From a virus: a stretch of DNA of 64,000 nucleotides. The notes under the pieces are model-generated. The model was not told where the DNA came from. It saw nothing but the letters and a program-made list of their open reading frames with translations, and made no database searches. This document shows, piece after piece, positions 1 to 64,000 of the stretch (positions within the stretch are counted from its first letter, which is position 1; every line of letters starts with the position of its first letter). Position numbers and translations under genes: made by a program. Where the stretch lies: IMG/VR virus record IMGVR_UViG_3300008450_000004, positions 32,001-96,000 of that record; one strand, given 5' to 3'.

Positions 1-62
1 CACGAACAACATTACGGTTGTTAATAAAAAAATTTATTATATATTTAAGTAAATAAAAAGTT

Positions 63-368
63 ATGAACAAGATTAAAATAAAAAAATATATAGAGTATAT
101 CCAAAGTGATAATCCAATAACTTGGAAAGATATTAAAGATTTTCAGTTTGAGGATGATGATATAATAGGTATCGGATATGAGGAAGGACATTATAGTGAA
201 AGTAATTCGTGGGGTGGGTATTACTATTATTGCGTCGAACGAATGGTTGAAGAAACTGACGAAGAATATGAGGATAGAATGGAAAGAAAACGTTCTACCG
301 AATCAATATTAAAAAAGAATAGATACGAACAATATCTTAAACTAAAAAAAGAATTCGAAATCGAATAA
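63..368 (+). CDS. hypothetical phage protein
   Basis: 101-aa ORF on the coding strand; no motif recognised. Confidence 0.7.
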   Translation: MNKIKIKKYIEYIQSDNPITWKDIKDFQFEDDDIIGIGYEEGHYSESNSWGGYYYYCVERMVEETDEEYEDRMERKRSTESILKKNRYEQYLKLKKEFEIE

Positions 369-383
369 AATAAATAAAAAGTT

Positions 384-1217
384 ATGAGTAAAATAGACCC
401 AAATAAATTATTAATCTCCTCAGATTTTTACAGCATTCAAGGGGAGGGTATATCAACAGGAGTACCATCATATTTCGTAAGATTAGGAATATGTAATTTA
501 ACCTGCGGTATGTCTCGTAAGTTTGCAAATCAATTAGCAAAAGATAAATCATTAGAAGATGGAGAGATATTCAAAGGTGATTTAGAGCTAGAAGGTAAAG
601 CAACTTGGACTTGCGATTCAACATCACAATGGTTATGGAGAGGTGAAGATAAAGACTTCCAATACCTAATTGATAGATGGAAAGAGCAAGGTATCTATGA
701 AGATATATTAAATGGTACTATCCACATTATTTGGACTGGTGGTGAACCTACTATTAAACAACATCAGGAAGCTATTGCTAATTTCCATGAATATTGGAGT
801 GAGCAAGATGCACCTATATTTAATTCTTATAGTGAAATTGAAACAAATGGTACTATAGTAATTGAAGATGATTTGTTTAGTATTATTAATCAAATTAACT
901 GCTCACCAAAACTATCTAACTCAGGTATGACTGAGAAACAACGTATTAATCCAGATGCTATTAAACGTATTATGGAACATTCCAATTACCAATTTAAATT
1001 TGTTATTTCAACGGAAGAAGATGTACAGGAATTATTTAGAGACTTTATAGAACCCTTCAATATACCTCTTAAAAACGTAGTGTGTATGCCTGGTTTAGAT
1101 GATGCTGCTAACTTTGAAGAGCGTACTCAATTTGTATTGGAGATGGCTAAGAAATATAAGTTCCGTGGATTGACTCGTTTGCATATTGCAGCTTGGAATA
1201 AAACATTAAACGTATAA
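384..1217 (+). CDS. queE: 7-carboxy-7-deazaguanine synthase QueE-like radical SAM enzyme
   Basis: FYSIQGEG, FVRLGICNLTC...CDS (extended Cys spacing), TGGEP, IETNGT, CSPKL, KFV, RLHI; near folE. Confidence 0.85.
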   Translation: MSKIDPNKLLISSDFYSIQGEGISTGVPSYFVRLGICNLTCGMSRKFANQLAKDKSLEDGEIFKGDLELEGKATWTCDSTSQWLWRGEDKDFQYLIDRWKEQGIYEDILNGTIHIIWTGGEPTIKQHQEAIANFHEYWSEQDAPIFNSYSEIETNGTIVIEDDLFSIINQINCSPKLSNSGMTEKQRINPDAIKRIMEHSNYQFKFVISTEEDVQELFRDFIEPFNIPLKNVVCMPGLDDAANFEERTQFVLEMAKKYKFRGLTRLHIAAWNKTLNV

Positions 1218-1220
1218 GTT

Positions 1221-1358
1221 ATGAAAATAAAAATTAAGCATAACGATACTTTAATTGAGATTGAAGAAGAAGGTAATCGATTTGTCTATCCAAATAGCGA
1301 TGCTATTATGAGAATAATAAAAGAGACTATTGCCGAAATTATAAAACTAAAACAATAA
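1221..1358 (+). CDS. small hypothetical protein (45 aa)
   Basis: read by hand (MKIKIKHNDTLIEIEEE...); fills the gap between two genes. Confidence 0.55.
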   Translation: MKIKIKHNDTLIEIEEEGNRFVYPNSDAIMRIIKETIAEIIKLKQ

Positions 1359-1362
1359 AATA

Positions 1363-1821
1363 ATGCAAGAACTAAACAATTACTTAAATGTATTTCAAAT
1401 CATCATTGATGATTTAGTAGAATTATCACCATCAGCGAAAAATGTTAGATTAGGTGGTTCGTTAATCCTTAAATTACATGGATTAAATTTTTCAAGATCA
1501 ATAGGTGATCTAGATATTGTACTTACTAACCCAACAGAAAAACAAAAGGATTATTTAAAAGCTCTTCGATTTTTTGATTGCGAAAATGATGGAGCATATT
1601 TAAATGAAACAAACTATAAATTCAAAAAGAATGGATATATTTTGAATATATTAGTTGTTGATCCATATACATTACCTATCCCATCTACTTTCTATAGTCA
1701 CAATAATAAGTACTATGGTATTGTATCTATTAACGAAATTATAGATGCTAAAAAACGATATAAACGTACTAAAGATATTAGCGACTTTTTATTATTAAAA
1801 AATGAAAATTTTAACATGTAA
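1363..1821 (+). CDS. nucleotidyltransferase-like protein (Pol beta superfamily)
   Basis: LGGSL...RSIGDLDIV = GS..DxD signature; C-terminal K..R.KD..D. Confidence 0.55.
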   Translation: MQELNNYLNVFQIIIDDLVELSPSAKNVRLGGSLILKLHGLNFSRSIGDLDIVLTNPTEKQKDYLKALRFFDCENDGAYLNETNYKFKKNGYILNILVVDPYTLPIPSTFYSHNNKYYGIVSINEIIDAKKRYKRTKDISDFLLLKNENFNM

Positions 1822-2336
1822 TGAAAATATTATATAACCAAGTACAAATTCAAGCTGCTGTAAATAAAGTAGCAGCGGAGATCTATAGAAAACATTATAA
1901 CGATCCTAGCCCACCAGTAATGATCTGTGTGTTAAATGGAGCGTTTATGTTCTTTACTGACTTAGTAAAACATATAAACATAGATTGTGAAATAGATTTT
2001 ATTCAAGCTAAATCATACCAAGGCCAAGAACAATTTACAGTTAATATTACTAAAGATATCACTACTGATATTACAGGAAAAAATGTATATGTGATAGATG
2101 ATATTTTAGACTCAGGTAACACATTAACTAAATTAATAGATCACTTAGGAAAATACCATAAACCTCGTTCTATTACTCCTGTAGTACTATTCAAAAAACA
2201 CACAAGTCAGTGGCCTGTATTACATGGTATAGAATTAACGGATGAAGCTTGGCTATGTGGTTATGGATTAGATGGTGAAAAAGGACTTTATAGAAATCGT
2301 TCTGTAATATTTGGAAAGTCAGAAGAAATAGATTAA
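1821..2336 (+). CDS. hpt: hypoxanthine-guanine phosphoribosyltransferase
   Basis: CVLNGAFMFFTDL, PRPP-binding VIDDILDSGNTL, GYGLD. Confidence 0.9.
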   Translation: MKILYNQVQIQAAVNKVAAEIYRKHYNDPSPPVMICVLNGAFMFFTDLVKHINIDCEIDFIQAKSYQGQEQFTVNITKDITTDITGKNVYVIDDILDSGNTLTKLIDHLGKYHKPRSITPVVLFKKHTSQWPVLHGIELTDEAWLCGYGLDGEKGLYRNRSVIFGKSEEID

Positions 2337-2345
2337 ATTTAAAGT

Positions 2346-2981
2346 ATGGAAAAAATAAAAAAATCGAATGGTAATTTACCTCGTACATCTGAGGAAATTG
2401 AAAATATGATAACAGAAGCTACTATTCATTATGGTAAGTTCTTAGAAGCCTTAGGTTTTGATTATCAAGCTGATCCTCAAACAATTGATACTCCTAAAAG
2501 GGTCTCAAAAGCTTGGTTAAAAGACTTAATTATAGGGTCAGTATCTAACGAACCTAATATTACTACCTTTCCTAATGAAGATAACTATGATGGTTTAGTA
2601 GTACAAGGTGGTATTCCCGTTACATCAATGTGTGCTCACCATAATTTAGCATTTACAGGTTATGCTACAGTAGCATATTTACCTGGTAAACAAGTAGTAG
2701 GTTTAAGTAAATTAAATCGTATTGTAGAATGGTTTTCTCGTAGACCGCAAATGCAAGAATCATTAACTCAACAAATCCATGATTATATAGCAAACAAATT
2801 AGATTGTCATTCGGTAGCTGTAAGTATCGCTTGTAAACATACTTGTTGCTCACATAGAGGAATTAAACATCCATCTGTAATGACTACTAATAAGTTCTCA
2901 GGAGCCTTTATGGAAAAAGATAATTTAATTCGCGAAGAATTCCTCCACGCTATAGAAAAAAACGGAACTACATTAAAATAG
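2346..2981 (+). CDS. folE: GTP cyclohydrolase I
   Basis: DTPKRV, SMCAHH, GLSKLNRIV, RRPQMQE, HTCCSHRGI. Confidence 0.95.
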   Translation: MEKIKKSNGNLPRTSEEIENMITEATIHYGKFLEALGFDYQADPQTIDTPKRVSKAWLKDLIIGSVSNEPNITTFPNEDNYDGLVVQGGIPVTSMCAHHNLAFTGYATVAYLPGKQVVGLSKLNRIVEWFSRRPQMQESLTQQIHDYIANKLDCHSVAVSIACKHTCCSHRGIKHPSVMTTNKFSGAFMEKDNLIREEFLHAIEKNGTTLK

Positions 2982-2985
2982 TAAT

Positions 2986-3156
2986 ATGCAACCAAAAGAA
3001 TCAAAAACAAACAAACACTTTGTAACTAGTATAGCTAAATCTATAATAAGAATTATGGGTTACATTGCATTGATGCATGTTAATAATACATGGATTATAA
3101 CATCAGCAATAATATTAACAACAGCAGAAATATTAGGGATTATTGAAGAATTGTAA
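2986..3156 (+). CDS. small membrane protein (56 aa)
   Basis: read by hand (MQPKESKTNKHFVTSIAKSIIRI...AEILGIIEEL); hydrophobic. Confidence 0.6.
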   Translation: MQPKESKTNKHFVTSIAKSIIRIMGYIALMHVNNTWIITSAIILTTAEILGIIEEL

Positions 3157-3177
3157 AATAGTAAAATAAATAAAATT

Positions 3178-3681
3178 ATGCTTAATTCATCTCAAATTAT
3201 AGACGAAGGTCTATTAAAATTAGAACACACTAAAGGAAAGCCAAGTCAAGTTGGTTATGATCTTTCAATTAAATCAGTACAACAAGTAGTATCTAATACT
3301 AAAATGGGATTTATCTTAAAAGATAAAACTATATTAGCCCATTACGAACCTCTACAACCTACTAAGTTAGACGGTTATAATGGTTGGATATTATATCCAG
3401 GAGTATACGATATTACTTTTCATGAAGGATGCAAAATACCAGCAGATCGTACGGCTTTCATTAAACAACGCTCATCGTTGTATCGTAATGGTGCAATAAT
3501 TAACAGCCCAGTATTTGATCCGGGATTCGAAACACAACACATGGGTAGTTTAATGTATGTACATGAAACTGTATTTATTGAACAAGATGCGCGTGTAGCT
3601 CAAATATATTTCCACCCATCTACAACAACCGATAATTTATATAGCGGTCAATTTCAGTTTGACTCACAGCGTAGCCGCTAA
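3178..3681 (+). CDS. dCTP deaminase / trimeric dUTPase-fold enzyme
   Basis: GYDL, RSSLYRNG, FDPGF, ARVAQIYF, YSGQFQ. Confidence 0.8.
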   Translation: MLNSSQIIDEGLLKLEHTKGKPSQVGYDLSIKSVQQVVSNTKMGFILKDKTILAHYEPLQPTKLDGYNGWILYPGVYDITFHEGCKIPADRTAFIKQRSSLYRNGAIINSPVFDPGFETQHMGSLMYVHETVFIEQDARVAQIYFHPSTTTDNLYSGQFQFDSQRSR

Positions 3682-3706
3682 ATAAATAAATCAATAATAT
3701 TACTAC

Positions 3707-3734
3707 AAACCCCTCAATTGAGGGGTTTTATTTT
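3707..3734 (+). terminator. intrinsic terminator
   Basis: aaacccctc-aatt-gaggggttt followed by T-rich tract. Confidence 0.75.
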
Positions 3735-3736
3735 AC

Positions 3737-3745
3737 ATATTTATA
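3737..3745 (+). promoter_or_regulatory. ATATTTAT(A) putative phage late-type promoter (representative copy)
   Basis: same motif shortly upstream of start codons at 11707, 17680, 19888, 47966, 49826, 57944, 58530. Confidence 0.5.
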
Positions 3746-3763
3746 TGTAAATAATTATAAATA

Positions 3764-4639
3764 ATGGCATACCCTATAACACGACAGTTTGGTCCTAATG
3801 CAAAAGGTTCAGAATTAACATTCGCAGATATGGATAATAATTTATTATACCTAGATGCAAAAGCATCAGGTTCTAATAATTATATTGCTATGTTTAGCGG
3901 ATCTACACATCTTGTTACAAGTTCCCTAAATCAATTTGGTAATTATATTACAATTTCAGGATATGATTTAAAGATAGACAATGCTTCTCCTACAATATTT
4001 TTTTCTGATTCTTCTAATTCTTCTTTTATTAATATTAAGAGCGAAAGTGATTCCATTAATATAGTTAATAACAGTACTGGTTACACAGCAATGAGTATTA
4101 GTGCTAATGGAAATAATATTTACATTAATGATGATACTATAGTATCAGGTTCATTAACTGTAACAGGTTCATTATTACAATCAGGATCAACTACATTAAG
4201 GGGCAATAGTACAATAACAGGTTCATTAACTGTAACAGGTTCATTAAGAATAACAGGATCTATTACATCTACAGACTCATTAACTGTAACTGGATCCATT
4301 ACATCTACTGGTTTAATAGGATACGGAACAGGATCGACAGTAACTCAAACAACATCTACATCATCAGCCGTAAGTATAAATGCTGTTAGCGGAAGAATAA
4401 CTACATTGACAACTACATATGATGCAGGATCTATTTTTTATTTTACAGTAAATAATAACCAAGTTAATACAGATGATATAATAATATTAAATATTAAATC
4501 AGCTCCTAATAATGATTTTGAATGTAAAATATACTCAGTAAGTGGTAATCGATTTGATATTCGCGTAAAAAATGATGGTACTACTCAATCGGGAACTGTA
4601 GTTATTAGTTTTGCTGTTCTAAAAGGAGCTTCTTCTTAA
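3764..4639 (+). CDS. virion/tail-fibre-like protein with (I/V)TGSL repeats
   Basis: N-terminal KGSELTFADMDNN, repeated ITGSLTVTGS beta-repeats, S/T/G-rich. Confidence 0.6.
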   Translation: MAYPITRQFGPNAKGSELTFADMDNNLLYLDAKASGSNNYIAMFSGSTHLVTSSLNQFGNYITISGYDLKIDNASPTIFFSDSSNSSFINIKSESDSINIVNNSTGYTAMSISANGNNIYINDDTIVSGSLTVTGSLLQSGSTTLRGNSTITGSLTVTGSLRITGSITSTDSLTVTGSITSTGLIGYGTGSTVTQTTSTSSAVSINAVSGRITTLTTTYDAGSIFYFTVNNNQVNTDDIIILNIKSAPNNDFECKIYSVSGNRFDIRVKNDGTTQSGTVVISFAVLKGASS

Positions 4640-4705
4640 TATAATAAACAAAAATAAATGAAAGAGAGGTTTGGTTGTCCAAGCCTCTTTTTTTATCTTT
4701 ACAAA

Positions 4706-7288
4706 ATGTATCAATCCGCATATTACGATAGAACATCCTACACTTATTATTTAAAAGATGATGAGAGAGGATGGATAGATTTTAAATACACACCTGAACT
4801 TTATAAAATAGATCCTAGTGGTCCATTAGAAACATTAGATGGTAAAAGAGCATATGCTGTACAAAAATACGACTGGAAAGATACTTCACTATATGAAAAA
4901 GATGTAGATAAATTAACTCGAGTATTAATAGATCTATACAAAGATAGTGATGATGCTCCTAAATTCCATAATGTAGTTTATTTTGATATCGAGTGTGAAA
5001 TTGGAGGAGCACTAACACCAGAATACATCAAAACAGCTCCTAAAAAAATGACATCTGTATCAGTTTATGATCATACCACTAAACGTTACTATTGTTATAT
5101 ATTAGATGAAAAAAATCAACTAAAATTTACCGAAAACGAAAATAGAACCATAGTACCATTCACTACAGAAGCAGAAATGCTTCGTAAGTTTCTAGATTTA
5201 TGGGAGGAATTAGATCCTACTATCATCACAGGATGGAATAGTGGATCTTTTGATATTCCTTACATGTATTACAGAATATTAAATGTATTAGGTTACGATG
5301 AAGCCCAACGTTTATCTCCTCTACGTAAATTAAATTTTACTGAGTGGGATATTGCTCAACCAATAGAGCTAGGCGGTATTAATCATCTAGATTATATGTT
5401 ATTATTTAAAAAGTTCATTGTAAAACAAGAACCATCATATAAATTAGGTGATATAGGTACAAAATATGTTAAATTAGGTAAAGTTGAATATGAAGATAGT
5501 TTAGACCGTTTATTCCAGGATGATATTAATAAATTCATTGAGTATAACTTACGAGATGTTGAAATTATCATTGAATTAGAGAAAAAACTTAAATTTATTG
5601 ACTTAACAGTAGCTATCTGTCATTTATGCCATGTACCTTACGAGCAAATCTATTTATCAACAGTACTGAATGATGGAGCTATATTAACATATCTAAAACG
5701 ACAAGATATAGTTTCACCAAACAAACCAACTACAATAAATCCATCACTAAAAGATAGTACAGATGATGATTATGCAGGTGGTTATTTAAAGGATCCTATA
5801 CCAGGACTATATGAGTGGGTTATTGATCTCGATTTTACTTCGCTGTATCCGTCGATTATTCGTTCACTCAATATAGGTATTGAAACGCTCGTAGGACGCA
5901 TAGTAAACAACGATAAATACGATAATCAATGGACGTATGAAGAGTTGTTAAACATGAAACCTGATACTTTAGTCACTATTGAAAAATTAAAAGAAAATTT
6001 TACATTATCACGAGCACAAGTACCTGTAAGTAAAATTATTAAATTAATTGAAGATAATAAGTGGATAACAGCAGCTAGTGGAGCTATATTCAGAACAGAT
6101 AAATCATCAGTAGTATGTGAGGTATTAACAGACTGGTTTAATAAACGTAAACATTATAAAAAATTAATGTCTCAAGCATATAAAGCAGGAGATTCTAATT
6201 TAGGTGACCATTATCATCGATTACAACACGCTTATAAGATTAAATTGAATGACGTTTATGGTTGCTACGCTATTAATGGATGGCGCTATACAGATGGACA
6301 TAAGATGATTTCATCAGCAATCACACTAACTGGTCAACGACTTTTACAGGAAAGTATATCATATATGAATGAACATATAGATAAAATATTAAGTACAACC
6401 AATGTAGATAGGATTATAACTAGTGATACCGATTCTTTATTTATCCATGTAAAAGATATATTACTTGATAGAGGAGTAGATTTAACTAATAAAGAAGAAT
6501 GTATTAGAGTAACATTAGAAATTGCTACTGAATTACAAACTGCCGCTAATAATTTTATAGGTGAGTTTGCTATGAGATCATTTAATATACCTAATGATAG
6601 AACTCATTTCTTCGAATTAAAACAAGAAGTAGTAATCGAAAGAAGTTACCATTCAGGTAAACGTAGATATGCTATGTTAATTGTGAATAAGGAAGGAGTA
6701 CCTGTAGAGGAGTTAGTAATGATGGGATTAGATTTGATGAAGTCAAATATGCCACCACTATATAAAAAATTCGGACAAAATCTATTATCTGAAATAATGT
6801 CAGGTAAACCTAAAAATGAAATAGATACTAGTATAATAAACTTTAAATCATCTCTAAACAAACTACCTTGGTCAGATATTGCTAAACCAACAGGAGTAAA
6901 ACAAATTGGTTCATATATAGCTAAACGCCCTTCACCTGGAGAAATATTTAGTGAATTAAAATTAAAATGTCCTATTAATACTAAAGCGGCTGTATATTAT
7001 AATGACATTCTACGATTTAAACGATTAGATAAGCAATATTCTTGTTTTACTGAGGGTGATAAAATGAAATATGTTACTTTAAAACCTAATCCGTTTGAAA
7101 TAAATGTAATTGGATTTAATGGGAATGATCCTCAGTTCATCACGGATTTTATTGATAAATATGTTGATAGAGAAGATGCATTTAACTCAGTATTATTAAA
7201 TAAACTACAAGGTGTATATAATGATATAGGATGGGGTAGTGAATTCCCTGTATTAGATAAAATGATTTCAAAATTCTTTCGGTTTTAG
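4706..7288 (+). CDS. family B DNA polymerase (T4 gp43-like)
   Basis: Exo I FDIEC, Exo II GWNSGSFDIPY, Exo III YNLRD, Pol DLDFTSLYPSII, KIKLNDVYG, SDTDS; start moved to ATG 4706 after the promoter motif. Confidence 0.95.
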   Translation: MYQSAYYDRTSYTYYLKDDERGWIDFKYTPELYKIDPSGPLETLDGKRAYAVQKYDWKDTSLYEKDVDKLTRVLIDLYKDSDDAPKFHNVVYFDIECEIGGALTPEYIKTAPKKMTSVSVYDHTTKRYYCYILDEKNQLKFTENENRTIVPFTTEAEMLRKFLDLWEELDPTIITGWNSGSFDIPYMYYRILNVLGYDEAQRLSPLRKLNFTEWDIAQPIELGGINHLDYMLLFKKFIVKQEPSYKLGDIGTKYVKLGKVEYEDSLDRLFQDDINKFIEYNLRDVEIIIELEKKLKFIDLTVAICHLCHVPYEQIYLSTVLNDGAILTYLKRQDIVSPNKPTTINPSLKDSTDDDYAGGYLKDPIPGLYEWVIDLDFTSLYPSIIRSLNIGIETLVGRIVNNDKYDNQWTYEELLNMKPDTLVTIEKLKENFTLSRAQVPVSKIIKLIEDNKWITAASGAIFRTDKSSVVCEVLTDWFNKRKHYKKLMSQAYKAGDSNLGDHYHRLQHAYKIKLNDVYGCYAINGWRYTDGHKMISSAITLTGQRLLQESISYMNEHIDKILSTTNVDRIITSDTDSLFIHVKDILLDRGVDLTNKEECIRVTLEIATELQTAANNFIGEFAMRSFNIPNDRTHFFELKQEVVIERSYHSGKRRYAMLIVNKEGVPVEELVMMGLDLMKSNMPPLYKKFGQNLLSEIMSGKPKNEIDTSIINFKSSLNKLPWSDIAKPTGVKQIGSYIAKRPSPGEIFSELKLKCPINTKAAVYYNDILRFKRLDKQYSCFTEGDKMKYVTLKPNPFEINVIGFNGNDPQFITDFIDKYVDREDAFNSVLLNKLQGVYNDIGWGSEFPVLDKMISKFFRF

Positions 7289-7342
7289 TAACTACCTTAA
7301 AATCTATTTGGTAAATCAAAATAAAAATTATATATTTAAGTT

Positions 7343-8068
7343 ATGAAAAAGTTATATTTGTTAGATGTTATTGAAAAATACCATTTAGGTGGTTTAGTAG
7401 AACGTATTAAAATTTCTGTAAATAATAAAACATTAGAATCTAAATTTATCACTACTAATAAAAATTTAGTAGGAAACATAACTGCTCCTAATATTGAATT
7501 AAATGATTGTGAATTTGGTATTTATGATACTTCACAATTACTAAAATTAATAGGTATTACAGATGCTTTACTTAAGTTAAGTATTGAAAAACAAGGTAAA
7601 GTTTCTAACAAATTATTAATAGCAGATGCTGAATATAATTTAGAGTATGCTTTAGCGGATACAATGTTAACCCCTACGATTCCTACTTTTGATGAACCTC
7701 AATATGAGATGGAAGCGTTAATTAATAGAGAATTCATTGACAAGTTTGTTAAAGCTAAAAAAGCATTAACATCTGAAATATTTACTATATCTTCTGGTAC
7801 TGATTCATTATTGAATAATGCCTTACTGTTTAATTTAGGAGGTACAGAAGGATACACAAATAAAATTAATTTCCACATCCCGGCAGTTAAAACTACTGTT
7901 ATAGAAACACCAGTAAAATTTGCATTAGAAGAATTTAATGAGATTCTATTAGCTAATAAAGATTTAAAATCAGGAATATTATATGTTAGTGAGCAAGGAT
8001 TATTAAAAATAAATTTTGAAAATGAGGAAGGTGTAAAAGTTAGTTACGTCTTAGTAGGAAAAGAATAA
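7343..8068 (+). CDS. putative sliding clamp (gp45/PCNA-like)
   Basis: size, position after PolB, EFGIYDTSQLL motif like gp45 FGIYDL. Confidence 0.65.
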   Translation: MKKLYLLDVIEKYHLGGLVERIKISVNNKTLESKFITTNKNLVGNITAPNIELNDCEFGIYDTSQLLKLIGITDALLKLSIEKQGKVSNKLLIADAEYNLEYALADTMLTPTIPTFDEPQYEMEALINREFIDKFVKAKKALTSEIFTISSGTDSLLNNALLFNLGGTEGYTNKINFHIPAVKTTVIETPVKFALEEFNEILLANKDLKSGILYVSEQGLLKINFENEEGVKVSYVLVGKE

Positions 8069-8099
8069 AAATTATATATTTATATACAAACACAAAGTT

Positions 8100-8504
8100 A
8101 TGAAAATTAAACCGTTACACAATCACGTTGTTATCAAACAACAAGACGAAACAGAAACAATGTATGGAAATATTATTGTTCCAGATGCTGGTAAAGAAAA
8201 AGCATTAATGGGTGAGGTAGTGGCTGTAGGCCCTGGTCTTATAAACATGAATGGAGTATTAATTCCTAACACAGTAGAAGTAGGACAAAAAGTATCATTC
8301 CCTGCATTTGGTGGACAAAAATTATCTATCCAAGGTGAAGATTTCCTTATTTATAAAGAGCAAGACATCTTTGCTGTTTTAGAAGGAAACTATTTACCAT
8401 ACAGACTTTCTCCAGAAACAATTGAGGAATTAGTTGGATTAAAAGAAACTGTTACTATCCCTAAAAACGAATATAATAAACTTACAAACAACAAATATGA
8501 GTAA
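8100..8504 (+). CDS. groES: co-chaperonin GroES with C-terminal extension
   Basis: MKIKPLHNHVVI, GNIIVPDAGKEK, GEVVAVGPG, EQDIFAVL. Confidence 0.9.
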   Translation: MKIKPLHNHVVIKQQDETETMYGNIIVPDAGKEKALMGEVVAVGPGLINMNGVLIPNTVEVGQKVSFPAFGGQKLSIQGEDFLIYKEQDIFAVLEGNYLPYRLSPETIEELVGLKETVTIPKNEYNKLTNNKYE

Positions 8505-10110
8505 AATAATCAGTTTTGATCGCGAAGCTAAAGAAAAGCTAAAGGCAGGTATTGACAAGGTCAATAAAGCTGTATCAGTAACAATGGGACCTTTTGGTCG
8601 TAATGTTTTAATTGAAAAAGAATATGGACAGGTATCATCTACTAAGGACGGTGTTACTGTAGCTAAAACAATCACATTGGAAGATCCAATTGAAAATATG
8701 GCAGCAACCGTTATTAAACAGGCTGCCCAAAAAACAGTTGATGCTGCTGGTGATGGTACTACGACTTCTACCGTTTTAGCGCATAATATTGCGACTCAAG
8801 CCTTAGAGGCAACGACTTACGCATCTACAAATGCTACGCAAATTAAACGCGGAATAGAGCAAGCTGTTAAAGAAGTAGTATCGGAATTAAAGAAAATATC
8901 AACCGATATTGTAGATGAAACACAAATTAAACAAATTGCTACATTATCAGCTAATGGTGATGAAGAAATAGGTAATTTAGTTGCTACCGCTTTAGAAAAA
9001 GTAGGCAGAGATGGTGTAGTAACAGTAGAAGAATCACGCTCAGGTGAAACATCACTTGAAGTAGTAGAAGGTTTACAATTTGATCGTGGTTACAAATCAC
9101 CATTCTTTGTTACTGATAATAATACAATGAATTCAGTATTAAATGATGCCCTATTATTAATAATCGATGGTAAAATTAATCAAGTTAAAGATTTATTACC
9201 TATTTTAGAATCAGTATCTCAACAACAAAAATCATTAATAATAATTGCTGAAGATTTCGGTGATGAGGTATTATCAACTTTAGTTGTAAATAAAATGAGA
9301 GGTATTTTAAAAGTAGTTGCGGTTAAGGCTCCTGATTTTGGAGACCGTAGAACTTTAATTTTAGAAGATATTGCTACTTTAACAGGAGGTAGTGTTGTAT
9401 CTCAGATTAAAGGTATGAAATTAGACAAATTTAATAAGGATTGGTTTGGTACTGCTCGTACAATAACTGTAGGAAAAGATACAACTACTATTGTTGATGG
9501 TAAAGGAGATGCTGATAAAATTGAGACTCGTATTTTAGAATTAAAAGCTCAAATTGATAAATCAAGTTCACCTTATGAAATTGAAAAATTACAAGAACGT
9601 TTATCTAAAATGGTAGGTGGTGTAGCAATTATAAACGTAGGTGGTGGAACTGAAATCGAAATGAAAGAGAAGAAAGATCGTTTAGATGATGCTTTACAAG
9701 CTACTAAAGCTGCTCTTGAAGAAGGTATCTTACCTGGTGCTGGTGTTGCTTTATTGCATGCTAGAAATGCTATTAATTTAGATGGAAAAGACGATAAAGC
9801 AAAAGGCGCACAAATTGTGTATAATGCATGTGCTGCTCCTTCTAAACAAATTTTAGCTAATGCCGGTGAAGATACTAACCAATGGTGGTTAAAATTATAT
9901 AACCAAGAACCATCGATGGTACCTGATTTAGTAAATAATACTACTGTTAATGCTTATGAATCAGGTATTATCGACCCAACTAAAGTAGTACGCTCAGCTA
10001 TTCAAAATGCAGCGGCCGCAGCAGTAACATTACTTATGACCGAATGTGTAATACACGACAAACCATCTGATAAAAAGGATAATAATCCTATGATGGATTT
10101 AGGAATGTAA
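8497..10110 (+). CDS. groEL: chaperonin GroEL
   Basis: TMGPFGRNV, TKDGVTVAK, AGDGTTT, EGLQFDRGY, KAPDFGDRR, GIIDPTKV. Confidence 0.97.
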   Translation: MSKIISFDREAKEKLKAGIDKVNKAVSVTMGPFGRNVLIEKEYGQVSSTKDGVTVAKTITLEDPIENMAATVIKQAAQKTVDAAGDGTTTSTVLAHNIATQALEATTYASTNATQIKRGIEQAVKEVVSELKKISTDIVDETQIKQIATLSANGDEEIGNLVATALEKVGRDGVVTVEESRSGETSLEVVEGLQFDRGYKSPFFVTDNNTMNSVLNDALLLIIDGKINQVKDLLPILESVSQQQKSLIIIAEDFGDEVLSTLVVNKMRGILKVVAVKAPDFGDRRTLILEDIATLTGGSVVSQIKGMKLDKFNKDWFGTARTITVGKDTTTIVDGKGDADKIETRILELKAQIDKSSSPYEIEKLQERLSKMVGGVAIINVGGGTEIEMKEKKDRLDDALQATKAALEEGILPGAGVALLHARNAINLDGKDDKAKGAQIVYNACAAPSKQILANAGEDTNQWWLKLYNQEPSMVPDLVNNTTVNAYESGIIDPTKVVRSAIQNAAAAAVTLLMTECVIHDKPSDKKDNNPMMDLGM

Positions 10111-10111
10111 T

Positions 10112-10723
10112 ATGGAAATACATTATATTTGGATAGGGAACAATAATATACCTAAAAAATACATATCAAATTACCAAAAATGTGTTGAGTTAAACAAAGG
10201 TTTTAAATTCAATATATGGCAAACGGAAGATTGTTTAAAATTGGTAGAATATTATGATTTAGGGAACATATTTAGTTCCCTATCTTTTATAAGTAAATGT
10301 AATTTGTTAAAATACATAATACTTCAAAGATATGGAGGGATATACACTGATTTTGATATTGTATGGAAGCAACCATTTACTAAAATAATGAATAATTTTA
10401 ATTTTCCTAATGTTGATGTGGTATTAACATCTACAAATGAAAATACTTTAATAGATGATCCTTTTATAATAAGCAAACCTAATATTTTTGGTAGTTGTAT
10501 TACATACTGTAAAAATAGAATTAATTTAAAGTATGATGGTGAAATATATAAAAAAACAAAGCAATTAGTTGTACATTCTTTAGAACCTTTTGGTCCGTTT
10601 GGATTAACAGAATGGTTAAATGCCAATCGAATTAGTTATAGCTATTTTCCACAAGAAATGTTATTAAACAATAATGGGTTTTTAGGTGTTCATGAACAAA
10701 AAAGTATTTGGAAAGCAAAGTAA
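10112..10723 (+). CDS. GT32/OCH1-like glycosyltransferase
   Basis: IHYIWIG, YGGIYTDFDI DxD motif. Confidence 0.75.
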   Translation: MEIHYIWIGNNNIPKKYISNYQKCVELNKGFKFNIWQTEDCLKLVEYYDLGNIFSSLSFISKCNLLKYIILQRYGGIYTDFDIVWKQPFTKIMNNFNFPNVDVVLTSTNENTLIDDPFIISKPNIFGSCITYCKNRINLKYDGEIYKKTKQLVVHSLEPFGPFGLTEWLNANRISYSYFPQEMLLNNNGFLGVHEQKSIWKAK

Positions 10724-10742
10724 AAAATATTATATTTACAAT

Positions 10743-11657
10743 ATGAAAAAAGTACATACACTTTGGGTTGAAAAATACCGTAGTCAAACATTAGATCAGT
10801 ATATTGGTAATGAAGAGATTAAAAATCGTATTTCTGATTGCATTACCTCTAATGATATTCCTCATTTTATATTTGCAGGAACAGCAGGTACTGGTAAAAC
10901 TACATTAGCTAAATTAATCGTTAATAATCTTAAATGTGATTATCTTTATTTAAATGCTAGTGATGAAAACGGCATAGATATGATCCGTGAAAAAGTAAAA
11001 GGCTTTGCATCATCAGCATCATTTAATCCTATTAAAATAATAATATTAGATGAAGCAGATTTTTTAACTCAACCAGCACAAGCCGCCTTACGTAATATAA
11101 TTGAAGAATATTCAATAAATACTCGTTTTGTATTAACTTGTAATTATATCGAGCGTTTAATTGAACCTCTTCAATCACGTTGTGAAATTCATAAATTAAT
11201 TCCTCCATCTAAAGGCGAAGTAGCAAAACACGTTTGCATTAATGTATTAGACATAGAAGAAATTACTTATAATATTAAAGATGTAGCTCAAGTAATTAAA
11301 CAACACTATCCAGATATTCGTTCTATTATTAAAAATTTACAAGCTAGTATTAAAGATAATAAGTTTATATTTACAGAAGCTAATATTAATTGGTGTAATA
11401 AAATTATAGAAGTACTACAAAAACCTACTAAAGATAGTTGGATAAATATGCGACAAATTGTATTAAACGCTCAGGTAGATGATTACCAACCATTAATTGA
11501 ACATTTATTTGAAAATATTAATGTATATGGTAAAGGTTATGAAGCTGAAATTACTATTGAATTAGATGAGGCTCAATGGAGATCAAGAACAGTACCTGAT
11601 AAAGAAATCAATATTGCCTCTTTATTAAGTAAAATATTAACAATATTAAAAAAATAA
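10743..11657 (+). CDS. clamp loader AAA+ subunit (gp44/RFC small subunit-like)
   Basis: LWVEKYR, Walker A GTAGTGKTT, LNASDENG, ILDEAD, LQSRC. Confidence 0.92.
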   Translation: MKKVHTLWVEKYRSQTLDQYIGNEEIKNRISDCITSNDIPHFIFAGTAGTGKTTLAKLIVNNLKCDYLYLNASDENGIDMIREKVKGFASSASFNPIKIIILDEADFLTQPAQAALRNIIEEYSINTRFVLTCNYIERLIEPLQSRCEIHKLIPPSKGEVAKHVCINVLDIEEITYNIKDVAQVIKQHYPDIRSIIKNLQASIKDNKFIFTEANINWCNKIIEVLQKPTKDSWINMRQIVLNAQVDDYQPLIEHLFENINVYGKGYEAEITIELDEAQWRSRTVPDKEINIASLLSKILTILKK

Positions 11658-11735
11658 CATTTAATAAAAGGATAAACTATGTTCCTGTAAGAAATCGAAA
11701 TTTCATATATTTATATACGTAAACATATATAAAAT

Positions 11736-12428
11736 ATGAAAAAAACAACATTTATATACTTAATAAAATTATTAGATAATAAAGTATACATAGGAAAAAC
11801 TATAAATATAAAACATAGAGAATCGGCTCATAGAAAAACATTTGGTTCTATTATTAAATTAAATATCATAGATGAAATTGAATCTTTAGATCGTGAGGAC
11901 TGGAAGCCCTTAGAAATAAAATGGATTCAATATTATAAAGATTTAGGGTATGATGTTATAAATAAAAATAAAGGAGGAGGAGGTCCTGAATTTGTTAATG
12001 ATGATATAAGAAAAAAAATAGGATCTAAAAATAGATGTCCTAAACCTGATGGATTTGGAGGTAAACTATCTTTAGCTTTAAAAGGTAGGAAATTTAAAAC
12101 TAATTATGTTTGTACTGAAGAACATAAAGAAGCTATAAGAAAATCTAATAGTAAACCCAACACAGAAGAAACAAAACAGAAAATATCAAATTCATTATTA
12201 AGTAATGGTGGAAATAAAAGAATTAGCCAGAAAAAAAAAGAATGGTTTGAAAACAATAAACATCCATTACTTAGACAAGTAGTACAAATTAATCCTATTA
12301 GTAATAAAATAATTAAAATATGGAACTCTAGATCTGAATTGATAAATAATGGATATACAGGAATACAATATGCTTTAAGTAAAGAAAATCACATATATAA
12401 AAACTCACTTTGGAAATATAACAATTAA
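11736..12428 (+). CDS. GIY-YIG homing endonuclease with NUMOD3-like repeats
   Basis: FIY...VYIGKT, NKNKGGGG, EETKQKISNS. Confidence 0.8.
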   Translation: MKKTTFIYLIKLLDNKVYIGKTINIKHRESAHRKTFGSIIKLNIIDEIESLDREDWKPLEIKWIQYYKDLGYDVINKNKGGGGPEFVNDDIRKKIGSKNRCPKPDGFGGKLSLALKGRKFKTNYVCTEEHKEAIRKSNSKPNTEETKQKISNSLLSNGGNKRISQKKKEWFENNKHPLLRQVVQINPISNKIIKIWNSRSELINNGYTGIQYALSKENHIYKNSLWKYNN

Positions 12429-12435
12429 AAATAAA

Positions 12436-12666
12436 ATGGAAAATAATATTAATGTCTCATTAGACAAAACAACGGAAATTAAATGTAATCAGTGTAATAA
12501 TAATACATTTATTGATGGAGTTATGTTACGTAAAGTATCTAAATTTTTAGTTGGTTCTCCCCAAGATGCTTTAATACCAATCCAAATTATGATTTGTACT
12601 AAATGTCAAACCCCACTAGAAGAAACACTACCAATCCAGTTAAAACAATTACAAAACGCAGAATAA
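12436..12666 (+). CDS. small Zn-ribbon protein
   Basis: CNQC...CTKC. Confidence 0.7.
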   Translation: MENNINVSLDKTTEIKCNQCNNNTFIDGVMLRKVSKFLVGSPQDALIPIQIMICTKCQTPLEETLPIQLKQLQNAE

Positions 12667-12905
12667 TGTTCTGGAGAAAATTAAAAATGATAAAAGCAGA
12701 ATTAGAACAAGAAGTAAAAATTTTAAGGCAATACGTAATCAATCTTAAAGCAGATAAAGATAATCTAACTAGCCAACTTCAACAGGCAGAGGGCCAACTT
12801 AAAATGATGTCATTATCTTTAGAATCCCTTAATGAGGAATTGAGAATGCGTAGATCACAAGAGGAAGTGGATAAAAGATTTAATGATGATTCAAAATATT
12901 ATTAA
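12666..12905 (+). CDS. coiled-coil hypothetical protein
   Basis: part of ORF 12603..12905; likely start MFWRKLK; heptad pattern. Confidence 0.55.
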   Translation: MFWRKLKMIKAELEQEVKILRQYVINLKADKDNLTSQLQQAEGQLKMMSLSLESLNEELRMRRSQEEVDKRFNDDSKYY

Positions 12906-13294
12906 TGGAAGATAAAAAAATTACTATCTGGGATCATATTAAAAACATAACCGTTCAAAAAGGAGAATACTTAGGAGATGAAGGTTTTAATAATTGGATG
13001 TGTAACAGGATATTAAGTATGAATAGAGATTATTGTGAAGTAGTAAATTATATTCAAAAAAATACATGGCAGATAAAAGGTGAGTATTTATATAACTTAT
13101 ATAAAGATATTATTCCTACACAATATGTGTATTCAAAGTATATTAAAGCACAAAATAAAAAGGAATATAAGGAAGATATATTAGAAGCTGTACAATTATA
13201 TTTTGAGGTAAGTAAAAGAGAAGCTAAAGAATATATTGAAATGTTACCAGAAAACGAATTAAATAGTGTTGTATTACAAGTAAATGGAAAATAA
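12905..13294 (+). CDS. putative clamp loader A subunit (T4 gp62-like)
   Basis: NWMCNRILSM, YFEVSKREAKEY resemble gp62; near gp44-like gene. Confidence 0.6.
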   Translation: MEDKKITIWDHIKNITVQKGEYLGDEGFNNWMCNRILSMNRDYCEVVNYIQKNTWQIKGEYLYNLYKDIIPTQYVYSKYIKAQNKKEYKEDILEAVQLYFEVSKREAKEYIEMLPENELNSVVLQVNGK

Positions 13295-13328
13295 ATAATT
13301 AAAAAATTTTAAAACATAATATAAAAAT

Positions 13329-13637
13329 ATGAGCGTTATAGGAGAATTTTGGGAAGAAAAAGTAAACAGAGAGTATATTCAAAAACCAGAAGATGCTATT
13401 ACTACATCGGTAATGGAAGATTTAAAACGTAGAGCTGATCTAGGTATTAAAAAATATGGTACTACTTTATCTTCTAATAATAACGATGATTTTATAAACC
13501 ATGCTTATGAAGAAGCACTTGATCTTGCTCAATATTTAAAAAAAGAAATGTCTATTATTCCTATATTGAAACAAACAATTAATCAATATCCTAATGATAT
13601 TGAATTAGGAAAAATAATCAGACAAATTTATGGCTAA
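13329..13637 (+). CDS. all-alpha NTP pyrophosphatase-like (MazG-like) protein
   Basis: GIKKYGTTL...HAYEEALDLAQYL (EExxD). Confidence 0.5.
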   Translation: MSVIGEFWEEKVNREYIQKPEDAITTSVMEDLKRRADLGIKKYGTTLSSNNNDDFINHAYEEALDLAQYLKKEMSIIPILKQTINQYPNDIELGKIIRQIYG

Positions 13638-14601
13638 ATATATTAAATCAAATACAGATTTTAATGGTTTACCTAAACCTAATAGAGTTAAATCTAAAAA
13701 CAAATTACCTTTATGGAAATTTATTCCTAAAGATATTGATTTCTCTTATCAAAAAGTAATATCATTTTCACAATATCAAACATATGAACAATGTAATTAC
13801 AAATGGTATAAACAAAGTGTAGAAAAGGTAATACCCTTTATTCCAAATATGAATCTAGTATTTGGTACAGCTATACATCATGTCTTTCAACATTATTTAA
13901 AAACAGGTTATGAGATTTCATTTACTGCGGCAGATAAAGAAGACATATTTGGTTTATTACAAACTAAATTAACAGAGGAATATCAAACTCAATACAAAAA
14001 ATATGGTAAACATTTTTCGAATCCTGAAGAAATGGCTGAGTTTTATGATGATGGTGTTGCTATATTAGAGTGGTTTAAGAAAAAACGTAAAATATATTTT
14101 TCTAGTAAAGGTTCTCAATTAGTAGGTATTGAAATGCCACTACAAAAAGAAATAAGTAAAAATGTAATATATCAAGGTTATATTGATTTAGTTATGTATG
14201 ATGAAGATTTAGATAAAGTAAAAATATATGATATAAAAACCTCTACTAAAGGTTGGAATAACTATGATAAGAAAAATGAATATAAAATAGCACAAGTATT
14301 ATTATATAAACAATTTTTTTCTGAATTATATTGTTATCCAATAGATAAAATTGATGTTGAATTCTTAATATTAAAACGTAAAGCAGAACCAAATGAATTT
14401 ACTGATTATCCTAAAAGAATACAAGAATTTAAACCAGCTAATGGTAAAATAAAACTTAAACAGAGTCAGGAAAGATTTAATAGTTTTGTTAAAAATTGTT
14501 TTGATAATAATGGCAAACCTATAGTTAAAGAACACACTAAAAACATAAGTAAATTATGTGAGTGGTGTCCTATAAATAATACTAATCTTTGTATAAAATA
14601 A
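13630..14601 (+). CDS. PD-(D/E)XK nuclease (RecB/Cas4-like)
   Basis: SFSQY..YEQC, FGTAIH, GYIDLV, YDIKTS, Q..LY, C-terminal CEWCP...C. Confidence 0.85.
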   Translation: MAKYIKSNTDFNGLPKPNRVKSKNKLPLWKFIPKDIDFSYQKVISFSQYQTYEQCNYKWYKQSVEKVIPFIPNMNLVFGTAIHHVFQHYLKTGYEISFTAADKEDIFGLLQTKLTEEYQTQYKKYGKHFSNPEEMAEFYDDGVAILEWFKKKRKIYFSSKGSQLVGIEMPLQKEISKNVIYQGYIDLVMYDEDLDKVKIYDIKTSTKGWNNYDKKNEYKIAQVLLYKQFFSELYCYPIDKIDVEFLILKRKAEPNEFTDYPKRIQEFKPANGKIKLKQSQERFNSFVKNCFDNNGKPIVKEHTKNISKLCEWCPINNTNLCIK

Positions 14602-14651
14602 TTGTTGTTTTTGTATTTTTGTATATATTTATATACATCAAATATATAATT

Positions 14652-14858
14652 ATGAATAAAAATAAAGACATGGTACTAACTTCAGTAAAACTTCCAGAAA
14701 AGTTATTTGAAGATTTTAAAGTAAATTGCATTAAAAATAAATTTAGCATCCAAAAATTAACAGAAAGATCAATGTATTTATACATGACTAATCCTGAATT
14801 TAAAAAAGAAATACACAATGTTTTAGACACGTTTTTTACGGGTAGCTCAGAAAATTAA
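14652..14858 (+). CDS. small DNA-binding protein (ribbon-helix-helix-like)
   Basis: LTSVKL beta strand then two helices; preceded by ATATTTAT motif. Confidence 0.5.
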   Translation: MNKNKDMVLTSVKLPEKLFEDFKVNCIKNKFSIQKLTERSMYLYMTNPEFKKEIHNVLDTFFTGSSEN

Positions 14859-14877
14859 TTAATAAAGTATATAAGTT

Positions 14878-16338
14878 ATGGAAAAAAAAGGTTATATCCC
14901 TAAGGATCAACGTAAAAAAATACTTCTTTTATGTGACGATATTAGAATGCACTCAGGTATTTCTACTATGGCTCGCGAATTAGTAGTAGGTACAGCCCAT
15001 GTATTTAATTGGGTTAATATTGGAGGAGCAATCCAGCACTCTGAAGCAGGTAAACGATTAGATTTAAGTGAGGATAGTAGTAAAATAACAGGAATTAAAG
15101 ATGCTAGTGTATTTTTATATCCAACAAATGGATATGGAGATCAATCATTAGTAACTCAAATTATGAATATTGAAAAGCCGGATGCATTAATGATATTTAC
15201 TGATCCTAGATATTGGGTTTGGTTATTCCAGATGGAACATGAGATTCGTATTAAAACTCCTATAATATATCTTAATATATGGGACGACTTACCTTATCCT
15301 ATGTATAATAAGTCGTTTTATGAGTCATGTGATGCTTTATTAGCTATAAGTAAACAAACAGAAAATATTAACAAAGTAGTATTAGGTGAATTAAGTAAAG
15401 ACAAAGTAATTAAATATGTACCTCATGGTATAAATGAAGACCATTTCTTCCCTATCACTACAGATAAACCAGAATACCTATCATTACAAGAATTTAAAAA
15501 ACGTTTATTTAATAATAAACAGTATGATTTTACTTTATTATATAACGCTAGAAATATTCGTCGCAAATCAGTTCCAGATCTAATGTTAGCATGGAAAATG
15601 TTTGTTGATGAATTACCAGAGGATAAAGCAAAGAAAACAGCATTTGTTTTACACACCCAAGCAATTGATGAAAACGGTACAGATTTAATAGCTGTAAAAG
15701 AAATGTTATTTGGAAACCATGATAAATACAATATTATATTTTCAAATCAAAAATTAGAAGTTAATGGAATGAATTTATTATACAATTCAGCAGATGCTAT
15801 TGCTTTAATAAGTTCAAATGAAGGATGGGGATTATCATTAACAGAAGCAATGATGTGTGGTAAACCAATTATAGCAACTGTTACAGGTGGTATGCAAGAT
15901 CAAATGCGTTTTGAAGACGAAAATGGTGAATGGATTAAGTTTACTGAAGAATTTGGCTCAAACCATAAAGGTAAATTTAAAAAACATGGTAAATGGGCGT
16001 TTCCTATATTCCCTAGCAATGTCAGCTTAATCGGCTCAGTTCCAACACCTTACATTTATGATGATAGAGCCCAACCAGAAGATGTAGCTACCGAAATACA
16101 AAAAATATATACTATTAAAACCAATTCTCCTGCGGAATATAATGAGATAGCTCAAGAGGCACGTAAGTGGGTGATTTCGGATGAATCGATGATGTCTGCG
16201 CGTTTAATGTGCAAAAATTTTATTGATGGGGTTAATGAAACATTTACTAAATGGACACCAAGAGAATTATTTTCATTCACTAAAGTAGAACAATTAGATC
16301 AACCAAAACATTACGTTAAACACCCAATTTCAAAATAA
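14878..16338 (+). CDS. GT4-family glycosyltransferase
   Basis: NARNIRRK, SSNEGWGLSLTEAMMCGKPII. Confidence 0.85.
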   Translation: MEKKGYIPKDQRKKILLLCDDIRMHSGISTMARELVVGTAHVFNWVNIGGAIQHSEAGKRLDLSEDSSKITGIKDASVFLYPTNGYGDQSLVTQIMNIEKPDALMIFTDPRYWVWLFQMEHEIRIKTPIIYLNIWDDLPYPMYNKSFYESCDALLAISKQTENINKVVLGELSKDKVIKYVPHGINEDHFFPITTDKPEYLSLQEFKKRLFNNKQYDFTLLYNARNIRRKSVPDLMLAWKMFVDELPEDKAKKTAFVLHTQAIDENGTDLIAVKEMLFGNHDKYNIIFSNQKLEVNGMNLLYNSADAIALISSNEGWGLSLTEAMMCGKPIIATVTGGMQDQMRFEDENGEWIKFTEEFGSNHKGKFKKHGKWAFPIFPSNVSLIGSVPTPYIYDDRAQPEDVATEIQKIYTIKTNSPAEYNEIAQEARKWVISDESMMSARLMCKNFIDGVNETFTKWTPRELFSFTKVEQLDQPKHYVKHPISK

Positions 16339-16348
16339 GAATAAAAAT

Positions 16349-17665
16349 ATGAATAAACCATTATTTGTTATATCATGCCCAATAGACTGCTATAGCGGAT
16401 ATTCAGCGCGCTCAAGAGACATCGTTAAAGCTTTACTAAAAACAAACAAATACGATATCAAAATTCTACCTCAGAGATGGGGTTCAACATCATTTGGATT
16501 TTTAAAAGCAGATAATCCTGAACATAAACAAATTCTAGATTGTATTTTACCTCAACCCCAGTTACCTAAACAACCTGATGTATGGATGCAAATTACAGTT
16601 CCAAATGAATTTCAAGCTGTAGGTAAATTTAATATAGGCGTAACCGCAGGTATTGAAACTACTATTTGTGATTCTAGTTGGATTGAAGGTTTAAATAGAA
16701 TGAATCTAAATTTAGTATCATCAGAACATGCTAAAGCAGTATTTAAAAATTCTAAATTTGAAGCTCGTAATCAACAAACAGGCCAAGTTGAAAAAGTAAT
16801 TGAACTAACATCACCGGTAGAGGTATTATTCGAAGGAGCAGATATTAATATCTATAAAAAGTTAGATACCTTGTCTGAGAATGATTTAACTCAAACATTA
16901 GATGCTATCCCTGAAAAGTTTGCTTTCTTATTTGTAGGACATTGGTTACAAGGTGCTTTAGGTGAAGATAGAAAAAATGTAGGAATGATGATTAAAACGT
17001 TTTTAGAAACATTTAAAAATATTAAAGACAAACCAGCATTAATTATAAAAACACAAGGAGCTACTGCATCTATTATAGATAAAAATGAAATACTAGATAA
17101 AATTAGACAAATACAAGCGTTAGTAGACAGTAAAGACTTACCTAATATATATTTGTTACATGGTATGTTTGATGATGAAGAAATGAATATGTTATATAAT
17201 CATCCAAAAATAAAAGCGCATGTAACCTTTACTAAAGGTGAAGGGTTTGGTCGTCCATTATTAGAAGCATCTATTTCAGCTAAACCAGTAATAGCTCCTA
17301 ATTGGAGTGGACATATAGATTTCTTACATAAAGATTTCTCAGTATTATTACCAGGTCAAGTAACTCAAATTCATCCATCTGCAGTAATACAAAATATGCT
17401 TATTCCGGAATCAGGTTGGTTTACAGTAGATTATAAAATAGTCTCTGACAATTTAAGAGATGTTCATAAAAACTATAAAAATTATGTTGAAGGAGCCAAA
17501 AGACAAGCGTATCATTCAAGAACAGAATTTAATTTGGATAAAATGGGTATTGCTTTGGATAATCTTACGGATAGTAAAATTCCTAAATTAACTGTTCTTA
17601 AACTTCCTACTCTTAAACGTATTGAGCTTCCCAAAACAGATAAAATTAAATCCCAAATCAAGTAA
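16349..17665 (+). CDS. GT4-family glycosyltransferase
   Basis: SGYSARSR, DRKN, GEGFGRPLLEA...KPVIAPNWSGH. Confidence 0.85.
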   Translation: MNKPLFVISCPIDCYSGYSARSRDIVKALLKTNKYDIKILPQRWGSTSFGFLKADNPEHKQILDCILPQPQLPKQPDVWMQITVPNEFQAVGKFNIGVTAGIETTICDSSWIEGLNRMNLNLVSSEHAKAVFKNSKFEARNQQTGQVEKVIELTSPVEVLFEGADINIYKKLDTLSENDLTQTLDAIPEKFAFLFVGHWLQGALGEDRKNVGMMIKTFLETFKNIKDKPALIIKTQGATASIIDKNEILDKIRQIQALVDSKDLPNIYLLHGMFDDEEMNMLYNHPKIKAHVTFTKGEGFGRPLLEASISAKPVIAPNWSGHIDFLHKDFSVLLPGQVTQIHPSAVIQNMLIPESGWFTVDYKIVSDNLRDVHKNYKNYVEGAKRQAYHSRTEFNLDKMGIALDNLTDSKIPKLTVLKLPTLKRIELPKTDKIKSQIK

Positions 17666-17701
17666 AGTTAAATTTTTGTATATTTATTGTAAATAACAAT
17701 T

Positions 17702-18370
17702 ATGATAATTATATATGTTTTAGAAAAAAATAATGTTCCTTTTTATGTAGGTAAATGTAATAATATTAATGTAAGATTTTGTCAACATAAAAAAACATAT
17801 GGTTTGGATATTAATATTAAAGTACTGGAGTTAGTAGATGATAAAGAATGGAAAGATAAAGAAAGATATTATATATTGTTACATGAATCTAAAGGATTTA
17901 AATTAGAAAATAAGAATAAAGGTGGAGGTGGTCCTACTAATTTAAATGATATATCTAGACAAAAAATAACAGATAGTAAAACAGGAAATCATTATAAATT
18001 AAAAAATATTCCTGAAGGAGAAATAGAAAAATTATATGAATATAATAATATCCAACAAATATCAGAATTATTAAATTTAACATTTCCTACTGTAAAAAAA
18101 TATCTAATAAATAAAAATATTTATATTAAGTATAAAAATAAACCTTCCATAAATGAAGAAACAAAAAGAAATTTTAAAAATAGAAAACATAGAGATGGAA
18201 AACCAATAATTCAATTAGATAAAAATAATAATATAATTAATGATTTTAATAGTATATCTGAAGCATGTATATATCTTAATAAACCAAAACGAGAAGGAGA
18301 TATAACAGCTGCTTGTCAAGGTAAACAAAAAACAGCTTTTGGATATAAATGGAAATATAAAGAAAAATAA
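17702..18370 (+). CDS. GIY-YIG homing endonuclease with NUMOD1 C-terminus
   Basis: IIY...FYVGK, NKNKGGGG, C-terminal KQKTAFGYKWKY. Confidence 0.8.
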   Translation: MIIIYVLEKNNVPFYVGKCNNINVRFCQHKKTYGLDINIKVLELVDDKEWKDKERYYILLHESKGFKLENKNKGGGGPTNLNDISRQKITDSKTGNHYKLKNIPEGEIEKLYEYNNIQQISELLNLTFPTVKKYLINKNIYIKYKNKPSINEETKRNFKNRKHRDGKPIIQLDKNNNIINDFNSISEACIYLNKPKREGDITAACQGKQKTAFGYKWKYKEK

Positions 18371-18380
18371 GATAAATAAA

Positions 18381-18572
18381 ATGGAAAAAATAGAAATAAT
18401 CAAAACATTTTTTATTAATTTTAATTATTTAAAAGATCAATTTGTTAATAGTCTGATGACATTAAATAATGAGAGACTTTTAGTTAATGAAATTAAAAAG
18501 AAACAATATTTAGTATCTGATACTAAACCTAATCCTGAGTTATTTGATAAATATAAAAAAATCATAAAATGA
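18381..18572 (+). CDS. hypothetical protein
   Basis: 3' part of ORF 18339..18572 from ATG MEKIEI. Confidence 0.45.
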   Translation: MEKIEIIKTFFINFNYLKDQFVNSLMTLNNERLLVNEIKKKQYLVSDTKPNPELFDKYKKIIK

Positions 18573-18967
18573 AGGAACAACTAATTAATTGCCCACGTTG
18601 TAATTCAAACGCATGCTCAGAAATGTCAGATGGAAATATAACCATCTGGCAATGTATGGGTTGTGGGTTTACATCTAACACCTTCTTAACAGAAGAGAAC
18701 TCAGTAAAGTATAAAGAAGTATTACCTGAATTGTATAAGGATCTTGAATTTATAGACGAAAAAGGATTACATTGGTACCCAACATCAGTAGCAATGGATG
18801 ATAAATCAATGGTATTTGCTGAAGGTATTTCTATAGAAAATTGGAAATGGTCTGCAGTACAATCGAAAGATGGTAAACCTGATATGACTACTAAAAAAGA
18901 ATTTGATGGAAATGATTTCCTTGAAGCTTTAGATTATGTAGGTTATTTTAAATCTAATTCAAAATAA
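18569..18967 (+). CDS. Zn-ribbon-containing protein
   Basis: CPRC...CMGC. Confidence 0.7.
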   Translation: MKEQLINCPRCNSNACSEMSDGNITIWQCMGCGFTSNTFLTEENSVKYKEVLPELYKDLEFIDEKGLHWYPTSVAMDDKSMVFAEGISIENWKWSAVQSKDGKPDMTTKKEFDGNDFLEALDYVGYFKSNSK

Positions 18968-18968
18968 T

Positions 18969-19340
18969 ATGACTCCTCAAGAATTTACTATCTGGCTAAA
19001 AGGATTTTTAGCTGCCATAACTCAAATTGAAAATCATCATGTAGCAAAGATTAAAGATACTTTGAAAACTGTAGGAGATAAAAAGGGCGTTCTTTTGAAT
19101 CCTGAATATCCATGTATGCCAGTTACTCCTAATGCTCCTGATGTATCTAATGAAAAATTAGTTCCATATAATACTATTTGCGGATGTAACCCAACAAATG
19201 GTGGTAGTGGTATTTGCGGATGTATAATGGGTAATAAACTAGTACCTAGAAATAGCAAATCTAATATATACACTACTACAACTGATAATATTCCTTTTAA
19301 TTGGCAATACGAAAATTCTAAACAAATTCTAAACGATTAA
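18969..19340 (+). CDS. hypothetical protein
   Basis: MTPQEFTIWLKGF start; CGCNP..GGSGICGC motif. Confidence 0.7.
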   Translation: MTPQEFTIWLKGFLAAITQIENHHVAKIKDTLKTVGDKKGVLLNPEYPCMPVTPNAPDVSNEKLVPYNTICGCNPTNGGSGICGCIMGNKLVPRNSKSNIYTTTTDNIPFNWQYENSKQILND

Positions 19341-19345
19341 GTTTT

Positions 19346-19888
19346 ATGAAAATAAGTTATGGTATCACAGTATGTGATGAATATGAGGAATTAGATCACT
19401 TACTTTATAGTATGCATCCTCTATTAGAAGATAGCGATGAAATAATAATTTTACGCGATATAAGCAAGACAAATTCTAAAGTCACCAAAGTCATTGAATC
19501 CCATAGAGATATATATAAAAATCAACTTATAGTAGTAGAAGCTCGTTTAAATAATGACTTTGCTACATTTAAAAATCAATTATTAACTTGGGCTACTGGT
19601 GATTATCTATTTCAAATTGATGCTGATGAAACCCCTAACCCAATATTAATTGGAAATCTAAAATCAATATTAGAAGCAAATAAAGAGATTGATTGTTATT
19701 ACATTCCACGAATTAATGTTGTGTGGGGGTTAACTCAAGACCATATTCAAAAATGGGGTTGGAAAATATCTAAATTAGAAAACCATACCTCAGAAGATAT
19801 ACTAGATTTAGATAATCCTAAAGATAGAGATAGATATGAACTTTACAAAAAATATAATTTAATTATTGAAGAAAGTAAACTTTCCTGA
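19346..19888 (+). CDS. GT2-family glycosyltransferase, N-terminal part (split gene)
   Basis: KISYGITVCDE, FATFKN, GDYLFQIDADE, IPRIN; lacks the C-terminal part found at 20563. Confidence 0.8.
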   Translation: MKISYGITVCDEYEELDHLLYSMHPLLEDSDEIIILRDISKTNSKVTKVIESHRDIYKNQLIVVEARLNNDFATFKNQLLTWATGDYLFQIDADETPNPILIGNLKSILEANKEIDCYYIPRINVVWGLTQDHIQKWGWKISKLENHTSEDILDLDNPKDRDRYELYKKYNLIIEESKLS

Positions 19889-19918
19889 TATTTATAATAA
19901 ATAATATCTGGGTAATTT

Positions 19919-20575
19919 ATGAAATCTTATATATATTCTTATTTTGATAAGAAAAAACAAAAAATTTGTTATGTAGGTAAAACTAATGGTAATGAAAAAA
20001 CATATAGAACTGGGAGTAAAATATTGAAACGTTATATATCTTTATATGGATATGATGTTTTTGATAATAGGTTTGATAGAAATGTTATTGAATATTATTC
20101 TATAGAACAGTTAGATAAAAGAGAAGAATATTGGATTGAATATTATGATACTTTTAATAATGGTTTAAATTTAACAAAAGGAGGTAGATATGATTGGAAA
20201 CGGAGTTATTTTAAACCTGTATTACAATATGATTTAAAAGGTAACTTTATTAAAGAATGGGAATGTGGAAAATGGGCAGCTATAGAATTAAAAATACAAA
20301 TTGACGGTATTAGTGCTTGCTGTATGGGAAAACAAAAAACAGCGGGAGGTTATATTTGGATGCATAAAACAAAGAAAACAATAATACAATATATAACCCC
20401 AATTGTAAGAAAACAATATAAAAATAAGGTTACTCGGATTAAAAATCAAGCAATAGAAATAGAAAACAAACAATACAAAAGTATTACCCAGGCTGCAAAA
20501 GATTTAAATATGACCTTTGGTAAATTAAATGGAAAAATAAAAAATAATCAAATTAAGTATAAATGGCTAAAATAA
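19919..20575 (+). CDS. GIY-YIG homing endonuclease inserted in GT2 gene
   Basis: YIY...CYVGKT, YRTGS, REEYWI, GLNLTKGG, NUMOD1 KQKTAGGYIW. Confidence 0.8.
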   Translation: MKSYIYSYFDKKKQKICYVGKTNGNEKTYRTGSKILKRYISLYGYDVFDNRFDRNVIEYYSIEQLDKREEYWIEYYDTFNNGLNLTKGGRYDWKRSYFKPVLQYDLKGNFIKEWECGKWAAIELKIQIDGISACCMGKQKTAGGYIWMHKTKKTIIQYITPIVRKQYKNKVTRIKNQAIEIENKQYKSITQAAKDLNMTFGKLNGKIKNNQIKYKWLK

Positions 20576-20793
20576 AAATTAAATATTACGAACCAATAAT
20601 AAATTGGTGTGACCCCCAAATGCGCCTATTTAAATTAAATCAAGGTATTAAGTGGAAAAATAAAGTTCATGAAGTGTTGGAAGGACACAGTACCCTTAGT
20701 ACATTACCATATGATACAGAAGATTTTTGTTTATATCATATTAAATCAATAGAAAAACAGGAAAAACAAAATAATTTTTATAATACTATTTAA
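20563..20793 (+). CDS. GT2 glycosyltransferase C-terminal part
   Basis: INWCDPQMRLFK...IKWKNKVHEVL...LYHIK: typical GT2 C-terminal R.F..W...VHE motif. Confidence 0.7.
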   Translation: MAKIKIKYYEPIINWCDPQMRLFKLNQGIKWKNKVHEVLEGHSTLSTLPYDTEDFCLYHIKSIEKQEKQNNFYNTI

Positions 20794-20795
20794 TT

Positions 20796-21434
20796 ATGGC
20801 AAACGGAATTTATAAAGTAACAGAAGATTTTGAAACAGCATTAGGAAAATATACTGGTGCTCCTTATGTTATAACTGTTGATAATCAATCAAATGCTCTA
20901 TTTTTAGCATTGATGTATGAAAATGTTAAAGGAAAAGAAATTACTATTCCTTGTCGTACATACCCCTCAGTACCTTGTGAAATAATTCATGCCGGTGCTA
21001 AAGTAAATTTCAAACCAGTTAAAGGCACTACAATCAAAGGAGCATACCAGTTAGAACCAACCAACGTTTGGGATTCAGCATTATCATTTACTGCGGATAT
21101 GTACAAACCTGGTACTCATATGTGTGTTTCATTTACAGGTCCCTATAAACATTTTAAATTATCCAAAGGAGGAGCTATATTGACTGATAATGAAGAAGCA
21201 TATCTTTGGTTTAAAAGAGCAAGATACTCAGGACGTAGAGAGTGTTCATATCATGAAGATAATCTTGATATGATAGGTTGGAATTTTTATATGATGCCTG
21301 AATTAGCTGCTAGAGGATTACTTTTAATTGGACAGTTTTATAATATGGATGGTACTAAAAAACATAATGCTGATTTAGAATTACCATACCCAGATTTATC
21401 ACAATTTGAAGTTTATATAAAAGCTAATAGATGA
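20796..21434 (+). CDS. short DegT/DnrJ/EryC1/StrS aminotransferase-like protein
   Basis: FETALGKYTGAPY, NALFLAL, WDSA, SFTGPYK...GGAILTD, GWNFYM. Confidence 0.75.
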   Translation: MANGIYKVTEDFETALGKYTGAPYVITVDNQSNALFLALMYENVKGKEITIPCRTYPSVPCEIIHAGAKVNFKPVKGTTIKGAYQLEPTNVWDSALSFTADMYKPGTHMCVSFTGPYKHFKLSKGGAILTDNEEAYLWFKRARYSGRRECSYHEDNLDMIGWNFYMMPELAARGLLLIGQFYNMDGTKKHNADLELPYPDLSQFEVYIKANR

Positions 21435-22312
21435 AAAATAAAGTAGTTATACAAATATTCCCTATGGTAAATGAAATAGATTACCTAGAACGAACTTTAT
21501 TATTACTTAAACAATCGTCAGTATACGTAGACAAAGAAAAATTTCATATTATACTAGACATAACACTCCCCACATCAGATTATCTTACAAATTGGAATGA
21601 TTCTATTTTAAAACAAGATTATTTTATTAATAAATTTAAAAATCTTGAAAAATACGCTGATTGGTGTGATGAATATTATTTTAATGTAGATGATAAAGTA
21701 AAAGGATGTGTAGATTGTTGTATAAACAATATCTACAAGTATCCTAATGTAGATGATATGATATGGTTAGATATAGATATAGTATTTAATCCTTATACGT
21801 TAAATTTAGTTTTAGAATCATCTTTAGAAGTTAAACAAATTCAACAAAATTATATTATTACTCCTGAGTATGTTAAATTATGGGATAGTACCTGGGATTC
21901 TGTAGTTAGTGATACTTTTATGAATGAACCATATGGTTATGAAAAAACTAATGATTCTATAATTGATACTATTACTACCTATGGTGATATAACCCTGGAA
22001 TCATCTGGGGTGTATAAATGGGGTGGTTCTTGGTTTACTTTATATTCTAAAAAATTACTAGACTACATCCAGTTTCCTAGAGACATAGAAGGATACAGTC
22101 CTATAGATACTTTTATAATGGAGTGCTGCAAATACATTCCTAATACTACTCAATATAAAATAAAAAATCTTGTAGTAGCCGAAGATTATAAATACATTGA
22201 TAGAACATTATATAGCACCTATTTAAAATCTATCAATAGAAAACAAGATCTATCTCAGATAGGATGGGATAAAATGGTTAATCATCTAAAAAATAATATA
22301 CTTAAACGATGA
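21431..22312 (+). CDS. putative GT-A fold glycosyltransferase
   Basis: IWLDIDIVF DxD; GGSWFTL; within glycosylation cluster. Confidence 0.5.
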   Translation: MKNKVVIQIFPMVNEIDYLERTLLLLKQSSVYVDKEKFHIILDITLPTSDYLTNWNDSILKQDYFINKFKNLEKYADWCDEYYFNVDDKVKGCVDCCINNIYKYPNVDDMIWLDIDIVFNPYTLNLVLESSLEVKQIQQNYIITPEYVKLWDSTWDSVVSDTFMNEPYGYEKTNDSIIDTITTYGDITLESSGVYKWGGSWFTLYSKKLLDYIQFPRDIEGYSPIDTFIMECCKYIPNTTQYKIKNLVVAEDYKYIDRTLYSTYLKSINRKQDLSQIGWDKMVNHLKNNILKR

Positions 22313-22896
22313 AAAGAGCATTAATAGGAGCAGGAGGTCATGCACAAGAAGTAAGAGCACATATGGGTGATTTTACTATGAAATGCTTTGTAGATGATCA
22401 ATATTGGGAATTAAATAAAGATTATATTTTTCCTTTATCTAAATTTGATCCTAATGAATATGAAGTACTAGTTGCTGTAAGTAATAGTAAAGATAGATAT
22501 AACATAGTTAATAAATTACCCAAGGAAACAAAATACTTTACATACATTCACCCTTCAGCTCAAATATTATCTCCAGTTAGTATAGGAGAAGGTTCATTTG
22601 TAGGAGCTAATTGTATTTTAACTTATAATATAACCATAGGTAAACATGCTATATTAAACAGAGCAATTCATGTTGGACATGATTGTAAAATAGGTAATTA
22701 CTTTAGCGCTATGCCTGGATCTATAGTATCAGGTAATGTAACAATACAAGATTATGTCTATTTAGGTACCAATTCATCAATTAGAGAAAAATTATCAATC
22801 CATAATTCAGTAACAATAGGATTAAATTCCGGGGTAATAAAAAATATTGAAGAACCAGGGACATATGTTGGTGCTCCCGCTAAAAAAATAAAATAA
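22309..22896 (+). CDS. NeuD/PglD-like sugar acetyltransferase
   Basis: IGAGGHA, IHPSA, hexapeptide repeats, HVGHDC, YVGAPAK. Confidence 0.9.
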   Translation: MKRALIGAGGHAQEVRAHMGDFTMKCFVDDQYWELNKDYIFPLSKFDPNEYEVLVAVSNSKDRYNIVNKLPKETKYFTYIHPSAQILSPVSIGEGSFVGANCILTYNITIGKHAILNRAIHVGHDCKIGNYFSAMPGSIVSGNVTIQDYVYLGTNSSIREKLSIHNSVTIGLNSGVIKNIEEPGTYVGAPAKKIK

Positions 22897-23792
22897 TGAA
22901 AATATTCGCTAATTTTCGATCAGCTGAAGAAGATGTAACATTTAATATACTAAAAGAAAAATTTAGTGATAAACCTATTACTTTCTTTTATGATTATATC
23001 CCTCAAAATATATCTGAACTACAATTAAATCCTTATAATTTTATTATGGTTCATGAACCAAATGAATTTTTTGGAATGCATAGTTGGGTAAAACAAAATC
23101 ATCATTTGTTTAATATAATATTAACATGGAATAGAGATATATTAGACAATTGTGAAAATGCTTATACATTTACTTGTAATTATCAACAAGATTCTCATGA
23201 ATATTATAACTCACTATTAAATACTGAAAAAATCTTTGAAGTATCATTTTTAAGTGGTACCAAAACTATATCAGATGGACATAAATTTAGAAATGAATTA
23301 TATCAAATAAAAGATCAAATTCTTATACCTAAAAAATGGTTTTACGTACTAGAAGATTTTGATACAGAACATAATGTTAGACCAGGATATAATGAATACT
23401 CCAAAGATCTATCTCATTTACCAGAACATCTAAAAAAGATTCCTCAAGTATATGGTAAAAGAATATGTTATGATAAACCAATGTTTCATGTTTGCGTTGA
23501 AAATGTAAAACAAGATAATTGGTATACTGAAAAAATAGGAGAAGCTTTTTGTACTAAAACAGTCCCAATTTACTGGGGTTGTTCGAATATAGGGGATTAT
23601 TATGATTCAAGAGGTATCATTACATTTGATACTAAAGAAGAATTAATAGACATAGTTAATAATTTAACTCCTGAAAAATATTATAAAATGAAACCATATG
23701 TTGATTTTAATTTTGAAGTTGCATTACATGATTCATTTACAAGTAAACTAGTTATGTTTTTTGAAGAAATAACTAAAATTAATAATATCTAA
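22896..23792 (+). CDS. GT10 (fucosyltransferase-like) glycosyltransferase
   Basis: FHVCVEN...WYTEKI.EAF...TVPIYWG. Confidence 0.75.
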   Translation: MKIFANFRSAEEDVTFNILKEKFSDKPITFFYDYIPQNISELQLNPYNFIMVHEPNEFFGMHSWVKQNHHLFNIILTWNRDILDNCENAYTFTCNYQQDSHEYYNSLLNTEKIFEVSFLSGTKTISDGHKFRNELYQIKDQILIPKKWFYVLEDFDTEHNVRPGYNEYSKDLSHLPEHLKKIPQVYGKRICYDKPMFHVCVENVKQDNWYTEKIGEAFCTKTVPIYWGCSNIGDYYDSRGIITFDTKEELIDIVNNLTPEKYYKMKPYVDFNFEVALHDSFTSKLVMFFEEITKINNI

Positions 23793-23805
23793 ACAATAAA
23801 AATAT

Positions 23806-24540
23806 ATGACCTCTATTAAAAAATTAACCATTGAAACTACAGAATCTACATCTGAATTATGCCATATAATGGCTTCTTATAAAACAGATAAGTCCCCATT
23901 AGTAAGTCCTCTTCTTGGGCGCCTTGAAAATGATAATCGAAACTTTATGGTTGACGATTACTTTTATCCATCTGCTGAATATGCACACGCCTATACTGGT
24001 GTTTATGATTTCTTATTTTCTCCTTTTAGAAATAAAAAAATAAAATTAGGTGAAATAGGAGTTCATTTTAATCACTCAATACGAGGATGGAGAGAATGGT
24101 TTCCTAATGCTGAAATTCACGGATTTGAATGGGTAGAACAGTTTATAACAAATGCTAGAGCTGAGAATATACCTAATGTTTATTATCATTATACAAATGT
24201 ATTTGAAAAAGATGCTATTGATAAATCAATGATTGAAGCTGGGGGTGGGTTTGATATTATTATTGAAGACAGTTGCCATCTTTTAGAAACTCAAGTAAAT
24301 GTTGTAGAAACAGCACACAAATATCTCAATCCAGGAGGAATATTAATTATTGAAGACATCTACCCCATTATAAAAAATAAAGATGATAGAGGCCATGGAG
24401 ATTACTTAGAAGAAGAATTCTCAGATGCTATAGAACCATTTAAACAATATTATTCTAATATTATATTTGTAAATGCTCAGCATAAATACAAATATACTGG
24501 ATTATATGGAGATGTTAGAATGTTAGTTTTGTACAAATAA
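23806..24540 (+). CDS. class I SAM-dependent (sugar O-)methyltransferase
   Basis: TDK..H.Y..Y, GEIGV, WFPNA, FDIIIEDSCH, LNPGGILIIEDI. Confidence 0.75.
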   Translation: MTSIKKLTIETTESTSELCHIMASYKTDKSPLVSPLLGRLENDNRNFMVDDYFYPSAEYAHAYTGVYDFLFSPFRNKKIKLGEIGVHFNHSIRGWREWFPNAEIHGFEWVEQFITNARAENIPNVYYHYTNVFEKDAIDKSMIEAGGGFDIIIEDSCHLLETQVNVVETAHKYLNPGGILIIEDIYPIIKNKDDRGHGDYLEEEFSDAIEPFKQYYSNIIFVNAQHKYKYTGLYGDVRMLVLYK

Positions 24541-24553
24541 AAATAAATAAAAA

Positions 24554-25492
24554 ATGAAAAAAGTTTTAATTACAGGAGGAGCTGGTTATTTAGGCTCCGT
24601 ATTAACAGAGGTATTATTAAATAAGGGATACCAAGTAACAGTAATAGATAATATTACATATAAACAAACATCAGTAGCACCTTTTACTTATAACAAAAAT
24701 TTTAAATTTGTTTTAGGTGATGTTAGAGATGAAAATTTACTATCATCATTAGTAACAACACATGATATTATTATTCCATTAGCTGCTATTGTAGGAATGC
24801 CAGCGTGTGAAGCTAATCCTCAATTAACTATTGATGTTAATTACAAACAAGTAAAAAACATTACAAAATGGGTTACCAAAGATCAAGTAGTATTAATCCC
24901 TAATACTAATAGTCAATACGGTTCATCAACTGAAATTATTACAGAAGATTCACCATTTAAACCACTTTCATTATATGCTGAAACTAAATGCGATGCTGAA
25001 AAAGCAGTATTAGATTCAGGTAATGGAATTGCTTTAAGATTAGCAACAGTATTTGGTATGTCATATAGAATGAGAATGGATTTATTAGTCAATGATTTTG
25101 TTTATAAGGCAGTAACAGATGGTTATTTAGTATTATTTGAATCTCATTTTATTCGTAACTACATTCATATTAGAGATATTGCTAATACATTCTTATTTAT
25201 GATTGAAAACTATGAAAAATGTAATAACAATGCCTTTAATGTTGGATTAACCTCAGCTAATTGTACTAAATTAGAATTAGCTCATAAAATCCAAAAATTC
25301 GTTCCTGATTTGGTTATTGTTGAAAATAATTTTAAGCAAGATTTTGATCAAAGAAATTATATGGTTTCAAATACTAAGTTGGAAAGTCAAGGTTGGGTAC
25401 CTACATTTACACTTGAAGATGGTATTGAAGAACTTATTAGTGGATACAAATTAATTACTAAATTTAAAAACAAAGACTTTACAAACTTATAA
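24554..25492 (+). CDS. NAD-dependent epimerase/dehydratase (extended SDR)
   Basis: TGGAGYLGS, YAETK (YxxxK), LRLATVFG. Confidence 0.9.
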   Translation: MKKVLITGGAGYLGSVLTEVLLNKGYQVTVIDNITYKQTSVAPFTYNKNFKFVLGDVRDENLLSSLVTTHDIIIPLAAIVGMPACEANPQLTIDVNYKQVKNITKWVTKDQVVLIPNTNSQYGSSTEIITEDSPFKPLSLYAETKCDAEKAVLDSGNGIALRLATVFGMSYRMRMDLLVNDFVYKAVTDGYLVLFESHFIRNYIHIRDIANTFLFMIENYEKCNNNAFNVGLTSANCTKLELAHKIQKFVPDLVIVENNFKQDFDQRNYMVSNTKLESQGWVPTFTLEDGIEELISGYKLITKFKNKDFTNL

Positions 25493-27033
25493 TGGATGTT
25501 TTATTTATAACCCCCGGAAACGCTAGTGGTATTTACCAAAATTTAGCAAATGATTATGCTGCTATTGAACCACCAACATGGGCTTTACTATTAGCCGAAT
25601 CTTGCCGATCAGTAGGGTATAAAGTAGGGTTAATAGATATTAATGCTGAACAGTTAGATAAAGATGAGGTAATAAATAGAATTAATACTTTTCAACCCCG
25701 TTTAATTTGTTTTGTAGTTTATGGACAGAATGTAAACGCAGGCACCGTAAATATGAGCGGTGCTACGTTTATGTCTAAGTATATTAAAGAAAAAAACATT
25801 AATATTCCTATTAGTTACTTAGGATCTTATCTTCAAGCATTGCCTATTAAAGCTATGAATGATGAACAATCAATTGATTTTGCTTTTACTAATGAAGGTG
25901 TTTATGCATTACGTAATGTACTCTCTAGACCTAATTTCATGAATGAATTGAGTGATATTAAAGGTATAATATGGAGAGACAATAATATTCCTAAAATAAA
26001 TCTATCTGAAATAGTAGTACCTAATGGAAAAATGGATACTGATCTTCCAGGCTATGCTTGGGATTTATTACCATTTAAAGAAAAACCACTTGATTTATAT
26101 AGAGCACCTATGTGGCATGCTGAGTATGATCAAAATAAGCGTTCACCATATGCTGCTATTCAAACCTCATTAGGGTGTCAATTTGGATGTGATTTCTGTA
26201 TGATTAATATATTAAATAGAAATAATGAAGATGAAATAGGTGTAGCTGGTAACTATAGTAATATGCGTCACTGGTCACCTGAGTTTATTATAAAAGAATT
26301 TGATAAATTAGTTGAATTAGGGGTACATACAATTAAAATAACAGATGAAATGTTTTTACTTAATAGGAAATATTATGTTCCTTTATGTGAAATGCTTCGA
26401 GATAGAGGATATGGTAAATTTTTAAGAATGTGGGCTTATTCACGTGTTGATACAATTAAACATCCTGATTTACTTAAATTAGTAAGAGAAGCTGGTATTA
26501 AGTGGTTGGCATTAGGGATTGAAAGTGGTGATAAAACAGTACGTTTGGAAGTATCTAAAGGTAGATTTGAAGATGTTGATATTGATAAAGTAATCCAACA
26601 TGTTCATGATGCTGATATTGAAGTAATGGCCAACTATATCTTTGGACTCCCAGGCGATAATAAAGAAAGCATGCAGAAAACCTTGGATTTGTCAAAGGAA
26701 TTATGTACATTCGGGTGGAATGCATATGCTGCTATGGCACTACCAGGAAGTAAATTATATAAAGAAGCTATTGATAAAGGAATCCCATTACCTGATACCT
26801 ATGAAGGATTCTCATTTCATGGTTACAATACATTCCCTTTACCTACAGAAACACTAACAGCAGCTGAAGTATTGGAATTTAGAGATAAAGCATTTGATGA
26901 ATATCACTCATATCCTCCGTTTTTAGAAAAAATTAAAAATAAATTTGGTTCTATAGCAGTTGATAATATTAATAAAATGTTACAAATTAAACTAACACGT
27001 AAAATTATAGAAAATGAAAAATCTTCTAACTAA
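25492..27033 (+). CDS. cobalamin-binding radical SAM enzyme
   Basis: N-terminal B12-binding-like domain, GCQFGCDFC, GIESG, YIFGLPGD. Confidence 0.85.
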   Translation: MDVLFITPGNASGIYQNLANDYAAIEPPTWALLLAESCRSVGYKVGLIDINAEQLDKDEVINRINTFQPRLICFVVYGQNVNAGTVNMSGATFMSKYIKEKNINIPISYLGSYLQALPIKAMNDEQSIDFAFTNEGVYALRNVLSRPNFMNELSDIKGIIWRDNNIPKINLSEIVVPNGKMDTDLPGYAWDLLPFKEKPLDLYRAPMWHAEYDQNKRSPYAAIQTSLGCQFGCDFCMINILNRNNEDEIGVAGNYSNMRHWSPEFIIKEFDKLVELGVHTIKITDEMFLLNRKYYVPLCEMLRDRGYGKFLRMWAYSRVDTIKHPDLLKLVREAGIKWLALGIESGDKTVRLEVSKGRFEDVDIDKVIQHVHDADIEVMANYIFGLPGDNKESMQKTLDLSKELCTFGWNAYAAMALPGSKLYKEAIDKGIPLPDTYEGFSFHGYNTFPLPTETLTAAEVLEFRDKAFDEYHSYPPFLEKIKNKFGSIAVDNINKMLQIKLTRKIIENEKSSN

Positions 27034-27622
27034 AGAACAATTAATTGCTTTTGAAACAGATATAGCAGATTGTTTTAATAATGCTATGATAAAAGCTCCT
27101 GTTCATCTATATGATGGAAATGAAGAACAAATGATTGATATTTTTAAAAAAGTCCAATCAGATGATTGGGTTTTTTGTACTTGGCGTTCACACTATCAAT
27201 GTTTATTAAAAGGTGTACCTCAAGAACAAGTTAAAAAAGATATTATAGATGGAAAATCTATTACATTATGTTATCCTGAATATAATGTATATTCATCTGC
27301 TATAGTAACAGGAAATATTCCTATTGCTACTGGTGTTGCTTTAGATATTAAACGTAAAAAAGGAACTAATCATGTTTGGTGTTTTGTAGGAGACATGACA
27401 TCTGAAACAGGTACTTTTTTTGAAAATTGGAAATATGCTGTTAATTATGATTTACCTATTACGTATGTAATTGAAGACAACAGCAAATCAGTTTGTACTG
27501 AAACTAAAAAAACATGGAACTCAGATAACTTGTTTTTTTCTAATGAAACAAGAAAAATTATTTATTATCAATACGAAACAAAATACCCTCACGCAGGTGC
27601 TGGTAAAAGAATCCAATTTTAA
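27014..27622 (+). CDS. ThDP-dependent enzyme, E1-alpha-like subunit
   Basis: APVHL, TWRSH, ThDP motif variant GDMTSETG...N..EDN. Confidence 0.8.
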   Translation: MKNLLTKEQLIAFETDIADCFNNAMIKAPVHLYDGNEEQMIDIFKKVQSDDWVFCTWRSHYQCLLKGVPQEQVKKDIIDGKSITLCYPEYNVYSSAIVTGNIPIATGVALDIKRKKGTNHVWCFVGDMTSETGTFFENWKYAVNYDLPITYVIEDNSKSVCTETKKTWNSDNLFFSNETRKIIYYQYETKYPHAGAGKRIQF

Positions 27623-27624
27623 TT

Positions 27625-28161
27625 ATGAAATATTTTGATGAATTAAAGCGATCTATGGATTGGCTTAGTGAAAAACCAGACACCCTATTCTTAGGACAGG
27701 CTGTGGAATATGCTGGAACTGCAATTACTAATACATTAAAAGATGTAGACAGAAATAAAATGCTTGAAATGCCCGTAAATGAAGATATGCAAATGGGCAT
27801 GACATTAGGTATGGCTTTAAATAACACAGTACCTATTTCTATTTACCCTAGATGGAATTTTTTATTATTAGCAGCTAACCAGTTAGTAAACCATATAGAT
27901 AAAATTAAAATTATGTCTGATGGTGGGTATGCACCTAAAATCATTATTAGAACATCTATTGGTGCACAACGCCCACTTCATCCTCAGCACCAACATATTG
28001 CTGATTTTACACCTGGTTTTAAAGCTATGTGTGATTGGGTTGATTTTATTAGATTAGATGAACCTTACCAAATTTTTGATGCATTTAAATATGCATATGA
28101 AAGAACAGATAACCGTCCAACTGTACTAGTTGAATGGGGAGATTACTACGGAGAAAAATAA
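27625..28161 (+). CDS. ThDP-dependent enzyme, E1-beta/transketolase pyrimidine-binding domain
   Basis: LFLGQAV, EMPVNE..MG...GMAL, NQLVNH, PQH; lacks C-terminal domain. Confidence 0.8.
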   Translation: MKYFDELKRSMDWLSEKPDTLFLGQAVEYAGTAITNTLKDVDRNKMLEMPVNEDMQMGMTLGMALNNTVPISIYPRWNFLLLAANQLVNHIDKIKIMSDGGYAPKIIIRTSIGAQRPLHPQHQHIADFTPGFKAMCDWVDFIRLDEPYQIFDAFKYAYERTDNRPTVLVEWGDYYGEK

Positions 28162-28164
28162 CAT

Positions 28165-29340
28165 ATGAATAACTTTTATTTACCTTTAATGAGTGATAAT
28201 ATTGATAAAGAAGATATCAATTCACTAATTGACTTTTTAAGTCAAGATCAAATACCTAAATTAACCAACGGACCTAAAGTCATTGAATTTGAAAACAAAT
28301 GGGGTGAATGGTTAGGAACTAAATATAATCTAATGGTTAACTCAGGAGCATCTGCTAATGAATTAACAATGTTAGCTTTAAATTACATACACGGCCAAGG
28401 TGAAATTATAGTACCACCACTTACTTGGATTTCAGATATTTCATCTGTTATTTTTAGTGGATTTAAACCTGTATTTTGTGATATTAATTTAAAGAATTTC
28501 TCATTTGATATTGATAAATTAAAACAAACAATCACACCTGATACTAAAGCTATATTCTTAACTCATGTATTAGGTATTAATGCTTTAACTGATGAGTTAA
28601 TTCAGTTATGTAAAGATAACAATATATTATTGATTGAAGATGTTTGTGAATCACACGGTGTAACATTTAAAGGACAAAAAGCTGGTTCAATTGGTTTTGC
28701 TTCTAATTTTAGTTTTTATTTTGCACATCATATGTCTACTATTGAAGGTGGAATGATCTGTACTAATGATGAATATTTTTATCAAGTATGTAGAGCATTA
28801 CGTTCTCATGGTATGACTAGAGAAATGACTGATAATAATTTAAAACAAGAAATCATTGAAAACCACCCTGATTTAAATCCAGATTTTATTTTCCTACACC
28901 CAGCACATAATTTTAGAAGTACTGAAATCAATGCAGTAATTGGTTTATCTCAAATTAAAAAATTAGATTCAAATAACACACATAGAATAGATAATTTTAA
29001 TTATTTTATGAGTAAACTAGATTCTAACAAATACCATACTGATATTGAATTAGAAGGTCAATGTAACTATGCTTTTATAATTGTATTAAAAGATGGTTCA
29101 TTTGAAATGAGAGATAAAGTAGAATCAACATTACGAGAAAAAGGTATTGAATTTAGAAGAGGCTTATCAGGTGGTGGTAATCAATTAAGACAACCATATT
29201 TTAAGAAAAACTATAACATCAACTATGATGATTTTAAAAATATGGATCATGTTCATCATTTTGGTTGGTATGTTGGTAATTACCCAACATTAGAAAGAGA
29301 AAAAATTGATACATTAATTAAAACACTAAACAATCTATGA
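28165..29340 (+). CDS. PLP-dependent NDP-4-keto-6-deoxyhexose 3-dehydratase-like (ColD/RfbH-type DegT family)
   Basis: VNSGASAN, EDVCESHG, FSFYFAHHMSTIEGG (His in place of the Schiff-base Lys). Confidence 0.8.
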   Translation: MNNFYLPLMSDNIDKEDINSLIDFLSQDQIPKLTNGPKVIEFENKWGEWLGTKYNLMVNSGASANELTMLALNYIHGQGEIIVPPLTWISDISSVIFSGFKPVFCDINLKNFSFDIDKLKQTITPDTKAIFLTHVLGINALTDELIQLCKDNNILLIEDVCESHGVTFKGQKAGSIGFASNFSFYFAHHMSTIEGGMICTNDEYFYQVCRALRSHGMTREMTDNNLKQEIIENHPDLNPDFIFLHPAHNFRSTEINAVIGLSQIKKLDSNNTHRIDNFNYFMSKLDSNKYHTDIELEGQCNYAFIIVLKDGSFEMRDKVESTLREKGIEFRRGLSGGGNQLRQPYFKKNYNINYDDFKNMDHVHHFGWYVGNYPTLEREKIDTLIKTLNNL

Positions 29341-29831
29341 GAATACCAGTACACCCAGATGTAAAGATTTATAACCACGATGTCCATTATGATTTTAGAG
29401 GTGAATTATGGACATTATGGAAAGAAGGCGAATTTCCTAGAACTGATGTTAAATTCAATCATGATAAGATTTCTACCTCAAGAAAACATGTTTTAAGGGG
29501 AATCCATGGTGATTCTAAAGCATGGAAGTTAGTAGAATGTCTTTATGGTGAGCTATATTTTGTTGTTGTAGATAATAGACCTGAATCAAAAAACTACAAG
29601 AATTGGACAGGTATGATGCTCTCAGACAAAACAAGACAATCAGTATTACTCCCCCCAGGATTTGGAAACGGATTTTTAGTAATGAGTGATCATTCAGTAT
29701 TTCATTATAAATGGGCATATGAAGGAAAATACCCAGATGTTGATGAACAATTTACATTAAAATGGAATGATCCTGAATTAGATATTGAATGGCCTATTGA
29801 TAACCCAATTTTACAAAAAAGAGATAAATAA
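29337..29831 (+). CDS. rfbC: dTDP-4-dehydrorhamnose 3,5-epimerase-like cupin
   Basis: DFRG, VLRGIH, VDNRPES, LPPGFGNGF, WNDPELDIEWP. Confidence 0.85.
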   Translation: MRIPVHPDVKIYNHDVHYDFRGELWTLWKEGEFPRTDVKFNHDKISTSRKHVLRGIHGDSKAWKLVECLYGELYFVVVDNRPESKNYKNWTGMMLSDKTRQSVLLPPGFGNGFLVMSDHSVFHYKWAYEGKYPDVDEQFTLKWNDPELDIEWPIDNPILQKRDK

Positions 29832-30310
29832 TGAATTTTAAAAATTTTATTAGAGAAGTTCCTGATTTCCCTAAACCAGGGGTTTCATTTAAGGATATAT
29901 CGCCTTTATTGCAATCACCTATGTTTCCTTATATTATTGCACAAATAAAAGCACTATCATCTATTCCTAATTATTGGGTAGGTATTGATTCTAGAGGCTT
30001 TATATTCGCCTCAGCCTTATCTATGTCTAGTGGAGGTGGATTAGTAATGTGTAGGAAAAAAGGTAAATTACCTCCTCCAGTTGTAAGTGAAACATACAGT
30101 TTGGAATATGGTGAAGATACATTAGAAATGCAACCTGGTAGAGGTACTGTAGTAATAGTAGATGATGTTTATGCTACTGGTGGTACTATGGATGCTGTTG
30201 AAAAATTATGTATTAAAGCAGGGTATAATGTTATAGATAAATTAGTATTAATTGATTTAAAATTTCTTCATGAACCCACAAATGTTAAGAGTTTAATACA
30301 GTATGAGTAA
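29831..30310 (+). CDS. apt: adenine phosphoribosyltransferase
   Basis: VPDFPKPGVSFKDISPLL, RKKGKLP, YSLEYG, IVDDVYATGGT. Confidence 0.92.
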   Translation: MNFKNFIREVPDFPKPGVSFKDISPLLQSPMFPYIIAQIKALSSIPNYWVGIDSRGFIFASALSMSSGGGLVMCRKKGKLPPPVVSETYSLEYGEDTLEMQPGRGTVVIVDDVYATGGTMDAVEKLCIKAGYNVIDKLVLIDLKFLHEPTNVKSLIQYE

Positions 30311-30857
30311 AGTTTTTATAATAGCACTAACAGATGAAACAGGTGGTGTTGGAGAGATAGGAAATTATCCTATTATATATAGTGGTGTTGGTAAAATTAA
30401 TGCTACTATGGCTGCTTATAATGCCTTTACTAAAGGATATACTGAGGTTATTAATATTGGGTCTTGTGGGTCATTAAAACATAAACCAGGAACAATAATT
30501 AAAGTAGGATCTGTATTTCAAGATATAGATGCTAGACCTTTATGTGAATATGGAGAAACACCATTTGAACCACAATATAAACAAGTAGTTTTAGATAGAA
30601 CTACCCTTTCTACTTGTTTTTCTACAGATTATTTCATAGATTTATCTCAGAAAGAAAAATATTCTAAAGAATACATCAAAATGGTAAATAATTGTGATAT
30701 ATTTGATATGGAATGTTTTGCTTTAGCTAAAGTATGTCATCGTTTCAACATTAAATTTAGCTCATATAAATGGGTTTCAGATAATGGTGATGGTGGTGAT
30801 TGGAAAGAAAATTGTAAAATAGGTTTTGAACAAGTAAAACGATTATTGAATGAGTAA
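30303..30857 (+). CDS. MTA/SAH nucleosidase-like (PNP/UDP phosphorylase family)
   Basis: SGVGKINA, INIGSCG, DMECFALA, KWVSD. Confidence 0.8.
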   Translation: MSKVFIIALTDETGGVGEIGNYPIIYSGVGKINATMAAYNAFTKGYTEVINIGSCGSLKHKPGTIIKVGSVFQDIDARPLCEYGETPFEPQYKQVVLDRTTLSTCFSTDYFIDLSQKEKYSKEYIKMVNNCDIFDMECFALAKVCHRFNIKFSSYKWVSDNGDGGDWKENCKIGFEQVKRLLNE

Positions 30858-31632
30858 TCTAAAAAAAGAAGAATTTAAAAATTTTAATGTATTAATTATA
30901 GGTGATACATGTATAGATCAATTTATTTATGGTTCTGCTGTTCGTTTAGCACCCGAAGCACCTGTACCTGTATTTAATCCGTTAAATGAAGAAACTAATG
31001 CAGGAATGGCAGGCAATGTTGTTGCTAATCTAAAAGCATTAGGCATCCATACTTATTTTATATGCAACCCAGAAATTGTTACTAAAACAAGATATGTTGA
31101 TGATAGATCCGGACAAATTTTATTACGTGTAGATAAAAATGATAAAATAGCTCCAATTGAACCTGGTACAATTAAATCTATAAAAAACAATATGGTTAAT
31201 GGTACTAAATTAGATGCTATTATTGTTAGTGATTATGATAAAGGTTTTCTAGGAGAAGAAGATATTCAATTTATTTGTGAAAATAATACTAATGTATTCA
31301 TCGATACTAAAAAAATACTAGATAAATGGTGTGTTAATGCTTCATTTATTAAAATAAATCATGTTGAGTATGAACACACAGAATATTCTTTAAAAGACTT
31401 AAACATTGAAGACAAATTAATCATTACTTTATCAAACAAAGGATGCCAGTATAAAGGTAAATTATTTCCCGTTAATAAAGTTCAAATTAAAGACGTATCT
31501 GGAGCAGGAGATACTTTCCTTTCAGGATTAGTAGCAGAATATGTTTTAACTAAAAATATAGAAAAATCAATTAAATTTGCCCAAGAATGTGCTACTGTAG
31601 TAGTACAAAAACAAGGCGTAGCAACAGTATAA
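30850..31632 (+). CDS. HldE/RfaE kinase domain-like PfkB sugar kinase
   Basis: IGDTCID, RLAPEAPVPV, SDYDKG, DVSGAGDTF. Confidence 0.85.
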   Translation: MSNLKKEEFKNFNVLIIGDTCIDQFIYGSAVRLAPEAPVPVFNPLNEETNAGMAGNVVANLKALGIHTYFICNPEIVTKTRYVDDRSGQILLRVDKNDKIAPIEPGTIKSIKNNMVNGTKLDAIIVSDYDKGFLGEEDIQFICENNTNVFIDTKKILDKWCVNASFIKINHVEYEHTEYSLKDLNIEDKLIITLSNKGCQYKGKLFPVNKVQIKDVSGAGDTFLSGLVAEYVLTKNIEKSIKFAQECATVVVQKQGVATV

Positions 31633-31634
31633 TT

Positions 31635-33314
31635 ATGGTCACGTATAACATAGAATCAGTAGGCAATGTATCTTTTCATGAGCCACTCAATGCAGAAGCA
31701 TTTAAATTTAAACATGAAAAATTTTCAGAATTAATTCCCAAAGGCTCAATTGTTTTAGATATTGGTGCTCACGTTGGTGGATTTAGTATTGTATTTGGGA
31801 GTTGTGTAGGTGAAAATGGTAAAGTACTTGCTTTTGAACCTAATCCTAAAACGTATGGTGTGTTAGTAGAAAATGCAAAAAATAACCCTACTTTTAATAT
31901 CATTCCTCACAATTTAGCTAGCACCCCTGAAACCAAAAAATACACATTTAATTATTCAGATCCTACTTTATATAATAATGGAATGAATGGTGGTTATTTT
32001 GATGAACTAAAATATGGGGAACAAATAAAACAATTTCATGGTTATAAAGTAGAAGTAAATGGAGTAAATACTATTGATTTCTTAAAAGAAAAATATAGTG
32101 ATTTAGTTGATAAAATTAACTTTATTAAAACCGATACTGAAGGGTTAGATAAAGAAGTGTTAAAAACATTAGCACCGCTTATCAAGAAAAATAAACCTGT
32201 ATTAATGGTTGAAGCATTTAGAAGTTTAAATGAGGAAGAAATTGAAGATTTTTATAATGTTTTAAAATCGTTTGATTATGAAATATATGATGTATCTCCT
32301 TTGGATAATAAAACAGATTGTACTGGTCCCTTAACTAAAGAAGAATTTGGACATTATGTTCATCACGTAGTAGATAATGGTAATTTTTTCTGTTTCCATA
32401 AAGATGAAGTTCATAAATATAATTTGCCTCTTACTAAACCTGGTAAAACAGCAGTTGTTGTTTTTGGTAGAAATGATGGATATAAAGAAAAAGAACGATT
32501 TGCCATTCACTTAACTACAATGTTGGAAACATTTGATGAAGTAATTTATGTAGATTGGAATTCACCAACTCATAGTTTTTTATATGATGTTATGGATTTA
32601 ATTCCTAAAACTGGTAGATTAAAACATTTTGCTATTCCACCTGAATATGCGGATATGATGACCATGAATGATCCTAAAGCCCAAGTATGTAATACAGTTT
32701 TAGCATTTAATCTAGGTATAAGGCGCACTGATGCTGAATGGATTGTATTATCTACTACTGATATTATTCCTCCAACTAAAGAAGCATTAAATGATTTTAT
32801 TTTTAAAGCAAATAAAAATGCAATGTATTCGTTTAGTAGAAGAGATATTGAGTATGATGATGTAATTGCTAATCTAAATAATTTAAATGAACATAGAAAA
32901 CATCTAGATGCAACCACAGAACCAAGATATTTCCCAACTAAAGTAACCCCTAATGATAATTACAGTATGTTTAACTGCTGTGGTGATTTTCAATTAGCAA
33001 CTAAGAATCTATGGTTTAAAATTAGAGGATATGAAGAACCTATGTTATATGCTTGTTTTGTAGATACAAATGCTCAAAAGAAAGCTGTTTTATACGGATT
33101 TGATTTAGTACCAGTATATGATGTTCCTTTGTATCATATGTCTCATAAAGGTATGGGGAATGATGGAGCATCACCTTCAAAACAATTTTATAACGATGCT
33201 GGAGAATGGGTAGAATATTTTGACAAATACATAGAACATGATCATATTATGTTTTCACGTAATGCTGATACTTGGGGATTTTCAAATGTTGAAATTGAGT
33301 ATGAGGTGATTTAA
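31635..33314 (+). CDS. FkbM-type methyltransferase fused to a GT-like domain
   Basis: VLDIGAHVG, AFEPNP, FIKTDTEG; second half GRNDGY, VDWNS, NLGIRR, CCGDFQL. Confidence 0.75.
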   Translation: MVTYNIESVGNVSFHEPLNAEAFKFKHEKFSELIPKGSIVLDIGAHVGGFSIVFGSCVGENGKVLAFEPNPKTYGVLVENAKNNPTFNIIPHNLASTPETKKYTFNYSDPTLYNNGMNGGYFDELKYGEQIKQFHGYKVEVNGVNTIDFLKEKYSDLVDKINFIKTDTEGLDKEVLKTLAPLIKKNKPVLMVEAFRSLNEEEIEDFYNVLKSFDYEIYDVSPLDNKTDCTGPLTKEEFGHYVHHVVDNGNFFCFHKDEVHKYNLPLTKPGKTAVVVFGRNDGYKEKERFAIHLTTMLETFDEVIYVDWNSPTHSFLYDVMDLIPKTGRLKHFAIPPEYADMMTMNDPKAQVCNTVLAFNLGIRRTDAEWIVLSTTDIIPPTKEALNDFIFKANKNAMYSFSRRDIEYDDVIANLNNLNEHRKHLDATTEPRYFPTKVTPNDNYSMFNCCGDFQLATKNLWFKIRGYEEPMLYACFVDTNAQKKAVLYGFDLVPVYDVPLYHMSHKGMGNDGASPSKQFYNDAGEWVEYFDKYIEHDHIMFSRNADTWGFSNVEIEYEVI

Positions 33315-33334
33315 TATTTATTTAAAATAAATTT

Positions 33335-33880
33335 ATGACAAAAAATAAACGTATTTTAGATAAATCAAGTAGAGTAATAACTTTAGGTGATATAAACAAC
33401 GATAATGCGTGTTCTGTAATAAATTTTATTTATGATATAAATAACGAAGATGAACCTAAAGAAGCAGACAAACGCAAACCAATTCAATTAATTATAAACT
33501 CACAAGGAGGAAGTGTATATGATGGTATAGGAATAGTAGACGTTATTGAACAATCTATAACACCTATACATATATATGTTCATGGTCAGGCACAATCAAT
33601 GGCTTTTGCTATAGTTACATCAGGACATTATAGATATGCAGGAAAACGTGCAGTTTTTATGTATCATCAAGTAAGTTGGGAAATGGCTCAAGAAAAACTT
33701 ATACAACATGAACAAGAAGTAAAAGAAGGAAAACGTTTGTGGAAAGTATATGATGATATTGTTTTAACTAATACTAAAATACAATTAAAACAATTAAAAC
33801 AAATCCATAAGGAACGTAAAGAATGGTATCTGACTGCAGAAGAAGCACTTAAATTAGGTGTAATTGACGAAATTCTTTAA
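33335..33880 (+). CDS. ClpP-like protease subunit
   Basis: INSQGGSVYDG, AQSMA (Ser), MYHQ (His), YLTAEEALKLGVIDEI. Confidence 0.85.
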   Translation: MTKNKRILDKSSRVITLGDINNDNACSVINFIYDINNEDEPKEADKRKPIQLIINSQGGSVYDGIGIVDVIEQSITPIHIYVHGQAQSMAFAIVTSGHYRYAGKRAVFMYHQVSWEMAQEKLIQHEQEVKEGKRLWKVYDDIVLTNTKIQLKQLKQIHKERKEWYLTAEEALKLGVIDEIL

Positions 33881-33940
33881 TATTATATATTTATTAATGT
33901 GTTAAAATAGGAAAACTAAATAACAATAAATACAAATAAT

Positions 33941-34225
33941 ATGAACCCAAAATTAATAGTAGATATAAACAAAAACGAAACAAAAAAGGGTATTAAAGTA
34001 CAATTCGTGTTTCCTGAGCAACTTCAAGGTGATCAAAAAGCTGAAATGACTCAAAAGATACAACAAAAGTTAACTCAAGGGTTAATGCCCTATAAATTAA
34101 CTGTAAGTCAAGACACAGATGTACCTTATGAAAACATAATAGGATTTTTAATTCCTATATCAGACATAAAACTACTAATTAAAGATGCAATAATGGGTAC
34201 CGATAAAGTACCAAATAATATGTAA
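33941..34225 (+). CDS. hypothetical protein
   Basis: 94-aa ORF preceded by ATATTTAT motif. Confidence 0.7.
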   Translation: MNPKLIVDINKNETKKGIKVQFVFPEQLQGDQKAEMTQKIQQKLTQGLMPYKLTVSQDTDVPYENIIGFLIPISDIKLLIKDAIMGTDKVPNNM

Positions 34226-34228
34226 TAT

Positions 34229-34564
34229 ATGAAAAAAAGAAAAATACCAATTCTTAAATTATCTATATCTTCGGATACAGATTATTCTGAAATGATAAAT
34301 ATCCCTGGTGTAAAAGACGTTGTGATAGATGAGTTGGTATTAGCTATTAAAGAAGGAGTACTAAATAAAAAGAAAAGTATATCCTTATTTGCCTTAGCAA
34401 ACACAGAATATTATATTAATGTAGATAAAGAGCAATGGAATGCTTCTTTAAACAATGCTTTAAATTATTATGTTAATATAGAAAATTACAATAAATGTAT
34501 TGAATGTAGAGATATTATAAATCAATTAAGTTATGAACAACCATCCAGAAAATCAGACAAATAA
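34229..34564 (+). CDS. hypothetical protein with UVR-like C-terminus
   Basis: ENYNKCIECRDII resembles the UVR E.YE.AA..RD motif. Confidence 0.6.
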   Translation: MKKRKIPILKLSISSDTDYSEMINIPGVKDVVIDELVLAIKEGVLNKKKSISLFALANTEYYINVDKEQWNASLNNALNYYVNIENYNKCIECRDIINQLSYEQPSRKSDK

Positions 34565-34958
34565 AATTAAAAACACCATAGAGAATATTATAGGCGCTAA
34601 TACTACTCTTAAACGCAAAAGAAAAACAGAAGAAGACGTTAATCGAGAATGCTTTGAAAAACTAATTACATCATTAGAAGAAATAGAAGTACGCTCAGTT
34701 TTATTAGAAGAAGAGTTTGAGTTAGGATTACATAAATATGAAGAAAACTTCTATTCAGTTATAAATTCTTTGTTACTTTTATACCTAGGAAAAGAGGCTT
34801 TATCCGTAGTAAATTTTTATCTATTTGATAGATTTAATTTAGACGGTTCAGAAAATCATATTACTGATAAAGAAGGGAATATAATACCCTTACAAAATCC
34901 TACTGATTTATGGGATGTTGTTCAGTTTATAAAAGGAAACGTATCTAAAAATGAGTAA
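34533..34958 (+). CDS. hypothetical protein
   Basis: 141-aa ORF. Confidence 0.7.
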   Translation: MNNHPENQTNKIKNTIENIIGANTTLKRKRKTEEDVNRECFEKLITSLEEIEVRSVLLEEEFELGLHKYEENFYSVINSLLLLYLGKEALSVVNFYLFDRFNLDGSENHITDKEGNIIPLQNPTDLWDVVQFIKGNVSKNE

Positions 34959-35604
34959 ACCTAAGGGATCTAAAGGAGCACCATCTAAACATTATTCAAA
35001 AGCAGATTTATTACGAGCAATGCGCTTTACTAAATCAATAAAAGCGGCTGCTCGTTATCTAGGGTGTAGTTATCAACATATAAAACCATACTTTAAAATG
35101 TATAGGTTAGATGATAGTGATATAAATTCACCTACCTTATTTGAAGTACATAAAAATCAACAAGGTAAAGGTATACCTAAATATTTACCTAATAGGCGTA
35201 AAGAACCAAATGTTAAAAATATTGTAACAACGGGTACTGGTTGGGAATCATTTAGTGAAAATAAAATAAAAGCAAGATTAATTGCTGAGGGTTATGTTAA
35301 AGATGAGTGTTATAAATGTGGGTTTTGTGAAAAACGAATGACTGATTATAAAACACCACTATTACTAAATTTCAAAGATGGCAGTAAATTAAACTATCTA
35401 TTAGATAATCTAGAATTAGTATGTTATAATTGCTATTTTCTATATGTAGCCGATCCTATGTCATCAGATCAAATTAGAGATATTGAAAGTAACCAACAAG
35501 TAAAAACAATATCGTTTGATTGGGAAACAGAAAAATATGTTCCTTCTACAATAATAGATGATGAACATCTTGAAAATATGAAAGCTTTAGGTTTATTAGT
35601 TTAG
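34951..35604 (+). CDS. HTH plus degenerate HNH-like protein
   Basis: SIKAAARYLGCSY HTH; CYKC...FKDGSKLN...NLELVCYNC. Confidence 0.6.
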   Translation: MSKPKGSKGAPSKHYSKADLLRAMRFTKSIKAAARYLGCSYQHIKPYFKMYRLDDSDINSPTLFEVHKNQQGKGIPKYLPNRRKEPNVKNIVTTGTGWESFSENKIKARLIAEGYVKDECYKCGFCEKRMTDYKTPLLLNFKDGSKLNYLLDNLELVCYNCYFLYVADPMSSDQIRDIESNQQVKTISFDWETEKYVPSTIIDDEHLENMKALGLLV

Positions 35605-35653
35605 TTTGGAAAAGCAAAGAAAAAATTTTATATTTAATTAAATAAAAAAAAAT

Positions 35654-35944
35654 ATGAGTTACGATTTATCAGAAAAATTTAATGATTTTACAATTCCTAA
35701 AGAGGCACTTGAACAAATCAAAACAGGTTTAATTACAATCCCTAAAAATATGCTTAAAACAATATTATTTGCAGGAGAAAATAAACTGACCAATTATGAT
35801 ATTGATTATTGGGTAGCAGTAAAACCTAAGCGTCAATCCGATGAAAATTTACCTACTTATAAAGCAAGACGTAAATTTCAAAATGCCTTAACAAAGTATA
35901 GACCATATCTTTACGATTACTCAGAAAACAATATAATAATATAA
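35654..35944 (+). CDS. hypothetical protein
   Basis: 96-aa ORF after promoter motif. Confidence 0.65.
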   Translation: MSYDLSEKFNDFTIPKEALEQIKTGLITIPKNMLKTILFAGENKLTNYDIDYWVAVKPKRQSDENLPTYKARRKFQNALTKYRPYLYDYSENNIII

Positions 35945-35949
35945 TAAAC

Positions 35950-36174
35950 ATGAAATACTATCAAGTACAAGTACAATTTACCTTAGATGAAGGTAAAAAA
36001 CAAAAATTAGCATATTTAGTAGACGCTGAAAGTTGCATCGAAGCAGAAACAAATACTGTAAAACACTTAATGGGTGCTGGAGAGCATAATTTTGAAGTAA
36101 AATCAGTAGTAGAATCTAAAATAGTAGATGTAATATATGTATCAACAGTAACAGAAAATAAAGAAGAAGAATAA
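35950..36174 (+). CDS. DUF4494-like protein
   Basis: YLVDAESCIEAE...FEVKSV.ESKIVDV resembles Bacteroidota DUF4494. Confidence 0.6.
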   Translation: MKYYQVQVQFTLDEGKKQKLAYLVDAESCIEAETNTVKHLMGAGEHNFEVKSVVESKIVDVIYVSTVTENKEEE

Positions 36175-36175
36175 A

Positions 36176-36340
36176 ATGAAAAAAGTAGCAATCTTAGTAT
36201 TATTAGCGGCAACTATTGTTGCTTGCCAATCAACAGAAAATAAAACAGTATCAACAACCGATTCAACATTTATTGAAGTAGATTCAATGGAATTTGAACC
36301 AATAGTTCAAGATACCTTCACTACAGAAGTAGTAAACTAA
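36176..36340 (+). CDS. small lipoprotein (54 aa)
   Basis: read by hand: MKKVAILVLLAATIVA-C lipobox. Confidence 0.65.
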   Translation: MKKVAILVLLAATIVACQSTENKTVSTTDSTFIEVDSMEFEPIVQDTFTTEVVN

Positions 36341-36344
36341 CAAT

Positions 36345-36485
36345 TAGGTACCACGATGCTTCCCGTAAGATCAGCACACTGTCAGTGGTCATTTAGTGAC
36401 ATAAACGAATAGCCCAAGGTATAAGTTACAGTCACATCCCCAACAAAGACTAGAAGACGTTCTAGAAACTGGTTGGGTTTTTTAT
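36345..36485 (+). ncRNA. candidate structured RNA / terminator region
   Basis: GC-elevated non-coding gap with hairpins (cactg-t-cagtg; ctagaa...ttctag; cccaac...gttggg + T tract). Confidence 0.3.
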
Positions 36486-36494
36486 TTTAAAACA

Positions 36495-36785
36495 ATGAAT
36501 ATAGGAAGTATAGTAGAATGTATAAATGATTCATTTGATTCAAAATCAATTGAATTAATACCCAATAGACCTAAAAAAGGAAAAATTTATACTATTAAAG
36601 GTATTAAAGATTATCCTGATAAAAATTCTACAGGGGTGTTATTAGAGGAAATAATCAATGAACCTTTAATGTTACCTAATTTAGAGGGATTATTTGAACC
36701 TACATTCAATATTGAACGATTCAGAGAATTACCAGAAGTAAATATTGAAGAATTAATTGAAGAATTAACATTAACTCATGACTAA
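36495..36785 (+). CDS. hypothetical protein
   Basis: 96-aa ORF. Confidence 0.7.
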   Translation: MNIGSIVECINDSFDSKSIELIPNRPKKGKIYTIKGIKDYPDKNSTGVLLEEIINEPLMLPNLEGLFEPTFNIERFRELPEVNIEELIEELTLTHD

Positions 36786-37446
36786 AATAGTTTTTATAAG
36801 TGATACACATACAATGCATGAAGACTTAGTATTACCTCAAGGTGATATTTTAGTCCATGCTGGTGATTTTACCGGAAGAGGTAAACCACACGAGGTAGAA
36901 AATTTTTTTAGTTGGTTAGAAAAACAATCTAAATTCTTTAAACATATTATTTTTATTGCTGGTAACCATGATATATGCTTTGAATATAAAAGTACTTGGG
37001 TTGTAGATGCAATAAAATCTCTACCAGATAACATACATTACTTAGAAGATTCTGAGGTTATTATTGATGATATTAAATTTTATGGTTCACCATGGCAACC
37101 TGAATTTTTTAATTGGGCATTCAACTTACCAAGAGGAAAAGCATTAGAAGAAAAATGGGATATGATTCCACAAGATGTTGATGTATTAATCACTCATGGC
37201 CCTCCAATGTATATATTAGATTATACTATAAGAGATATGTGGAATGTAGGGTGTTTAGCTTTATACAACAAAGTATTACAAATTAAACCAAAACTTCATG
37301 TATTTGGGCATATTCACGAAGGATATGGTGTAAAAGAGCATGAAGGTATTACATTTGTAAATGCAAGTAGTGCAACAATTGGATATTCTTTAACAAATAA
37401 ACCCATTGAAATTAAATATACTAAAGAAAATATAGAATTTTTTTAA
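36778..37446 (+). CDS. calcineurin-like metallophosphoesterase
   Basis: SDTH, HAGD, AGNHD, THGPP, FGHIHEG. Confidence 0.9.
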   Translation: MTKIVFISDTHTMHEDLVLPQGDILVHAGDFTGRGKPHEVENFFSWLEKQSKFFKHIIFIAGNHDICFEYKSTWVVDAIKSLPDNIHYLEDSEVIIDDIKFYGSPWQPEFFNWAFNLPRGKALEEKWDMIPQDVDVLITHGPPMYILDYTIRDMWNVGCLALYNKVLQIKPKLHVFGHIHEGYGVKEHEGITFVNASSATIGYSLTNKPIEIKYTKENIEFF

Positions 37447-37509
37447 TGATTTTAAATAGTTATTATATTTATTGACAATCAAGTTTGTAGATAATTAAAA
37501 TATAAAACT

Positions 37510-37797
37510 ATGATTAAAATTTTTAAAGAATTATTTAACGATAACAACTCTATCAACGAAAAAGCGGTGGTAGGTTTTATCGCTTTTTTTATGCTTGTCG
37601 TGGCATTAGGGGTAGATCTTATTACAGGTTACTTTGGTTCACCCTTAGTATTAAATGAATTCATATTTGATGGATTTATGGTTATTGTTTTAGGTTCATT
37701 TGGTATAGCATCTGTGGATAAATGGATGAATAAAAAAGATAAACGTAATGGTGAAGAAAATAACAACAGCAACAACGATAACAAAGGAGACGAGTAA
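37510..37797 (+). CDS. two-TM membrane protein, holin-like
   Basis: two hydrophobic segments and charged C-terminus. Confidence 0.5.
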   Translation: MIKIFKELFNDNNSINEKAVVGFIAFFMLVVALGVDLITGYFGSPLVLNEFIFDGFMVIVLGSFGIASVDKWMNKKDKRNGEENNNSNNDNKGDE

Positions 37798-37807
37798 CAT
37801 AGTGAAA

Positions 37808-38056
37808 ATGCCTATTTCATTTGAACAATTTTCAAAAGACCCAGTTAAAGGGTTATTATTTATAGTTCTTATTGCTATTGGTTACTTATATGTTGATGGT
37901 AAAATGAATTACCAATCACAAATAGAAAAACATGAAGCAAAAATAGTATTATTAGAAAATAAAACTGAACTATTATACACAGCCCTTAAACGTAGCGATA
38001 GTGCTCTAGCAGTAACTGTTACTAAATTAGAAATCTTAACTCAAATGTCTAAATAA
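37808..38056 (+). CDS. single-TM coiled-coil protein
   Basis: within ORF 37748..38056; TM LLFIVLIAIGYLYV then coiled coil; start uncertain. Confidence 0.55.
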   Translation: MPISFEQFSKDPVKGLLFIVLIAIGYLYVDGKMNYQSQIEKHEAKIVLLENKTELLYTALKRSDSALAVTVTKLEILTQMSK

Positions 38057-38391
38057 TGAAAATAATCTCAATCTTTTTTTTAATAGCTATATTAGCTATA
38101 ACAACCTCCGAACCAGTAAGAAAAAAAGAATCGGAAGTTGATGTAGAAGCAATCTTAGTTAAATGCGATAAAAACTTAATTAAAGCATCAACAATAACTA
38201 AAAAAGCAGATCAACAACAAAAATCTAAAATGATTGAGTTACATGAAACTGTAACTAAATTAAAAGAAGAAAAAAAAGAATTAGAAACTACATTAATTAA
38301 AACAAAACATGAACTACAAACTGTTAAAGAAGTTATCAATAACAATGTTGTTGATACTGGTGAGCGCTTCGACTTATTCCCAAAGGACTAG
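38056..38391 (+). CDS. signal/TM-anchored coiled-coil protein (spanin-like)
   Basis: N-terminal hydrophobic segment, long heptad region. Confidence 0.5.
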   Translation: MKIISIFFLIAILAITTSEPVRKKESEVDVEAILVKCDKNLIKASTITKKADQQQKSKMIELHETVTKLKEEKKELETTLIKTKHELQTVKEVINNNVVDTGERFDLFPKD

Positions 38392-39124
38392 AACAATAGG
38401 CTCAGATACATTTGTAGTGTTTACTCGTGAGCAAGCAAAAGCTATTAGCGATACATTTGTATCTCAAAGACAAACCATAAAAAAATTAAAACAAACTGAT
38501 AGTCTTTATATTATTAAAGAAAAACAATATAATACACAAGACAGTACTAAAAGAATAAAAGACAGCCTCACTTACTTTGAACAAATAATCCCAACGCTAA
38601 CTGAAATAAAAGAGTTATTAGCAATTCAAGTTGAGGTACCATTTAGAAATAATTTTGAAATTGGAGTTGGAGTTGGGGCATCAACATATTTTGGAGCGTA
38701 TCGATCATTTAATACCTTAATAAATACTAAATACTATATTCCGTTAAGTATAGGTATATTGAAATATAATTATCACAAACATTTAACAACACGGTTTGAA
38801 ATAATATCTACTCAAGTATCAACAGGTCCAATCAATAAACAAATAGTAGCGGGTGCATTACTCGCAGATTATAACATTGCCCCAAACATTTATAGTATTC
38901 GAGTAGGTATGATCCCCTTAATAAGTATTGGATATACAGTCTTTGGATTACCAAATGAATCACTGATTATTGGTGCTGGGTTGAAAGGGTATTTTACATC
39001 TAAAACAGCACTTGAATTAAATATCAGATACCAATTAACAGATTTAGATAATATAGGTAGTAATGATCATTTTATATGGGGTCATTTAATGATAACAAGA
39101 AAAATAAATCATAAAAATAAATAA
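38309..39124 (+). CDS. secreted protein with C-terminal outer-membrane beta-barrel-like domain
   Basis: signal peptide; FEIGVGVGASTYFG, IIGAGLKGYF, LELNIRYQLTDLD amphipathic strands. Confidence 0.55.
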   Translation: MNYKLLKKLSITMLLILVSASTYSQRTRTIGSDTFVVFTREQAKAISDTFVSQRQTIKKLKQTDSLYIIKEKQYNTQDSTKRIKDSLTYFEQIIPTLTEIKELLAIQVEVPFRNNFEIGVGVGASTYFGAYRSFNTLINTKYYIPLSIGILKYNYHKHLTTRFEIISTQVSTGPINKQIVAGALLADYNIAPNIYSIRVGMIPLISIGYTVFGLPNESLIIGAGLKGYFTSKTALELNIRYQLTDLDNIGSNDHFIWGHLMITRKINHKNK

Positions 39125-39195
39125 AAGTAAATTATTTAAAATATTTATTAAATTAAGCTTTGCTACGCAAGGCTTTTTTTGTATTATTACATAAA

Positions 39196-39654
39196 ATGGA
39201 ATTAATAAGCACACATATATGTAAAGCATCAGATATTGGTATACATAACAATATGTTTGGAGGTACATTAGTTGGCTGGGTAGATGAAGCCTCAGCAGTA
39301 TATTCTGCTCAAATCTGTGATACACCTAGAATGATTACTATTAAAGTAGATGAATTTATCTTTAAAAAACCAATAAAGTTAGGAAATATTATAAAGATTT
39401 ATGGGAAAGTAGCAGAGTTCGGAAATACATCTATAACATTATACATTGAAGCTAGAAAACATAATGTATATACAGGCATTCAAGAAGTCGTAACTCATAC
39501 AAAAATGAAATTTGTAAGAATAGATGATGAAGGTAATCCTCTTCGTATATCTAACCGTGTAAAAGAACGATATTGGGGTCGTTTAAAAACTTTTGGTAAA
39601 GGACTTCTTTCTACAGAAGAAAAAGAATTAGAAATAATTCCAAAACTAAAATAA
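39196..39654 (+). CDS. hotdog-fold acyl-CoA thioesterase
   Basis: NNMFGGTLVGWVDEA, FKKPIKLG, GNTSI, FVRIDDEGNP. Confidence 0.85.
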   Translation: MELISTHICKASDIGIHNNMFGGTLVGWVDEASAVYSAQICDTPRMITIKVDEFIFKKPIKLGNIIKIYGKVAEFGNTSITLYIEARKHNVYTGIQEVVTHTKMKFVRIDDEGNPLRISNRVKERYWGRLKTFGKGLLSTEEKELEIIPKLK

Positions 39655-39774
39655 AATATTTAAAAATATGATGATAGTAATTTTAACAATAATAATATGG
39701 GAAATAATAAAACCATATTTAATAAAAATGTTTTATAAAATATTAGGAGAATAATAAATTTTATATTTAAAAAT

Positions 39775-40359
39775 ATGATAACATTAATTCAACAATTTAA
39801 AACTTGGCTTTGGAAAAACATTGGATGGAATATTCAGTGGATATATATGAGATTTTATAATCTATATAGATGGCTTCCAATAATCTGGAAAGATCGTGAT
39901 TGGGATGATTGGTATATATTTAATATACTTCAAATTAAATTAAAACATCAAGCAGAGTATATTGGAACTAAAGATCGTCATACTAGAGCTCAATATGATG
40001 CTCAACGTATGAGAACATGTGTGCGATTAATAGAAAAAATAAAAGAAGAATTTTATCAAGACGAATATATGGAATATCATGACACTAAATTTTATTCTGA
40101 GCCAGTGGATGATCATCCTGGGTATCATAGTTTACAAATAGAAACTTTATCTGAAAACTTTGATGAATATTTCTTAGCATATCCGTTAGACTATAAAAGA
40201 GTCCTTAATGGAGCTGGGTGGTTAGATATTAATGAATGTAAGGATGATGCTGACAAAAGACATCGAATTGCTATGAATATGTCTCATTTAAGAGGACAAC
40301 GAGCAAAGAAAATATTATTCCAGCTCTTAGATAGACATATTGAAGGATGGTGGGATTAG
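39775..40359 (+). CDS. conserved phage hypothetical protein
   Basis: WLPIIWKDRDWD, C-terminal GWWD. Confidence 0.75.
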   Translation: MITLIQQFKTWLWKNIGWNIQWIYMRFYNLYRWLPIIWKDRDWDDWYIFNILQIKLKHQAEYIGTKDRHTRAQYDAQRMRTCVRLIEKIKEEFYQDEYMEYHDTKFYSEPVDDHPGYHSLQIETLSENFDEYFLAYPLDYKRVLNGAGWLDINECKDDADKRHRIAMNMSHLRGQRAKKILFQLLDRHIEGWWD

Positions 40360-40418
40360 TTTAAAAGGCAAGGTAAAAATATTATCTTCACATAACTCAT
40401 TACTAAATAAATAAAAAT

Positions 40419-40670
40419 ATGATTATAGCAATAACAATTTTATCTGTATTATTAGTTATTACAATATTATTTGTAATAGCAGGTATAATACACATTCTAA
40501 AAATTCAAAAAGAATTAAATTCAATAAGTGAAGAACAGTCACGCCAAAACGAGGACATCAGGAATTTAATGATTGCTCATATGACATTAGTTCAAGCATT
40601 AAAAGATGCAACAGAAATAGAACAATTAAATAAAGTTTATAATTACAATAAAATAAAAGGAGAAGCATAG
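40419..40670 (+). CDS. TM plus coiled-coil protein
   Basis: hydrophobic N-terminus. Confidence 0.65.
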   Translation: MIIAITILSVLLVITILFVIAGIIHILKIQKELNSISEEQSRQNEDIRNLMIAHMTLVQALKDATEIEQLNKVYNYNKIKGEA

Positions 40671-40671
40671 T

Positions 40672-40941
40672 ATGGTAAATACCACAGTTGACATAGACAT
40701 AGATGATATACTTTGGAGTATGTCTAAGTATAAAAAACAAAAAATGGCTGATGCACTATATGATGATGGAATTATACCTACATATCTTAATGCTGATGTT
40801 GCTGTTTGGGAAAGTAGAATACCTCAAACTAATCTAGAAAAAGAATTATCTGAAATACTTGATAAAGTATGGGATAACAAAAGATTTATTAATAATGATG
40901 ATTTAGAGGTATTAAGATATCTTTCGAAAAAAGGATTATAA
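40672..40941 (+). CDS. hypothetical protein
   Basis: 89-aa ORF. Confidence 0.65.
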   Translation: MVNTTVDIDIDDILWSMSKYKKQKMADALYDDGIIPTYLNADVAVWESRIPQTNLEKELSEILDKVWDNKRFINNDDLEVLRYLSKKGL

Positions 40942-40973
40942 TAGGCAAAGCTCTTTAACTACATTTACCTCAA

Positions 40974-41177
40974 ATGGTAAAAAAACGTAAAAAATGGATT
41001 CCACCAAAAGAGTTTATTGTAATAAGTGACGATGGTTATTTTGTTGGGTTACATAAGGGGGGTAAGTTTAAATGGTCATTTGAATTATCTGAAGCTAAAC
41101 CACTTACCAACATCGAGCAATTTGATACAATAAAAAAAGGTTACATTGGCAAGGAAGTTTTATTAGATTTCATTTAA
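40974..41177 (+). CDS. hypothetical protein
   Basis: 67-aa ORF after promoter motif. Confidence 0.6.
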   Translation: MVKKRKKWIPPKEFIVISDDGYFVGLHKGGKFKWSFELSEAKPLTNIEQFDTIKKGYIGKEVLLDFI

Positions 41178-41225
41178 GAATAAAAAAGATTAGGATCGTC
41201 AAGATCCTTTTCTTATCTTTACACT

Positions 41226-42029
41226 ATGATGAAGATCAAGTTAAATAAAGGTAGAATATTCTTTACAAGTGATACTCACTACGGTCATACAAACATATGT
41301 CGTGGTGTGAGTAACTGGAGAGATGAAAACGGTAATGTACCTATTCATCAAACTCGTGATTTTAAATCACTTGACCATATGAATGACTATATCGTTAATT
41401 CTATTAACAGTAAAGTAGGAGAAGATGATATTTTGTTTCATTTAGGTGATTGGTCGTTTGGTGGGTTTGATAATGTAGCTAAATTTAGAAGTAGAGTTAA
41501 ATGTAAAAATATTCATTTAATATTAGGTAACCACGATCATCACATTGAACGTAACAAACAATTATTAAACTACTACAAAAATCCAGAAACATTAAATATA
41601 ATAGAAGGAGATGCTTCCGAGAATTATTATGAGGAATATAAGTTTGGAGAATATTGGAATAATAAAGTATATGCTCAAGACTTATTCAGCTCAGTAAACC
41701 AATATCTACGATTACAAGTATATGTTTACCCAAGTACTAAATTGTATGCTGGTGATGTTGATTTAGTATTAATGCATTACCCAATCGCAAGTTGGCACAA
41801 CATGAATGATGGTGTTATACATCTTCACGGACACGTTCATTTGCCTCCAGATAAAAAATTATCACAAGGTAAAGCAATGGATGTGGGTGTAGATGGAAAT
41901 AATATGGTACCTTATTCATTAGGTGAGATTATGAATATAATGGATAAACAACCAATTGCTAAGTTATCATTACCTCAAGACCATCATGAGGAGAGGTTGA
42001 TGGGTAGTAAAGGAAGTTCAAGTTTTTAA
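41226..42029 (+). CDS. calcineurin-like phosphoesterase
   Basis: FTSDTHYGH, HLGDW, LGNHDH, HYP, HLHGHVH, DVGVD. Confidence 0.88.
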   Translation: MMKIKLNKGRIFFTSDTHYGHTNICRGVSNWRDENGNVPIHQTRDFKSLDHMNDYIVNSINSKVGEDDILFHLGDWSFGGFDNVAKFRSRVKCKNIHLILGNHDHHIERNKQLLNYYKNPETLNIIEGDASENYYEEYKFGEYWNNKVYAQDLFSSVNQYLRLQVYVYPSTKLYAGDVDLVLMHYPIASWHNMNDGVIHLHGHVHLPPDKKLSQGKAMDVGVDGNNMVPYSLGEIMNIMDKQPIAKLSLPQDHHEERLMGSKGSSSF

Positions 42030-42031
42030 TT

Positions 42032-42316
42032 ATGAATATACTAACAAAAATATTATTTTTATTGTTTATAGTATTAAGTAGTTGCTCTACAGATGATAAT
42101 GTTGATTACAATTGCACTCAAGGTACTATTAGAATATTAAATAAAGAAAAATATCCATGTGGTCGAGGTGGAGGATATTGTTCATTTATGTTTTATTTAT
42201 ATGATGGTAAAAAGGCTTATTGGTGTGATACTGATAGAGATACTTGGAATAAATATAATATAAACGATACATTACCTACATTAGTAATAACTAAAACTGT
42301 ATACAATGATAAATAA
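42032..42316 (+). CDS. putative lipoprotein
   Basis: LSSC lipobox. Confidence 0.6.
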   Translation: MNILTKILFLLFIVLSSCSTDDNVDYNCTQGTIRILNKEKYPCGRGGGYCSFMFYLYDGKKAYWCDTDRDTWNKYNINDTLPTLVITKTVYNDK

Positions 42317-42710
42317 AGAATTTACCCCTTACGAACAAGCATTAGCTTTAAAAGCAATTGGATTCAATGAACCTTGTTTAAAATATTGGAATGGTATTGG
42401 AGAATATTTTGACCAAAAAGATTGGTTTAATTGGAATCAATCTGAAAAGTTTGTTTCTATTCCTCTATACCAACAAGCATTTAGATGGTTTAGAGAGAAG
42501 TATAATATTCAAGGTTATATCTATTCAAGTACTGTCAGAGGTAATTCGGAAAAAACTAAACAGTTTACAGGGTACATTTGGAATATAAATGGTATTGATA
42601 TGCCTTTTATTTCTACAGATGCTAGAGATGAATTACATGATACATACGAAGAAGCAGAACTCTATTGTCTTAGAAAATTAATTGAAATAGTAAAAACAAA
42701 AATAAGATGA
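42306..42710 (+). CDS. hypothetical protein, paralog of 61390..61788
   Basis: KEF.PYEQAL.LK..GF.EPC, PLYQQAFRWFREKY, TYEEAEL.CL.KLIEIVK shared. Confidence 0.75.
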   Translation: MINKEFTPYEQALALKAIGFNEPCLKYWNGIGEYFDQKDWFNWNQSEKFVSIPLYQQAFRWFREKYNIQGYIYSSTVRGNSEKTKQFTGYIWNINGIDMPFISTDARDELHDTYEEAELYCLRKLIEIVKTKIR

Positions 42711-43141
42711 AACAAAGAATATATTTAGATGATATCAGAACACCGATCAACCCAAACAACGAATGGGTAGATGGTATTCCAAATTGGATTGTAGTAAGAA
42801 GCTATGATGAGTTCGTAACCAAAGTAAATGAAATTGGTTTAGATAACATTGAGTTTATTTCTCTCGACCATGACTTAGGTGACAGCGCTATGAAAGAATG
42901 GCATACAAATGTATATCATAACTATAAATTAGATTACAATAACATAACTGAAAAAACAGGTTATGATTGTGCTAAATGGTTAGTTGAACAATGGTTAGAT
43001 GGTAAACCAGTAGTTGATGTTTATACGCATTCAGCGAATGCTATCGGAAGTGCTAATATTATGGGTCTTATTAATAATTACAGGCATATTAACAAATTGC
43101 CACAAAATTGTGTTAGAGTACAAATTGAACATACAGTATGA
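42707..43141 (+). CDS. cyclic-phosphate-processing receiver-domain protein
   Basis: IYLDDIRTP, VRSYDEF, ISLDHDLG, TGYDCAKWL, HSAN..G. Confidence 0.8.
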   Translation: MKQRIYLDDIRTPINPNNEWVDGIPNWIVVRSYDEFVTKVNEIGLDNIEFISLDHDLGDSAMKEWHTNVYHNYKLDYNNITEKTGYDCAKWLVEQWLDGKPVVDVYTHSANAIGSANIMGLINNYRHINKLPQNCVRVQIEHTV

Positions 43142-43401
43142 TTTTAAGAAATAAATTATTGCAAGCACTAACATTAGTGCTAATAGTTATGGTAGCGGCT
43201 ATGGTAATCTTTAAAATAGCTGATATGTTACCTGATCACCAAGTTAAAATAACTTATAGTGTAGGTGGTGCACAACGCGTTTATATTGTAAAATCTAGTT
43301 CAGTATCACATAAAACTAATAGTGAGTGTATTACATTTACAGATGATAATGGATGTAGTCATACAGTATGCGGAACATTTGAAACAGAAATAATAAAATA
43401 A
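43138..43401 (+). CDS. membrane-anchored hypothetical protein
   Basis: N-terminal TM. Confidence 0.6.
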   Translation: MILRNKLLQALTLVLIVMVAAMVIFKIADMLPDHQVKITYSVGGAQRVYIVKSSSVSHKTNSECITFTDDNGCSHTVCGTFETEIIK

Positions 43402-43636
43402 AAGAATTAATATGAAAAAAACAGTTATAGATCTTTGCGTAACATTAATAGTCATTGGTAATATGACATACGCCTTACAATGTTTTAGTATACTTACATT
43501 ACCGTTATGGATATATACCCTTCCATATGCATTGTTTTTACTTTCATTATTATTTTTTTACATAAAAAAGTAATTATTATATCTAAAAATAGGGATTGTC
43601 AAAATTACTTTATTATCTTTATAAAAAATAAAGGTT

Positions 43637-44224
43637 ATGAAAAATATTTTTAAAATTGATCCAAAAACACTTGAACTAAAACCATTTAATGTTGTTAAAA
43701 AAATATTAATAACAGCAACAATAATATCAACTATCCTGAGTTCAGTATTCTTATACTCAGGATATAAGTTAGGTAAAAGTACTTTAATTAGTCTTTCAGA
43801 AGAAGAAAAATTAATTATTATTCAAGAACGTAATAAATTTTCAGAAGAAAAATTAATTGAGAAATTAAAAGAATTAAACATTAAATTTCCTCATATAGTA
43901 TTTGCTCAATCAAAACTTGAAACAGGTAATTTTACAAGTAAAATATTTCGAGAAGGAAATAATTTATTTGGTATGCGTGAAGCTAAACAACGAATAACAA
44001 CTGCTAAAGGTACTGAAAATAATCATGCCTTTTATAATACATGGTATGAATCAGTTTTAGATTATTCCTTCTATCAATGTAAATATTTATCAAACATTAC
44101 AACTGAGGAATTATATTTTGATTATTTATCTCAATCATATGCTGAAAATATTAACTATGTTAGTATATTAAAAAATATGATTAATAAAGAAAATTTAAAA
44201 GCTAAATTTAGTTTATCAAAATAA
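43637..44224 (+). CDS. membrane-anchored glucosaminidase-family peptidoglycan hydrolase
   Basis: AQSKLETG, NNLFGM, YAEN..Y; N-terminal TM. Confidence 0.75.
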   Translation: MKNIFKIDPKTLELKPFNVVKKILITATIISTILSSVFLYSGYKLGKSTLISLSEEEKLIIIQERNKFSEEKLIEKLKELNIKFPHIVFAQSKLETGNFTSKIFREGNNLFGMREAKQRITTAKGTENNHAFYNTWYESVLDYSFYQCKYLSNITTEELYFDYLSQSYAENINYVSILKNMINKENLKAKFSLSK

Positions 44225-44258
44225 AAATATTATATTTACAAAATTAAAATAAAATAAT

Positions 44259-44585
44259 ATGAGTGGAGGATACTTTGATTATAAACAATGGCACATCCAA
44301 CAAATTGCTGAGGATGTAGAAACTATTATTGAGAAAAATGGTAGGAAAAAAACAAATGAAGAAATCAAAAATGAAGGAAGGTATGACCCTGATTGGTATA
44401 AAAAATACCCTGAAGATCTCTATCATTATCAATACCCAGATGAAGTAATTGAAAAATTTAAGGAAGGTTTAGTTATACTTAAAGAAGCAGCTATATACGC
44501 TCAACGTATTGACTGGTTATTATCGGGTGATGATGGTGAGGAATCATTCCATAGACGACTAAAAGAAGATTTGGATAAAATATGA
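44259..44585 (+). CDS. conserved phage hypothetical protein
   Basis: MSGGYFDY...IDWLLSGDDGEESF. Confidence 0.75.
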   Translation: MSGGYFDYKQWHIQQIAEDVETIIEKNGRKKTNEEIKNEGRYDPDWYKKYPEDLYHYQYPDEVIEKFKEGLVILKEAAIYAQRIDWLLSGDDGEESFHRRLKEDLDKI

Positions 44586-45187
44586 GTAAAAATTTAAAAA
44601 TAATATTTTTGGATAACGATGGAGTAATATGCCTATCCAATAATTGGGGCAGTCGTGTTAAAAAACGAAATAGTTGGAGCGGTTTGAAACTTTCAATGAG
44701 TTCAAGAGAAATACCTGTTGAATATCGTTTCGATAACTTTGATGAAAAAGCTATCAAAGTATTAAATGAAATCTTAAAAGAAACTGGAGCAGAAATAGTA
44801 GTTAGTTCTGATTGGAGACATCATGCAACATTAGAAGAGTTAGGAGAATATTACTTATCTCAAGGAATAATAAAAGCACCTATCTCTGTTACTTCCGTAA
44901 CTAGTGATATTAATCCAGAGCTTTGGAAAGTATTAAGACACAGAGCTGATTTAGAATTAGAACGTTCTATTGAAATATTGAATTGGCTAGATAAGCACCC
45001 AGAAGTAACGAATTGGGTTGCTGTTGATGATTTAAATATGTCTGTTAAGTATTTATCTGATCGTTTTACTCATAAAGATGGATTAGATGAAAAGCCGGGC
45101 TTAACTAACTTCGTTCATACAGTAAAATCTAATGAAGGGATAAAGCAAAGTGGTATTAAAGAAAAAATAATAAAGTATTTGATATGA
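44582..45187 (+). CDS. HAD-family 'Swiss Army knife RNA repair'-like protein
   Basis: IIFLDNDGV, IVVSSDWR, EILNWL, WVAVDD. Confidence 0.8.
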   Translation: MSKNLKIIFLDNDGVICLSNNWGSRVKKRNSWSGLKLSMSSREIPVEYRFDNFDEKAIKVLNEILKETGAEIVVSSDWRHHATLEELGEYYLSQGIIKAPISVTSVTSDINPELWKVLRHRADLELERSIEILNWLDKHPEVTNWVAVDDLNMSVKYLSDRFTHKDGLDEKPGLTNFVHTVKSNEGIKQSGIKEKIIKYLI

Positions 45188-45409
45188 AAACAATAACGCA
45201 ACAAATACAAATAAAAAAATAACATGAAAGAAACACATATCGCATTATTACAATTATCGTTTGGCAATGATATACTTAAAACAATTGATTATATTAAAGA
45301 AGCTGGAGTAGAAACGATTATACTTTCTTCTGGAGAAGAAGTGGCTTCGGATAAATTTTGCAATAACATTAAAGAGTATTATAATTTAACACACTAAAAC
45401 AAAACAAAC

Positions 45410-45892
45410 ATGAATTTAAAATTAAACAGTTGGTATGTATGGTTATGGGATTATACATATTCAGAAAGAGTTCCAAACAATCTTTGTCCTTTATTTTGGA
45501 AATTAGTAGTAGCAGTATTATTATTTATTCCAAATGTTATTTTTAGAATACCTACAGTAATAGTTAATTTATTTTATAGTAAAGGAAATAAAATAATTGA
45601 AGGTAGAACAGGTATAGGTATATTAATTTATATGTTTTTAATTGCTTCTGTATTTGTATTATATTCTATATATAACTATTTATTATGGTTATTTGAAGCT
45701 TATAGTTATGATAAAGACTGTGCTACTTTTGGAGGGATTGGTTTATGTGTAGCTTTATTCTTTCTTATTAGATATTATTGGTTAAAGAAAGATGTAGGAT
45801 ATGCTATTAAAGAAACAACAACAGATAATATAATAGTAAATTATGCTTCATCTTGGTATAACAAACATTGCCCTAAAATAAATTGGAAATAA
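45410..45892 (+). CDS. multi-TM membrane protein
   Basis: three hydrophobic segments; C-terminal CPKINW. Confidence 0.7.
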   Translation: MNLKLNSWYVWLWDYTYSERVPNNLCPLFWKLVVAVLLFIPNVIFRIPTVIVNLFYSKGNKIIEGRTGIGILIYMFLIASVFVLYSIYNYLLWLFEAYSYDKDCATFGGIGLCVALFFLIRYYWLKKDVGYAIKETTTDNIIVNYASSWYNKHCPKINWK

Positions 45893-45897
45893 ATAAC

Positions 45898-46122
45898 ATG
45901 AAAGGATTATTAAATAATAATGAAACATCGTTTGTTAATCCTGAACAAAAACAAACAGCAGTTGAATGGTTACATGAAATTGCAAAACAAAGAGAACCTG
46001 ATAAGTTTGATTGGCAACAAGCCAAAGCAATGGAGAAAGAACAGATAATCAAAGCTATTGACTATTGTAGAGATAAATACATTGATTCGGAAAATTACTA
46101 CAACGAAACCTATGGAAAATAA
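45898..46122 (+). CDS. KQTAVEWL-family small protein
   Basis: KQTAVEWL...QAKAMEKEQII...YYNETYG; related to 56052..56282. Confidence 0.65.
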   Translation: MKGLLNNNETSFVNPEQKQTAVEWLHEIAKQREPDKFDWQQAKAMEKEQIIKAIDYCRDKYIDSENYYNETYGK

Positions 46123-46372
46123 AATAACAGCAATGCAACAACTACTTACTCAACTAAAAGACGAAAGAGCAAAACTTCCAATACTTATTGAATGGGATAG
46201 ATGTTATCAAGCTATTGAGATGGTAATACAAAATACTTATTTACCAATCGAGAAGAAGCAAATAATGTGTGCTTATGTTGAAGGATGTAGTGATTCTATT
46301 TTAGACGAATCAACAGATAAAACACGGTCAGAAGATTATTATAATGAAACATTTGAAAAAGAAGTAAGATGA
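46112..46372 (+). CDS. small protein related to the KQTAVEWL family
   Basis: KITAMQQL...EKKQIMCAY...YYNETF; part of ORF 46058..46372. Confidence 0.6.
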   Translation: MENKITAMQQLLTQLKDERAKLPILIEWDRCYQAIEMVIQNTYLPIEKKQIMCAYVEGCSDSILDESTDKTRSEDYYNETFEKEVR

Positions 46373-46923
46373 AGAGAAATGAATTAAGAATTGGTAATTT
46401 AGTTGATTTAGGTAATAGAATTGCTAAAATTATTGAAATAAGTAATTTATCTTGTGTAGTTGTTGATTTAGAAGAAACACAAGATACAATAGAGGATTAT
46501 GAACGAACAAAACCAATACCATTAACCGAAGAGTGGTTGTATAAATTTGGGTTTAAGGATATAGATAAAGGTGATCATGATTATAATACATATACCGATT
46601 CAAACCACGACTACTATTTACAAATTGATGTTAGGAAAAAAGATGGTAAATATAGTATTTTAGATAATTCTTTTGATGATTTAAGGGATTTTTCAATGGT
46701 AGATATTAGTTATGTTCATCAACTTCAAAACCTTTATTTTGCTTTAACAGGTGAAGAATTAATTATGAATAATAATACATACTCAATACCCATTTACGAA
46801 AACGGAATAAAAACAGAATGGAGTGTTGATGGTATTGTAGGTGATGAAAAATATTATCAACTATTAGAATTAGGTAATGGAAAAGATTTACCTGATATGA
46901 TTAACACAACAATAAAAGGATAG
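46369..46923 (+). CDS. hypothetical protein
   Basis: ELRIGNLV, PIPLTEEWL.KFGF, YVHQLQNLYFALTGEEL. Confidence 0.75.
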   Translation: MKRNELRIGNLVDLGNRIAKIIEISNLSCVVVDLEETQDTIEDYERTKPIPLTEEWLYKFGFKDIDKGDHDYNTYTDSNHDYYLQIDVRKKDGKYSILDNSFDDLRDFSMVDISYVHQLQNLYFALTGEELIMNNNTYSIPIYENGIKTEWSVDGIVGDEKYYQLLELGNGKDLPDMINTTIKG

Positions 46924-46929
46924 AAAGTT

Positions 46930-47280
46930 ATGAATAAAGAACAAGAAGGTATTATTGAGTTGGTTGGTCAAGAATATACTAAATGGTTTTATGATAATGC
47001 GGTTCCATCTGTTAGTGGTAAGCCTATATTAAATGGGGAATGGATATTAACTAGATGTGAATTCATCAACAAATGTAAAAACGATTCTGAGTTCTCTGAA
47101 AAGTGGGGATTAAAGATTGAGGAACGAGAGTTAGATATGATGGAAAGATGGGTGATAGCAGATTTAACACCTAATATGGAAGAATTTGATTTTGCTAATT
47201 ATATGTGCGATAAACATAATGTCCCAACCAAACTAATCACAATAACATATAAAAACGAAAGGATAGAAAGTTATGAATAA
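46930..47280 (+). CDS. protein resembling two internal segments of the neighbouring ThyA
   Basis: EFINKCKNDSEFSEKWG, RELD..ER and KHNVPTK match ThyA EFINKIKTDDEFAKQWG, RELSKDER and KHNIPTR. Confidence 0.65.
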   Translation: MNKEQEGIIELVGQEYTKWFYDNAVPSVSGKPILNGEWILTRCEFINKCKNDSEFSEKWGLKIEERELDMMERWVIADLTPNMEEFDFANYMCDKHNVPTKLITITYKNERIESYE

Positions 47281-47446
47281 TAAAATCAAAAAAGGAAATC
47301 TGAATTATGACCAATCAGGTAGAGCATACCCCGATAATCCACAAATAAAAGAAAATTGGAATTGTATTTGGGAAAAAGATGGTAAACATTATAAGTTAGT
47401 TAGTGATAATGAGCATAAAGAATGGGAAGAAATAGAAAAACAATAG
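47273..47446 (+). CDS. small hypothetical protein (57 aa)
   Basis: read by hand (MNNKIKKGNLNYDQSGRAYP...). Confidence 0.55.
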   Translation: MNNKIKKGNLNYDQSGRAYPDNPQIKENWNCIWEKDGKHYKLVSDNEHKEWEEIEKQ

Positions 47447-47452
47447 AAAGTT

Positions 47453-47671
47453 ATGAATAATCTTAGAACTATAACTCTTACAAATCCATCATATACTTTT
47501 GTTGGAATATATCCTAAACTTATAATAAATTTTGATACAGATAAAAATGATACTGAATTAGATGGGATGATTGTTGATGGTACTGAAACTACACTTAATA
47601 AAGTATCTACAACCGTTAAATGTAAATTATCATATAAAGATGGTAAATTAACTGGAGAAAAAATAAAATAA
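47453..47671 (+). CDS. hypothetical protein
   Basis: 72-aa ORF. Confidence 0.6.
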   Translation: MNNLRTITLTNPSYTFVGIYPKLIINFDTDKNDTELDGMIVDGTETTLNKVSTTVKCKLSYKDGKLTGEKIK

Positions 47672-47889
47672 TGAATAAAAGAAGAGACCAAATAGAATCA
47701 CTATTAAATATGGAAGACCCAATAACAAAACAAAATTGGATGGGTTGGGATAAAAAAGACTGTTCAGAAGTAGGGTTGTGCGAAATCCTATTAGCACAAC
47801 TTATCAGAGAACATAAACAAGAGAATGGTGAGTGGTATGATACCGATTACGATAAAATAAAATTAAGATACAATGAACAACCTAGATAA
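47671..47889 (+). CDS. hypothetical protein
   Basis: 72-aa ORF. Confidence 0.6.
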   Translation: MNKRRDQIESLLNMEDPITKQNWMGWDKKDCSEVGLCEILLAQLIREHKQENGEWYDTDYDKIKLRYNEQPR

Positions 47890-47944
47890 AACATACACAG
47901 CACTCCTTCAAGACATTCTTGATAATGGATTTTTCCGAAGATAG
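47873..47944 (+). pseudogene. remnant 5' end of thyA
   Basis: MNNLDKTYTALLQDILDNGFFRR* parallels ThyA start MNKLDLDYQNLLKDILENG. Confidence 0.75.
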
Positions 47945-47987
47945 ATAATGTTCCTGTATTTTATAATATTTATAATAAAAAAATATT

Positions 47988-48707
47988 ATGAAAGCATACA
48001 TTTATAAAAAGACACTACTTCTAACTGGAAGATCATATATAGGTCAACATAATGGAAATGATCCTAACTATTATGGAAGTGGAGTAGATTGGAAAAAAGA
48101 TATTAAAAAATACAATATAGACTGGAATCAGGATATTATAACTGAAATTTTAGAATACGTTGAAGATATTAATCAATTAGATGAAAGAGAAGAATATTGG
48201 TTAAAACATTTTGATGTAGTCAATAACCCGTTATATTACAATAAAACAACAAAACCATTTGGTCCTATTACTCATTCTGAAGAAACAAGAATAATAATAT
48301 CTAATAAAAATAAAGGGAAAAAAAGAGAAGGAGAAGCATTAGATAATTTAAGAAAAGGACATAAAAAACGTATTTTAAATATAAATAGAGAGAAGATATC
48401 TCAAACTAAAAAAGGACATGAGTGTTATAAAAATCCTGAAAGAGCAGAGAAAATAAAAAAAGCTAATTTAGGAAAAAAAAGAACAGAAGAAACTAAACAA
48501 AAAATGAGCAAAGCTCTTCTAGGTAAAAGTACAAAACCTAAAAAACAAATAAAAGAATATGATTTAGAACAAAATTTCATCCAAACTTGGAATTCAGTAA
48601 ATGAATTAATATCTTATTATAAAGAAAATAATTTAGGTTTTGATTATACTACATTTTTAAAAAAACAAAAAGAAAATAAACCTTATAAAAACCGTTATTG
48701 GTTATGA
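47988..48707 (+). CDS. GIY-YIG (Seg-like) homing endonuclease with NUMOD3 repeats
   Basis: YIY...SYIGQH, YYGSG, REEYWL, HSEETR, RTEETKQKMSKA. Confidence 0.85.
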   Translation: MKAYIYKKTLLLTGRSYIGQHNGNDPNYYGSGVDWKKDIKKYNIDWNQDIITEILEYVEDINQLDEREEYWLKHFDVVNNPLYYNKTTKPFGPITHSEETRIIISNKNKGKKREGEALDNLRKGHKKRILNINREKISQTKKGHECYKNPERAEKIKKANLGKKRTEETKQKMSKALLGKSTKPKKQIKEYDLEQNFIQTWNSVNELISYYKENNLGFDYTTFLKKQKENKPYKNRYWL

Positions 48708-49822
48708 ATAAATTAGATTTAGATTACCAAAATTTACTAAAAGATATTTTAGAAAATGGCATAAAAAAAGAAACTAGAAATGGTGGTACCATTAGTGTAT
48801 TTGGTAGACAAATACGTCATAAAATGAGTGAAGGATTTCCACTTCTTACAACCAAGAAGATGAGTTGGAAATCAATTGTAACAGAGTTATTATGGTTCTT
48901 ACGTGGTGAGACATCAATAGAATATCTCTTAAAAAACGATTGCAATATCTGGACAGGAGATGCGTATAAGAATTATTGTGAAAATATAAATCTTCCACCA
49001 ACACGAACATTACCATTGGGAACTAAGGTAATTCCTACATTATACACACAAGAAGAATTCATCAACAAAATCAAAACAGATGATGAGTTTGCTAAACAGT
49101 GGGGTGAATTAGGTCCGATTTATGGTAAGCAATGGAGAAGATGGAAAGGTAAGTTAGTTGATAAATCAATAGAGTTTGATGCACATACTGCCTGGGTACC
49201 TGAGCAAATAGATCAAATTGCAAACTTAATCAACGACCTAAAAACAAACCCAGACTCAAGACGATTAATGGTTAATGCTTGGAATGTAGGTGAATTAGAC
49301 CAAATGGTACTTCCTCCTTGTCATTATAGCTTTCAAGTTTATACAAGAGAGTTGAGTAAAGATGAACGATTAGAATGTCTAAATAAGATAAAGGATAAAG
49401 ATGGTTTGTTTATCACAAAGTTACCACATAAACATTTACGTGAGCTGTTTGAAAAACATAACATTCCAACCAGAGCAATCTCTTTAATGTGGAATCAACG
49501 TTCAGTAGATACATTCTTAGGTTTACCATTCAATATTGCTTCTTATGGATTGTTATTAGAAATCATTGCTAAAGAAGTTAATATGGTTCCTGATGAACTT
49601 ATAGGTAACTTAGGCGATACACATCTTTATTCTAATCATATTGAACAAGCTAAAGAACAAATTGGTAGAGAACCATATCCATTACCAACATTAAATATTT
49701 TTGAACCAACAATTGGTAAAAAAATATCTATACTTGATAATTTACATATATGGTCACCTAATTGTTTTATTATAGAAAACTACCAATCACACCCAACAAT
49801 TAAAGCACCTTTATCAAATTGA
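48704..49822 (+). CDS. thyA: thymidylate synthase with insertions
   Basis: FPLLTTKK, ELLWFLRG, LGPIYGKQWR, DSRRLMVNAWN, LPPCH, QRSVDTFLGLPFNIASY, GDTHLYSNH. Confidence 0.97.
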   Translation: MNKLDLDYQNLLKDILENGIKKETRNGGTISVFGRQIRHKMSEGFPLLTTKKMSWKSIVTELLWFLRGETSIEYLLKNDCNIWTGDAYKNYCENINLPPTRTLPLGTKVIPTLYTQEEFINKIKTDDEFAKQWGELGPIYGKQWRRWKGKLVDKSIEFDAHTAWVPEQIDQIANLINDLKTNPDSRRLMVNAWNVGELDQMVLPPCHYSFQVYTRELSKDERLECLNKIKDKDGLFITKLPHKHLRELFEKHNIPTRAISLMWNQRSVDTFLGLPFNIASYGLLLEIIAKEVNMVPDELIGNLGDTHLYSNHIEQAKEQIGREPYPLPTLNIFEPTIGKKISILDNLHIWSPNCFIIENYQSHPTIKAPLSN

Positions 49823-49850
49823 TCGATATTTATATTAAATAACAAACATA

Positions 49851-50162
49851 ATGAAAAAATCAGAGCTAAAACAAATTATTAAAGAAGAAATTAGTAAGAT
49901 AATAAACGAATTTAAATACGAAATAATTGATCCTCAACAATCAAAATAATCATTAAATAATATATTAGACGCAATAAAATTACTAAATAACAATGGATTG
50001 AAATTAACTCCTGAAGATAAAAGTGGTCATTATTCAGGCGGATATAATCATATCAATTCAATGTATGTAAATAGCCCCGTTCCTTTTGATGTATTAATAA
50101 GAAAGGCTAATGATATATTAGCTCAAAACGACATGGAGCACTTAAAGATTATTGAAGTATAA
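49851..50162 (+). pseudogene. MKKSELKQIIKEEI-type ORF interrupted by one in-frame TAA
   Basis: 104-codon frame with a single internal TAA at 49947-49949; ATATTTATA motif upstream. Confidence 0.55.
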
Positions 50163-50165
50163 TAA

Positions 50166-50597
50166 ATGAATAAAACTCCTCCTTACATATCAGATGATTT
50201 TCAAATAGGACCAGATGGTGCGTTTGAATACATTGAAGATGATATTGTTAGAAATAGAGGAAATAAAAATATGAGTAATAAAGAAGATAAAATATTAAGG
50301 GAAATATACAAACGTGCTTATGCTGCTGCTACACCACCAGCCGATTTTGATATATTAATAGCTAATGCTACCTTAGACGAATATAATAGAAAAGTAATAC
50401 CATATAACGATTATGAGTTAGAAGATGGTATTGCCCAACAAATAATAGATGATGTAATGAAGGAATTTAAAGTAGCGAAATGGAAACGTCAATTGTTTAA
50501 TAATACATATTGGTTAGGTTGTTCACCTAAGAGTAAACAAGATGATTTATCAGATTGGAATGTTACACTTAATGATGGAATCTCTATAATAAATTAA
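50166..50597 (+). CDS. hypothetical protein
   Basis: 143-aa ORF. Confidence 0.7.
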   Translation: MNKTPPYISDDFQIGPDGAFEYIEDDIVRNRGNKNMSNKEDKILREIYKRAYAAATPPADFDILIANATLDEYNRKVIPYNDYELEDGIAQQIIDDVMKEFKVAKWKRQLFNNTYWLGCSPKSKQDDLSDWNVTLNDGISIIN

Positions 50598-50642
50598 GGC
50601 TTGGCAGAGTCTTTTTTGTATATTTATAAAAATAAATTTAAC

Positions 50643-50825
50643 ATGGATGATATTGAAGAAAAAAATTATCGAATGGAGTTATTTAGGAATTCACCTAATT
50701 ACAAATGGCCTAAAGTAGATTCAGAGGAAATGATTAAACCTCATTCAAAAAAAGGTCGTAAACCAAAACCCTCTAAACGTATTATAAATAAATCATCTGA
50801 ACATTATAAATGGTGGAGAGATTAA
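50643..50825 (+). CDS. small basic protein
   Basis: KKGRKPK basic motif; start at ATG 50643. Confidence 0.55.
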   Translation: MDDIEEKNYRMELFRNSPNYKWPKVDSEEMIKPHSKKGRKPKPSKRIINKSSEHYKWWRD

Positions 50826-50826
50826 T

Positions 50827-50997
50827 ATGATAGTAACAAATAAAACACAAGAAGTTATAGAAGAATTTGGTGTAGACCTGGTTTATGAAGTAATTGAAAT
50901 AGTGTCAATGTCAGATGCTGATGGTGCATATACAATGTTTGGGGATATGGGTATGTTTGATCATCAGGCCTGTGTTGAAATGTTGTATTTCGAATAA
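50827..50997 (+). CDS. small acidic protein (56 aa)
   Basis: read by hand (MIVTNKTQEVIEEFG...). Confidence 0.55.
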   Translation: MIVTNKTQEVIEEFGVDLVYEVIEIVSMSDADGAYTMFGDMGMFDHQACVEMLYFE

Positions 50998-51025
50998 AAA
51001 ATTATATTTTTAATTGTATAAGATT

Positions 51026-51057
51026 GGGACTGTCAAAGTCCCTTTTTTATCTTTACA
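51026..51057 (+). promoter_or_regulatory. G(G/T)CAA-N11-TATCTTTAC promoter-like motif overlapping a terminator-like hairpin, upstream of the cassette array
   Basis: gggact-gtcaa-agtccc-tttttt-atctttaca; motif recurs more than ten times in the window. Confidence 0.55.
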
Positions 51058-51063
51058 CCTGTT

Positions 51064-51111
51064 AAACGTCCGATGATAAACAATCGTTTTAATGTTGTTT
51101 ATCATTTGTTA
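51064..51111. repeat. attC-like hairpin B0 (short)
   Basis: AAAC-gtccg-ATGATAAACAA-loop-TTGTTTATCAT-tt-GTTA. Confidence 0.6.
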
Positions 51112-51148
51112 TATTTAGTTTTCGTTTAATTTACAAAATAATAAAAAT

Positions 51149-51397
51149 ATGGAAAAAGAAAAATTTATTGATGATAATGGTAAAGAAATATATGAGATTT
51201 CTTGTAAGACCGTATATAAGGAAGAGGATTTATCACCACATATTGTGTGTAATTTCACCTTAAAAAATATTGATGAAAATTGGGTAGTCAATATGAAAGA
51301 AGAAGATAGAGAAGAATTCATAACTGATGCTTTTTATAAGTTAAAATATTTTTTAAGGGGTGAAATTGGTAGTATTAAAAAATTAAACGAAAATTGA
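51149..51397 (+). CDS. cassette 1 hypothetical protein
   Basis: 82-aa ORF inside segment 51108-51404. Confidence 0.7.
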   Translation: MEKEKFIDDNGKEIYEISCKTVYKEEDLSPHIVCNFTLKNIDENWVVNMKEEDREEFITDAFYKLKYFLRGEIGSIKKLNEN

Positions 51398-51400
51398 ATA

Positions 51401-51515
51401 TAACGATTCGCAGGTATGAAACGTGCCAACACAAATGATAATTGAAACAATGAATTTGAAATTAACATAAATACTAACTTAGATGCACCAAGGGCATGTT
51501 TTATACTTGCTGTTA
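51401..51515. repeat. attC-like hairpin B1
   Basis: TAAC-gattc-GCAGGTATGAAACGTGCC...GGCATGTTTTATACTTGC-t-GTTA. Confidence 0.75.
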
Positions 51516-51531
51516 GGCATCTGTAAAAATT

Positions 51532-51699
51532 ATGGATATGAAAACGAAAAATTACATTAAAACTTATTATAAGTTATACTTTACTGAGTGGAAATGGGTA
51601 ATACTTGGAGTTGGTGCATTACCAATATTTGTACTGATATTGTTATCAGGGATACTACATGACATTACACACCCACTTAGTAATTTTTATTGTGCATAA
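51532..51699 (+). CDS. cassette 2 small membrane protein (55 aa)
   Basis: read by hand (MDMKTKNYIK...WVILGVGALPIFVLILLSGIL...FYCA); its stop codon is the TAA of TAAC. Confidence 0.6.
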   Translation: MDMKTKNYIKTYYKLYFTEWKWVILGVGALPIFVLILLSGILHDITHPLSNFYCA

Positions 51700-51783
51700 C
51701 GGCTGCGTGTATGAAACGTAGCCACACACAACACTTGATATAAACCACAGACCTTAATTGGCTATGTTTTATACACGTTGTTA
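51697..51783. repeat. attC-like hairpin B2
   Basis: TAAC-ggctg-CGTGTATGAAACGTAGCCA...TGGCTATGTTTTATACACG-tt-GTTA. Confidence 0.75.
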
Positions 51784-51888
51784 TAAATATGGTTTTAGGT
51801 GGCGAAAGCAGTAGCACCATCTATTTGAATGTATTTGATTTAGTACTGGCGAGGGAAAAGTTAGTCATTCACACCTAAAACTTGTTTA

Positions 51889-52005
51889 TAACGTTTTGCG
51901 TATTGGCGTTGTTGCCAACACTAATGTTAAATTGAAAAAATAAATTTGAAATATATGGAAAATATTGATTTGAAACAAGAAAGCAATAATGCTAATACGC
52001 TGTTA
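51889..52005. repeat. attC-like hairpin B3
   Basis: TAAC-gtttt-GCGTATTGGCGTTGTTGC...GCAATAATGCTAATACGC-t-GTTA. Confidence 0.75.
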
Positions 52006-52176
52006 TCGGCAGTTTCTCGTCCTGTTGCTAAAATGAAAGTACAATGGCATGGGTATGATTGTATTATACAGAAACTACGATACAGAGATAAGGTTGCTAA
52101 ACTCAAACCTGATTATAGTGGTAAACCCATGCCATACGATTATTTTTGGGTAGATTTTAATGAAATCGGTTTTTGA
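51955..52176 (+). CDS. cassette 4 protein starting inside hairpin B3
   Basis: MENIDLKQESNNANTLLSAVSRP...; crosses GTTA at 52002. Confidence 0.65.
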   Translation: MENIDLKQESNNANTLLSAVSRPVAKMKVQWHGYDCIIQKLRYRDKVAKLKPDYSGKPMPYDYFWVDFNEIGF

Positions 52177-52185
52177 AATTGCCGA

Positions 52186-52313
52186 TAACGGTTTGCGTGT
52201 TTATTTAGTTGCGATTTAAAAATACAAAATTATGATAAAAGAAAAAGAATACTTAGAAGCAAAAAAGATTGTTGAAACCTACGAAAGCGAGCAATTGAAT
52301 AAACACGCTGTTA
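52186..52313. repeat. attC-like hairpin B4
   Basis: TAAC-ggttt-GCGTGTTTATTTAGTTGC...GCAATTGAATAAACACGC-t-GTTA. Confidence 0.75.
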
Positions 52314-52426
52314 GTGGGCAAAGCGAACAGTTACCAAACTCTTGCGAATGTGATAATGTAGAAACATTCAATGGCTGGGGTAACGAAAAATGTATTAGAT
52401 GTATAGACTGTGGCAGAGTTTGGTAA
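52232..52426 (+). CDS. cassette 5 Zn-finger-like protein starting inside hairpin B4
   Basis: MIKEKEYLEAKKIV...LNKHAVSGQSEQL...CEC...CIDC; crosses GTTA at 52310. Confidence 0.65.
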   Translation: MIKEKEYLEAKKIVETYESEQLNKHAVSGQSEQLPNSCECDNVETFNGWGNEKCIRCIDCGRVW

Positions 52427-52489
52427 TTGCCACTAACTATTATATATACTTAACCATATTTTCTTACCAATAAAATCAATAATTTAAAT

Positions 52490-53287
52490 ATGAAAATTCT
52501 TAAAGTATTTGAAGAAAAATTAAGATACAAAAACTATTCTAATAACAGTATCAAGTTATATATTTCTTATTTAAAACTTTTTTTAGAAACGGAAAAAATT
52601 AAAGACCCATATCAAGTAAGAACTCAACAGATAGTCTCATTCCTTGAAAATTACCCATATACTTCTTGTAGCCAACAAAATCAATATATAGGTGCTCTTA
52701 AACTATTTGCTAAATATATCTTAAATAAAAAGGATATTCATTTAAGTAAAATAGAAAGACCTAAATCAGAAAAGAAATTGCCGAAAGTGGTAGATGGAGA
52801 GCTTATCAAAACACAACTACAAAAAATAGAAAATATTAAACATAAAGCAATTCTTAGTTTAACCTATTCAGTTGGACTAAGAGTATCTGAAATAGTTAAT
52901 CTTAAAATCGAAAGTATCGATTCTAAACGAATGTTGATTCACATTAAAAACGCTAAAGGTAAAAAAGATAGAATTGTACCCTTATCACCAACTGTTTTGA
53001 ATCTACTTAGAGAATATTATATAGAATATAAACCAAAAGAATACTTATTTAATGGTCAAAACTCAAATCAATATTCAATAGGTAGTTGTCAAAAAATCTA
53101 TAAAAAATACATTGATGAGAATAGTTCAATACATAATCTTCGACATTCTTCATTTACCGGCTTATTAGAAAACGGAACTGATTTAAGAATAATTCAAAAA
53201 ATAGCAGGACATTCTAATATCAAAACTACTGAAATATATACTCACGTATCAAATCAACTCTTAGGTAAAGTGAATTTAGTTATTTAG
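52490..53287 (+). CDS. tyrosine recombinase / integrase (XerD/IntI-related)
   Basis: N-terminal SAM-like domain; GLRVSE (R), KGKKDR (K), HNLRHS (HxxR), GHSNIKTTEIYTHV (H, Y). Confidence 0.92.
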   Translation: MKILKVFEEKLRYKNYSNNSIKLYISYLKLFLETEKIKDPYQVRTQQIVSFLENYPYTSCSQQNQYIGALKLFAKYILNKKDIHLSKIERPKSEKKLPKVVDGELIKTQLQKIENIKHKAILSLTYSVGLRVSEIVNLKIESIDSKRMLIHIKNAKGKKDRIVPLSPTVLNLLREYYIEYKPKEYLFNGQNSNQYSIGSCQKIYKKYIDENSSIHNLRHSSFTGLLENGTDLRIIQKIAGHSNIKTTEIYTHVSNQLLGKVNLVI

Positions 53288-53318
53288 AAAGTCAAATCTT
53301 CTTTATTATCTTTACAAT

Positions 53319-53876
53319 ATGAAAAAAATTTTAGTAATACATCCTGATGATAGGTCAACCGATTTTTTAAAACCAATATATGAAAATCTACCTAATATAA
53401 CTGTTATTACAGGGGGTATTTCATATATGAATGTTAGACAATTAATAAAAGAGCATGATAGAGTAATAGCCATGGGTCATGGTTCACCTTACGGTTTGTT
53501 TTCAATGGGTAAATTTCCTAATTCAGGTGGTATGATTATTGATTCAATGATGGTAGATGTCTTAAGTGAAAAAAATAACAACATATATATTTGGTGCAAT
53601 GCAGATCTGTTTGTTGATAGATATAAATTAAATGGTATATACTCAGGTATGTTTATTTCTGAAGTAAGTGAATCAATTTACTGTGGAATACCTTCAACTC
53701 AAGAACAAATAAATGAATCAAATAATACATTTGCTAAAGCATTAGGAGAACAATTATTAATTGAATCATCACTTGAACGAGTATATGATAATACAAATCA
53801 AGCTTATCGCTTATTATCTGAATTAAATCAAGTTGCTAAATATAATCAACAACGATTTTATTACGCTTTAGATTAG
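53319..53876 (+). CDS. hypothetical protein
   Basis: IHPDD.STDFL, MGHGS, IWCNA, SGMFISE. Confidence 0.75.
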   Translation: MKKILVIHPDDRSTDFLKPIYENLPNITVITGGISYMNVRQLIKEHDRVIAMGHGSPYGLFSMGKFPNSGGMIIDSMMVDVLSEKNNNIYIWCNADLFVDRYKLNGIYSGMFISEVSESIYCGIPSTQEQINESNNTFAKALGEQLLIESSLERVYDNTNQAYRLLSELNQVAKYNQQRFYYALD

Positions 53877-53920
53877 AAAAGGCAAAACAATTTTATTATA
53901 TTTAAATAAATAAAAAGATT

Positions 53921-54076
53921 ATGTATAAATGGAAAGTTACATTCACTACACCAACAGCAGGTGGACGTTCACTCACAGAAATAATAGAAGCACAACAATG
54001 GTTTTATGCTAAAGCCATGTTAGAGTCAAAGTATGATAAAATTAAAATTCTTCAATATACACCTATTAATAAATAA
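53921..54076 (+). CDS. small hypothetical protein (51 aa)
   Basis: read by hand; follows promoter motif at 53881. Confidence 0.55.
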   Translation: MYKWKVTFTTPTAGGRSLTEIIEAQQWFYAKAMLESKYDKIKILQYTPINK

Positions 54077-54077
54077 T

Positions 54078-54302
54078 ATGAACGCAATAAAAATAGTATA
54101 TTACTCAGAGGTTATAAATAATATGGGTAGAACAGAAAGCTCTGCTAAAGGACATAATATATTTTCCGTTCTGAACAACCCATATGAGTGGACTGATGAT
54201 ATGGAGTTTTATGATGAAGGAGGGCAAAAGTACTTTATTGATGACCTTATAGGTAAAGAAGTATCAGTACCGGATATTGGAATATTTACTGTAGAAGAAT
54301 AA
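54078..54302 (+). CDS. hypothetical protein
   Basis: 3' part of ORF 54033..54302 from ATG. Confidence 0.6.
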   Translation: MNAIKIVYYSEVINNMGRTESSAKGHNIFSVLNNPYEWTDDMEFYDEGGQKYFIDDLIGKEVSVPDIGIFTVEE

Positions 54303-54323
54303 AAATTTAAAATAAAAATAAAT

Positions 54324-54644
54324 ATGACAACAATAGCACAGCAATTAAAAATTAAAGAATTTCCATTTTTTATTAAAGACTCTAAAGGAAATTTAATCTA
54401 CTATGAAAATTCATATGGTTCTTGGAGTAAATATGAATATGATTCAAATGGAAACGAAATCTACCGTGAAATATCAAACGGATATTGGAGTAAACGTGAA
54501 TTTGATTCTAATGGAAACGAAATCTATCGTGAAAATTCATATGGAACAATCATAGATAACAGACCTAAAACAGTTGAATTAACAATGGATGATATTGCTA
54601 AGATGTTAAGAATTGACGTTAATAATTTAAAAATAAAAAAGTAA
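54324..54644 (+). CDS. YxNSxGxWxKxE(Y/F)DSNGN repeat protein
   Basis: ~20-aa tandem repeats; C-terminal ELTMDDIAK. Confidence 0.75.
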   Translation: MTTIAQQLKIKEFPFFIKDSKGNLIYYENSYGSWSKYEYDSNGNEIYREISNGYWSKREFDSNGNEIYRENSYGTIIDNRPKTVELTMDDIAKMLRIDVNNLKIKK

Positions 54645-54649
54645 ATAAT

Positions 54650-54970
54650 ATGAGCACATTTAAAACATTACCAAGTAATCAAATCAATGATGGTATCCAG
54701 TATTTAGCATTTTATCCTAATGGGTATGGCGCATCAATCGTTCAACATAGATTTTCATACGGGTACGATCAAGGCTTGTGGGAATTGGCGGTAGCTAAAG
54801 GTACTGAAGAAGATTGGAATATATGTTATGATACTCCAATTACGTCAGATGTGTTAGGTTACTTGTCTGAGGCTGAAGTAGAAGATGTACTTCTTCAAAT
54901 AGAAGCTTTAGAGGCTAATCCTAAAATAGTACCTTATAGTGAAGGCACAGTAATATTAGATAAAATATAA
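54650..54970 (+). CDS. conserved phage hypothetical protein
   Basis: PNGYGASIV..SYG..GLWELAV..TPITSDVLGYL. Confidence 0.75.
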   Translation: MSTFKTLPSNQINDGIQYLAFYPNGYGASIVQHRFSYGYDQGLWELAVAKGTEEDWNICYDTPITSDVLGYLSEAEVEDVLLQIEALEANPKIVPYSEGTVILDKI

Positions 54971-55169
54971 AATATAAAATATGTCAATAATGAGTTTATT
55001 AGGTATGTTATTTTTAATATTAGCATCTATACCAAAAAATAAAATTACCAAAACACCCCATAACGAAAATCTTATTAATTTGGTTTTATCTATTTTGTGT
55101 TTTGTATCATTTATATTATCAATGACGTTACATTAGTTTGTATAGCAAAATTATTTTTATATATTTAAC

Positions 55170-55937
55170 ATGAAAAACATACATTTATTACCAACATCAA
55201 AACCAAGTAGGTTAGTATATTCAGGTAACAATAAAAATTTGTTATTTTCAAAAGAACCTATTTCATTTAGAACATTTGAAAGAAGTCCACAAAACATCTA
55301 CATCACTTCTGATGAAGAAATTAAAGAAGGAGATTATATTATTTCCTTAGTTGATGATGAATCATTTGAAATGGTATGGAAATGTGATAAATCTCAAATC
55401 AAAAATATGATTGATTTTGATTTAGAGTTTAAAAAAATAATACTAACAACAGACCAAGACTTAATTAAAGATAATGTACAATCTATTGATGATGAGTTCC
55501 TTGAATGGTTTGTAAAGAATCCAAGTTGTGAGAGTGTTGAGGTGAAAATTGATTGTGATATATGTGCTTTAGAGTGTACAACAATTAAATGTCCTAATTT
55601 GTTTTACAAAATCATCATTCCACAAGAAGAACGTAAACAAATTAAATGTTATTGTGGTCATACTATAACTTGTGATTGTGAACCTTTACAAGAAACACTT
55701 GAAAAAGCTGCTGAAAAATTTTGGGATAAGTTAAGTTTTGACGATGCTTTTAAAGCAGGTGCTAAATGGCAAGCAGAAAGAATGTATAGTGAGGAAGATA
55801 TGATTGAGTTTGCAGAGTTTGTAGCCACTTATCCTGATAAAAATAAAAATATAAATGGTCAAATATTACATGCTAAATCAAAATATGATGGCTCTGAAAG
55901 AACAGTTGATTTATTAGAACAATTTAAAAAAAAATAA
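55170..55937 (+). CDS. modular hypothetical protein
   Basis: MKNIHLLPT..PSRL, KKIILTTDQDLI, QETLEKAAE, GAKWQAERMYSEED. Confidence 0.75.
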   Translation: MKNIHLLPTSKPSRLVYSGNNKNLLFSKEPISFRTFERSPQNIYITSDEEIKEGDYIISLVDDESFEMVWKCDKSQIKNMIDFDLEFKKIILTTDQDLIKDNVQSIDDEFLEWFVKNPSCESVEVKIDCDICALECTTIKCPNLFYKIIIPQEERKQIKCYCGHTITCDCEPLQETLEKAAEKFWDKLSFDDAFKAGAKWQAERMYSEEDMIEFAEFVATYPDKNKNINGQILHAKSKYDGSERTVDLLEQFKKK

Positions 55938-56051
55938 TATGAATAAATATGACACTCAACAACATATAATAGTATGGATAATGATACTAATACCTTTATT
56001 ATGTTTGTTTTTATGTGATTAAGGTTTGAACAATTTAAAAAAATAAGACTT

Positions 56052-56282
56052 ATGGAATCAGTAAAACAAACAGCAGTAGAATGGTTAATAGAACAATTAA
56101 CCCCTTCAATATCATTGCAACAAAAACATATTGATGAATTAAAAGAACAAGCCAAAGAAATGGAGAAACAGAGAACAATTTCATTTGCTTTACTTTGTAT
56201 GCTTAGTAAACAAGACGTACACATTAATTTAAGAAATGACCTTGTTAGAAAGTACAACGAACAATACGGAGGTAACAAATGA
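56052..56282 (+). CDS. KQTAVEWL-family small protein
   Basis: KQTAVEWL...QAKEMEKQ. Confidence 0.7.
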   Translation: MESVKQTAVEWLIEQLTPSISLQQKHIDELKEQAKEMEKQRTISFALLCMLSKQDVHINLRNDLVRKYNEQYGGNK

Positions 56283-56483
56283 CACCAAAAGAAAAAGCTA
56301 AAGAATTACTTGATAAGTTTGATTGGCAACAATCGCATTAAAAAAGATGCTAAAAGAAGGACAGCCTACATCCTTTGTAGTAATCAGGCTTATGATTTTA
56401 AAATTACATTTAAATAAAATAAATTATGAGTAAACCTAGTTATGAAAAATTATTTGAAGAAAATTGGAAATTAATAAAAGAAA

Positions 56484-56747
56484 ATGTTTGGATTAAAAAT
56501 AAGTAATAAAATAGATACTAATACCGGTATATTTCCAATAACACAATTTAAGTTTGATGAAAAAACCGGTTGTCATTGGGCTAGTTTAGGTAAAATTTGT
56601 GATTTAAACTATGGTGAGCGAGAATGGTTAATTTCCTGTCCTGAAGATGAGGGTTGTTGGATAAAATCTAAATGGAAAAAATTACATAAAATGGAAGATA
56701 AAATTACGAGCACAGTAAATGCGCTAAAGAAGCAAATAAATGAATAA
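56484..56747 (+). CDS. hypothetical protein
   Basis: 87-aa ORF. Confidence 0.55.
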   Translation: MFGLKISNKIDTNTGIFPITQFKFDEKTGCHWASLGKICDLNYGEREWLISCPEDEGCWIKSKWKKLHKMEDKITSTVNALKKQINE

Positions 56748-56814
56748 AGTTAGGTAGCACGAAAATGTAGTTAAGGGTGACAAAAACGATAGTGTAGGGA
56801 AACCGAAAAGAAAG

Positions 56815-56927
56815 TTTCGGGCGCCCGAAAAATAAGGTTAGGGTGACGGGTGGAATGAGTTTAGGTGATTGGTGGGGGTGTGGTGGTGCAGGACGAGAAA
56901 ATTATGCACAACACCACACCAATTCAC
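56815..56927. repeat. 16-bp palindrome and GC-rich hairpin
   Basis: TTTCGGGCGCCCGAAA (56815-56830); GGTGTGGTG-GTGCA...TGCAC-aa-CACCACACC. Confidence 0.6.
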
Positions 56928-57060
56928 AACGACTCATATATCAATATATATTATTCGCACATTTTGTACCAATTTTTTATGTTCTTTTGTATTTTTTGTA
57001 TGTTTTTGTTTGTTTTGTCAAGGCTTTTTACTTATTTTTACCTAAACAATAAAACCAACC

Positions 57061-57324
57061 ATGTCAAACGTAAAAATTAAGTCTATTTTTGAACAAATCT
57101 CAGAAATAGCATTCAACACAGCCGATTTAGGCTTTGCAAAACAACACACAATTGAATTTGTTTCATCAAAAAACATCAACGACAAAGACAAACAATCAAT
57201 TTTGTTCAATATTAATGAATGTAAAACCCTCTACAAATTTCAAAACTACATTGCTAATGCATTACTTAAATATGAAGGGTTAGGGGCAGACAGGATGGCG
57301 AATGAATATAAACAACACAGATAA
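57061..57324 (+). CDS. hypothetical protein
   Basis: 87-aa ORF. Confidence 0.7.
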   Translation: MSNVKIKSIFEQISEIAFNTADLGFAKQHTIEFVSSKNINDKDKQSILFNINECKTLYKFQNYIANALLKYEGLGADRMANEYKQHR

Positions 57325-57480
57325 CGCAAAGTAAACGCGCAAAAACACTATATACGAATAACTACAACATCCGTAAACCAGCAACATAAGTGGAGAAAAA
57401 TAATATTAATTAAGATATACCATACATGGTAATATCAGGCGTTATTAATATGCTGTTTCGTATATTTTTTTACCTAAATT

Positions 57481-57505
57481 AGACAACCACTCCGGTTGTC
57501 TTTTT
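57481..57505 (+). terminator. intrinsic terminator
   Basis: agacaacc-actcc-ggttgtct-tttt. Confidence 0.7.
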
Positions 57506-57534
57506 GTGTCCTCATATATTTATTGTTGTTCAAG

Positions 57535-57815
57535 GATGAATTCGTCTCAGTAGCCAGTGAGTTACTCAACCTAGTAGCACAGCCCTTTGTGGCACCGCCA
57601 ACAGTTATAGTCTAGAGAACAAAACAACTAATGGAACTGTATGATATCCAGATAACGCATATCAAAAACAAAATGTAGCAACTGTGGGAACTCCAAAAAA
57701 TGAATCCAGCACGTATGGCTCAGCAGTAGTGTAAAACTGAGATAAGACATAGAATAATTTTTGAAAACCTAGTACTTTTGTGCAGGCTATCTTTGTGCTC
57801 GGCACAGCTTTTTTT
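57535..57815 (+). ncRNA. candidate structured non-coding RNA
   Basis: ATATTTAT motif at ~57516, nested complementary blocks, terminator-like hairpin at ~57793-57814, no ORF in the track. Confidence 0.5.
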
Positions 57816-57919
57816 CGTATCTTTCCACCAATTTTATTTTAAAATTTTTACTAATTGGAAGGCACAATTATTTTTTGTATCTTGTAGCTAATGCTTTTTT
57901 ACCACGAATTTTTTGTCAA

Positions 57920-58609
57920 TTGGTAGGCATTATTCTTTTTACTATATTTATATAAAATATTTTTACAATGACAAAACAATTAATAAACGAAGCCAAGCGA
58001 TTCCAGGAATTAGCAGGCATTAACGAAGTTAAAATTCAACTATCACCTCTTAGTATAATTAGATTTTTGGAAGAATATGATGATGAGGTTTCTAAGAAAA
58101 TATTCGAACCCCTTATGCAGCAATATGGTATACCTAAAGAAATAGCTACATATTATGCGTGGACTCCAGCAGATTATATGTATGGTGAGAATACAGCTGA
58201 GTGCTCTATTGAGAGTGAAGATGGGCAAGTATCTATTGTGGCTAGTCTTAAACCTTACGATACGGAACTTGAAGAGTTAGATCCTGAATATTCTAATAGT
58301 CACCCATACAATATAGCAGGAAAAAATGTTTATATTATTGATACTGATAATTTTTAATTAAAAATAAACACATTTTAAATTAAAGCGCTCACTACGAGCG
58401 CTTTTTTTTTGCCTCACAACAGCACTTGTTGCCTGGCAAAACCTAAATCGTATATTTACACCAATTTCTTTTTATCACAAATTTTTTTTGAAATTTGTAT
58501 TCTTCTTGGTAGGCATTATTCTTTTTACTATATTTATATAAAATATTTTTACAATGACAAAACAATTAATAAACGAAGCCAAGCGATTCCAGGAATTAGC
58601 AGGCATTAA
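57920..58609 (+). repeat. 104-bp direct repeat (promoter plus first 18 codons)
   Basis: 57920-58023 appears identical to 58506-58609. Confidence 0.9.
57968..58357 (+). CDS. acidic protein with MTKQLINEAKRFQELAGI leader
   Basis: shares first 18 aa with 58554..59111. Confidence 0.75.
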   Translation: MTKQLINEAKRFQELAGINEVKIQLSPLSIIRFLEEYDDEVSKKIFEPLMQQYGIPKEIATYYAWTPADYMYGENTAECSIESEDGQVSIVASLKPYDTELEELDPEYSNSHPYNIAGKNVYIIDTDNF

Positions 58610-59195
58610 AAAACTAAATGAAAATATCTCCCCTAGTGGTAGAGCAGTTTGGATGCTCCAAAATCCAGGTAACCCAAATGACACAATCCGAGAATTAGAA
58701 TACGATGATAATACGGGTGAATTTGAGGTTTCTGACGATGGTTTTAAAAAAGGACCAATATGGGAAGCTGAAAGTGGGTTATTTGATGATGTTACAGCTA
58801 TTGGAAAATCTGATGGTAATACTTGGATATTAAAATTTGGGAATGCTGATGGTGAACCAATACTAGATGGATTTAAAGAAGGAGAGGATTTTATTTTTGT
58901 ACCAAAAAGTAAATTACAACCATTAGAAACTGCATATTCTGGATTTTCTGGTGATGATATGGAGGGTATTCATGGGTATTTGAAAAATAACGACTGGGAA
59001 TTAGAAACAGGCACAGAAGAATGGATGGATTTAGCCGATATAATAGGTGAAGAAAACATGTCTGAATATATAGATTTTATCGAGAATACATTAAAAATAA
59101 ACATATTTTAATTTAAAGCGCTCAATACGAGCGCTTTTTTTTACCTCACAACAGCACTTGTTGCTAGGCAAAACCTAAATCGTATATTTACACCA
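58358..59195 (+). repeat. ~105-bp direct repeat (terminator plus promoter)
   Basis: 58358-58463 ~ 59091-59195; aaagcgctc..gagcgcttttt hairpin recurs again at ~59831. Confidence 0.85.
58554..59111 (+). CDS. acidic protein with MTKQLINEAKRFQELAGI leader
   Basis: shares first 18 aa with 57968..58357. Confidence 0.75.
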   Translation: MTKQLINEAKRFQELAGIKKLNENISPSGRAVWMLQNPGNPNDTIRELEYDDNTGEFEVSDDGFKKGPIWEAESGLFDDVTAIGKSDGNTWILKFGNADGEPILDGFKEGEDFIFVPKSKLQPLETAYSGFSGDDMEGIHGYLKNNDWELETGTEEWMDLADIIGEENMSEYIDFIENTLKINIF

Positions 59196-59217
59196 CAATA
59201 AAATAAAAATAAAGGTT

Positions 59218-59496
59218 ATGGAAAATCAATTAGAAAAATTAGACGGATTTATGGGCACAGAAAGTGGTAAATCCTCAAAACGTAGGGGCCGTCCAGCAGT
59301 TGAAGGCTCAAAACGCCAAGCTGTATTAGCTGCTCGCGCAGAGCGAGCTGCAAACGGAGCAGAAATTAAACGTGGTCGTCCGGCTTCAGAAACATCAAAG
59401 AACAACATCAAATTGCAAGAACGTGCTGAACGTATTGCTCGTGGTGAGGTAATTAAACCCGGTCGTCCAAAAATTAAAGCTGAGGTTACTGCTTAA
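59218..59496 (+). CDS. multi-AT-hook DNA-binding protein
   Basis: RRGRP, KRGRP, KPGRPK. Confidence 0.7.
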   Translation: MENQLEKLDGFMGTESGKSSKRRGRPAVEGSKRQAVLAARAERAANGAEIKRGRPASETSKNNIKLQERAERIARGEVIKPGRPKIKAEVTA

Positions 59497-59579
59497 GGCA
59501 GTAACTTTTTACTAAAGGACCTGCGAATTTTTTGTTTGCAGGTTCTTTTTTTTGTATATTTATCTAAAAATTTTTAACC

Positions 59580-59819
59580 ATGAATAAAGAAAAAATACTA
59601 AAACATTTACGCAAGGCTGAAGAAGAAGTAAATAATATCTTAGATGATGCTATGAGCAATAATACTAGCATTACCAACATTGATTTAGAATACATGAGTC
59701 AGCAAATTAATAACCTTATTTCCGAACTAGAGGAAATTGATGAATTAGAGTCTGACCTAGAGGAGGACCCGTGGGAGGATATTGAGGATGAGGATGATAA
59801 GCTGTTTGATGATTATTAA
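59580..59819 (+). CDS. small acidic protein
   Basis: very D/E-rich C-terminus. Confidence 0.65.
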   Translation: MNKEKILKHLRKAEEEVNNILDDAMSNNTSITNIDLEYMSQQINNLISELEEIDELESDLEEDPWEDIEDEDDKLFDDY

Positions 59820-59860
59820 TGTATTAAATTAAAGCGCTCAATACGAGCGCTTTTTTGTGC

Positions 59861-59951
59861 GGGAGGGAGGGGGGGGGAAGGGAGGATCTGGAGCCCCAGA
59901 GCCTGAAACCTCAGACACCCGACACCCTAGAGGGAGGATCTGGAGCTCCAG
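59861..59951 (+). repeat. G-rich tract and 21-bp direct repeat
   Basis: GGGAGGGAGGGGGGGGGAAGGG; AGGGAGGATCTGGAGC(C/T)CCAG at 59879 and 59931. Confidence 0.7.
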
Positions 59952-60010
59952 GCTTTCATCTACTAAAGGCGCTATTCTTTTTTAAATATTATTACATAAA
60001 AATATTGGAA

Positions 60011-60049
60011 GGCAAGATTATTTGTATTATATTTACATCACAATTAATA
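60011..60049 (+). promoter_or_regulatory. G(G/T)CAA-N11-12-TAYnTTTA(C/T)ATCACAATTAA early-type promoter (representative copy)
   Basis: similar copies near 60557, 60850, 61140, 61346, 62141, 62442, each shortly before a start codon. Confidence 0.6.
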
Positions 60050-60070
60050 AAAAACAAAAAAATAAAGGTT

Positions 60071-60499
60071 ATGAAAAATCAAAATGGATTAGCGTTATTT
60101 AACGCAATGAAAGAAGAAGCCAAATCATTAGGTATTGATGTTACAGGAATGAAAAAGGCTGAAATCGAAGCAGCAATCGTAGCTAAACAAGAAGAGTTTG
60201 TTACTCAAAACACAGATGATGTAGACCCTCAAACGGATGATGTTGTAATTAACATTACAAATGAGGGAGTAATCAAATCAACTAGACCAGGTAGACCAGT
60301 AAATTTAGACAGTGTAAGACAAAAGACGCTTGCTGAAAAGCAAAAGTTACGTGAGGAGGGTTTATTGAGAAGAGGTAGACCGGCTGTAGAAAATTCAGCT
60401 CGCCAACAGAGAATGCAGGCGCGTGCTGAAAAGTTAGCCGCAGGTATTCAGGTTAAACCAGGACGTCCTAAGGCTGTTAAAATAGAAGTTGTTTCATAG
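60071..60499 (+). CDS. multi-AT-hook DNA-binding protein, paralog of 59218..59496
   Basis: RPGRP, RRGRPAVENSARQ, KPGRPK; start at ATG 60071. Confidence 0.7.
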   Translation: MKNQNGLALFNAMKEEAKSLGIDVTGMKKAEIEAAIVAKQEEFVTQNTDDVDPQTDDVVINITNEGVIKSTRPGRPVNLDSVRQKTLAEKQKLREEGLLRRGRPAVENSARQQRMQARAEKLAAGIQVKPGRPKAVKIEVVS

Positions 60500-60602
60500 T
60501 TAATAGTTGTTTTATTTAACATAGCGTCTCAGAAATGAGGCGCTTTTGTTTTGTACGTCAAAGTAATTTTGTTATTTTTATATCACAATTAATAATTAAA
60601 CA

Positions 60603-60836
60603 ATGAAAAGACAAGTATCAGACATTTTAGAGGCAGGATTAGGACCTGTATCTTTTTTACAAATTAATCACAATAAAGGTACATATATGGGAGTTTGTCC
60701 TTGGTGTACAAAGGATTTGAATAAAGTAAAAGCAATTAATTTTGGTGATTTATATATCAATTTAGTGACTATCCAAACTGATCATATGGGTGTTTGTAAA
60801 GAAAGAAGAGCAACTAAAATGAAAGTATTTATTTAA
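60603..60836 (+). CDS. small protein with CxxC...H...C
   Basis: CPWC...HMGVC. Confidence 0.65.
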   Translation: MKRQVSDILEAGLGPVSFLQINHNKGTYMGVCPWCTKDLNKVKAINFGDLYINLVTIQTDHMGVCKERRATKMKVFI

Positions 60837-60895
60837 TTTTATGTGGCGAGTCAAGGCTCGCCACTTATCTTTATATCACAATTAATAATTAAACA

Positions 60896-61123
60896 ATGAA
60901 AGATTTATTAAAAAAATTTTTACATGGTGAAAAAGAAACACCAATTATTTACAAATCAAGACCAAACAGAATTTTAGCTCGTTATGAACGCGTGCAACGA
61001 CTTAGAAATATTGCATTAGACGAAAACACTTTTTGCAAAGTTTATCAAGCTAATAGGTTACTTAGAGAGTTAACAGCACAATTAAATCAAATCAATTCTT
61101 ATCAAATTTTGAGTATAAACTAA
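60896..61123 (+). CDS. hypothetical protein
   Basis: 75-aa ORF with own promoter motif. Confidence 0.65.
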   Translation: MKDLLKKFLHGEKETPIIYKSRPNRILARYERVQRLRNIALDENTFCKVYQANRLLRELTAQLNQINSYQILSIN

Positions 61124-61389
61124 AAACACTTTTGTGGCGAGTCAAGGCTCGCCACTTATCTTTACATCATGAAAACAATTATTATAAAATTATTCGTAGT
61201 ATTATGCTGTAGTGAATATAGCGATGGAAATTATTATTATGAGACTAAATCATTAAATGATAAACCAATAACATATGCTGTATATAGCACGTTAAAATAT
61301 AATATTGGGGATACAATTCAATATAAACTGAAATAATTTTGTTTAGTCAGAATTTGTTGTTTATATTTACATCACAATTAAATAAAATT

Positions 61390-61788
61390 ATGAATAAAGA
61401 ATTTGTGCCTTACGAACAAGCATTAGTTTTAAAAGAATTAGGATTTGACGAGCCTTGTTTTAGGTGGTATGATGAGAGATGGGGTGATGATTTACAACAA
61501 GATAAATTTAACACTAATAAGGATTTATTTATGACTGATTTAGATTGTTCAGCCCCACTCTATCAACAAGCCTTTAGATGGTTTAGAGAGAAGTATGACT
61601 TACATTGTTGGCCTGAACCAACTGGTTCTAATAGGTACTGTTGTAAATATGATGGGAATGATGAAACGGGATATAGATGGGTCGGGTATTTAAGAAATGA
61701 TAACAAAGAAATTTTATTTTACCTAACTTACGAAGAAGCAGAACTCCATTGTCTTAAAAAATTAATCGAAATAGTAAAAAACAAATAA
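61390..61788 (+). CDS. hypothetical protein, paralog of 42306..42710
   Basis: MNKEFVPYEQAL..., APLYQQAFRWFREKY. Confidence 0.75.
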   Translation: MNKEFVPYEQALVLKELGFDEPCFRWYDERWGDDLQQDKFNTNKDLFMTDLDCSAPLYQQAFRWFREKYDLHCWPEPTGSNRYCCKYDGNDETGYRWVGYLRNDNKEILFYLTYEEAELHCLKKLIEIVKNK

Positions 61789-61794
61789 ATAATC

Positions 61795-62151
61795 ATGAAA
61801 TATATAGTAATAGATCACGAAGTAAATGTTAGTATTATATGTAATACTCAGAAAGAAGTTATTGAGTATTGTGGGTATGATGTCCACGAAATTACATTTG
61901 AGCAACTAGTGGAGGATATAAAAGGCATTTATGAGGTAATTGAAATAGAGGGTGATATAAAATGCTTAAATAGTGTGGGGGAAGATGAATTAATAATGGT
62001 CTTAGATGATATAGACGGGGAAACAATGGAATGTGTTATTAGAGATGTCGGAATGGAAGATCAAATGCTCCGCCAACTAATAATGACAATGCCTTTAAAT
62101 CAAATTGAGGAATTAATAATTGAACGAAAAGAACTTGATTGTCAAAATTAA
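61795..62151 (+). CDS. hypothetical protein
   Basis: 118-aa acidic ORF. Confidence 0.65.
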   Translation: MKYIVIDHEVNVSIICNTQKEVIEYCGYDVHEITFEQLVEDIKGIYEVIEIEGDIKCLNSVGEDELIMVLDDIDGETMECVIRDVGMEDQMLRQLIMTMPLNQIEELIIERKELDCQN

Positions 62152-62189
62152 TTACTTATATTTACATCACAATTAATAAATAAAACGAT

Positions 62190-62402
62190 ATGAAAATTTT
62201 TAACGGAATCATCAGTGTATTATTAGGATTAGTATCACTGTATTTAATGTTTGTTAAGTCACAAACCGATCAAGACCTTATTTTAGGATTTACTGTGTTG
62301 TTAATGTCAATTATATTCATGTGTTTCATGATTATGGGTGAACAAAAAGAAGACATTGAAAAACTAAGACATCATATCCTGAAGGTAAAAGGGATAAATT
62401 AA
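62190..62402 (+). CDS. two-TM small membrane protein
   Basis: two hydrophobic segments. Confidence 0.65.
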   Translation: MKIFNGIISVLLGLVSLYLMFVKSQTDQDLILGFTVLLMSIIFMCFMIMGEQKEDIEKLRHHILKVKGIN

Positions 62403-62484
62403 GATAATTAATTTGGTTTTAATTGTTTAAGTATGTGGATGGGCAAAGCTCATCCACTATTTTTATCTCATAATAATTAAAACA

Positions 62485-62880
62485 ATGAAAATAATTTTAG
62501 AACCACAAGAATCAGAAGAAATGTTCCACACTGCATTATGCAACGGATTGTCTTACATTTCAAGTCACGGCTTAACTTTAGAAGCAGATGAGCAAGACTA
62601 TCAAGCCGCTAAGCAGAGCCTAAACTCAAAGAACCCCGATCGAGGAATCTGCTACGAGGATGTCTTATTAGAAGTACTCCGTATAGGTAAATCATTAACC
62701 CTAATCGATGAAGAAGGAGATGGCGATAATAATAGCACAATTAGTCTCTCAGATGTTCACGAGCGAGTATCTCAAACACCGATAGACCATCTGACAAACA
62801 TGATCACTGAAAACGATGATGCTGAAACTGCAGACGTAATTATTCAAACCGTATTTTATCAGGACATTATATTCGGATAA
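62485..62880 (+). CDS. conserved phage hypothetical protein
   Basis: C-terminal DAETADVIIQTVFYQDIIFG. Confidence 0.75.
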   Translation: MKIILEPQESEEMFHTALCNGLSYISSHGLTLEADEQDYQAAKQSLNSKNPDRGICYEDVLLEVLRIGKSLTLIDEEGDGDNNSTISLSDVHERVSQTPIDHLTNMITENDDAETADVIIQTVFYQDIIFG

Positions 62881-62904
62881 TTAAAACCTGCGATTTAAAC
62901 GCTC

Positions 62905-62938
62905 GAGCGCATGCAAATACATAAGCATGCGCTCTTTT
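62905..62938 (+). terminator. intrinsic terminator ending the + strand gene run
   Basis: gagcgcatgc-10 nt-gcatgcgctc-tttt. Confidence 0.7.
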
Positions 62939-63366
62939 GTCTCTAGCGCATATGATCGCATGTATGCTAATGTAAAGCGACATTTACGCGAGCTAGCGCG
63001 AGCGATAAAAAAGAAACACCCGGATGTGAGGGAGTGAGGGGAGTACAGGCCCTAGCGGCCCGCTAGCGGATTGACAGCGGAATGATCCCATACCACCCGC
63101 GATCCATGTGCGTGGCGGGATTGGCGCAAAATAAAATGTGACATATTCACAACTCGCACACGTCTTTTCGCCATCGACAATATATACATATATCCCAACT
63201 TTTTGCGTTTACATTTTCGGAATAACCCCTTTTGAGAAAACTTGCAGAATATCAAAGAACACTTTTAAACGAATTTTTTGCGTCGACAAAAGTATATACT
63301 AATATATTGGCATACCAGAGCAAGTTGGATTGATAGTATGCCCATTATAAAGATGACTATCTTTTG

Positions 63367-63440
63367 CACGCCTGGGTGGATTCGAACCACCAACACTCGG
63401 ATTTGGAGTCCGATGCTCTACCAATTGGAGCTACAGACGC
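63367..63440 (-). tRNA. trnW: tRNA-Trp (CCA)
   Basis: GCGTCTG/CAGGCGT acceptor, D-arm GCTC..GAGC, anticodon arm TCGGA-CTCCAAA-TCCGA, T-arm GGTGG-TTCGAAT-CCACC; no encoded CCA end. Confidence 0.92.
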
Positions 63441-63556
63441 ATGTACGGGTCTTTCCCCGTTAGTCACCGCTCGCATTTTGCGCATCAACTTGGACTTGCT
63501 TCCAAAAAGCTTTTCCTCATATCTATTATAGCTGCAACCGCGGTTCTCACTACTCG

Positions 63557-63683
63557 TAGTCAGGACAGGATTCGAACCTGTAACGCTTCCGCACTTCTGC
63601 GTTGATACCTTTTTTGTTTAATGTGAGGTTCGGACATACCTCATTACAGTTTTTTAGTGTCTAACCAATTCCACCACCTGACT
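63557..63683 (-). ncRNA. tRNA-like RNA lacking a normal anticodon arm
   Basis: acceptor AGTCAGG/CCTGACT, D-arm GTG-GAATTGGTTAGA-CAC, T-arm ACAGG-TTCGAAT-CCTGT, ~75-nt central insert. Confidence 0.7.
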
Positions 63684-63688
63684 AACCA

Positions 63689-63970
63689 TTAACTATACTC
63701 CTCAAGACATCATTTCTGATTTACTGCTAGAAGCCAGTCATTCATAGTTAATATTTACCCCACCTTGAGATTACTGGTAAGTAGTTATTTGGGTTTTCTA
63801 TTTCTTAAAAACCTCCGAGGCATCCCTCATAAAAACATCCAACACTACTGGGAGAGATTGTGTCAGTCCCTTTATCCCAAGACGTCCCACTCGCGCCGTA
63901 GACATTCTGCGAGTTCATTGTTTAAGTCTTGAACCAAAGACTCTGAGTACCTCTTACTCAATACGATTTT
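63689..63970 (-). ncRNA. candidate structured ncRNA upstream of the tRNA genes
   Basis: no ORF in the track; stems GAGTA/TACTC, AGTCTT/AAGACT, CTCGC/GCGAG, TTAACTAT/ATAGTTAA. Confidence 0.4.
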
Positions 63971-64000
63971 AATCTACTTTGTGTATTTCATTAACTAATT

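Follow-up and report, generated by a model that had tools for sequence, protein, structure and literature searches.

Phage cassette ORFs that open within the hairpin sites of an integron-like array

Integrons, and especially sedentary chromosomal integrons, consist of arrays of one-gene cassettes separated by imperfect hairpin sites (attC) with an AAC/GTT core, adjacent to a simple attI site and a gene coding for a tyrosine recombinase (IntI). attC sites are treated as noncoding boundaries, and how cassettes are born is an old open question. In some fused cassettes, or cassettes that borrow a start codon from upstream sequence, the N terminus of a cassette gene can depend on what lies upstream of the recombination junction, but these are rare accidents of site loss or context (PMC4670013). 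Cassette-like arrays carrying DNA methyltransferases, including clusters of attC sites lacking an integrase (CALINs), have been reported in virulent phages, among them a Polaribacter phage (Qi et al. 2023, PMC9892861). Those sites were found with integron tools and were recombined by IntI1 at G|TTRRRY, with no mention, in the sections we consulted, of a Xer-type recombinase partner, coding hairpins, or half-protein exchange. Finally, in T4-type phages, small accessory ORFs in hyperplastic regions are bounded by promoter/stem-loop motifs (PeSLs) at which modules are gained, lost, and replaced (PMC2839356, PMC4122927), an exchange that seems to rest on homology and to need no dedicated recombinase.

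We wanted to study a cassette array found in a 64,000-nucleotide stretch of viral DNA, hereafter called the window (IMG/VR record IMGVR_UViG_3300008450_000004, positions 32,001 to 96,000). The original prediction, made from the sequence alone, was that two small ORFs start in the loops of hairpins B3 and B4 and read through the GTTA core in different frames, so that the recombination site is protein coding. We confirmed this observation. Positions 51889-52437 hold two complete cassettes of an integron-like array with five hairpin sites (51065-52313), which is organized as follows.

51065-51111 (+): distal short hairpin B0 (AAC...GTTA, 13-bp stem), the far end of the array; the unit is 100% identical in several other loci and occurs in many contexts at very high summed depth in the contigs examined.
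51067-51403 (+): cassette behind B0 (C of the core to AA of the next TAAC), with ORF 51149-51397 (82 aa), flanked by a 25-nt inverted repeat extending GTTA/TAAC (51108-51132 / 51380-51404, 92% complementary).
51404-51699 (+): cassette with hairpin B1 (TAAC 51401-51404, GTTA 51512-51515) and ORF 51532-51699 (55 aa), which starts after GTTA and whose stop is the TAA of the next TAAC (51697-51700).
51700-51891 (+): cassette with hairpin B2 (TAAC 51697-51700, 20-bp stem, GTTA 51780-51783), without + strand ORF of 30 aa or more; contigs diverge right after 51783.
51892-52188 (+): cassette B3, i.e., hairpin 51889-52005 plus its body (TAAC 51889-51892, 5-nt spacer, 18-bp stem 51898-51915 / 51983-52000, 1 nt, GTTA 52002-52005).
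51955-52176 (+): ORF of 73 aa starting with an ATG in the B3 loop, with a conserved core from about residue 22 and an internal ATG at 52033.
52189-52436 (+): cassette B4, i.e., hairpin 52186-52313 plus its body (TAAC 52186-52189, stem 52195-52212 / 52291-52308, GTTA 52310-52313).
52232-52426 (+): ORF of 64 aa starting in the B4 loop, with a Cys-rich C-half (C38, C57, and C60 nearly invariant).
52310-52437 (+): body of B4 (GTTA to TAAC).
52434-52449 (+): attI-like half-site, TAAC followed by a T/A-rich run, with no hairpin, about 54 nt before the recombinase start.
52490-53287 (+): Xer-type tyrosine recombinase of 265 aa.

The B3 ORF encodes NANTLLSAV across the 3' arm and GTTA, which is read as CTG TTA (the G being the third base of a codon), while the B4 ORF encodes QLNKHAVSGQ, with GTT as the Val-27 codon. 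To verify that these hairpins are not chance findings, we scanned the whole window for TAAC...GTTA hairpins. Stems of 18 to 20 pairs were found only at 51401-52313, four of them, all on the + strand, and every other call had 11 pairs or fewer. In contrast, a loose arm pattern (TAACGNNNNGCGNNT, up to 2 mismatches) was not enriched in the window (48 found against 56 expected), the only two exact hits being B3 and B4. Single-sequence DNA folding was only modestly better than shuffles: the B3 + strand gave -15.9 kcal/mol (z -2.3) and B2 gave a z of -3.3, but B4 (z -0.8) and B1 (z -1.1) were no better than shuffles, because the loops are long and AT rich. The case for the hairpins therefore rests on the recurrent architecture and not on energy. 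No Rfam match was found in 50800-52700.

We next asked whether this design is found more generally. In related loci, 95 of 158 long hairpins carry an ATG ORF that starts inside the hairpin and runs at least 25 codons past GTT, against 9 of 158 in the mirror-strand control, and 74 of the 95 read GTT as a Val codon. Loop codons vary most at position 3 (entropy 1.09 / 0.73 / 1.32). Hairpin calls were more numerous on the + strand (409) than on the - strand (80), although the latter count is conditioned on our pairing rule, and 695 of 5465 stem pairs are G.T or T.G. The spacers are asymmetric, with 3 to 5 nt against 0 to 1 nt.

The original prediction left open whether the crossover is on the AAC side, in which case each gene would travel intact with its own site, or on the GTT side, in which case different N- and C-terminal modules would be joined. 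To discriminate between these possibilities, we compared the array with other loci (L numbers) and with contigs of metagenome runs (X numbers). Locus L139 (4199-4748), an otherwise unrelated viral contig, holds 51888-52437 over 550 nt at 100% identity, and this is the only match between that 12-kb locus and the window. Locus L140 (12899-13151) holds the B4 cassette alone (52185-52437) at 96.4%, with different flanks on both sides. The flanks differ immediately outside (A)TAAC and after TAAC. Furthermore, run X8 holds the L139 form at 0 differences with the same flanks, and one contig of run X5 joins 51887 to 52185 and thus lacks exactly the 297-nt B3 cassette, with 6 ambiguous letters (ATAACG). 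This variant could, however, be an insertion rather than a deletion, and the B3 sequence on another X5 contig may belong to another phage. A further joint, 51122>51390 in X3 and X4, has only 28 letters on its short side and lies in an inverted repeat and was not used. No circle joint was listed among the contigs, which drop rare forms.

Similar results were obtained family-wide in 115 de-duplicated loci. We found 108 HSPs that start at the 5'-arm AAC and run at least 40 nt past GTT and 7 that end at GTT and run at least 40 nt upstream. In a census of pairs, hairpin plus downstream body was shared in 28 pairs (30 counting the 2 pairs in which everything is shared, from two near-duplicate loci), while hairpin plus upstream body alone was shared in 0 pairs, although the upstream body alone was shared in 20. 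A first, body-centered test of linkage did not discriminate (18 left / 14 right / 12 equal), because missed hairpins merged cassettes. Other exact cases are L004/L117 (two cassettes at 96 to 97%, in swapped order) and L036/L117 (93%). The regular crossover is therefore on the AAC side, although mapped only to within TAAC, and each gene normally travels whole with its own upstream hairpin.

The original prediction also considered the orientation unsettled, since one cassette stop codon is the TAA of TAAC. This is now settled, as the lone TAAC half-site (52434-52437) lies beside the recombinase and a complete hairpin lies at the far end. Indeed, 35 of 36 recombinase upstream regions examined have AAC followed by TATATA/ATATAT, and similarity between phages begins at TAAC. 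In L139, L140, and L138, the B4 cassette is followed by other hairpins and not by the half-site.

The idea that fusion shuffling at GTTA generates small proteins is not the main route, but it is not refuted either. As the original prediction had proposed as a test, one N-half indeed occurs with different C-halves and one C-half with different N-halves. Of 21 aligned relatives of the B4 protein, 12 share only the C-half, 8 share only the N-half, and 1 shares both. At the DNA level, locus L138 (10461-10592) matches 52306-52437 at 93.2%, but the upstream hairpin, which is longer, cannot be aligned, the break lying at (T)GTTA. Similarly, L034/L070 (92.7% over 716 nt) and L002/L061 (88.9%) share a body but not the hairpin, and L010:2341 shares the head of the B3 ORF and has another body. 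GTTA thus represents a second junction. We call it rarer per junction relative to TAAC (0 linkage) and not in absolute numbers, since at our thresholds downstream bodies are shared more often without the hairpin (75 pairs) than with it (28 pairs).

Taken together, we consider it likely that 51889-52437 represents two complete mobile cassettes of a phage-borne platform that works like an integron but is run by a short Xer-type tyrosine recombinase. Each cassette starts with a hairpin site (TAAC, a bulge of about 5 nt, an 18- to 24-bp stem rich in G.T pairs that pairs well only on the + strand, a loop, the other stem arm, 1 nt, and GTTA), followed by a body closed by an inverted repeat of 12 to 25 nt that extends GTTA and the next TAAC. 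The unit that moves runs from one TAAC to the next, and new units sit next to the half-site in front of the recombinase. By analogy with integrons, we infer that the + strand folds, that the recombinase cuts within TAAC of the 5' arm, and that the excised circle reenters at the half-site; none of these steps was observed directly. In long hairpins, the loop supplies the start codon and the first 13 to 50 residues, and translation would run through the 3' arm, GTTA, and the inverted repeat.

In its core-to-core units, its half-site next to a tyrosine recombinase gene, its pairing that favors one strand, and its homogeneous sites with unrelated cargo, the array is similar to integrons. Read along the folded strand, the order is array, half-site, and recombinase gene in sense, which is presumably the geometry of the integron bottom strand. 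However, unlike integron cassette ORFs, which lie upstream of their attC, are read from Pc, and are divergent from intI, the ORFs here are codirectional with the recombinase and lie downstream of their own hairpin, on the folded strand, so that the site is at the 5' end of the gene and is translated. The recombinase also lacks the IntI-specific insertion, which is probably essential for integron chemistry: residues 176-207 (31 aa) stand opposite IntI4 residues 180-259 (79 aa), splitting the match in two, and TIGR02249 scored 143 bits against a cutoff of 265, also in two stretches. The best full-length match was to archaeal XerA/Xer-type simple tyrosine recombinases (PDB 4a8e, E 5e-34, residues 7-258; 5hxy), with the same two-domain layout. 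Nevertheless, the enzyme scored below every curated cutoff (NF040815, 183 bits against 220; XerC, 151 against 335; XerD, 149 against 330), and it sits at the end of phage cassette arrays. The window array is not a CALIN, since the recombinase lies 53 nt after it, but L139, with at least 6 hairpins and no recombinase within 12 kb, may fit that definition. We found no description of this recombinase-plus-hairpin system or of coding hairpins among the openly licensed PMC papers and bioRxiv preprints searched.

We then considered whether the hairpins could instead be RNA-level or regulatory boundary elements like PeSLs, with modules exchanged by homologous or microhomology recombination between coinfecting phages and the recombinase being an ordinary phage integrase. 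G.T pairs would be G.U pairs in RNA, all genes are on the folded strand, L139 has an array without nearby recombinase, and the GTTA exchanges have no known enzymology. However, the arrays sit directly upstream of this recombinase family, on its strand, in most loci with enough flank, they always end at the same half-site, and breaks fall inside a 4-nt core with no flanking homology. Moreover, sigma-70-type promoters were not enriched (11 found, 11.6 expected), and TAnnTTTG, presumably the Bacteroidota-type motif, occurs in only 6 of 158 loops, below the background of the window, although B3 has one copy at 51941-51948. We therefore consider this explanation unlikely.

It is also doubtful that the true starts lie downstream of GTTA, the open frames being by-products of site conservation. 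In favor of this, the internal ATG of B3 is kept in 11 of 12 sequences and three relatives (proteins P0155-P0157) have much shorter heads, so that the B3 head may be dispensable, and hairpin sequences are conserved for DNA reasons anyway. On the other hand, B4 has no in-frame ATG, GTG, or TTG after GTTA, its body is found behind 12 different heads, all open and in frame, one B3 relative (P0150) has Ala in place of Met-27, and the codon-position entropy and the excess of hairpin-started ORFs over the mirror control, in DNA of 29% G+C, point to coding.

Fast divergence of a single small zinc-ribbon-like family behind a constant site is improbable as well. Several of the 8 other C-halves behind the B4-type head are also Cys rich (CxxC...CxxC), so that this remains possible for part of the N-half set, but the B4 C-half is nearly identical in 12 proteins (62 to 105 aa) whose heads differ in length and cannot be aligned, and L138 is unrelated before GTTA. 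Lastly, a regular crossover at G|TT, although compatible with the inverted repeats, the 7 HSPs ending at GTT, and the bodies found with other hairpins, is contradicted by the pair census, by the TAAC breaks in L139, L140, and X5, and by the array polarity.

More tentatively, the GTT(A) foot could be a second crossover catalyzed by the recombinase, a possibility that we regard as less likely than not. Because most coding hairpins read it in one phase (GTT = Val, usually followed by Ser-x-Ser from the conserved binding-site triplet), the phage could join site-encoded leaders to start-less protein bodies in any combination, a viral, DNA-level counterpart of phase-compatible exon shuffling. The leaders may also have a job of their own, such as sorting or stability.

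Finally, we searched for relatives and for the function of the cargo. A nucleotide search of cultured phages found no relative of the region, and the nearest cultured-phage integrases are only 36 to 38% identical by protein (Cellulophaga Ingeline, Polaribacter Leef). Pfam and PHROGs gave nothing for the two ORFs or their neighbors. Among the 94 hairpin-started ORFs, the cargo that can be named is antirestriction, with 7 DNA methylases and 1 Lar-like protein, and the platform is therefore probably a phage counter-defense library.

The window is AT-rich (29% G+C), all of its long ORFs lie on the + strand, and it is part of a 116,881-base virus record rated about 70% complete. Five hairpin sites of one design, B0 to B4, were found between 51065 and 52313. 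Each consists of (T)AAC, a spacer of 3 to 5 nt counted after AAC (2 to 4 nt after the conserved G), a stem of 13 bp in B0 and 18 to 20 bp in B1 to B4, a loop, the return arm, 0 to 1 nt, and then GTTA. Each stretch between two hairpins is closed by an inverted repeat that extends GTTA on its left and TAAC on its right. The main features of the region are as follows.

51065-52313, + strand: the five hairpin sites
51108-51132 / 51380-51404: inverted repeat closing one stretch between hairpins
51532-51699, + strand: ORF whose stop is the TAA of the next TAAC
51955-52176, + strand: ORF starting in the loop of B3
52002-52016 / 52175-52189: inverted repeat closing another such stretch
52232-52426, + strand: ORF starting in the loop of B4
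52434-52437, + strand: TAAC with no hairpin, after the last cassette
52490-53287, + strand: 265-aa tyrosine recombinase, starting 53 nt after this TAAC and matching Pfam Phage_int_SAM_4 plus Phage_integrase

The only intrinsic-terminator-like site of the region, a 6-bp G+C stem followed by a T run (51026-51051), lies just before the first hairpin of the array. The cassette behind B2 (51784-51888) has no + strand ORF of 30 aa or more, and its cargo may be a very small peptide or an RNA.

The original prediction, that the two cassette ORFs start inside the hairpins and read through the GTTA core in different frames, was confirmed, and all of its coordinates and peptides were right. ORF 51955-52176 crosses the 3' arm and GTTA of B3 as ...AAT ACG CTG TTA TCG..., while ORF 52232-52426 reads GTT of B4 as Val-27. 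In the whole 64 kb, stems of 18 or more pairs between TAAC and GTTA occur only here and only on the + strand. Folding each site alone as DNA was less convincing: the + strand forms the long stem and the - strand does not, but only B2 (z -3.3) and B3 (z -2.3) clearly beat the shuffles, while B4 (z -0.8) and B1 (z -1.1) do not.

We next searched for relatives of the recombinase, which belongs to a very large environmental family, since 7914 of the 8000 scored candidates had E <= 0.001. We recovered 56 loci from viral contigs and 80 from metagenome contigs, and removing duplicates left 115 sequences, counting the window (individual loci are designated L followed by a number). Hairpins of the same design lie upstream of the recombinase and on its strand, with 409 calls on the + strand against 80 on the - strand. 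In 287 confident hairpins, 695 of 5465 stem pairs are G.T or T.G, so they would be mismatches on the other strand. A conserved triplet lies five bases outside the core on each side (ATT-N5-TAAC and GTTA-N5-AGT), the two pairing with one wobble; it explains the recurrent Val-x-x-Ser in the proteins and suggests a binding arm of about 12 bp. We then examined 36 recombinase upstream regions, namely, the window plus 35 loci among L001 to L072 with a full-length match and 100 nt of flank. In 35 of them, AAC is followed by a TATATA-type run, mostly 54 to 55 nt before the start codon, and similarity between phages begins at that TAAC. Interestingly, the short 46- to 49-nt hairpin at 51065-51113 is 100% identical in several phages whose recombinases are only 65 to 80% identical, and it reaches summed contig depths in the thousands in all four metagenome runs compared, with many different flanks.

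The original prediction had left open whether the crossover lies on the GTT side, which would join different N- and C-terminal modules, or on the AAC side, in which case each gene travels intact with its own site. Three lines of evidence agree on TAAC of the 5' arm. First, 108 HSPs between different loci start at the 5'-arm AAC and continue at least 40 nt past GTT, while only 7 end at GTT and extend at least 40 nt upstream (51 against 2 in the first 56 loci). Among all pairs of the 276 hairpin units compared, the hairpin alone is shared in 510 pairs, the downstream body alone in 75, hairpin plus downstream body in 28, the upstream body alone in 20, hairpin plus upstream body in 0, and everything in 2 pairs, from two near-duplicate loci. 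Second, L004 and L117 share two cassettes at 96 to 97% identity, in swapped order, and L036 and L117 share one cassette at 93%. In each case, identity runs from TAAC to the next TAAC(G), and the next hairpin is unrelated. Bases at -2 and +3 around the core follow the neighbour, so the exchange lies within the four letters TAAC.

Third, a degenerate search for the B4 body recovered two loci that carry this very span or part of it. L139 holds window 51888-52437 at 100% over 550 nt and nothing else of the window, while L140 holds 52185-52437 (B4 alone) at 96.4%. Flanks differ right outside the cores: after CACTAAC the window has the half-site, while L139, L140, and a further locus, L138, each have a different hairpin. 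L139 has at least six hairpins (3153-5105) and no recombinase within the 12-kb locus, so that it may be an integrase-less array, or the enzyme may lie further away. Metagenome contigs add to this. Run X8, from another study, holds the L139 form without a difference, and one 476-letter contig of run X5 joins 51887 to 52185 and so lacks exactly the 297-nt B3 cassette, with six letters (ATAACG) fitting either side. Contigs of run X4 end at the same junctions. A gene that starts in a loop therefore moves whole, together with its own site. The polarity also appears to fit the integron model: on the folded strand the cut is inferred to lie in the 5' arm at AAC, and the order is array, half-site, and recombinase in sense. 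For integrons, cleavage at G|TTRRRY and a preference for the bottom strand are documented (PMC9892861).

To determine whether the hairpin-encoded heads are real coding sequence, we counted the hairpins holding an ATG ORF that starts inside the hairpin and runs at least 25 codons past GTT. Such an ORF was present in 95 of 158 long hairpins (>100 nt) but in only 9 of 158 in the mirror-strand control, and in 8 of 100 mid-size and 5 of 35 short hairpins. Of the 95, 74 read GTT as a codon. In 24 distinct heads of one family, loop codons vary most at position 3 and least at position 2 (entropy 1.09 / 0.73 / 1.32). B4 has no in-frame ATG, GTG, or TTG after GTTA. For B3, the core from about residue 22 is conserved in all 11 relatives, and the internal Met-27 is kept in 11 of 12 sequences, one relative (P0150) having Ala there, while three relatives have much shorter heads. 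The B3 head is therefore probably translated but may be dispensable.

We then tested whether one N-half occurs with different C-halves, as expected if protein halves are shuffled, and this proved to be the case. Of the 25 non-self relatives of the B4 protein, 21 were aligned (P0127, P0130, P0132, and P0141 were left out). One shares both halves, 12 share the nearly identical C-half (EQLPNSCECDNVETFNGWGNEKCIRCIDCGRVW) behind heads of different length and sequence, and 8 share the head (MITEKEYLEAKKIV.TYESEQLNKHAVSG.SEQL) in front of other tails. At the DNA level, L138 is 93.2% identical to 52306-52437 and unrelated upstream; the break is at (T)GTTA, and a longer hairpin there encodes another head. 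Similarly, L034/L070 (92.7% over 716 nt) and L002/L061 (88.9%) share a body but not the hairpin, and contigs diverge right after the A of B2's GTTA. Head families such as MKDLKHIKRFNESEENLNISD-V and M.KDNKNTELDNTDKKLHISD-V precede unrelated tails, and the B3 head recurs in L010 with another tail. Divergence alone cannot explain the C-half set. This exchange could result from occasional use of the - strand hairpin, which would delete a body plus the next hairpin and fuse hairpin k to body k+1, from a second cut by the same enzyme, or from illegitimate recombination at the 4- to 5-nt core. No unit of body plus downstream hairpin was seen travelling (0 of 20), which fits deletion-type events better than mobile units of that kind. 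Overall, the interpretation offered in the original prediction is partly supported, TAAC being the working junction and GTTA a real second one.

Concerning the enzyme, its best solved relatives are archaeal XerA proteins, matched over the full length (4a8e, E 5e-34). Against IntI4 (2a3v) the match splits, with 31 query residues facing 79 of IntI4, so the integron-specific insertion, which is stated to be essential for integron function (Smyshlyaev et al. 2021, PMC8138268), is absent. All NCBIfam models score below their cut-offs. The system is integron-like but is not an integron. Canonical integron parts and integrase-less attC clusters have been reported in phages (Qi et al. 2023, PMC9892861), although neither this enzyme nor coding sites are described in the sections we consulted, and papers on PeSLs describe homology-type module exchange in T4-type phages. 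We found no description of the present design in the literature searched.

Finally, we examined the cargo. Of the 94 distinct hairpin-started ORFs, 5 are N6/N4 DNA methylases, 2 are C5 methylases, and 1 is Lar-like, while two have weak matches to unrelated families and 83 have no Pfam match. One runs into a recombinase gene: in L040 (5707-6489), a hairpin-started ORF continues in frame into the recombinase gene, whose match covers only residues 103-265, and a cassette seems to have replaced the enzyme's N-terminal domain. Three identical long hairpins (L030:2206-2331, L030:2597-2722, and L117:3587-3712) have loops containing GGTTCGATTCC-like stretches, which resemble tRNA T-arms.
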